Positions 1 through 32,507 of a DNA stretch of 32,507 nt are shown here, in pieces. Under the pieces are notes generated by a model, which ran no database searches, was not told the DNA's origin, and saw only the letters and a list, made by a program, of their open reading frames with translations. The DNA is from Patescibacteria group bacterium (lineage in GTDB: Bacteria; Patescibacteriota; Minisyncoccia; JAHISW01; Tagabacteraceae), in assembly GCA_018819015.1 (NCBI GenBank), contig JAHJQY010000011.1, positions 1 to 32,507 on the forward strand. The letters are read 5' to 3'. Position numbers and translations under genes: made by a program. The number at the start of each line of letters is the position of its first letter. Position 1 is the stretch's first letter.

Positions 1-1
1 T

Positions 2-193
2 ATCGTTAAGGAAGCAGGTTTCGAAGAGATTAAGGTTGTAATTCGTCACCCACTTACTCCTCCAGAGGTAACAAAAATGGCTTCTTGTCCGACTGAAGAA
101 CTGATTTCTCCGGTTACAAAAGAAGATATTGTTCAAGCCCGAGGTAAAATAGTCAGCCTTAAGTTCACGGCAATCAAACCACAGACTAGTTAA
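2..193 (+). CDS. 3' end of a gene running in from the left edge; resembles the C-terminus of an arsenite/SAM-dependent methyltransferase
   Basis: Own translation of frame 2: IVKEAGFEEIKV...GKIVSLKFTAIKPQTS*, stop TAA at 191-193. The AGF..I and S.K.TA.KP pattern recalls ArsM-like C-termini. Confidence 0.45.
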   Translation: MVKEAGFEEIKVVIRHPLTPPEVTKMASCPTEELISPVTKEDIVQARGKIVSLKFTAIKPQTS

Positions 194-340
194 TCTAAAG
201 TGCTAAAGCTATACAAAAAGCATCTGGTATGAGATTACTTGATCTGTTCGTAACATTAGCAACTTAGGAAATATTATAGGAGAAAATTAAAAAAGAATTT
301 GCCGCCAAAGAAAAACTTGAAATCGTCCAATCCGAAAGGG

Positions 341-456
341 TCGCTTCTGCGGGCGGGCGGAAGGGGGGGTTGGGGGGAATTCCGCCACGCCCGAGCGAAT
401 ACAAAAAGCGGAGCGTCAAAATTCGCAGTCCGGATTTTCTTCAAAAAAAGTTCGGA
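341..456 (+). other. GC-rich structured non-coding element (long hairpin with poly-G loop plus a second hairpin)
   Basis: Pairings 341-345/394-398, 350-355/388-393 and 356-362/380-386 enclose a G7-TT-G6 loop. A second stem at 429-456 has G.U pairs on the + strand. Confidence 0.5.
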
Positions 457-515
457 TTTTAACCAAAAGGCACCGCCAGATTACCAAGTTAGAACCGTGG
501 TAAAATAAGGCGGTT

Positions 516-737
516 ATGCAAAAACCATATTACGAAAAACCGAAATTCAAACTATACCAAGCAGATTGCTTGAATATTCTTGCTGAACTTCCCGAAAATT
601 CGGTTGATATGGTTTTTGCCGATCCGCCCTATCTTCTTTCAAATGGTGGGTTTACTGTTCACGCTGGACGGCGCGTTAGTGTCAACAAAGGCGAATGGGA
701 TAAAAGCAACGGATTAAAATATGAAGTTATCATTTGA
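516..737 (+). pseudogene. Truncated beta-class adenine DNA methyltransferase (DpnA/M.DpnIIB-like), N-terminal ~68 aa only
   Basis: SVDMVFADPPYLLSNGGFTVHAG...VSVNKGEWD is the DpnA-type motif IV region. The SAM-binding FxGxG motif is missing and the frame runs into the next gene's start. Confidence 0.85.
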
Positions 738-1554
738 AACACAACTTGCGGATAATTATACAAGCCAATCTCAAAAGGTGCGTGTTTTAACCGAGGCGTG
801 GGTCGATAGTGCCATTTATTGCCCTAATTGTGGGCATTTGGATATCGATAAATATCCAAACAATCAGCCGGTTGCAGATTTTTATTGCTCAAATTGTAAA
901 GAAGAATACGAGCTAAAAAGTAAGCAAGCAAGTGTTGGTGCAAAAATTGTAGATGGTGCGTACCGGACAATGATTGAACGATTGCAAGGCAGTAATAATC
1001 CCAACTTTTTTCTACTTAACTACGATTTACAAAGTTTTGAGTCTGAATTTACTACAAAAAGAGACAAAAAAGGCGTTCCAATTGGTAATCTAACTTCTCA
1101 AATTCTGGTTAACATTTATATGAATGAAATGGATCAATTTATAAAACAGAAATTGAAAGCAATAAATTATATCCGTTATGCTGATGATTTTATTGTTGTT
1201 CATTATGATACAAATTATTTGGCTGATTTATTGCTTAAAATTGAGGTTTTTCTCAAGAAAGAACTTAAAATTCGTTTACACCCGGGTAAAGTAACTATTC
1301 GTAAATATTGCCAGGGAGTCGACTATTTAGGATATGTTATTTTGCCTAAAGCAATTATATTAAGAACTAAAACCAAGCAAAGGATTTTTAGGAAGCTAAA
1401 ACAGAGAGTCAATGAATACAAAAAAGGTAAAATCGATGAGCATGCCTTAATGCAAACTTTTAATTCATATCTCGGGGTATTAAGTCACGCAAATAGCAAT
1501 AAACTTGAACAAGAAATACGACATAAGATGTGGGAGTGGCTTAAAGAAAATTGA
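721..1554 (+). CDS. In-frame chimera: DpnI/Dam-replacing endonuclease N-terminus (aa 1-107) fused to the C-terminal half of a DGR-type reverse transcriptase
   Basis: The N part has SQKVRVLTE, CPNCG, NNQPVADFYCSNCKEEYELKSK and DGAYRTMIERL (DpnI). The C part has GVPIGNLTSQ, YIRYADD, LHPGK, GVDYLGY and SYLGVLSHANS (RT motifs 4-7 and thumb). RT motifs 1-3 are absent. Confidence 0.88.
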   Translation: MKLSFETQLADNYTSQSQKVRVLTEAWVDSAIYCPNCGHLDIDKYPNNQPVADFYCSNCKEEYELKSKQASVGAKIVDGAYRTMIERLQGSNNPNFFLLNYDLQSFESEFTTKRDKKGVPIGNLTSQILVNIYMNEMDQFIKQKLKAINYIRYADDFIVVHYDTNYLADLLLKIEVFLKKELKIRLHPGKVTIRKYCQGVDYLGYVILPKAIILRTKTKQRIFRKLKQRVNEYKKGKIDEHALMQTFNSYLGVLSHANSNKLEQEIRHKMWEWLKEN

Positions 1555-1704
1555 AATAAAAAAGGGACAGCCGAGACCTGCTGCCCACATTGACTGAAAC
1601 CCCAAAGGGCTCCAATTGTGGAGGACCGGCTGCCCCTTTCAGTCCACAATTGGACTAAAAAGACAGCGGCCCGTTGGGGGTATTCCCAGTCAATGTAGGC
1701 AGCA
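1555..1704 (-). ncRNA. Candidate structured ncRNA of unknown family
   Basis: Nested stems at 1579-1596/1687-1704, 1600-1610/1669-1679 and 1611-1622/1643-1654, plus a loop-to-tail pairing 1627-1639/1561-1573. Most non-Watson-Crick positions are G.U on the minus strand. A TATACT box lies at 1710-1715 and a U-tract at the 3' end. Confidence 0.6.
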
Positions 1705-1749
1705 CTTTTAGTATACTATAAAATCATATAAAAATAAAGAAATAAAGAA

Positions 1750-1773
1750 GGGTAGATCATTTCTGATCTACCC
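1750..1773 (-). terminator. Rho-independent terminator of the 1864-2586 gene
   Basis: Perfect 10-bp stem GGGTAGATCA-GAAA-TGATCTACCC followed by a T-rich run on the minus strand. Confidence 0.8.
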
Positions 1774-1808
1774 CTTTGATTGCACCTTAGTGCAAAAAAT
1801 TGTAGCGA

Positions 1809-1821
1809 CCGCCTTCGGCGG
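1809..1821 (-). other. GC hairpin with GAA triloop downstream of the putative DGR target (possible retrohoming hairpin)
   Basis: CCGCC-GAA-GGCGG on the minus strand, about 42 nt after the stop codon. Confidence 0.45.
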
Positions 1822-1863
1822 AAACAAAGAACAAGAAACCGAAAGGTCCGAAGTGCCGAGAAC

Positions 1864-2586
1864 CTAAACCCGACTACGGCAGGAAGCGGAACCCCACTTG
1901 TCATTCGAGCTGCCGAAGTAGCTCCAGTCAAGCAACGGCTTGTCGTCGTCGAGGTAGACATCCGGCACAAGGTCGGCGTGCGGGTAGCGGGAACCTGTGC
2001 AGTCCACGTAGTGCTCAGAGAGCACGTTAGTGTGAATGCATACGGCGATACCCTCATCAACCGTCAGGCAGGATCGTTTCTGCTCTGTGATGAGCTTCTC
2101 TGCCTTTTCGGGCGACTTACCGACCATGTCTTTGCCGTCTTCCACGTCGTAGATGAAATACGGATTCTTCGGGGTTTCCACTTGGTCGATGATCTCGTTC
2201 GGATCGAGGTAGGTGTAACCCACCTTATCACCGTTGCGGACCATGGGCATAAGTCCGTAGATGCCCATACAGGTTCGCGGAATCACAGGCACGAACGGGA
2301 TGTGTTCTTCGGGAATCTCCATCTCGGCCGCTTTGGACAGCACGGCGTCACGCTGGTTGCTGAACGCTTCCATGATCGCCTGCGGACAGCCCCGGGACTT
2401 CAGAGCCTCCATCTGACTGTCGAACAGTTTTGCAAATCCGTTCTTGCGTTCCTGCACCGTTTCGACAGTAGCCTGTTGTCTTGCCTCCGTCACCACATCA
2501 TCGATCTCTTCCACTGTCAGCCCCTTAAAAAAGGCTGTCAGTTTGGCCACGAGGCCTTCACGTTGGTCTTTGCACAGCTTTGCCAT
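1864..2586 (-). CDS. DUF5701-like protein, probable C-type-lectin fold; candidate DGR target
   Basis: PYFIYDVEDG...RSCLTVDEGIA...GSR...VPDVYL...PLLDW...WGSASC matches my recollection of DUF5701. Strong SD (AAGGAGG), with its own promoter and terminator. Confidence 0.75.
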   Translation of the reverse strand: MAKLCKDQREGLVAKLTAFFKGLTVEEIDDVVTEARQQATVETVQERKNGFAKLFDSQMEALKSRGCPQAIMEAFSNQRDAVLSKAAEMEIPEEHIPFVPVIPRTCMGIYGLMPMVRNGDKVGYTYLDPNEIIDQVETPKNPYFIYDVEDGKDMVGKSPEKAEKLITEQKRSCLTVDEGIAVCIHTNVLSEHYVDCTGSRYPHADLVPDVYLDDDKPLLDWSYFGSSNDKWGSASCRSRV

Positions 2587-2679
2587 GGCAAACCTCCTTC
2601 TGTTGGTTTTGGTTTACGTATACGTTTTGTCAAACTGCAGTTTGTTATACATTAACACAATTATTCAGTATAACAATTA

Positions 2680-2708
2680 AGTATAGCATATAAGGCTATA
2701 CTTGTCAA
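2680..2708 (-). promoter_or_regulatory. Near-consensus sigma70 promoter with an overlapping palindromic operator
   Basis: TTGACA (2708-2703), 17-nt spacer, TGn-TATACT (2685-2680). Inverted repeat AAGTATAGC-N7-GCTATACTT at 2679-2703. Confidence 0.8.
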
Positions 2709-2734
2709 TGGTTTTGGTGTAAAAATAGCTAATT

Positions 2735-2956
2735 TTAGCTATTTACCCCACTATTTTTATTTATAGAGTTAATATAACTGCAATAATCACAGTCTGGATA
2801 AGCCTGCGGAATGTTATTGCTGTTTAAACATTTATGAGCACCAACGATAGTTTTTTCAACCCAAGAATCGTTGCCTTTATAAGGAATCAACGTAACATCA
2901 AAGTCCAACTTAGCATCAAATGCCTCACGATCCGCTTTGCCATTGCAATAAACAAA
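2735..2956 (-). pseudogene. C-terminal fragment of a PD-(D/E)XK nuclease family protein (not in the ORF track)
   Basis: Own translation: FVYCNGKADREAFDAKLDFDVTLIPYKGNDSWVEKTI...CLNSNNIPQAYPDCDYCSY...*. There is no start codon, and an in-frame stop lies just upstream at 2963-2965. Confidence 0.7.
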
Positions 2957-3217
2957 ATTAAATTAAAAGATTCGTTAAAAAAGCTTGAGGAAATTGTTAA
3001 ATGGTTTGAAGAACAGAAAGAGGCGGATGTTGAAGTGGGACTTGAAAAGGTAAAAGAGGGGGCAGCCTTAATTAAAGAGAGCCGGAAGCAACTAGGGAAA
3101 TTAGAAAATGAATTTGAAAAAGTTAAGGCAGACATCGAAGAAGAAAACGATATTGATTATCCAGTAGAAGGAGATGAGGAGGATGGTAAATCCGATTCCA
3201 AAGATATACCTTTTTAA
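2948..3217 (+). pseudogene. xseB: Exodeoxyribonuclease VII small subunit, 5' end apparently lost, with an acidic tail ending DIPF
   Basis: LKDSLKKLEEIVKWFE...DVEVGLEKVKEGAALIKESRKQL fits XseB. The upstream part of ORF 2834-3217 is the antisense of the nuclease fragment. No xseA is in the window. Confidence 0.75.
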
Positions 3218-3223
3218 AATCAA

Positions 3224-3610
3224 ATGGCGAACATACAAGAATATATTAATAATAGGCATAAGTATAAGGTAAACCTGGATTATCAGCGTCCGCCTGGTGC
3301 ATGGTCCAAAGAAGACAACCAGTGCCTTATAGACACCGTATTGCGTAATGAGCCTATCGTTATTTTCTTTAATTAGAGAAATTGCCAAACGTCCGTTTAT
3401 GCGTGAGTCAGTTGGCATTTCTCAAAGTAGATATGGTAATTATCCTGATGCAGCTCGGATATTATTTTATGAAAAACTTGGCATTAGAGACTCTGGAACA
3501 CCCTCCTTAATAAATTTTTTCGAAGAACACAATAGGTGGCTGGTCAGAAAAAATCGTTACTTTGAGACGAGATATTTTGATAAAGGAATTTTTAAACAAA
3601 TATCCTCTTG
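3224..3610 (+). pseudogene. Fragments of a DUF262 (GmrS/ParB-like) protein in different frames
   Basis: 3224-3376 reads MANIQ...VNLDYQRPPGAWSKEDNQCLIDTVLRNEPI...* (YQR..W..LID..L..PI motif). Protein-like pieces follow in separate reading segments (LIREIAKRPF..., GGWSEKIVTLRRDIL...); assigning them to the same gene is inference. Confidence 0.6.
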
Positions 3611-3730
3611 TTAGACCCCCGACCCACATGCCTAAAAATCGCTCTGGAAAATCTTTCAGAATAGCCTTATACTGTTTGTGTACCTTGGGTCCGAGTGTCC
3701 CGTCCGGTATTTCTTTGAAAAAATAGAACA

Positions 3731-4300
3731 ATGGAGGTAAGGCAAGTGATTAAGAAAGGTTTAATTCTGTTTTTTTCTGTTTTTTTGGTTTTCGTTTTTT
3801 GTCCCAATATCTACGCCGCAGATAGCAGAGAAGAAGCTAGAAAAGAGTATTTGCGTATATACGAAAATTATTTACGCAGTCCCAAAGAAGGTGATTACAA
3901 TAAGATTGTTAAAGAATTGGCAATTGATAAATACGAAGATTTTATTAAGAAATATCCCGAAAGCGATTTAGTTGACGAAGCCGAGCTTAGAATTGCTGAA
4001 TTTTATAGCGTCATAGGTCAAACGTGGAAAGCGAAAAAATGGCTGGATGACATTATAAAAAATCACCCGCAAGGTTATCATGATAGCATCAAAGTTAATT
4101 TTGCCTGCGACGGAAGAAGTTATTCAAGTTTTGAATTATTGCCCCTACGGGAAAAAACCGCCGCCTGGGCATTGTATTACAGGGGAGCTTGGTTTTCTAA
4201 AAACAGGCGCGAAGACTTAAATAGAGTGGTAAAGGAATACAAAGACAGCGAGAAGCCGATTAGGTTGTCTGAATATATTTTGCGGAAAATAAAAAAATAG
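3731..4300 (+). CDS. Secreted TPR-like (BamD/YbgF-type repeat) protein
   Basis: Signal peptide (IYA-AD), then AIDKYEDFIKKYPESDLVDEAELRIAE and IIKNHP helical repeat motifs. Confidence 0.65.
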   Translation: MEVRQVIKKGLILFFSVFLVFVFCPNIYAADSREEARKEYLRIYENYLRSPKEGDYNKIVKELAIDKYEDFIKKYPESDLVDEAELRIAEFYSVIGQTWKAKKWLDDIIKNHPQGYHDSIKVNFACDGRSYSSFELLPLREKTAAWALYYRGAWFSKNRREDLNRVVKEYKDSEKPIRLSEYILRKIKK

Positions 4301-4310
4301 GGAGGCCGGA

Positions 4311-4808
4311 ATGAACAGTTTGAAATTTGATTTAAGGACTACATACCTTGAAAGGCTTGCGGATTCTGTGGGATCCGGGTTATTTAGAAGATGTTTTTGT
4401 AAAGATGATAAAGGCGCTTTGGTAGACGTTTGTAGCGCCGGCTTGTTTGCTTGTGTCGTCTTTGCTTCCAATTTCTTAAAAATACACGATTTGATTAAGG
4501 TGTCGATGGCCAATGTCGGAACTTTTGAAAATGAATTGATTTCTTGCGGCTGGACAGTTTTTTCGGGCGGAGGCGATCCGCCAGCGGGCTCTGTTTTGTT
4601 CTGGGAGCCGAGGATGGGCAGCGATGGTAATTTGCATCGTCACGTTGGATTCTATTATTTTGACGAATTAGCCATAAGCAATGACCCCAGAAATTTAAAG
4701 GAGGGCAGCACGCGCGCCCCCATTATGCACAAAATGGACTGCAGCGATGTTTTGGGTTATGTTAGAAAAATTGAAAAAGTTTATTTTCATCCGTTGTTGA
4801 AGTGTTGA
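4311..4808 (+). CDS. Hypothetical protein, possibly NlpC/P60-CHAP-like Cys/His amidase fold
   Basis: ACVVFAS...GSVLFWE...HRHVGFY...AISN spacing. SD GGAGG upstream. Confidence 0.5.
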   Translation: MNSLKFDLRTTYLERLADSVGSGLFRRCFCKDDKGALVDVCSAGLFACVVFASNFLKIHDLIKVSMANVGTFENELISCGWTVFSGGGDPPAGSVLFWEPRMGSDGNLHRHVGFYYFDELAISNDPRNLKEGSTRAPIMHKMDCSDVLGYVRKIEKVYFHPLLKC

Positions 4809-4817
4809 AATAAAATA

Positions 4818-4849
4818 GTCCCCGGCCATTTTAAGGCGCGGGGATTTTT
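4818..4849 (+). terminator. Probable terminator
   Basis: Imperfect TCCCCG...CGGGGA stem followed by TTTTT. Confidence 0.5.
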
Positions 4850-4864
4850 GTTATAATTAATTTT

Positions 4865-5512
4865 ATGCAAGTTATACCCACTATAAATGCGGATTCTTTT
4901 GAAGAAATTCAAGAGCGTATAAAATTGATTGAATCTTATACTGATCCCGCCAAGGGCGGGATAAATTGGGTTCAGATTGACGCGGCCGACGGCACTTTTA
5001 CCAAAAATACGATTTGGCACAATGCCGGCGATTTGTTGTCTATTGAAACTCCGCTGAACATTGAGGTTCATTTGATGATTGATAAAATAGAAGACAGGGT
5101 GGAAGATTGGTTTTTGGCGCCGGTTAAAAGAATAATTTTTCATTTGGAGGCCGCCAAAGACCCGCATTTTGTCGTAAAAAAATGCAAAGAGGCGGGCAAA
5201 GAAGTCGGGGTGGCGATTGGGCCGGATACCCCTTGGACGCGGCTGGTGCCTTTTTATGGAAGAGTTGATTTGTTCCAGATTTTGGCGGTTTATCCCGGGC
5301 TGGCCGGCCAGAAATTTATTGAAGAAAGTTTGGAAAAGATAAGCGATTTACGAAAAAATTGCCCGGATGCTATAATTGAAGTTGACGGCGGCATAAATAA
5401 AGAAACGGCGAAAAAATGCAAAGAAGCGGGAGCGGATATTGTTTCAGCCGCCAGCTATATATTTAACAGCAAAAATATTGAACAATCTATAAATAATTTA
5501 AAATGTCTTTAA
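4865..5512 (+). CDS. rpe: Ribulose-phosphate 3-epimerase
   Basis: IDAADGTF, EVHLMI, FHLEA, VYPGLAGQKF and IEVDGGIN motifs. Confidence 0.93.
   Translation: MQVIPTINADSFEEIQERIKLIESYTDPAKGGINWVQIDAADGTFTKNTIWHNAGDLLSIETPLNIEVHLMIDKIEDRVEDWFLAPVKRIIFHLEAAKDPHFVVKKCKEAGKEVGVAIGPDTPWTRLVPFYGRVDLFQILAVYPGLAGQKFIEESLEKISDLRKNCPDAIIEVDGGINKETAKKCKEAGADIVSAASYIFNSKNIEQSINNLKCL
4944..4962. repeat. Intragenic palindromic element (CCGCC-nnn-GGCGG type) in rpe
   Basis: ATCCCGCC-AAG-GGCGGGAT, a perfect 8-bp stem encoding DPAKGG. Confidence 0.65.
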
Positions 5513-6387
5513 GCGACGAAAGGATAAAATTTTTGGAAGAAAAGGCCAACGAAATCAGGCAGGATATTATAAAAATGCTTTTGGAAGCCGGTTCCGGCCA
5601 TTCGGCCGGTCCCTTGGGAATGGCGGATATTTTTACCGCTTTGTATTTTGAAGTTTTAAAACATGACCCCGGTCGGCCGGATTGGGAGGAACGCGATCGG
5701 CTGGTTTTGTCAAACGGCCATATTTGTCCCGTACAGTACGCCACAATGGCTCATGCGGGGTATTTTCCTGTTGAAGAACTGAAAACATTGCGGAAATTCG
5801 GCAGCCGTTTGCAGGGCCATCCTCATAGGACCGCGTTGCCGGGGCTGGAAACCAGTTCCGGGCCTCTTGGCTCCGGTCTTTCGCAGGCGGCGGGAATGGC
5901 CATTGCCGCAAGAATTGATTTGTCCAAGGAAGAGGGCAGCAGTTCTGATAATCCGATTTGGATTTATTGCTTGATGGGGGATGGAGAGCTTGATTGCGGG
6001 CAAGTTTGGGAAGCGGCCATGTTGGCTGGCAAAGAAAAACTTTATAATATCATCGGAATTATAGACAGAAATAATATTCAGATAGATGGTTTTACCGAAG
6101 ATGTTATGCCTTTGGAGCCGCTTAAAGATAAATTTGAATCTTTTGGCTGGCATGTTTTGGAAATAGACGGCCATAATATGGAAGCGATAATCGGCGCCAT
6201 AAACGAATCCAAGGCGGTTTTTAACAAACCATCGCTTGTTATCGCGAAGACTATTCCCGGCAAGGGAGTGGATTTTATGGAAAGGGAATTTTCCTGGCAC
6301 GGAAAATCTCCTAATTCAGAGGAAGCAGAAAAGGCGCTGGCGCAATTAAGAACATTACAAGGTAAAATTAAGAGCGAGCATGAATAA
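5503..6387 (+). CDS. Transketolase, N-terminal (TPP-binding) subunit
   Basis: GSGH, RDRLVLSNGH, LQGHP and the GDGE...DRNN TPP motif. Confidence 0.95.
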   Translation: MSLSDERIKFLEEKANEIRQDIIKMLLEAGSGHSAGPLGMADIFTALYFEVLKHDPGRPDWEERDRLVLSNGHICPVQYATMAHAGYFPVEELKTLRKFGSRLQGHPHRTALPGLETSSGPLGSGLSQAAGMAIAARIDLSKEEGSSSDNPIWIYCLMGDGELDCGQVWEAAMLAGKEKLYNIIGIIDRNNIQIDGFTEDVMPLEPLKDKFESFGWHVLEIDGHNMEAIIGAINESKAVFNKPSLVIAKTIPGKGVDFMEREFSWHGKSPNSEEAEKALAQLRTLQGKIKSEHE

Positions 6388-7372
6388 TATTGAATTGGCG
6401 AAAAATTTATTTCACAAAGAAAAATTAGAACAAGCTCCGACCAGAAACGGTTATGGCGAAGGGTTGGTGCGGGCCGGGAAGGATGATGAAAATATTGTTG
6501 TTTTGTGCGCCGACCTTTCTGATTCCACGCGCTCTAAAATGTTTAAAGATGTTTTTCCTGAGAGATTTGTTGAGATGGGCATTGGAGAGCAGAATATGGC
6601 TTCTGTCGCTTCCGGGTTGGCGGCTATGGGAAAAATTCCTTTCATTTCTTCTTATGCTATGTTTTCTCCGGGTAGAAATTGGGAACAGATTCGTACCACA
6701 ATTTGTTACAATGATTCAAATGTGAAAATTGCCGGAGCGCACGCGGGTGTTTCCGTCGGCCCTGACGGCGCCACTCATCAGGCGATTGAAGATGTGGCGA
6801 TAACCAGAGTGATTCCGAATATGACGGTGATTGTCCCCTGCGACGCGATTGAAACGCGCAAGGCGACTTTGGCCGCCGCCAAGCACAAAGGGCCTGTTTA
6901 CTTGAGATTCGCGCGCGAGAAAACTCCTGTTTTTACGGCGGAAAAGACGCCTTTTGAAATAGGCCGGGCGGAAATTTTTTATAAATCCGATTCAAAAAAG
7001 ACAGACATTTCTATAATTGCCTGCGGTCCTCTTGTTTATAACGCTATTTTGGCGGCCGGGGAATTAGAAAAAGAAGGAGTGGGAGTAGAAGTGATAAACA
7101 GCCATACTATAAAACCGTTGGATGAAAAAACAATTATCGCCAGCGCGAAAAATTCCGGCGCCGTGGTGACAGTGGAGGAGCATCAGATAATCGGCGGACT
7201 TGGTTCGGCCGTGGCAGAAGTTTTAGCGAAGAATCATCCTTGCCCGGTGGAATTTATCGGTGTGCGGGACAGATTTGGCGAATCCGGCGAACCGGAAGAA
7301 TTGATTGAAAAATTCGGAATGGGAGTCGGTTCAATAAAGGAAGCGGTAAAAAAAGTTTTAAATAGAAAATGA
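6380..7372 (+). CDS. Transketolase, C-terminal subunit
   Basis: GIGEQNM, GPDGATHQAIED, GPVYLR and TVEEH motifs. Confidence 0.95.
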   Translation: MNNIELAKNLFHKEKLEQAPTRNGYGEGLVRAGKDDENIVVLCADLSDSTRSKMFKDVFPERFVEMGIGEQNMASVASGLAAMGKIPFISSYAMFSPGRNWEQIRTTICYNDSNVKIAGAHAGVSVGPDGATHQAIEDVAITRVIPNMTVIVPCDAIETRKATLAAAKHKGPVYLRFAREKTPVFTAEKTPFEIGRAEIFYKSDSKKTDISIIACGPLVYNAILAAGELEKEGVGVEVINSHTIKPLDEKTIIASAKNSGAVVTVEEHQIIGGLGSAVAEVLAKNHPCPVEFIGVRDRFGESGEPEELIEKFGMGVGSIKEAVKKVLNRK

Positions 7373-8370
7373 TGAAATACGATGTAATTACTTTTGGTTC
7401 GGCCACTTATGATATTTTTATGTCCAGCCGTAAATTTGAGACGGTTGAAGATGAAAAATTTATTACAAAAAAAGGGCTGTGCGTTTCTTTGGGTTCCAAG
7501 ATGCACGTTGAAGACGTTTTTTCTTCCATGGGCGGATGCGGCACAAATTCCGCCTGCAGTTTTTCCGAACAAGGTTTAAAGACCGCTTATTTTGGCGCGG
7601 TCGGCAAAGACATTTTTGGCGAGGCGATAAAAAAAGAATTGAAACGCCACGGAGTTTCTCTAAACTTGCTTAAAGAATCAGCCAAACACCCGACGGCTTT
7701 TTCTGTGGTTCTTTCTTTGCCCGGGGCGGAAAGGAGTATTTTGGAAAAATACGGCGCTTGTCACCAAGTAACGGAAAAAGATATACCCTTTGACCCTTCA
7801 ACAAAGCTTAGGGCTGATTGGTTTTATGTTTCTTCTTTGTCGGCCGGCAGTCACCAAATTCTGGTTCCTTTGTTGGAATTTGCCGCCAAAGAGGGAATTA
7901 AAGTTTCAGCCAATCCTGCTGGTAGCTTAAAGTCAGAAGAAAATACAAAAATTTTAAAAACAGTTTTGGATAAAATAGATATTTTAATTTTAAATCAGGA
8001 AGAGTGCTCCCTGTTAACCGGAATTGATTTTAACGAAGAGAAAAAAATTTTTAAAAAACTTGATGAGATGGTTAAAGGTATCGCCGTCATGACCAAAGGG
8101 CCGGCCGGAGCGGTTGTGTCCGATGGCAAGAAATTGTATTCGGCGGGAATACCGGAATCCGGTCTGGTTGACAGGACCGGCGCCGGCGACGCCTTCGGCG
8201 CCGCCTTTACGGCCGGCTATATGGAGACCGGAGATATTGTTCACGCGATTCAGCTGGGCACGGCTAATGCCACGGCGGTTTTGCAGGAGATGGGAGCGGC
8301 CAACGGCTTGCTGAAAAAAGGCGACTGGGGTCCATGGTCCAAGGTGGAAGTTGTCACGAAATCTATTTGA
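7369..8370 (+). CDS. PfkB-family carbohydrate kinase
   Basis: GGCGTN, LNQEE, TKGPAGA and the DRTGAGDAF signature. Confidence 0.93.
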   Translation: MMKYDVITFGSATYDIFMSSRKFETVEDEKFITKKGLCVSLGSKMHVEDVFSSMGGCGTNSACSFSEQGLKTAYFGAVGKDIFGEAIKKELKRHGVSLNLLKESAKHPTAFSVVLSLPGAERSILEKYGACHQVTEKDIPFDPSTKLRADWFYVSSLSAGSHQILVPLLEFAAKEGIKVSANPAGSLKSEENTKILKTVLDKIDILILNQEECSLLTGIDFNEEKKIFKKLDEMVKGIAVMTKGPAGAVVSDGKKLYSAGIPESGLVDRTGAGDAFGAAFTAGYMETGDIVHAIQLGTANATAVLQEMGAANGLLKKGDWGPWSKVEVVTKSI

Positions 8371-8494
8371 CAATTCTCTCTTTTTATTTTTATGTCTTTT
8401 TCGTATTGACCGTTATTTTGGCAATGTTAAATTAAATACATAGGTTTAAGCCCTTTGAAAAACAAATAATAACGAACGAACGGAGGATGGAGCA

Positions 8495-9223
8495 ATGAAG
8501 AAAATTTTCTGCTTTCTTTGCGCTTTTTTCTTGCTGACAAGCGTTGGCTTGGTAGCTTTAGCCGACGATACGTTTGACTACGCAAAATTTTTCCCTCAAA
8601 AGACTTTTGAGGCGATAAATCAAAGCCAGGGGTCTTTTTATGTCTTCACTGTGGGTCAAACAGAAGGTATTATTTTGGACCCGGGAAAAGGCCTTGTTTT
8701 AACAGTTGCCCATCTTTTCGATTACTTAGTTGCTCCGGAAACTTCTTCTAAAATTTGTTTATTTATTTTTAAAGAGGAAATATTTAAGGTAAAAATTTTA
8801 AAAATTTCCCAAAAATTTGATTTGGCCTTAGTTCAATTAGAGCCAAAGGGGCTGAAGGGTAAAAGCTTGATTGATTTGGGGGCTAAAAAAGTTGTTTTCC
8901 AAGAAAAATTTAGTCCGTTTAAGGAATATTATTCTTTTGAAAGAGAATTTAGTTTTTCAATCTTCGGGATTGAAAAAATCTTGGAGTTGCCGTTTAGCGC
9001 CAGGATTGTTGGTAAAAAAACCATTAAATCTTTAAAAGATGGCGAGATGGTGTATTTGTATTTGGATAAAAATGTTAAGGGAGGTTTTTCCGGCGCCGGG
9101 GTTTTTAATGAAGAAGGAGAATTGTTGGGCATGGTGGATGCCATAGATGGCGGATATTCGCTTGTTATGCCGACGAGTGAAATTCGTAATTTTCTTGAGA
9201 GAAATAACGATAACGATAAATAA
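8495..9223 (+). CDS. Secreted trypsin-like (S1) serine protease
   Basis: Signal peptide and catalytic triad motifs LTVAHL, FDLALV and GGFSGAGVFN. SD GGAGG upstream. Confidence 0.82.
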   Translation: MKKIFCFLCAFFLLTSVGLVALADDTFDYAKFFPQKTFEAINQSQGSFYVFTVGQTEGIILDPGKGLVLTVAHLFDYLVAPETSSKICLFIFKEEIFKVKILKISQKFDLALVQLEPKGLKGKSLIDLGAKKVVFQEKFSPFKEYYSFEREFSFSIFGIEKILELPFSARIVGKKTIKSLKDGEMVYLYLDKNVKGGFSGAGVFNEEGELLGMVDAIDGGYSLVMPTSEIRNFLERNNDNDK

Positions 9224-9249
9224 AAAAATGGGCCAAGGCCCGTTTTTTT
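9222..9249 (+). terminator. Rho-independent terminator
   Basis: AAAAAAATGGGC-CAAG-GCCCGTTTTTTT. Confidence 0.75.
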
Positions 9250-9290
9250 GTTTGTCTTTATTATATTAATGGATGTAATATAATAAAAAG

Positions 9291-11441
9291 ATGGCAGTTA
9301 AAATTAAAAAAACCAAAAAGTCCAAAGAGAAAGAAGAAAACGGCCGGTGGCATGACGGGCTCAAAGAAGAGACCAAGCATTCGGTTTGGGCGGTTATTTG
9401 TTTGGGTGTGTCGCTTTTTTTGTTGCTGGTGGTTTTCGGCAAAGCTGGGATGGCGGGGGTCTATGTTCGCGCCGGACTGGAATTTCTTTTCGGCGACGGA
9501 TTGTTTTTGGCGCCGGCGATTTTTTTCTTTGCGGCTATTTCATTATTTTCTTCTTTTCGGCCCAACCTTTTGGCTTCAAATTTAGTCGGCGGCTTGCTGG
9601 TTTTCTTGAGCGGCTTGGCTTTGGTGGAAGTTATTTTTGGAGAAAAAAGCGGCGGCCACACAGGATATTTCGCCGCCTTTCCGTTTTTAAAGCTTATTGA
9701 TTTTTGGGCAACGCTGATTTTGTTTTTGGCGATTTTATCGGTTGGTTTTTTAATAATGTTTAATTTGCCTATTTCTTTTTCTTTTTTAAGAAATAAATTA
9801 AAACAGCAAAAACTTTTTGACAACGAAGAAGATTATGAAGATGTTCAAGGCGGCGAGCCGGAATCCGTTAAGTTGGAAAAAGAAGAAACTTATAAAGAGG
9901 AATCTTATGAAGCTAGAGATGAAAATACGGAAGTTGGCCGCGAAATTTTAAAAAAGAAATCCGCGAAAATTTTTGGCCGAGGCCGAGCCGGACAAGAGGG
10001 CGAATTTCAGCCGCCGCCGCTTGATCTTTTGGAGGGAGACAAGGGAAAGCCGTCAGCCGGCGACATAAAGGCCAATTCAAATATTATAAAAAGGACTTTT
10101 CAAAATTTCGGCATTAATATTGAGATGGCCGAAATTTGCATAGGTCCGTCGGTTACTCAGTATTCCATAAAGCCCGCTGAAGGAATAAAGCTTTCAAGAA
10201 TTGTTTCTTTGAATAATGATCTGGCGCTTGCTTTGGCCGCGCACCCTATCAGAATAGAGGCTCCTATCCCGGGCAAATCTCTTGTTGGGATTGAAGTTCC
10301 CAATCGTTCTGCTTCTTTGGTGGGGCTGAAGCATTTGTTAAGAGAAGCCGATGCTTTGCAAAAAGAAATACCTTTGCTTATTGCCATGGGGCGCAATGTC
10401 GCCGGCAAGCCGGTTTTTTCTTCTATTTCTAAAATGCCCCACCTTTTGATTGCCGGCGCCACCGGTTCCGGAAAATCTGTCTGTATTCACGCGCTCATGA
10501 TGAGTTTGTTGTATCGGCATTCGCCGGCGGAATTGCAGTTTCTTTTAATAGACCCCAAAAGAGTGGAAATGAATATTTATAATGATTTGCCCTATTTATT
10601 GTCCCCGGTTATTGTTGATGCCAAAAAAGCGATTGTGGCCTTGAGGTGGGCGACCAAGGAAATGGAAAGGCGCTACGATGTGCTTTTGGGCGCCGGCGCT
10701 CGCGATGTAAATTCGTACCGCAAAAAAAATACCAAAGACAGTATGCCCTATCTGGTTATTGTAATTGATGAATTGGCTGATATTATGGCCACTTATCCGC
10801 GCGAATTTGAGGCATCAATAGTCAGATTGGCGCAGATGTCGCGCGCGGTCGGCATTCATTTGGTAGTTTCCACGCAGAGGCCATCCGTGGATGTCATTAC
10901 CGGATTGATAAAAGCCAATATAACGACTCGCATTGCTTTTCAGGTGGCGTCCCAAGTGGATTCCAGGACAATTTTGGATATGGCCGGAGCGGAGCGGTTG
11001 CTAGGGAACGGCGACATGCTTTTTTTGTCCGCTGATTCCACCAAGCCGAGGCGTATTCAGGGTTCTTTTGTTTCAGAATCTGAAGTGAAAAAAGTAGTTG
11101 ATTATTTAAGAAATAAATATGAGGATTCTGATTCTAACAGTTTGGGTTTGGCTGGAGGAGAAATGGAGCAGGCCTGCCTGCCGGGCAGGCAGGCGTCTAT
11201 TTTTGACGGGAACGCCGATGAATTCAATGAAGGGGAGGAAGATGAATTATACGAAGAAGCGCGCGCGCTGGTTATTGAAGCTGGGAAGGGGTCCTCGTCT
11301 TATCTTCAGCGGCGGCTTAGGGTGGGTTATGCCCGCGCGGCCCGGCTTTTGGATATGCTTGAAGAAAGAGGAGTGGTGGGCCCGCCGGACGGCTCTAAAT
11401 CCAGGGAAGTCTTGGTTGAAAAGCCAAGCGAAGATTATTAA
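9291..11441 (+). CDS. ftsK: DNA translocase FtsK
   Basis: N-terminal TM helices, PHLLIAGATGSGKS, IDPKRVE, IDELAD, TQRPS and the gamma domain LQRRLRVGYARAARL. Confidence 0.97.
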   Translation: MAVKIKKTKKSKEKEENGRWHDGLKEETKHSVWAVICLGVSLFLLLVVFGKAGMAGVYVRAGLEFLFGDGLFLAPAIFFFAAISLFSSFRPNLLASNLVGGLLVFLSGLALVEVIFGEKSGGHTGYFAAFPFLKLIDFWATLILFLAILSVGFLIMFNLPISFSFLRNKLKQQKLFDNEEDYEDVQGGEPESVKLEKEETYKEESYEARDENTEVGREILKKKSAKIFGRGRAGQEGEFQPPPLDLLEGDKGKPSAGDIKANSNIIKRTFQNFGINIEMAEICIGPSVTQYSIKPAEGIKLSRIVSLNNDLALALAAHPIRIEAPIPGKSLVGIEVPNRSASLVGLKHLLREADALQKEIPLLIAMGRNVAGKPVFSSISKMPHLLIAGATGSGKSVCIHALMMSLLYRHSPAELQFLLIDPKRVEMNIYNDLPYLLSPVIVDAKKAIVALRWATKEMERRYDVLLGAGARDVNSYRKKNTKDSMPYLVIVIDELADIMATYPREFEASIVRLAQMSRAVGIHLVVSTQRPSVDVITGLIKANITTRIAFQVASQVDSRTILDMAGAERLLGNGDMLFLSADSTKPRRIQGSFVSESEVKKVVDYLRNKYEDSDSNSLGLAGGEMEQACLPGRQASIFDGNADEFNEGEEDELYEEARALVIEAGKGSSSYLQRRLRVGYARAARLLDMLEERGVVGPPDGSKSREVLVEKPSEDY
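11172..11194. repeat. Intragenic palindromic element in the ftsK linker
   Basis: GCCTGCCTGCC-G-GGCAGGCAGGC, a perfect 11-bp inverted repeat encoding ACLPGRQA. Confidence 0.75.
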
Positions 11442-11448
11442 AACTAAA

Positions 11449-11796
11449 ATGAATTCCTATCCTTTGTTATATATAAAAATTTTTGCCATATTGCTGATTG
11501 CGCTAGTTCTTGGTTTTTACTTTTTTCATCAAGCTAAAGGTTTTTTGGCAGGACCGCAAATAAAAATAGATTATCCGGAAAATGGCCAAACATTGGCAAA
11601 TTCTTTTATGTCGGTCAGGGGCGTTGTTACAAACACGGCAGTATTATTAATTGACGGGCAAAAAGTTCTGGCTGACAGTTTTGGTAATTTTAGAAAAGAT
11701 TTGCTTTTGGCAAAAGGATACAATATTATTGAGTTGTCGGCCAAAGACAGGTTTAACAGGGAAACTTATAAAAAATTAGAAGTTGTAAATAAATAA
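11449..11796 (+). CDS. Membrane-anchored protein with an Ig-like domain
   Basis: Start re-assigned to ATG 11449 after the ftsK stop. One TM helix, then [12 protein letters not shown]...[13 protein letters not shown]. Confidence 0.75.
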
Positions 11797-11803
11797 TAAT
11801 AAA

Positions 11804-12805
11804 ATGGCGAAAAACAGAAAACTAAAAACTACAGGAGAAGAAATAAGCGTTGTTTTGGAAAGCATTAAGTCAAAATATGGCGAGGGCGCTATAATGAAGC
11901 TGGGCGACGTGCCAAAGGTCAATGTGGATGCGGTTCCGACAGGTTCTTTGGCTCTGGATATGGCTTTGGGGGTCGGCGGTTTGCCGCGCGGCCGGGTGGT
12001 TGAAATTTACGGCCCTGAATCATCCGGGAAAACAACGCTTGCTCTGCATGTTATTGCCGAGGCGCAAAAAAAAGGCGGCCTTTGCGCTTTTGTTGACGCT
12101 GAACATGCGCTTGATGCGGAATATACCAAAAAACTGGGAGTAAAAATCGACGACCTTTTGGTTTCTCAGCCCGATACCGGCGAGCAGGCTTTGGAGATTG
12201 TGGAAAGCTTGGTTCGTTCCGGCAAAGTGGATGTTGTTGTTGTTGATTCTGTGGCCGCGCTTACTCCTCGCGCTGAAATTGAAGGAGAAATGGGTGACAC
12301 CCACATGGGTCTTCAGGCTCGGCTAATGTCGCAGGCTCTTAGGAAGCTCACTGCTATTACCGCCAAATCAAAAACTATGGTTATTTTCATCAATCAGATT
12401 CGCATGAAAATAGGCATTATGTTCGGCAATCCGGAAACAACTCCGGGCGGCAAGGCCTTGAAGTTTTATTCGTCGGTCAGGATTGACGTGCGAAGAATCG
12501 CCCAGATTAAAAAGGGCGATGAGGTCATTGGGGGCAGAGTTAGGGCGAAAGTTGTAAAAAATAAAGTTGCCGCTCCTTTTAGAATGGCGGAATTTGACCT
12601 TATTTATAATGAAGGTATTTCCAAGGAAGGTGAGATTTTAAATTTAGGTGAAAAATACGGAATTATTAAAAAATCCGGCGCCAGTTATTCTTTTGGAAAT
12701 ATGAAATTGGGCGTGGGACATGAAAAAGCGAGACTGTTTTTGAAAGAAAACACTAAAACGACCCAAGAGATAATAAAGAAAATTAAAGAAGCTTTTAATG
12801 CTTAA
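11804..12805 (+). CDS. recA: Recombinase A
   Basis: [24 protein letters not shown] and KNKVAAPF motifs. Confidence 0.99.
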
Positions 12806-12995
12806 CAAAAGGCAGTAAGGCCAAAAAACGAGCTCTTTTTATCGCCAAAGCAAGACGTCTTTGGTGTTTGACGCAGAGATAAGTTTGCTTTTTGGGCAGA
12901 ATCTTTGCCTGGCTGTCAGTAAAGTTTTTTAAAGACTCCGCTTCTTTGTAGTCAATTTTTTTAAAGTTGTTTGTGCAAAAATAACAGTTTCTCAT
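12795..12995 (-). CDS. rpsR: 30S ribosomal protein S18
   Basis: CYFC, IDYK and [20 protein letters not shown]; rpsF-ssb-rpsR order. Confidence 0.96.
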
Positions 12996-13006
12996 GGCTT
13001 ATTTTT

Positions 13007-13465
13007 TTAAAATGGTATGTCTTCCGGGCTATTGTTTTCCTCGGGGTATTCTATGGTGTCAATTATTTCTTTGTCCGCGCCTTGATTTGTGCCGGAGGCC
13101 GATGTTTTTTCTGTTCCGCTTTGGCCGGGCGTCGGGGACCTTCTGGGGCCGAATTGTATTCTTTCCGCCACGATTTCTGTTCGCGAACGCTTGACTCCGT
13201 CTTGGGCTTCCCAGTTTCTAGTCTGTATTCTTCCTTCTATAAGTGCCAATGCTCCCTTTTTTAAATACTGGCTGGTAGTTTCGGCTTGTTTGCCAAAAAC
13301 TACGATATTGTGGAATTGGACTTCTTGCTGTTTTTCTCCGCTTTGATTTTTCCAGACCCTGTTTGTTGCCACGCCGAAAGAAGCAACACTGGCTCCGGAA
13401 GGCAGGGAACGGAGTTCCGGATCTCTGGTTAAATTGCCTACGATAAAAATTTTATTTAAATTCAT
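13007..13465 (-). CDS. ssb: Single-stranded DNA-binding protein
   Basis: NKIFIVGNLTRDPELR, EGRIQTRNW and C-terminal DIPF. Confidence 0.97.
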   Translation of the reverse strand: MNLNKIFIVGNLTRDPELRSLPSGASVASFGVATNRVWKNQSGEKQQEVQFHNIVVFGKQAETTSQYLKKGALALIEGRIQTRNWEAQDGVKRSRTEIVAERIQFGPRRSPTPGQSGTEKTSASGTNQGADKEIIDTIEYPEENNSPEDIPF

Positions 13466-13474
13466 ATTATTTTT

Positions 13475-13966
13475 TTATTCGCCTAATAATTCTTCTATTT
13501 TTTTATCAATTTCTTCCTCTTTTATTTTTATGTCTTCGGGGGTTTCTTTTTGTTCGGGAACTTCAGTCGGCTTTTGAGATATTTCTTTTGTTGGCATTTC
13601 CGTTTTTACAAAAATCGGCTTGGCCCTTCTTTCTCTTTTTATAACCGATTTGTGCTGTTTTTCTTTTGTTGCCCTCATGATTAAAAATCTAAGCACATCA
13701 TTTTGTTTTTCCAGGTATTTTTTTATTTCTTTGATGGCGGATGTTTCTGTTGAAATTGAAAATTTTATCCAGCTAAAAAAAGCGTTGTTTTCTTTTTTGA
13801 TAGGGTAGGCCAGTGTTTCTTTTTTTGTTTTTCCTTCGGATATAATCAGCCCGTGTTTTTCGGTTACGGCGTTTCTTAATTTTTCAGTAAAAGCCAAAAT
13901 TTCCTCTTCTTTAAGAGTCGCTTTTAAAAGATACCCGATTTCGTATATGTTTGTTTCTTTGGCCAT
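13475..13966 (-). CDS. rpsF: 30S ribosomal protein S6 with an extended charged tail
   Basis: YEIGYLL, LAYPIKK and VLRFLI motifs, plus operon position. Confidence 0.92.
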   Translation of the reverse strand: MAKETNIYEIGYLLKATLKEEEILAFTEKLRNAVTEKHGLIISEGKTKKETLAYPIKKENNAFFSWIKFSISTETSAIKEIKKYLEKQNDVLRFLIMRATKEKQHKSVIKRERRAKPIFVKTEMPTKEISQKPTEVPEQKETPEDIKIKEEEIDKKIEELLGE

Positions 13967-14022
13967 ACGGCGGTAAGTTATTAAGGATTATATTAACAGT
14001 TTTGCAAAATTATGCAACGCTC

Positions 14023-14898
14023 TTAAATTTTAAATTCTATAATGTCGCCGTCTCGGACGATGTAGTTTTTGCCCTCGGTGCGCAAGAGGCCCGCTTCGCG
14101 GGCCCGACTCCAACTACCGGTCTCCATGAATTTATCATAATTTATGACCTCGGCTCGGATAAACTTTTCTTTAAAATCACTGTGAATTTTTTCTCCGGCC
14201 TCGGGCGCGGTTTTTCCTTTTTCCAGCGCGGAGGCGCGCAGTTCTTTGCCGCCCTTGATGGTATAAAAAGTTATAAGGTTTAATGTTTTGTAGGCTAAAC
14301 TTATTAGTTTTGGCATGGCTGATTCAAAACCGATTTCCTTCTGTTCTTCCGAACTCATTTCGGATGCTTCCAGTTCCAGCCTAAAATCAATTTCCAAATC
14401 GCATTTTTCAAAAGAATTATTTTTGCCGGCGGATTTAATATTGCAGATATAAATAAAAGGTTTTTTAGATAGGGCCTCTTCTGGGGCAGTAAAAGTATCT
14501 TTTAATTCCAGTTCATTTTTTATTATTTCAAAATCGCGCCGGGGGTTGATTTCGTTTTCTACGTGGGCGATTTTTTCATCTTCAAAACATCGTATGACCA
14601 GCAAGATTGCGTCCACGGTATAGATATGGGAAAGAAATTGGTTGCCCAGCCCCTCGCCCTTATGCGCTCCCCTTACCAAGCCGGCAATGTCAACGAATTC
14701 AACTATGGCCGGTATTATTTTTTCCGGCTTGACAATTTCTGCGATTTTCTCAAGCCGTTGGTCGGGCACGACAGCAACCCCCACATTTGGATTGATGGTG
14801 CAAAATGAGTAATTGGAAATATCAACTTTCTTTTTCGTGATTGTTTGAAAAAGCGTTGATTTCCCGACATTCGGCAAGCCGACAATACCGATTTTCAT
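14023..14898 (-). CDS. ychF: YchF/OLA1 ATPase, shortened form
   Basis: GIVGLPNVGKSTLF, DIAGLVRGAHKGEGLGNQFL, IHSDF and EGKNYIVRDGDII motifs. Confidence 0.95.
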   Translation of the reverse strand: MKIGIVGLPNVGKSTLFQTITKKKVDISNYSFCTINPNVGVAVVPDQRLEKIAEIVKPEKIIPAIVEFVDIAGLVRGAHKGEGLGNQFLSHIYTVDAILLVIRCFEDEKIAHVENEINPRRDFEIIKNELELKDTFTAPEEALSKKPFIYICNIKSAGKNNSFEKCDLEIDFRLELEASEMSSEEQKEIGFESAMPKLISLAYKTLNLITFYTIKGGKELRASALEKGKTAPEAGEKIHSDFKEKFIRAEVINYDKFMETGSWSRAREAGLLRTEGKNYIVRDGDIIEFKI

Positions 14899-14922
14899 TA
14901 TCTAATGTTATAATAGGGCGTA

Positions 14923-16212
14923 ATGGATGTAAACGGGATAAATCCTAAAATTTTTAAGGCCTACGATATCAGGGGCGTTTATAAAAAAGACATAGACGAA
15001 GATATTTTTTACGCACTTGGCAAAGTTTTCGCCGCGCGCTCAAAAAATGGCAAAATCGTGGTGGGCCGCGATATTCGTTTAAGTTCAAAATCTTTGTCCG
15101 AAGCTTTTACAAAAGGCGTTTTAGATTATGGGCTGGATGTTTTAAATGTGGGCGAAGTGACCACCCCCATGCTTTATTTTGCCGTTGGCGGGTTGGGAGG
15201 CGCCGGGGGCGCCATGATAACCGCTTCGCATAATCCTCCCGAATATAATGGCATAAAATTTACAGATGAAAATACTCAGCCCATAGGCGGAAAAGAAATA
15301 GGGGAACTTTTAAAAAAAATAAATTTAGAAAATTCCAACAAAAGAGGAGCGGAAAAAATAACGGATATTTCTGAAGATTATTTGAATTTGATCTGTAGTA
15401 ATTTTAAGATAAGTCGTGAGATAAAAGTGAATATTGATGCTAAAGATAGCGCCGTTGGCTTGTTTTTGCAAAGATTTTTAAAAAAGTTAGGCATAGAATT
15501 TTGGGGTGGATCTTGCGCGGATTTTAAGGCTTCTTTTGACGCTGACGGAGATAGGTTGAAATTGTTTGATGAAAATCAAAATGAAATAAGGGGGGATATT
15601 GCCGGGGGCATTATAGCTGATAATTTTTTGAAAAAAGGAGATTTGTTTGTTTATGATCTGATTTCCACCAGAGCCTTGAGAGATTATTTTGGGGAAAGGG
15701 GGATTGAAACTATCGCAAGCAAGATCGGACATTTTTACATTAAAAAATTGATGAAAGAAAAAGCGGCGGTTTTTGCGTCAGAAATTTCCGGCCACTATTA
15801 TTTTGAATCGCTTAATTATAACGAGTCGGCGCTTTTTGCTTTGCGGGTGGTTTTGGAAGCGCTGGATAAAAATCCGGCCCTGAAAATTTCCGATTTGGCT
15901 AATCGTTTTTCCGGCTATTTTCATTCCGGCGAGATTAATTTTCCTCTTGCCTTAGAAGAAGACTGGGATAAAATTTTAGAAAAATTAAAAAATAAATATA
16001 ACGACGGTCAACAAAATTTTGAAGACGGTATTTCTGTTGAATATCCTTCGACTTGGCTCAGGACAAGTCCCGACCCCGCCGATGGCGGGGCAAGCTGGTG
16101 GTTTAATTTGCGCCCGTCCAACACCGAGCCGATTATGAGATTGGTCATTGAGGCCAAGACAAAAGAATTGATGGAGCAAAAAAAAGACGAGATTTTAGAT
16201 TTGTTGAAATAA
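14923..16212 (+). CDS. Phosphomannomutase/phosphoglucomutase
   Basis: IFKAYDIRG, TASHNP, FDADGDR, SEISGHYYF and RPSNTEP motifs. Confidence 0.93.
   Translation: MDVNGINPKIFKAYDIRGVYKKDIDEDIFYALGKVFAARSKNGKIVVGRDIRLSSKSLSEAFTKGVLDYGLDVLNVGEVTTPMLYFAVGGLGGAGGAMITASHNPPEYNGIKFTDENTQPIGGKEIGELLKKINLENSNKRGAEKITDISEDYLNLICSNFKISREIKVNIDAKDSAVGLFLQRFLKKLGIEFWGGSCADFKASFDADGDRLKLFDENQNEIRGDIAGGIIADNFLKKGDLFVYDLISTRALRDYFGERGIETIASKIGHFYIKKLMKEKAAVFASEISGHYYFESLNYNESALFALRVVLEALDKNPALKISDLANRFSGYFHSGEINFPLALEEDWDKILEKLKNKYNDGQQNFEDGISVEYPSTWLRTSPDPADGGASWWFNLRPSNTEPIMRLVIEAKTKELMEQKKDEILDLLK
16044..16090. repeat. Two stacked palindromic/REP-like elements inserted in frame in the PMM gene
   Basis: TCCTTCGACTTGGCTCAGGA (16044-16063) then CCCCGCC-GAT-GGCGGGG (16074-16090). 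They add about 15 aa between DGISVEY and WWFNLRPSNTEP. Confidence 0.7.
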
Positions 16213-16217
16213 ATTTT

Positions 16218-17882
16218 TTAAACCTCAATTATGACCGGCAGGACCATCGGGCGGCGTTTGGTTTTTTGGAAAAGATATTTGCCAACTCGTTCCCTGATAT
16301 TGTCTTTCAGAAAGTTTATGTTCAACGGACGCATATTGGCTGATTCGTGAACGATTTTTTTAACGATATGGCGGGCGTTTTTCAGCAGTTCTTGAGATTC
16401 TTTCAAGTAGACAAATCCCCGAGAAATAATATCTGGTGAGCCTTTTATTTTGTTTTCTTTCGTGTCTATGACCGCGATAATGACAAAGATGCCGTCTTTG
16501 GAAAGCATTTGTCTGTCGCGCAAAACAATTTCTTTGACATCGCCTACGCCCAGCCCGTCAACCATGACATAGTTGGCCGGAGCAGTCTCTTTGAGCGTCT
16601 GGATTTTGTCTTTGGACACTTCTATTATAGCGCCGTTTCTTATCGGGACGGCGATATTGTCTTTTGGTATTCCGACGTTTTCCGCCAGCATAGAATTTGT
16701 TTTAAGCATGAAGTAATGCCCGTGTACCGGAATAAAGAATTTCGGTTTGAGCATTTTTATAATTAGTTTTAATTCTTCTGAATAGGCGTGTCCGCTGGCA
16801 TGGACATCGGCCACTTCATAGTGAATGATTTTGGCTCCCTGTCTGGCCAGATTGTCTTTCAGGTTTTGGATGCTTTTTTCATTGCCGGGGATAATGGAAG
16901 AGGAGAGAATGACTGTGTCGCCGCTATGCAGTTTTATGTGGCTGTGTTTGTGGCTGGCAATGCGCATTAAAGAGGCCTCTTTTTCTCCTTGCGCGCCAGT
17001 GCAGACGATTATAATTTTTTCTTCCGGGTAGTCGCCTATGTTTTTTACGGAGATGATGGTTTCTTTTCTGGGCTTGAATAGGTCAAGTTTTTTCGCGATT
17101 TCTATGTTGGATTTCATACTATATCCGTCTATGGCGACTTTTCTTTTTAATTTTTCGGCTATTTTTATTATTTCTATGATTCTTTCAATCTGCGACGAGA
17201 AAGTTCCGATAATAATTCTTTTCGGAGACTCTCTGAAAATTTTTTCAAGGTTTTTGCAAACCGTTGCTTCGGAGATGGAAATCCCGGGCTTTTCAGAATT
17301 AGTGCTTTCCAAAAGCAAAACCAGATTTTTTTCTTTTCCAAGTTTGATATATTCTTCAATTTTGGTTGGTTCGCCCTTGCTGTTGTGTTCAATTTTTGCG
17401 TCTCCCGGATAGATTATGTTGCCCAGAGGCGTTTCAATGGCGGTGCCAATGGCATCCGGAATGGTGTGCGTGATATCAAAAAATTTCGCCTTAAAATTTT
17501 CTCCGAGTTTTATTTTATCCCCGGATTTTATTTCCTGGATTTTTAGCATGGGCGCGTGGGGGAATTCTTCCTGTCGTTTTAATATCATGGCCTTGGTCAG
17601 TCTGGTGGTGTAGATGGTCGGGTTTCCGATTTTGTCCATCAAATAGGGAATGGCGCCGATGTGGTCCAGGTGGCCATGGCTTATTATTAATCCGCGTATT
17701 TTATTTTTTCGTTCTTCAAGATACTTTGTATTCGGAATTATATAGTCTATTCCGGGCGTTTCTTCTTCCGGAAATTGCAGGCCGGCGTCAAAGATAACAA
17801 TATCGTTTCTATATTCAACGATTGTCATGTTGCGGCCGATTTCCTCGGCCCCCCCGAGGGGGATTATTTTTATTTTTTCCAT
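16218..17882 (-). CDS. rnj: Ribonuclease J
   Basis: PLGGAEEIGRNM, SHGHLDHIG, VHASGH and RRPMVLPVIIEV motifs. Start re-assigned to ATG 17882 because the upstream ORF part is the tRNA. Confidence 0.96.
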   Translation of the reverse strand: MEKIKIIPLGGAEEIGRNMTIVEYRNDIVIFDAGLQFPEEETPGIDYIIPNTKYLEERKNKIRGLIISHGHLDHIGAIPYLMDKIGNPTIYTTRLTKAMILKRQEEFPHAPMLKIQEIKSGDKIKLGENFKAKFFDITHTIPDAIGTAIETPLGNIIYPGDAKIEHNSKGEPTKIEEYIKLGKEKNLVLLLESTNSEKPGISISEATVCKNLEKIFRESPKRIIIGTFSSQIERIIEIIKIAEKLKRKVAIDGYSMKSNIEIAKKLDLFKPRKETIISVKNIGDYPEEKIIIVCTGAQGEKEASLMRIASHKHSHIKLHSGDTVILSSSIIPGNEKSIQNLKDNLARQGAKIIHYEVADVHASGHAYSEELKLIIKMLKPKFFIPVHGHYFMLKTNSMLAENVGIPKDNIAVPIRNGAIIEVSKDKIQTLKETAPANYVMVDGLGVGDVKEIVLRDRQMLSKDGIFVIIAVIDTKENKIKGSPDIISRGFVYLKESQELLKNARHIVKKIVHESANMRPLNINFLKDNIRERVGKYLFQKTKRRPMVLPVIIEV

Positions 17883-17884
17883 AG

Positions 17885-17968
17885 TGCCCTCGACAGGATT
17901 TGAACCTGTACGGCCTTGCGGCCACAGCGTTCTGAACGCTGCGTGTCTGCCAGTTTCACCACGAGGGC
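17885..17968 (-). tRNA. tRNA-Leu(CAG), CCA not encoded
   Basis: Acceptor stem GCCCTCG/CGAGGGC-A, anticodon arm CAGCG-TTCAGAA-CGCTG, long variable arm GGCC-GCAA-GGCC, and T-arm GGTTCAAATCC. Confidence 0.95.
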
Positions 17969-17973
17969 GCAGA

Positions 17974-18675
17974 TTAAATTTTTGTGTAGCAATTTTCAAT
18001 AGTTAGAATATTTTTGTATTTTTTCGGATTGTTTAAAAATTCCAGTTGCCCGGCCGAGAATTCATAAAGAGGTTTGCTAAAAGTAATTTCTAATTCCGGT
18101 ATTTCTTTTGGTTTTAATTTTATTAATTCAGGAACATTAGTATAATTTGGATTTTTTTCAAAAATAATTTCACCACTTTCATTCTTTAAAATATAATAGC
18201 AGGCGCCATGAAATTGTTTGTATGGCAGATAGTCGCTTTCGGTTTTTAAGCTAACCCAATTTGAAAGAACCGTTTTTTCTTCTTCCCGGGGGTTTATACT
18301 GATGGCGCCAAAGTTAGTTGGAAAAATCGCTTTTTCTCCTTTCTTTGCTTCTATAAGATATGCTTCTTTGATAATTTTTGGGTCATTTTCATATTTTTGA
18401 ATTAACCACAGCGATTTTCCGGACACAACTTCCATAATTTCCATCATACTGTTTTTGTGATAGTGCCCATATGTTTTTGGCAGTTCGTCTTTAATTTTGC
18501 CGGGATAAAGAAAGGTTAGGTCGTAGCGCAGGTTGTCTGCTGTTGCAACATTGCGGTAAACATCATAAATAATTCGGCTCAATTCCCCTCCCGGTTCTTT
18601 TAGGACTTCTTTCATTTTTTCAAGCGTTCTTGATTGCGGTTTTTTGTTTTTTATCAATTCACGAAAATCTTCCAT
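17974..18675 (-). CDS. Cupin-type (archaeal-like) glucose-6-phosphate isomerase
   Basis: LRYDLT..PG...ELPKTYGHYH...EIMEVVSG...INP...SDY.PYKQFHGACYY...NPNY. Confidence 0.8.
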   Translation of the reverse strand: MEDFRELIKNKKPQSRTLEKMKEVLKEPGGELSRIIYDVYRNVATADNLRYDLTFLYPGKIKDELPKTYGHYHKNSMMEIMEVVSGKSLWLIQKYENDPKIIKEAYLIEAKKGEKAIFPTNFGAISINPREEEKTVLSNWVSLKTESDYLPYKQFHGACYYILKNESGEIIFEKNPNYTNVPELIKLKPKEIPELEITFSKPLYEFSAGQLEFLNNPKKYKNILTIENCYTKI

Positions 18676-20399
18676 ATTTTTTTTGTGTTAGTGTACCAAT
18701 TATAAACTTGCGAGAATCTTTCTGATGAAATTGTTATTGATGATTCGTTCACGCCCTTGAGCGAGGATGGCAAAAGATGTATGAAATAAGGCGAGTATAA
18801 GAAAATTGCCGGCGTATCTTTTTCTATTTCTTTTTGAAATTCATAATATTTCTTTTCTTTTTTTTGGGCATCAAAAATTGTTCTGACTTCTTCCAAAATT
18901 TTGTCGGCCGCTATATTTGCGTAAAGCGCTATATTGAGCCCGGGGTCGTTTCTTTGGGAGGAATGCCAAAAAGCGAAAGCGTCCGGGTCTCTTCCCATAA
19001 TTTCTCCGAAAAGCAGAGCGTCATATTTTCTTGGCCTGATAACATTTTGTTCCAAGTCGCCGATTTCATATATTTTAATGCGCGCCTTCGCTCCAATTTT
19101 TTCCCAGTCTTCTTTGAGTATGTTGGATATTTTTATCAAATCCGGCATATTGGATGTTGAAATTGAGAATTCTAATTTGACAATTTCTTTTTTATTTTTT
19201 TTCTCCATCACATTTTCTTCTTGGTTGAGTTCCCATCCGTTTTTTTCCAAGATTTTTTTTGCTTGTTCAATCCGTTGCTCAAAGTTTTCTTCGGACGCGG
19301 GTTTTTCAATGTGTCCTATGCTTCCCGGCGGGATTGGCCCATTGATAGCGGCGCCGAAATTTTGCAGCACTTCGCTGACAATTTTTTCTTTATCAACGCT
19401 TAAATTTAATGCCTCTCGCACTTCTTTTTTCGTAAAAACGGGCGCGTTGTCCTGATTGAAAAAGAAGGCAAAAATTCTTGATAAAAAATATGTTTTTAAC
19501 AAAGCGTCTTTGTTTTTTATTTCCAAGATCTGTTCCGGAGAAATGGCGCTCAGGCCGTCTATTTGTTTTTGTTTGTAGGCGTCCACAAGATCTTTTTCGG
19601 ATGGATAAAATTTTAGGATAATCTTTTTTAAAAAAGGAGCGCGCAAGGAAAAGTTTTTATTGGGGACCAATGCGCATGAAGAGATAATGCCCGACGAGCT
19701 TCTGGTTATTTTTTCAATTTTATAGGGTCCGGAACCTATTGCCTTGATGTTAAAATCACTTAACGGCATTTGTTCGGGAAGCACGTTTTTCCAGACATGA
19801 AGAGGCAAAATGCCCAAGGTCGTATTTTCTAAAAATGGCGCGTATGGTTTTTCAAGACAAAAATTTATCGTTCTTTCGTCAATTTTTTCTGCGTTAACTC
19901 CTTCCCAATTAGCTCTTTTTGGGCTTTTGGTTGATGGGTTTTTGATTTGTTCTATGGTAAATATAATATCATCACTGGTTAAAGGCGCGCCGTCCGACCA
20001 CAAAAGATTCGGTTTTAGCGTGAATGTGTAGCATTGTCCGTTTTCGCTTATTTCATAATTTTCCGCCAGATCCAATATGAGTTCATCTCCTTTTGCCCGC
20101 GTAAGTCCTGAATAAACAAGCATTGTCAGGTCGCGGTCGGCGTCGGAAATCGTCAGCGCCGGATTTACAAAACGCGGCGTTCCGATTATTCCTTCTCTTA
20201 TTGTGCCGCCTTCCGTCGGGACTTCTATGCTCAAGTTCTTATCTATTTGCCATAATAATAAAAGTCCGCTTAAAATCAGCAATGCCAGCAGAAACAGAAG
20301 TATTTTTTTATGCGCGCAGGGCAGTGTTTTTATGGCGTGTCGCAATCTTAATTCTGACAATAGAATTTTTGATTGCAGTATTTTGAGATGTTTTCTCAC
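18654..20399 (-). CDS. Peptide ABC transporter substrate-binding protein (family 5)
   Basis: WSDGAPLTSDDIIFT, GSGPYKI, VREALNLSVDK and PAIFLYSP motifs; N-terminal TM anchor. Confidence 0.9.
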   Translation of the reverse strand: MRKHLKILQSKILLSELRLRHAIKTLPCAHKKILLFLLALLILSGLLLLWQIDKNLSIEVPTEGGTIREGIIGTPRFVNPALTISDADRDLTMLVYSGLTRAKGDELILDLAENYEISENGQCYTFTLKPNLLWSDGAPLTSDDIIFTIEQIKNPSTKSPKRANWEGVNAEKIDERTINFCLEKPYAPFLENTTLGILPLHVWKNVLPEQMPLSDFNIKAIGSGPYKIEKITRSSSGIISSCALVPNKNFSLRAPFLKKIILKFYPSEKDLVDAYKQKQIDGLSAISPEQILEIKNKDALLKTYFLSRIFAFFFNQDNAPVFTKKEVREALNLSVDKEKIVSEVLQNFGAAINGPIPPGSIGHIEKPASEENFEQRIEQAKKILEKNGWELNQEENVMEKKNKKEIVKLEFSISTSNMPDLIKISNILKEDWEKIGAKARIKIYEIGDLEQNVIRPRKYDALLFGEIMGRDPDAFAFWHSSQRNDPGLNIALYANIAADKILEEVRTIFDAQKKEKKYYEFQKEIEKDTPAIFLYSPYFIHLLPSSLKGVNESSITISSERFSQVYNWYTNTKKIWKIFVN

Positions 20400-20421
20400 A
20401 AATTTATTTGATTAATAAAAT

Positions 20422-20640
20422 TTATTTGATTAACAAGGCCGCAAACGTAGATGCGAGGAAAAGAAAAGCCAAGACAATTGTTGAAATGAATAATATTTTT
20501 TCAAAACCTCTTTTTGTGTGGTAGCTTTCTCCGCCGCCGCCAAAAAGACCGGAAAGACCGGCTCCTTGCTGTTGTAAAAGGATAGTGGCTACCAGTAAAA
20601 CAGAAATAACTATTTGAATTATCGCTAGAATGTTTGACAT
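20422..20640 (-). CDS. secG: Preprotein translocase subunit SecG
   Basis: Two TM helices around ILLQQQGAGLSGLFGGG...TKRGFEK. Confidence 0.93.
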   Translation of the reverse strand: MSNILAIIQIVISVLLVATILLQQQGAGLSGLFGGGGESYHTKRGFEKILFISTIVLAFLFLASTFAALLIK

Positions 20641-20723
20641 AGTACGAGTATTATAACGTTATTTTAAAGTATAGTCTAAGACTTGCAATTGTCAAGCGAC
20701 AAAGGTTGACCGTTTTAATTAAC

Positions 20724-20753
20724 AAAAAAAAGGGGGTGCTTTTGCAGCCCCCC
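20724..20753 (-). terminator. Rho-independent terminator
   Basis: Minus strand GGGGGGCTGC-AAAA-GCACCCCC followed by T8. Confidence 0.75.
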
Positions 20754-20774
20754 TGTGAATGTGTTCGCGATTAA

Positions 20775-21377
20775 TTAAAAGTAAAAGTACAAGCTTTCTC
20801 CAAGCACGGAGACATGAACACATATTTCGGCATTGAACATCCCTCTAACGTACGATGGGCATAGCTGAATGCCGTACTCCTTGCCAAAACGTTCGATCAT
20901 CTCCGCGATTTTTGAAGCGTTACTGGTTGGCGACACTTCGCCGTTGTACATTTCGAAGCGGCCACCTTCCAGCAAGCGTCCACTATATTGTTTAATGCCA
21001 AAAGGTTGCAAGGTTTTCTTCAGAAGAGCGATAATTTCCCGTCGTTCTTCCTCAATGAATAATTTTGTGGCGCGGAACGCCTCTCGTTCGGTTACGTTGA
21101 TAAGTGCGGGATGTATAGTCCGCAACTCGTTAAGCGCCCTCGTCCTCTTTGGAACTTCGCGTAGTCGCCACCACATGGTGGCAACTCCAATTATGCAAAT
21201 TAGCACAAGAAAGAAAGCCTGCCACGATCCTTGCGCTTTGCCGAATATACTTGAAAATATCACGGCTACGGTCCAGCCACCAAAGTAGGCTACTGGGAAT
21301 ACTGTCGGTGTCGCATTTTCAATGATCTGGCGGGATAATCCCGCCTTGCTCTTATTGAAACTATTTAAACCATTCAT
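20775..21377 (-). CDS. Hypothetical two-TM membrane protein
   Basis: SD AAGGAG before ATG 21377, two hydrophobic segments, and its own terminator. Confidence 0.65.
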   Translation of the reverse strand: MNGLNSFNKSKAGLSRQIIENATPTVFPVAYFGGWTVAVIFSSIFGKAQGSWQAFFLVLICIIGVATMWWRLREVPKRTRALNELRTIHPALINVTEREAFRATKLFIEEERREIIALLKKTLQPFGIKQYSGRLLEGGRFEMYNGEVSPTSNASKIAEMIERFGKEYGIQLCPSYVRGMFNAEICVHVSVLGESLYFYF

Positions 21378-21562
21378 GTTGCGGTCTCCTTTCAAAATTA
21401 AGGTTAAGGCGTGATATCGATTCTTAAACAAGAATACTATAAAATAAATAAAAGTCAATAGCGTGGGGTAATCTACGCATATTGACTAGAAAATAGAGGG
21501 CGAGGTATGCTTAAGAAAGATTTTGAAAATATTACGAACAAAAACATAGAAAGAGGGGTTTC

Positions 21563-22012
21563 GTGGGAAATAAGATTAAAAAAATTCTGCAAGCACACAA
21601 TATTTTACACCAAAGAAGCAAAGAAGTTCTTGCAAGTATTGTTAAAAATAAATGGATTGAATCTTTTGTTTTTACTCCAAGGCACGGGGAATTGGATATT
21701 CATGGCATTGATTTAACTTGGTCTTTTAGGCCGGGGCCAAACGGAGAGGTTGGAATTTCCTGCGCGCAAGAAAAAACCAGAGTTAAAGATATAAAAGTTC
21801 ATTTTAAAAAATATCCATGCATGCCGCTTTATCTTTTGCGGCCCGGTGACAGCAAAGAACAAATTGAGTATGCGTATATAACACTGATTTTAGCTTGCAA
21901 TTCGTATAATGCGGCAGAAAAATTAGCAATTGAAAAAAGGAAAAATCAATTGAGGGGAAAAGTCAGAAAAAAAGAAAGGAGAGTTTGGTTAAATTGGCTT
22001 GATTTTAAATAA
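21563..22012 (+). CDS. Hypothetical basic protein, possibly with a restriction-endonuclease-like fold
   Basis: ELDIHGIDL...AQEK resembles D-xx-GID...QxK. SD-like AGAGGGG before GTG, and a terminator follows. Confidence 0.5.
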   Translation: MGNKIKKILQAHNILHQRSKEVLASIVKNKWIESFVFTPRHGELDIHGIDLTWSFRPGPNGEVGISCAQEKTRVKDIKVHFKKYPCMPLYLLRPGDSKEQIEYAYITLILACNSYNAAEKLAIEKRKNQLRGKVRKKERRVWLNWLDFK

Positions 22013-22020
22013 AAAATAAT

Positions 22021-22055
22021 AAAAGGGTCTGTCATTTGACAAGGGCCCTTTTTTT
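22021..22055 (+). terminator. Rho-independent terminator
   Basis: AAAAGGGTC-TGTC-ATTT-GACA-AG-GGCCCTTTTTTT. Confidence 0.65.
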
Positions 22056-22120
22056 GTTTAAATTAATAGTAATTAAAAGTTCATAATTATTAGCAGTTTT
22101 TAAAAAATTATTTTATAGAT

Positions 22121-22432
22121 ATGGCTAAAAAATTTGATGTTATTCCTCTTGGCGACAGGGTTTTGATTGAACCATTGTCTCAGGAGGATAGAATGAAAAA
22201 GACAAAATTCGGAATCGTTATTCCGGAGACCGTGGACAAGGAAAAAGTTGATCGCGGGACGGTGTTAGCTGTCGGCCCCGGCCGGATAACCGAAGAGGGC
22301 AAGAAAATTCCGGTTTCGGTTAAAAAAGGTCAAATAGTTATTTTTTCCGAATTTAGTTCTGACAAGATTAAGGTCGACGACAAAGAATATTATATTGTCA
22401 GCGAGAATAACATTCTCGCGGTAATTGGCTAA
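22121..22432 (+). CDS. groES: Co-chaperonin GroES
   Basis: PLGDRVLIE, GIVIPET, AVGPG and ILAVI motifs. Confidence 0.97.
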   Translation: MAKKFDVIPLGDRVLIEPLSQEDRMKKTKFGIVIPETVDKEKVDRGTVLAVGPGRITEEGKKIPVSVKKGQIVIFSEFSSDKIKVDDKEYYIVSENNILAVIG

Positions 22433-24669
<2,237 letters not shown>

Positions 24670-24677
24670 TAAAAATA

Positions 24678-25574
24678 ATGAACCTTTATTCTCAAAAAGA
24701 ATCCAATATCCGCAGAACTTGGCTGCTTTTTACGATTTTTTTAATTGTAGTCATGGGCATCGGTTGGGTGTTTAGCCAAATTTACGGCAATCCGGGAATT
24801 TTGGTTTTTGCCGTTGTTTTTAGTTTTTTGATGAGTTTCTTCAGTTATTGGTATTCAGACAAGATTGTTTTAAAAATAAGCCGCGCGCAAAAAATAGAAA
24901 AGAAAAACGCGCCGGAGCTTTATAATATCTTGGAAAATTTATCTATTACGGCCGGTCTGCCAATGCCGAAACTTTATTTGATGGACGAGCAGGCGCCGAA
25001 CGCTTTTGCCACCGGTCGAAATCCGGAGCGCGCGGTGGTGGCGGTGACCAGTGGGCTTTTGGAAAAACTGGACAGGTCGGAGCTGGAGGGGGTTTTGGCG
25101 CATGAGTTGTCGCACATAGGTAACCGTGATATTCTGTTTTCAACAGTGGTTGTTGTTTTGGTCGGTTTTGTCGCTTTGCTTTCAGATTTTTTTATGAGGT
25201 CGCTTTTTTGGGGTGGTTTGGGTCGTGATAGAGAAAGAGGACAGGGTGGAGCAGTTTTAATGGTTGTGGGAATCGCGTTGGCGATTCTAGCGCCCATTGC
25301 CACTACTTTAATACAATTGGCGATTTCAAGAAAAAGAGAATTTTTGGCGGATGCATCCGGCGCGCTTTTGACCAGATATCCCGAGGGGCTGGCCAGCGCG
25401 TTGGAAAAAATTTCAAAAGACACCACTCCTTTGCGAGTCGCCAACAAAGCCACTAATCATTTATGGCTGACTGACCCAAAAAGAAACATTTTTAAACAAA
25501 AAATTAGCGGACTGTTTATGACCCATCCGCCGACAGAAGAAAGAATAAAGAGATTAAAAAATATAAATATATAA
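24678..25574 (+). CDS. htpX: Zinc metalloprotease HtpX (M48)
   Basis: PNAFATGR, HELSH, SRKREFLAD and THPPTEERI motifs. Confidence 0.95.
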   Translation: MNLYSQKESNIRRTWLLFTIFLIVVMGIGWVFSQIYGNPGILVFAVVFSFLMSFFSYWYSDKIVLKISRAQKIEKKNAPELYNILENLSITAGLPMPKLYLMDEQAPNAFATGRNPERAVVAVTSGLLEKLDRSELEGVLAHELSHIGNRDILFSTVVVVLVGFVALLSDFFMRSLFWGGLGRDRERGQGGAVLMVVGIALAILAPIATTLIQLAISRKREFLADASGALLTRYPEGLASALEKISKDTTPLRVANKATNHLWLTDPKRNIFKQKISGLFMTHPPTEERIKRLKNINI

Positions 25575-25826
25575 ATGTTTAATTTTGAATCAGAAAAAAT
25601 TAATAACACAGTAGACGGGAATATTCTTCAAAAGTTTGAAGATTATAAAAAAGAACAGATAAATTTTGATGATTTTTTCGGAGAGATGCAAAAATATAAA
25701 AAAGTTGTTTTTGAGGGCGGGAGTGTTCGGCAAAAAAAACTTTTTGACCGATTGGCCAGTGAGGCTTTGCAGGAAGAAGAAACTAGAAGAAGTCGCACGC
25801 AATCGCAACAAGGAGGAGTCGCCTAG
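25575..25826 (+). CDS. Small hypothetical protein; stop codon lies inside tRNA-Ser
   Basis: ATG directly after the htpX stop; charged, helical composition. Confidence 0.45.
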   Translation: MFNFESEKINNTVDGNILQKFEDYKKEQINFDDFFGEMQKYKKVVFEGGSVRQKKLFDRLASEALQEEETRRSRTQSQQGGVA

Positions 25827-25896
25827 TGGCCTATGGCGCTTGCTTGGAAAGCAAGTTGGGGGCAACCCCTCGCGAGTTCGAATCTCGCCTCCTCCG
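25812..25896 (+). tRNA. tRNA-Ser(GGA), CCA not encoded
   Basis: Acceptor stem GGAGGAG/CTCCTCC-G, anticodon arm CTTGC-TTGGAAA-GCAAG, variable arm GGGG-GCAA-CCCC, and T-arm GAGTTCGAATCTC. Confidence 0.95.
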
Positions 25897-25920
25897 TTTG
25901 TTTCTGTTATACTCAAAACA

Positions 25921-26610
25921 ATGGAAAACGGCGAAAAAAAGACAGACAACATAAAGGACATCGGTGTCCAAAAGGAAGCGGTGGACAAATTGATAGAATC
26001 CAGCACTTTGAATATGGATTTTTATTTTATGATGGTTTTGTCCAGCGCGATTGTTTGTTTGGGGATTCTTTTGAATAATATAGTGATTGTTATCGGCGGC
26101 ATGGTTGTGACGCCTTTTTTGTCGCCGCTTTTGATGCTTTCTCTTGCCTTTGTTATTTCCGACATAGATATTATCAAGCGGTCTTTCTTTATTATTTTAA
26201 AATCTGTTGCCGTGATTGTGGCGACTTCTCTGGTTGTAACTATTTTAGTTCCGTCTTCGGATGTTGATTTGTCTTTAATTAGCGGAATCGGCCACATTAA
26301 TTTGTCTTATTTTTATGTTTCTTTGGTTGTCGGCATTGCTGGCGCTTACTCATGGGCGAGGCCGAATTTGTCTTCCGTTTTGCCCGGCGTGGCTATAAGT
26401 GTCGCTCTTTTGCCGCCTCTCGTGAGTTTTGCCGTCAGCTTGGCCTTTTTTGACGCGGATTTGATTGCCGGTACAATCAGGTCGGCGGCCGCCAATATGA
26501 CGGGAGTTATACTGGCCTCTACTTTTGTTTTCGCCATCCTGGGGTTTTATCGGGTGAGAGGATATGTCCGAAAGGAAATCGGACAAAAAAAAGAAACAGT
26601 TTTGGAATAA
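25921..26610 (+). CDS. DUF389/TIGR00341 family membrane protein
   Basis: VIGGMVVTPFLSP and LPGVAISVALLPPL motifs. Start re-assigned to ATG 25921, after the tRNA. Confidence 0.85.
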   Translation: MENGEKKTDNIKDIGVQKEAVDKLIESSTLNMDFYFMMVLSSAIVCLGILLNNIVIVIGGMVVTPFLSPLLMLSLAFVISDIDIIKRSFFIILKSVAVIVATSLVVTILVPSSDVDLSLISGIGHINLSYFYVSLVVGIAGAYSWARPNLSSVLPGVAISVALLPPLVSFAVSLAFFDADLIAGTIRSAAANMTGVILASTFVFAILGFYRVRGYVRKEIGQKKETVLE

Positions 26611-26640
26611 TTACTTAATAAAATTTTGAATCAGGTTTTT

Positions 26641-26649
26641 TTATCCACA
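26641..26649 (+). promoter_or_regulatory. Consensus DnaA box upstream of the RNR gene
   Basis: TTATCCACA, 38 nt before the ATG. Confidence 0.55.
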
Positions 26650-26687
26650 GTTTTGGTGGATTTTATTTTTTGGAGTAAGATATAAAT

Positions 26688-29600
26688 ATGATAGATAAAT
26701 TTTCTCAAATAAAAATCCCGAAAAAAATTAAAAAACGGGATGGAAGAATTGTTGATTTTGAAAAAGGCCGCGTTGTGGAAGCGGTTTTTAAGGCCTTTGA
26801 AGCCAGCGGCCAGCCGGACCGCGCATTGGCAGAAGATGTCGCGCAAATCACTTTCGGTAAATTAAGCCAGAAATACCTGCCTCGCGGCAAGGCGGGCAAA
26901 AAAAATATTTCCAAAGCAATTCCTTTCATTGAAGAACTTCAGGATATTGTGGAAGAGTCTCTGGTTGAAAAAGGATTTGCCAAAGTTGCCAAGTCTTACA
27001 TTCTTTACCGGCAAAAAAGGGCGGAATTAAGGCGCGAAAAGCAGGAAATTCTGGAAAAAACCGAGATAGATGAAATTGACAAAATGTTTGATTCTAACGC
27101 TTTGCGGGTTTTGAAAAGCCGTTATTTGCGAAAAAACACAAACGGTAAAATAATAGAATCGCCTAAACAACTTTTTCAAAGAGTCGCTATCCATATTGTT
27201 TTGGCAGAAATTGTTCACGATAAGCGCGTTTCGTTAAGGCGTGGAAAGGAAAAAACAGGCGAAGAGGGAATTTTGGAAAACGAGAAGGCCATAGCCCTGG
27301 AAAATTGTTTAAGGATAGGCGGTTATTTCTTGAATCGTTTTCATGTAAAAGGGCTTTATCATTTTTTTAGCCGTTTTGAAAAAGAAGGAAGAACAAAAAT
27401 TAGCTGGGAGGACTTGGTTCGCTTGCTGAAAAATAATCAATTTAGTTCATATCAGAAAAAAATAGACGAATTTTACGAACTTATGGTTTCCCGGGATTTT
27501 ATGCCCAACACGCCGGCTTTGGCTAACTTCGGCAGTTATTTAGGCATGGGGTCTGCTTGTTTTGCTTTGGATATCGGCGATTCCATAGATTCCATAATGG
27601 AAACACTGAAAAGAGCTTCTATTATTTTCAAATCTGGCGGAGGGTTGGGGTATAATTTTTCCAAATTGAGGCCGGAGGGGGATTTTATAAAAACTACCGG
27701 CGGCACATCTTCCGGCCCTTTAAGTTTTATGCGGCTTTTTGACACAATGACCAACGTTGTTAAGCAAGGCGGAATCAGGCGAGGCGCGAATATGGGTATT
27801 ATGAATTCTAATCATCCCGATATAGAAAAGTTTGTGGTTGCCAAGGAGGGCAATGAAGCGCTGACGAATTTTAATATTTCAGTTTTGATAATGCCTGATT
27901 TTTGGGATTGTTATAAAAAAGATAAGCCATATCCGCTGGAAAATCCCAGAACCGGCGAAATTCAGCGTCAAGTTTCTCCAAAAGTTCTTTTTGAAAATAT
28001 AGTTTATCATGCTTGGGAGTCGGCCGAACCGGGAGTGCTTTTTTATGAAAAAATCAATGAGTTTAATCCTTTGTTGAAAGAATTGGGTCCGATTGTGACG
28101 ACTAATCCATGCGTGCCTGACAATACTTGGGTAATGACTTCCAGTGGGCCCCGGCAAGTTAAAGAATTAATCGGTCAAAAAACAGAAGTGGTGGTTGGCG
28201 GCAAAAAATGGTCCAACCGCGGACAGGGCTTTTTTCACACCGGCGACAAACGTCTTTTGAATTTAAAAACAAAAGAGGGGTTTTCAATGTCTTTGACCGG
28301 CAATCATTTGGTGAGAAAAGTAAAAAAACTTACAAGATACGCGATGGATTGTGAGTGGTTGCCGGCGGTTGAGTTAAAAATTGGCGACAAAGTGGCGCTT
28401 AATTTTAATGAAAATTTTTCCTGGGGAGGTCAATATGGAGGAAAAGAAGGATATTTGTTGGGGCACCTTGTGGGCGATGGTGTAATTTGGCGGGGCAAAG
28501 CATTTTTGGAAAGTTGGGGGGAAAGCAAGGGGGAGAAAAAAGTCCGGACAAAAATTGAAGACTCGGTAAAATCTTTTCCTCACAGAGTCGATTTTAAGGG
28601 TTGGGTTTTTAATAAATCGGGAGATAAATATCGGATAACTTCGGCCGCTTTTTCAAAATTGGTAGAAGATTTTGATATTTCAAATAAAAAAATAATAACG
28701 CCGTTTGTTGAGCGGGAGTCTTCAGATTTTTATAAAGGATTTTTAAGGGGATTTTTTGACACCGATGGCTCTGTTCAAGGCAGTCAATTAAAGGGTGTGA
28801 GTGTTCGTTTGGCGCAAAGCGATATAGAACGGCTGGAAGCTGTTCAGAGAATGCTTTTGCGGCTCGGAATATTTTCAAAGATTTATACAAATAGAAGGCC
28901 GGCCGGGTTTCGCAAGATGCCGGATGGCCATGGCGGCCTTAAATCGTATTTTACGAAAGCCAATCATGAATTGGTAATTAGCGGAGAAAATCTTGAGAGG
29001 TTTTATAAAAGAGTGGGTTTTGAAAATTTAGATAAATCGGAAAAACTTGAAAAACTTTTGAAAAAATACAGGCGGATGTTAAACAAGGAAAGATTTTTTG
29101 CCACCGTGTCCGAAATAGTAAAATCCGAAATAAAAAAAGTGTATGATATTCAAATTCCCGGAATTAACGCTTTTGATGCCAATGGTTTTTATGTTCACAA
29201 TTGTGGTGAATTATTGTTGTACCCAAATGAATCATGCAATTTGGGTTCTATCAATCTTTGGAATTTTGTAAAAATTTGCGAAGATGAAAAAAAAGATATT
29301 GATTGGGAAAAGCTGGAAAAGACCGTGCGGCTGGCAGTTCGGTTTTTGGATAATATTATAGATGTTAATCATTTGCCCCTAGTTGAGATAGAAGATATGA
29401 CTTTTAAAACAAGAAAAATAGGACTTGGCGTTATGGGGTTAGGCGATTTGTTTTTTGAGCTTGAATTACCTTACAATTCTCCGGCGGGGCGTGATTTGAT
29501 GGAAAAAATCGCGGAATTTATAAATTACCATTCTAAGCTGGAATCTGTGAAACTGGCCCGGGAAAAAGGAGCTTTCCCGTTGTTTAAAAAGAGTTTTTAC

Positions 29601-30413
29601 GCGGAAGGAAAACTGCCCTTTGCCGGTTTTTATGACAAAAAATCATGGAATTTTGACTGGAAAGAAGTCGCGGATAAAATAAAGAAATATGGTATTAGAA
29701 ATAGTTACACCACCGTTATCGCGCCGACCGGCTCCACATCAATGATTGCAGGATGTTCTTCCGGCATTGAACCGGTTTATTCTCTGGTTTATCAGAAAAA
29801 TGTCGCCGTTGGTTCGTTTTACTATATTGACGCGGTTTTTGAACAGGCCATGCTTCGCGAGGGGTTGTTTGATGAAAATTTAATAACGGACGTTGTTATG
29901 GCCAAAGGGTCGGTTCAGGAGATAAACTATATACCGCCGCGGCTTAAAAAATTTTTTGTGACCAGCCATGATATAAAACCGGAAGACCATATAAAAACTT
30001 TGGCTAGTTTTCAGAAATGGGTGGATTCTTCAATTTCAAAGACGATCAATTTTCCAAAAGAAGCCACGGTGGGGGATATGAAAAAAGCCTATCTTTTGGC
30101 GCATGAGCTGGGCTGCAAGGGAGTGACGGTTTACCGAGATACTTCCATCAAGGGCCAGGTTTTGAACACGGCTTCGGAAAAATCTAAGAGAGCCGACAGG
30201 GGCGACGGGCTTCAAAGAATAAAAGACGAAAAGGCGGAAGGCCTGGTTGTTTATCGCGACGCCTCCACGGTTTATCTGAATGGAAATGGCGGCGAATCCG
30301 CGACGGATTTCAGCGGCAATAAGGCCGCCAAATGCCCGAATTGCAAAATAGAAGTTTCTTTTAAGGAAGGGTGCGCGTCTTGTCCTGTTTGCGGCTGGGG
30401 GCTTTGCGCTTAG
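26688..30413 (+). CDS. nrdJ: Class II (adenosylcobalamin-dependent) ribonucleotide reductase with ATP-cone, intein and C-terminal Zn ribbon
   Basis: IKKRDGRIVDF ATP-cone, FMPNTP, SACF, QGGIRRGANM, NP/CGE, ESCNLGS, IAPTG, SISKTIN, GCKGVTVYRD and EGCASCPVCGW. No nrdB is adjacent. Confidence 0.9.
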   Translation: MIDKFSQIKIPKKIKKRDGRIVDFEKGRVVEAVFKAFEASGQPDRALAEDVAQITFGKLSQKYLPRGKAGKKNISKAIPFIEELQDIVEESLVEKGFAKVAKSYILYRQKRAELRREKQEILEKTEIDEIDKMFDSNALRVLKSRYLRKNTNGKIIESPKQLFQRVAIHIVLAEIVHDKRVSLRRGKEKTGEEGILENEKAIALENCLRIGGYFLNRFHVKGLYHFFSRFEKEGRTKISWEDLVRLLKNNQFSSYQKKIDEFYELMVSRDFMPNTPALANFGSYLGMGSACFALDIGDSIDSIMETLKRASIIFKSGGGLGYNFSKLRPEGDFIKTTGGTSSGPLSFMRLFDTMTNVVKQGGIRRGANMGIMNSNHPDIEKFVVAKEGNEALTNFNISVLIMPDFWDCYKKDKPYPLENPRTGEIQRQVSPKVLFENIVYHAWESAEPGVLFYEKINEFNPLLKELGPIVTTNPCVPDNTWVMTSSGPRQVKELIGQKTEVVVGGKKWSNRGQGFFHTGDKRLLNLKTKEGFSMSLTGNHLVRKVKKLTRYAMDCEWLPAVELKIGDKVALNFNENFSWGGQYGGKEGYLLGHLVGDGVIWRGKAFLESWGESKGEKKVRTKIEDSVKSFPHRVDFKGWVFNKSGDKYRITSAAFSKLVEDFDISNKKIITPFVERESSDFYKGFLRGFFDTDGSVQGSQLKGVSVRLAQSDIERLEAVQRMLLRLGIFSKIYTNRRPAGFRKMPDGHGGLKSYFTKANHELVISGENLERFYKRVGFENLDKSEKLEKLLKKYRRMLNKERFFATVSEIVKSEIKKVYDIQIPGINAFDANGFYVHNCGELLLYPNESCNLGSINLWNFVKICEDEKKDIDWEKLEKTVRLAVRFLDNIIDVNHLPLVEIEDMTFKTRKIGLGVMGLGDLFFELELPYNSPAGRDLMEKIAEFINYHSKLESVKLAREKGAFPLFKKSFYAEGKLPFAGFYDKKSWNFDWKEVADKIKKYGIRNSYTTVIAPTGSTSMIAGCSSGIEPVYSLVYQKNVAVGSFYYIDAVFEQAMLREGLFDENLITDVVMAKGSVQEINYIPPRLKKFFVTSHDIKPEDHIKTLASFQKWVDSSISKTINFPKEATVGDMKKAYLLAHELGCKGVTVYRDTSIKGQVLNTASEKSKRADRGDGLQRIKDEKAEGLVVYRDASTVYLNGNGGESATDFSGNKAAKCPNCKIEVSFKEGCASCPVCGWGLCA
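28110..29201 (+). mobile_element. 364-aa intein with LAGLIDADG homing endonuclease
   Basis: TTNP|CVPDNTWV...TGNH...YLLGHLVGDG...FLRGFFDTDG...VYDIQI...FYVHN|CGE. Confidence 0.95.
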
Positions 30414-30471
30414 TTCTAAAAATTGTTAAAATAATAGTATAAAAATAATTATTATTTTTTCAATTAATAAT

Positions 30472-30810
30472 ATGAATATAAGAGATTTAATAAAATTAAG
30501 ATTAACTAACGAAAAAAAAGAGAGAAAAAATTTGCCCAAAAAGCAGGTAAATTATTTTGTGATCGGCGTCGTAGCAGCAATAATAATTTTAGTGTTAGCC
30601 ACTATTGTTTATTATTTTTATTTTAGAGTTGAACTACTGGAAAAGACTGACGATAAATCAATCATAGTTTATCCGCCGGAGCCGACTAACGCGCCACCGC
30701 TTGAAGAAGACGATTTTCCAAAAGCAACAAATGTTCCGCCGTTTGGGGATGATAGCCCGGCGCCTGACCCGACCAACGCTCAGCCGTTGGAGGATTTAAA
30801 TTTGGAGTAA
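30472..30810 (+). CDS. Single-TM protein with an acidic, Pro-rich repeat tail
   Basis: TM helix followed by PTNAPPLE / ATNVPPFG / PTNAQPLE. Confidence 0.65.
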   Translation: MNIRDLIKLRLTNEKKERKNLPKKQVNYFVIGVVAAIIILVLATIVYYFYFRVELLEKTDDKSIIVYPPEPTNAPPLEEDDFPKATNVPPFGDDSPAPDPTNAQPLEDLNLE

Positions 30811-30812
30811 TT

Positions 30813-31010
30813 ATGTCCAATCAAAACACTAAGCAATTATTAATAACTCTAGCTGTCGTTATCTCTTTATTCCTGGTCAATCAAGCCATCATGGCATGGA
30901 CGGCGCCCAGCGGAGCGCCGCCGTCAAGCAATGCCGCTACACCCATTTCGCCATATGTAGTATTTGTCCATAATTTGTGGTATAGTATGAGATACAAACA
31001 TGGAAATTAA
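30813..31010 (+). pseudogene. Truncated paralog of the 31385-31966 secreted protein (leader module only)
   Basis: Shares ISLFLVNQAIMAWT.P.GAPPSSNAATPI, then diverges abruptly. Confidence 0.7.
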
Positions 31011-31512
31011 TAAAAAAGAACTAAAAGAGATTTTAGAAGGCCAGAGGGAAGAATATCAGAAATATCTCACAAAAGAACGAGAACAATATCAGTCTTACTT
31101 AGGTGTGCTAAAGGAGGATTTTGAGTCTAAAGTTTCTTTGGTTTCGGAACAGTATGTGGATATTAAAAAAACCTTGAATTTTCATACTGATATTTTGGAT
31201 TCTCATACCGAGATGATTGGTTCAATGAAGATTGATATAGAAGTTATTAAGTCAGATGTGGAGTTTATAAAAAATTCTTTAAAAAAGAAAGTTGATTTGG
31301 AAGAATTTGTCGCCCTGGAGAAAAGAGTCATTTTGTTGGAGAAAAGATTAAGCGCCGGCGCGGCGTAATTATATAATTATATCTATGCAAAAAACAAAAC
31401 AAATTCTAGCCACCCTCGCCATAATCATTTCACTATTTCTGGTCAATCAAGCCATCATGGCCTGGACGACTCCGACTGGAGCGCCGCCGTCAAGCAATGC
31501 CGCTACACCCAT
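30873..31512 (+). repeat. Direct repeat of about 74 bp (30873-30946 and 31439-31512)
   Basis: Identical 23-bp block CTGGTCAATCAAGCCATCATGGC and identical 35-bp block at 30912-30946 = 31478-31512. Confidence 0.9.
31000..31368 (+). CDS. Coiled-coil hypothetical protein
   Basis: Heptad pattern, ending EEFVALEKRVILLEKRL. Confidence 0.75.
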   Translation: MEINKKELKEILEGQREEYQKYLTKEREQYQSYLGVLKEDFESKVSLVSEQYVDIKKTLNFHTDILDSHTEMIGSMKIDIEVIKSDVEFIKNSLKKKVDLEEFVALEKRVILLEKRLSAGAA

Positions 31513-31966
31513 CAACACTTCGGCCACCGCTCAAACAAAATCAGGAACATTGATTTCCAGCACAGACATGAGAGCCCCCATATTCTACGATCAAAACAAC
31601 ACCGGCTATTACGTAAGCCCAGATTCAAACTCCTGGCTTTATAGATTATATTCTTACGACATCAGATCCAGTATTTTCTATGATTTGGACAACACCGGAT
31701 ATTATGTTGATCCGGCAAGCACTTCAAAGTTTAATACAATAAATCTTGGAGGGGTGAACAGGAATAGTTGGCCGAGTGCAACTATAAATTATGGCGATTG
31801 CGTAATACTTGAACATTCTGAAGGAGGCCCAAATTGTGATGGTGATAGCAATTATGGCGCTTGGGGTATGTGCCCAACTAATTATGTAATGGTTGGCGCA
31901 ACAACTGGCCTAAGATTTCCAAACGCTTGCGTAGAAGCGCAAGTAAAATGTTGTAGATTACAATAA
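31385..31966 (+). CDS. Secreted fibre/adhesin-like protein with a Cys-rich C-terminal tip
   Basis: Signal peptide, two R..IFYD..NTGYYV.P repeats, and CPTNYVMVG...VKCCRL. Confidence 0.7.
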   Translation: MQKTKQILATLAIIISLFLVNQAIMAWTTPTGAPPSSNAATPINTSATAQTKSGTLISSTDMRAPIFYDQNNTGYYVSPDSNSWLYRLYSYDIRSSIFYDLDNTGYYVDPASTSKFNTINLGGVNRNSWPSATINYGDCVILEHSEGGPNCDGDSNYGAWGMCPTNYVMVGATTGLRFPNACVEAQVKCCRLQ

Positions 31967-31985
31967 TTAGTAAGTTAAAATTATT

Positions 31986-32249
31986 ATGACAAAAAAGAAA
32001 GAAACAACAATTGAAGATTTGGCGGCAATGATAGCCAAAGGATTTGAAGACACGGCGACAAAATCCGATATTAAAAGATTGGATGAAAGAATCAGCCGCT
32101 TAGATCATAGAATGAACGAAAGATTAATTGTTATTGAACGCGATATTGCTGAGATTCGGAGTCATTTTGTCTATCGCGATGAGTTTGAAGATTTGGCGGA
32201 AAGAATGAAATATATAGAGCTTAAACTTGGAATTGAAAGCGGCAAATAA
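31986..32249 (+). CDS. Coiled-coil hypothetical protein
   Basis: TIEDLAAMIAKGFE..ATKSDI...DEFEDLAERMKYIELKLG. Confidence 0.75.
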   Translation: MTKKKETTIEDLAAMIAKGFEDTATKSDIKRLDERISRLDHRMNERLIVIERDIAEIRSHFVYRDEFEDLAERMKYIELKLGIESGK

Positions 32250-32253
32250 TTAT

Positions 32254-32507
32254 ATGAACAGTAAAAATTCTAACAATTCAGATAGCCAAACAACAACCTG
32301 GCCGGCTTTGGATGTTGTTAAGTTTGTTTGCGTGACCATGATGGTGTTCATTCATGCCCATATGGTGCTAATCACGGATTCTTACAGGATTATCAATACC
32401 CATGGATTTTTTTATCAGATTACAAACAAATTAATGTTTCTTGGCTTGTTTTTGACCGCCTTGCCCATGATAGCCGGCGCTGTTTTAAGAATGAACAATA
32501 ATCGCAA
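32254..32507 (+). CDS. 5' part of a membrane acyltransferase-like (DUF1624/HGSNAT-type) protein, running off the right edge
   Basis: Own translation: MNSKN...WPALDVVKFVCVTMMVFIHAH... (LD..K/R....M...H motif). Confidence 0.55.
   Translation, partial: MNSKNSNNSDSQTTTWPALDVVKFVCVTMMVFIHAHMVLITDSYRIINTHGFFYQITNKLMFLGLFLTALPMIAGAVLRMNNNR

Follow-up and report, generated by a model that had tools for sequence, protein, structure and literature searches.

A candidate small RNA gene family carried by phages and integrating elements of Patescibacteria

Results

A predicted RNA gene next to a DUF5701 gene

The stretch of DNA that we analyzed (the window) is an entire 32.5-kb contig (32,507 nucleotides) of a bacterial genome of 552 kb that is 98% complete. 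The window encodes RecA, FtsK, ribosomal protein S6, GroEL, and RNase J, which are bacterial genes. It also encodes the large subunit of ribonucleotide reductase (26688–30413, plus strand; 1241 amino acids), with an intein that includes a LAGLIDADG homing-endonuclease domain. Near the start of the contig is a DUF5701 gene on the minus strand (1864–2586), followed on the same strand by its intrinsic-terminator-like hairpin (1775–1748) and, directly after that, by the promoter region of a predicted RNA gene of about 150 nt (1557–1707, minus strand). The open reading frame at 721–1554, on the plus strand, runs towards the RNA.

On the minus strand, 1557–1707 has a minimum free energy of -80.2 kcal/mol (z = -7.35), and none of 200 shuffled sequences equaled it. 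The plus strand of the same stretch folds less stably (-65.5 kcal/mol; z = -5.36), which is consistent with G.U pairs that are confined to the minus strand. Both the stand-alone structured RNA and the one-sided G.U pairs had been proposed in an initial annotation made from the sequence of the window, and every stem that it listed is present. An 18-nt inverted repeat (1579–1596 and 1687–1704; 94% complementarity) extends to a closing stem of 21 bp, P1, with three G.U pairs (1704–1684 with 1599–1579). Stem P2 has 6 and 4 bp on either side of a 1x1 mismatch (1679–1669 with 1610–1600), and stem P3 is a perfect helix of 12 bp (1654–1643 with 1622–1611). The 3' strand of P3 lies inside the motif CCUCCACAA, which is invariant in the family described below, and the outer bases of its 5' strand can close a small hairpin, P3a, instead.

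Three segments, which we call A, B, and C, can form other helices. Segment A (1668–1655) is pyrimidine-rich and is complementary to segment B (GAAAGGGGCAGCCG; 1640–1627), which lies in the loop of P3. Segment C (CGGCUGUCCCUUUU) and the U-run form the terminator tail (1573–1558). In the window, AAAGGGGCAGCCG (within 1640–1627) pairs with CGGCUGUCCCUUU (within 1573–1560) over 13 bp, one of them G.U, and the U-run follows directly; this is the loop-to-tail pseudoknot of the initial annotation. Segments B and C are the 5' and 3' halves of this loop-to-tail helix (B:C). The sequence GGGCAGC in the 3' strand of P1 could also pair locally with the tail, and this site was flagged by a scan for terminators. 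The RNA is single-copy in the window's genome. A covariance model of the family scores the window copy at 190.5 bits and its reverse strand at 34.4 bits.

The window copy lies in the remnant of a DGR

The open reading frame at 721–1554 is chimeric. Its residues 1–107 are similar to DpnI, and residues 109–207 are similar to the C-terminal half of RVT_1. The RT part (1031–1554, plus strand) is fused in frame to the DpnI fragment and contains YADD and IGNLTSQ; the latter fits IGxxxSQ, which we take to be the hallmark motif of a DGR-type RT. More broadly, 516–1554 (plus strand) is a run of gene fragments, and the junction between DpnI and RT, at about 1031–1045, is where homology to intact DGRs begins. 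Just upstream of the chimeric reading frame, and overlapping it, is a fragment of 73 residues that looks like the N terminus of a DNA methylase, with a DPPY motif; Pfam gives no match for this fragment.

Intact relatives show what the cassette used to look like. One such genome (G164) has a full-length RT with a 120-nt template repeat immediately upstream, and this repeat is matched by the variable regions at the ends of two DUF5701 genes; a second genome (G167) has the same layout. The variable region of the window's DUF5701 gene (about 1872–1995) is 80–88% identical to the template repeats of these relatives, so the suggestion that this gene is the target of a DGR held up. Homology to the relatives' cassettes is confined to 1031–2616, and a search of the window and of the whole genome for a template repeat found none. 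Because the homology is truncated and the genome has no template repeat, this is a 1.6-kb DGR remnant that comprises half of the RT, the RNA, and the target gene. The DGR in the window is dead, with its template and half of its RT lost, and the RNA copy is a still-intact orphan whose downstream module is gone. In another genome (G007), a 3.7-kb DGR locus has no template repeat either, and the sole repeat in the larger stretch of that genome (L030) lies outside the target gene.

Two further observations concern the DUF5701 genes. In the window (1796–1863, minus strand) and at three other loci (L009, L010, and L011), a G+C-rich stretch of the ACUUCGGAC type lies within the 40–70 nt that follow the DUF5701 stop codon, and in L010 and L011 it is preceded by a CCUGCC...GGCAGG palindrome. 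This stretch is separate from the RNA and is located where the target-recognition elements of DGRs are expected. The window's genome also encodes a second DUF5701 paralog (38% identity) on another contig (G000:C29, about 21550–23080; L012 652–2181). It adjoins a gene for an IS200-like Y1 transposase (a weak match) and has a plain terminator, without an RNA of this family.

A family with at least 90 loci

When 151 genomes of the class were searched with a first covariance model, made from two copies, 4 proved to carry the RNA. It is absent from 7 genomes of the window's own family. So few carriers within the class point to an RNA of mobile elements rather than one with a housekeeping role. A BLASTN search of 401 genomes of the class gave matches at E ≤ 0.01 in 15 of them: the window's own genome, nine with matches that cover about 95 nt or more, and five with matches of 21–24 nt. 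One of the nine longer matches is 93% identical and comes from a different family.

A search with a motif pattern identified 30 loci in a collection of species-representative genomes (185,579 species), at least 80 loci in metagenomes, and one locus in viral contigs. All but two of the titles of the 30 species-representative loci name Patescibacteria, Paceibacterota, Parcubacteria-type groups, or “uncultured Candidatus Saccharibacteria.” Once duplicates were removed, there were at least 85 distinct sequences and at least 90 distinct loci from Paceibacteria-type genomes, metagenomes, and one tailed-phage contig. The shares of genomic contexts that we report below are biased because the family was gathered by motif pattern and because the 80 metagenome loci are a lower bound. 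Judging from these sequences, the structured RNA is an undescribed gene family that is carried by phages and integrating elements of Patescibacteria. A full-text literature search found no description of the RNA.

The structure covaries

In our initial alignment, made with MAFFT, P1 and P2 were out of register in some rows, and all that RNAalifold found in it was a small hairpin, B:C, and a CUCCAC:GUGGG pairing. It was replaced by model-guided alignments, first of 31 and then of 78 distinct sequences. Across the 78 homologs, 95.4% of the cells pair, as compared to 79.5% in shuffles and 39–50% if the partners are slid, and 34 of the 56 pairs change on both sides. The pairing against these controls, together with the two-sided changes, indicates a structure beyond chance. 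The two-sided changes include all 10 pairs of P2, 15 of the 21 pairs of P1, 4 of the 11 pairs of P3 (which has a C.A mismatch in 62 of the 78 rows), and 5 of the 14 pairs of B:C. The B:C helix is 12–14 bp long, is 98.7% paired, and runs into the U-run in all 78 rows. As B:C was outside the model that was used for the alignment, the alignment gives it no advantage.

Most relatives have another small hairpin, Pa, between P2 and P3, which we read by eye and which is formed by segment A. An example is GCUUC-UUUU-GAAGC, and variants have GUCU/AGAC or GCC/GGC. Pa and P3 beside P2 make a three-way junction, so that the consensus consists of P1, a one-sided bulge of 3–5 nt, P2, and the three-way junction. 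Overall, the covariation supports P1, P2, and P3 on a probable three-way junction as well as the predicted B:C helix. The invariant motifs that are single-stranded or partly paired are a GNRA-like GAAA, GGGGC, and CCUCCACAA, and the base of P1 (CCUACA/UGUGGG) is unusually conserved. G.U pairs are kept at positions where the opposite strand would carry A.C.

Promoter, terminator, and strand

In 32 loci that we examined, every copy ends in GUCCCUUUUU, and in the relatives a consensus sigma-70 promoter (a TTGACA-like box, about 17 nt, and a TATAAT-like box) ends 5–7 nt ahead of the conserved UGC that opens P1. The corresponding element in the window is a -10-like box, TATACT (1715–1710), which lies 2 nt ahead of the A-run that enters P1. 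The initial annotation had placed the start of the RNA just after this box and downstream of a terminator. Both features are present, and the relatives' promoters are at the same place; however, a simple promoter scan flagged no -35/-10 pair at the window's TATACT, where the -35 box is weak. The promoter and the U-run are found on one strand only, and this, with the conserved G.U pairs and the low score of the reverse strand (34 versus 190 bits), fixes the strand. These signals suggest that the RNA is its own transcription unit.

Two of four RNA or possibly-RNA runs gave one 227-nt contig each, from relatives of the window copy, and the other two gave nothing. These contigs cover 1510–1659 or 1559–1677, continue beyond the terminator, and could be DNA.

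About ten loci (for example, L042, L037, L052, L046, L047, L048, and L038) have a second motif 10–60 nt past the U-run, between the terminator and the next gene. It consists of TTGACTT, about 17–19 nt, and then CATGTTG or CATGTATG, and it is missing from the window copy. It could be a second promoter, one whose -10 box is unusual, or a site where a protein binds. Given a promoter-like motif after the terminator, the downstream genes of those loci may not need read-through.

Competing folds of the loop and the tail

The loop segment B has two potential partners within the RNA. The B:C duplex has an energy of -23.6 kcal/mol, with z < -2 in 81 of 81 sequences; the A:B duplex has a mean of -15.2 kcal/mol, with z < -2 in 56 of 81. 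Segment A tracks the changes in B weakly: the cognate pair beats the mean of the non-cognate pairs in 18 of 31 cases. Hairpin P3a has 5 pairs, of which 3 change on both sides, and is 87.3% paired (shuffles, 81.6%). The mutually exclusive hairpin described in the initial annotation, with its two small hairpins that have AUUG and CAAU loops, is the computed minimum-free-energy structure of the window copy. Across the family, this alternative fold has weaker but real support.

The tail has a choice as well. In 80 of 85 sequences it can form a local hairpin of 5–7 bp with the end of P1, abutting the U-run; this hairpin is within the expectation from composition (mean z of -1.1). When pseudoknots are excluded, the rod is favored over a nested fold with B:C in 30 of 31 sequences, in most cases by 10–20 kcal/mol. 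On geometric grounds, an intramolecular B:C helix alongside full-length P1, P2, and P3 looks sterically hard unless the rod bends sharply, and coexistence would need this bend at the bulge between P1 and P2. On bending, the tail would come next to the loop, since P2 and P3 together match the length of P1 (about 21 bp). As in an attenuator, a G+C-rich helix stands directly before the U-run, and a conserved alternative pairing, A:B, sequesters one strand of the terminator; covariation support is weaker for the latter.

Genomic contexts

We listed the contexts of 90 loci. In 40 of these, a large serine recombinase is encoded 0.15–5.9 kb downstream on the RNA's strand, often with a YceG-like gene or other cargo in between, and there is no RT within the covered flank. 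Another 22 are DGR loci, with a fixed order of DUF5701 target, RNA, and convergent RT; the stop codon of the RT is 4–10 nt from the end of the RNA or overlaps it. One of the DGR loci also has a recombinase 4.6 kb further on. Eight loci have neither a recombinase nor a DGR, and for the remaining 20, less than 2.5 kb of the downstream flank is covered. The co-occurrence with RT or DUF5701 genes that was initially proposed as a check is seen in the 22 DGR loci.

The typical upstream genes encode DUF5659, an HTH_36/DnaD-like protein, and a Toprim primase, and in some loci the RNA lies 68–104 nt after the primase gene. No gene is constantly adjacent to the RNA, and the downstream genes do not have a consistent function. 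What is shared is that the family lies at the border of a module: upstream is a replication-type module or a DGR target, and downstream, on the RNA's strand, is either cargo and a large serine recombinase or the antisense of an RT followed by avd. In the DGR loci, avd is about 1.0 kb downstream of the RNA, beyond the antisense of the RT, and in L056 the start codons of RT and avd overlap. In L056 (352–1928), L029 (5828–7410), and L028 (8039–9639), the template repeat and the RT are on one strand and avd lies between them on the other, so the spacer from template repeat to RT is antisense avd; the starts of RT and avd overlap in these DGRs.

The one viral record with the RNA (G401) is 33.8 kb and is 92% complete according to CheckV. 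It encodes a large terminase, a portal or adaptor, a major head protein, tail fibres, and endolysins, and avd, RT, RNA, and DUF5701 are together at one end. A related DGR, in G007, has a gap of 137 nt with a homologous terminator hairpin and no RNA. On a tree of the 150-nt sequences, which is too weak to order events, the DGR context needs at least three changes and appears in at least two or three places. Given the range of contexts and the G007 DGR that does without the RNA, we view the RNA as cargo of phages and integrating elements that shares a slot with the DGR, and not as a component of the DGR.

Alternative explanations

The main rival, as we rank the explanations, is that the RNA is stable and acts in trans for the phage or element, either as an immunity-type antisense RNA similar to P4 CI or P1 c4 or as a component of a ribonucleoprotein. 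The paired 5' end and the 3' helix would then serve stability, and binding sites for a protein or a target would be formed by the conserved bases of the loop and by the conserved base of P1. A consensus promoter and a terminator of its own would suit such an RNA, as would the invariant motifs, the unusual conservation at the base of P1, and the preservation of the structure in 22 loci with a convergent gene next to the RNA. Also, A and C are both complementary to B, like seqA, seqB, and seqC of P4 (PMC4825925), and B, C, and A change together between lineages. However, both A and C are internal to the RNA, only scattered matches to the complement of B, with 2 mismatches, occur in the flanks of 29 loci, and no gene is constantly adjacent. 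The C4/P4 CI family is absent from the Rfam matches at E ≤ 10. We consider this explanation possible but rather unlikely.

The other explanations fare worse. Rfam at the gathering score finds just two tRNAs in the window, and at E ≤ 10, the region 1400–1900 has 12 weak matches that are no better than chance, most of them to the upstream terminator hairpin. The RNA has no Rfam match, and the initial annotation could not place it as a tRNA, SRP RNA, tmRNA, or riboswitch either. The proposal that it is a partner, primer, or template RNA of the neighboring RT, DGR-linked or retron-like, has the fixed layout of the 22 DGR loci in its favor, as well as the appearance of DGR-context RNAs in more than one part of the tree. 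Against it, the RNA is on the opposite strand from the RT and the template repeat, it does not resemble the variable region, and the true template repeats are upstream of the RT (L028 9518–9639 and L029 5828–5952). Nor is the RNA found in the G007 DGR, and 40 loci with a serine recombinase have no RT in the covered flank. As a template repeat, the RNA would need about 100 nt that resemble the variable region and differ mostly at adenines, which it lacks, and it is convergent with the RT in 22 of 22 DGR loci. A retron msr-msd RNA lies directly upstream of the RT on the same strand, with a1/a2 flanking repeats and a branching G. Here the RNA is downstream of the RT and on the opposite strand, the relatives of this RT come with Avd, template repeat, and variable region, and both the layout and the IGxxxSQ motif (presumably of the DGR type) speak against a retron. 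The motifs RT-1 to RT-19 (Weinberg et al. 2017, PMC5737381) are not among the matches at E ≤ 10 to Rfam 15, which may lack some of them. A role as RT partner or template, as first suggested, is very improbable.

We give almost no credence to the idea that this is one of the host's housekeeping RNAs, for instance a divergent 6S or SRP RNA. The Rfam models for small and large SRP RNA and for 6S RNA find nothing in the window's 98%-complete genome, and the small SRP model finds nothing at E ≤ 1 in five other near-complete carrier genomes of the class (G072, G079, G164, G167, and G214). These vacancies would leave room for such an RNA, as would its being single-copy, and GNRA-GGGGCAGCC faintly recalls the helix-8 motif of SRP RNA; alternatively, this lineage may have an SRP RNA that has diverged beyond the reach of the Rfam models. 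Yet just 4 of 151 genomes of the class, and 0 of 7 of the window's own family, have the RNA, and it occurs on a phage contig and beside integrases, so its distribution has already largely refuted a housekeeping role. There is no match to the bacterial SRP models (RF00169 and RF01854), including the helix-8 motif, or any SRP or 6S score at E ≤ 10. 6S RNA has the form of a rod whose large central bubble imitates an open promoter. The consensus has no two-sided central bubble, and RF00013 has no match at the gathering score, at E ≤ 10 within 1400–1900, or in the whole genome, which leaves the original suggestion of a 6S-like RNA unsupported.

Finally, the conserved element might act as DNA and not be an RNA gene at all, for instance as a single-strand initiation signal or origin beside primase genes, a recombination site, or simply a two-way terminator that separates convergent genes. 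The location just after a Toprim primase gene in some loci would fit this, G.T mismatches are generally tolerated in hairpins of single-stranded DNA, and in the window the plus strand has a rod followed by a short T-run. But a promoter at a fixed distance and a terminal U-run are present on one strand only, G.U is conserved where the other strand would be A.C, covariation extends to the long-range B:C helix, and the model gives the reverse strand a far lower score (34.4 versus 190.5 bits). There is little chance that this explanation is correct.

Discussion

A proposed role

Our preferred reading, which we hold to be probable by a modest degree, is that this is a small RNA gene of Paceibacteria-type phages and integrating elements, in which the loop-to-tail helix terminates the gene's own transcript and may act as a gate for read-through. 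With the promoter 5–7 nt ahead of P1 in the relatives, the 5' end of the transcript would be paired. The rod (P1, bulge, and P2) ends in the three-way junction with Pa and P3. The B:C helix, or the local hairpin of the tail with the end of P1, would stop RNA polymerase and yield a discrete, end-protected RNA of 150 nt. If segment A, which is made earlier, holds B instead, the tail would be free and some transcripts would run into the downstream module. The element could then be a promoter-plus-gate unit for the expression of an integrase, cargo, or avd. In DGR loci, read-through could conceivably reach avd because it is about 1 kb downstream on the RNA's strand. For termination by the tail and a read-through gate held by A, taken together, we put the chances at somewhat below even.

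A more specific version, which we think is quite unlikely, is that Patescibacteria phages use the RNA as a gated switch. Whether the loop grips the tail would depend on a protein, a ligand, or the concentration of the RNA itself, and transcription would accordingly stop or run on, antisense across the RT into avd or into the cargo and integrase genes. If this were true, it would amount to on/off control by an RNA of targeted hypermutation and integration. In a bolder variant, the loop-to-tail pairing would be intermolecular and would form dimers or rings, in the style of the prohead RNA of phi29.

The regulatory RNAs of Patescibacteria and their phages are almost wholly undescribed, and this family has at least 90 loci and unusually clear covariation. 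The design of the candidate terminator, with an apical loop and a 3' tail that span a long rod, is unusual, and the RNA is placed where DGR cassettes, cargo genes, and serine integrases plug into elements. If the gate model holds, it would give a handle on how phages time integration and hypermutation, and would add a compact unit of promoter, RNA, and terminator. For annotation, the lesson is that a structured stretch between a DGR target and an RT need not belong to the retroelement's RNA.

Comparison with known systems

In the 22 DGR loci, the RNA resembles the template RNA of a DGR in that it is inside the cassette. It differs in being on the opposite strand, in having no likeness to the template repeat or variable region, and in that the true template repeat is elsewhere and other loci have no DGR in the covered flank.

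In the prohead RNA (pRNA) of phi29, a long helix joins the 5' and 3' ends, there is a three-way junction, and bases of a loop pair with a complementary segment and co-vary. Our RNA is likewise phage-encoded, of similar size (120–170 nt), and has paired ends, a three-way junction, and a covarying loop pairing. In contrast to pRNA, its loop pairs with the 3' tail, over 12–14 bp, instead of with a second, 4-nt loop; there is no match in sequence or in Rfam; the carrier phage has a conventional large terminase; and many carriers have no packaging genes in the covered flanks.

In the ZTP, preQ1, and SAM-II riboswitches, a hairpin loop pairs with the 3' tail to form a pseudoknot. The loop-to-tail topology, and the choice between a terminator helix and an antiterminator pairing, are similar to those of riboswitches and attenuators. 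Unlike at riboswitches, the downstream genes have no consistent function, and no ligand pocket can be inferred. The RNA also has a closing stem of 21 bp near the predicted start of the transcript, and its loop-to-tail helix greatly exceeds in length those of known pseudoknot riboswitches.

Termination in P4 immunity comes about when a central segment base-pairs with complementary sequences that flank it on both sides (PMC4825925). P4 CI and P1 c4 resemble our RNA in having a central segment that is complementary to one upstream and one downstream segment of the same transcript, and in the link to termination; here, the three segments change together between lineages. The differences are that all three segments are within one unit of 150 nt, that no targets outside it were found among 29 loci, that there is no match in Rfam, that the hosts are Patescibacteria and not enterobacteria, and that no processing is known for the RNA.

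IsrK of Gifsy-1 is both a small RNA and a read-through mRNA (PMC4825925). Like our RNA, it belongs to a mobile element and is a short structured RNA with its own promoter, a Rho-independent terminator, and co-directional genes downstream (same source), and alternative structures are possible in our RNA too. The two have no relation in sequence or in Rfam. Another difference from IsrK is that the 5' half of our RNA's terminator is in the apical loop of a rod of about 45 bp, about 50 nt upstream, and read-through and trans action are putative for our RNA. The family described here is new, and it is of a known general kind: a small RNA of mobile elements or an attenuator.
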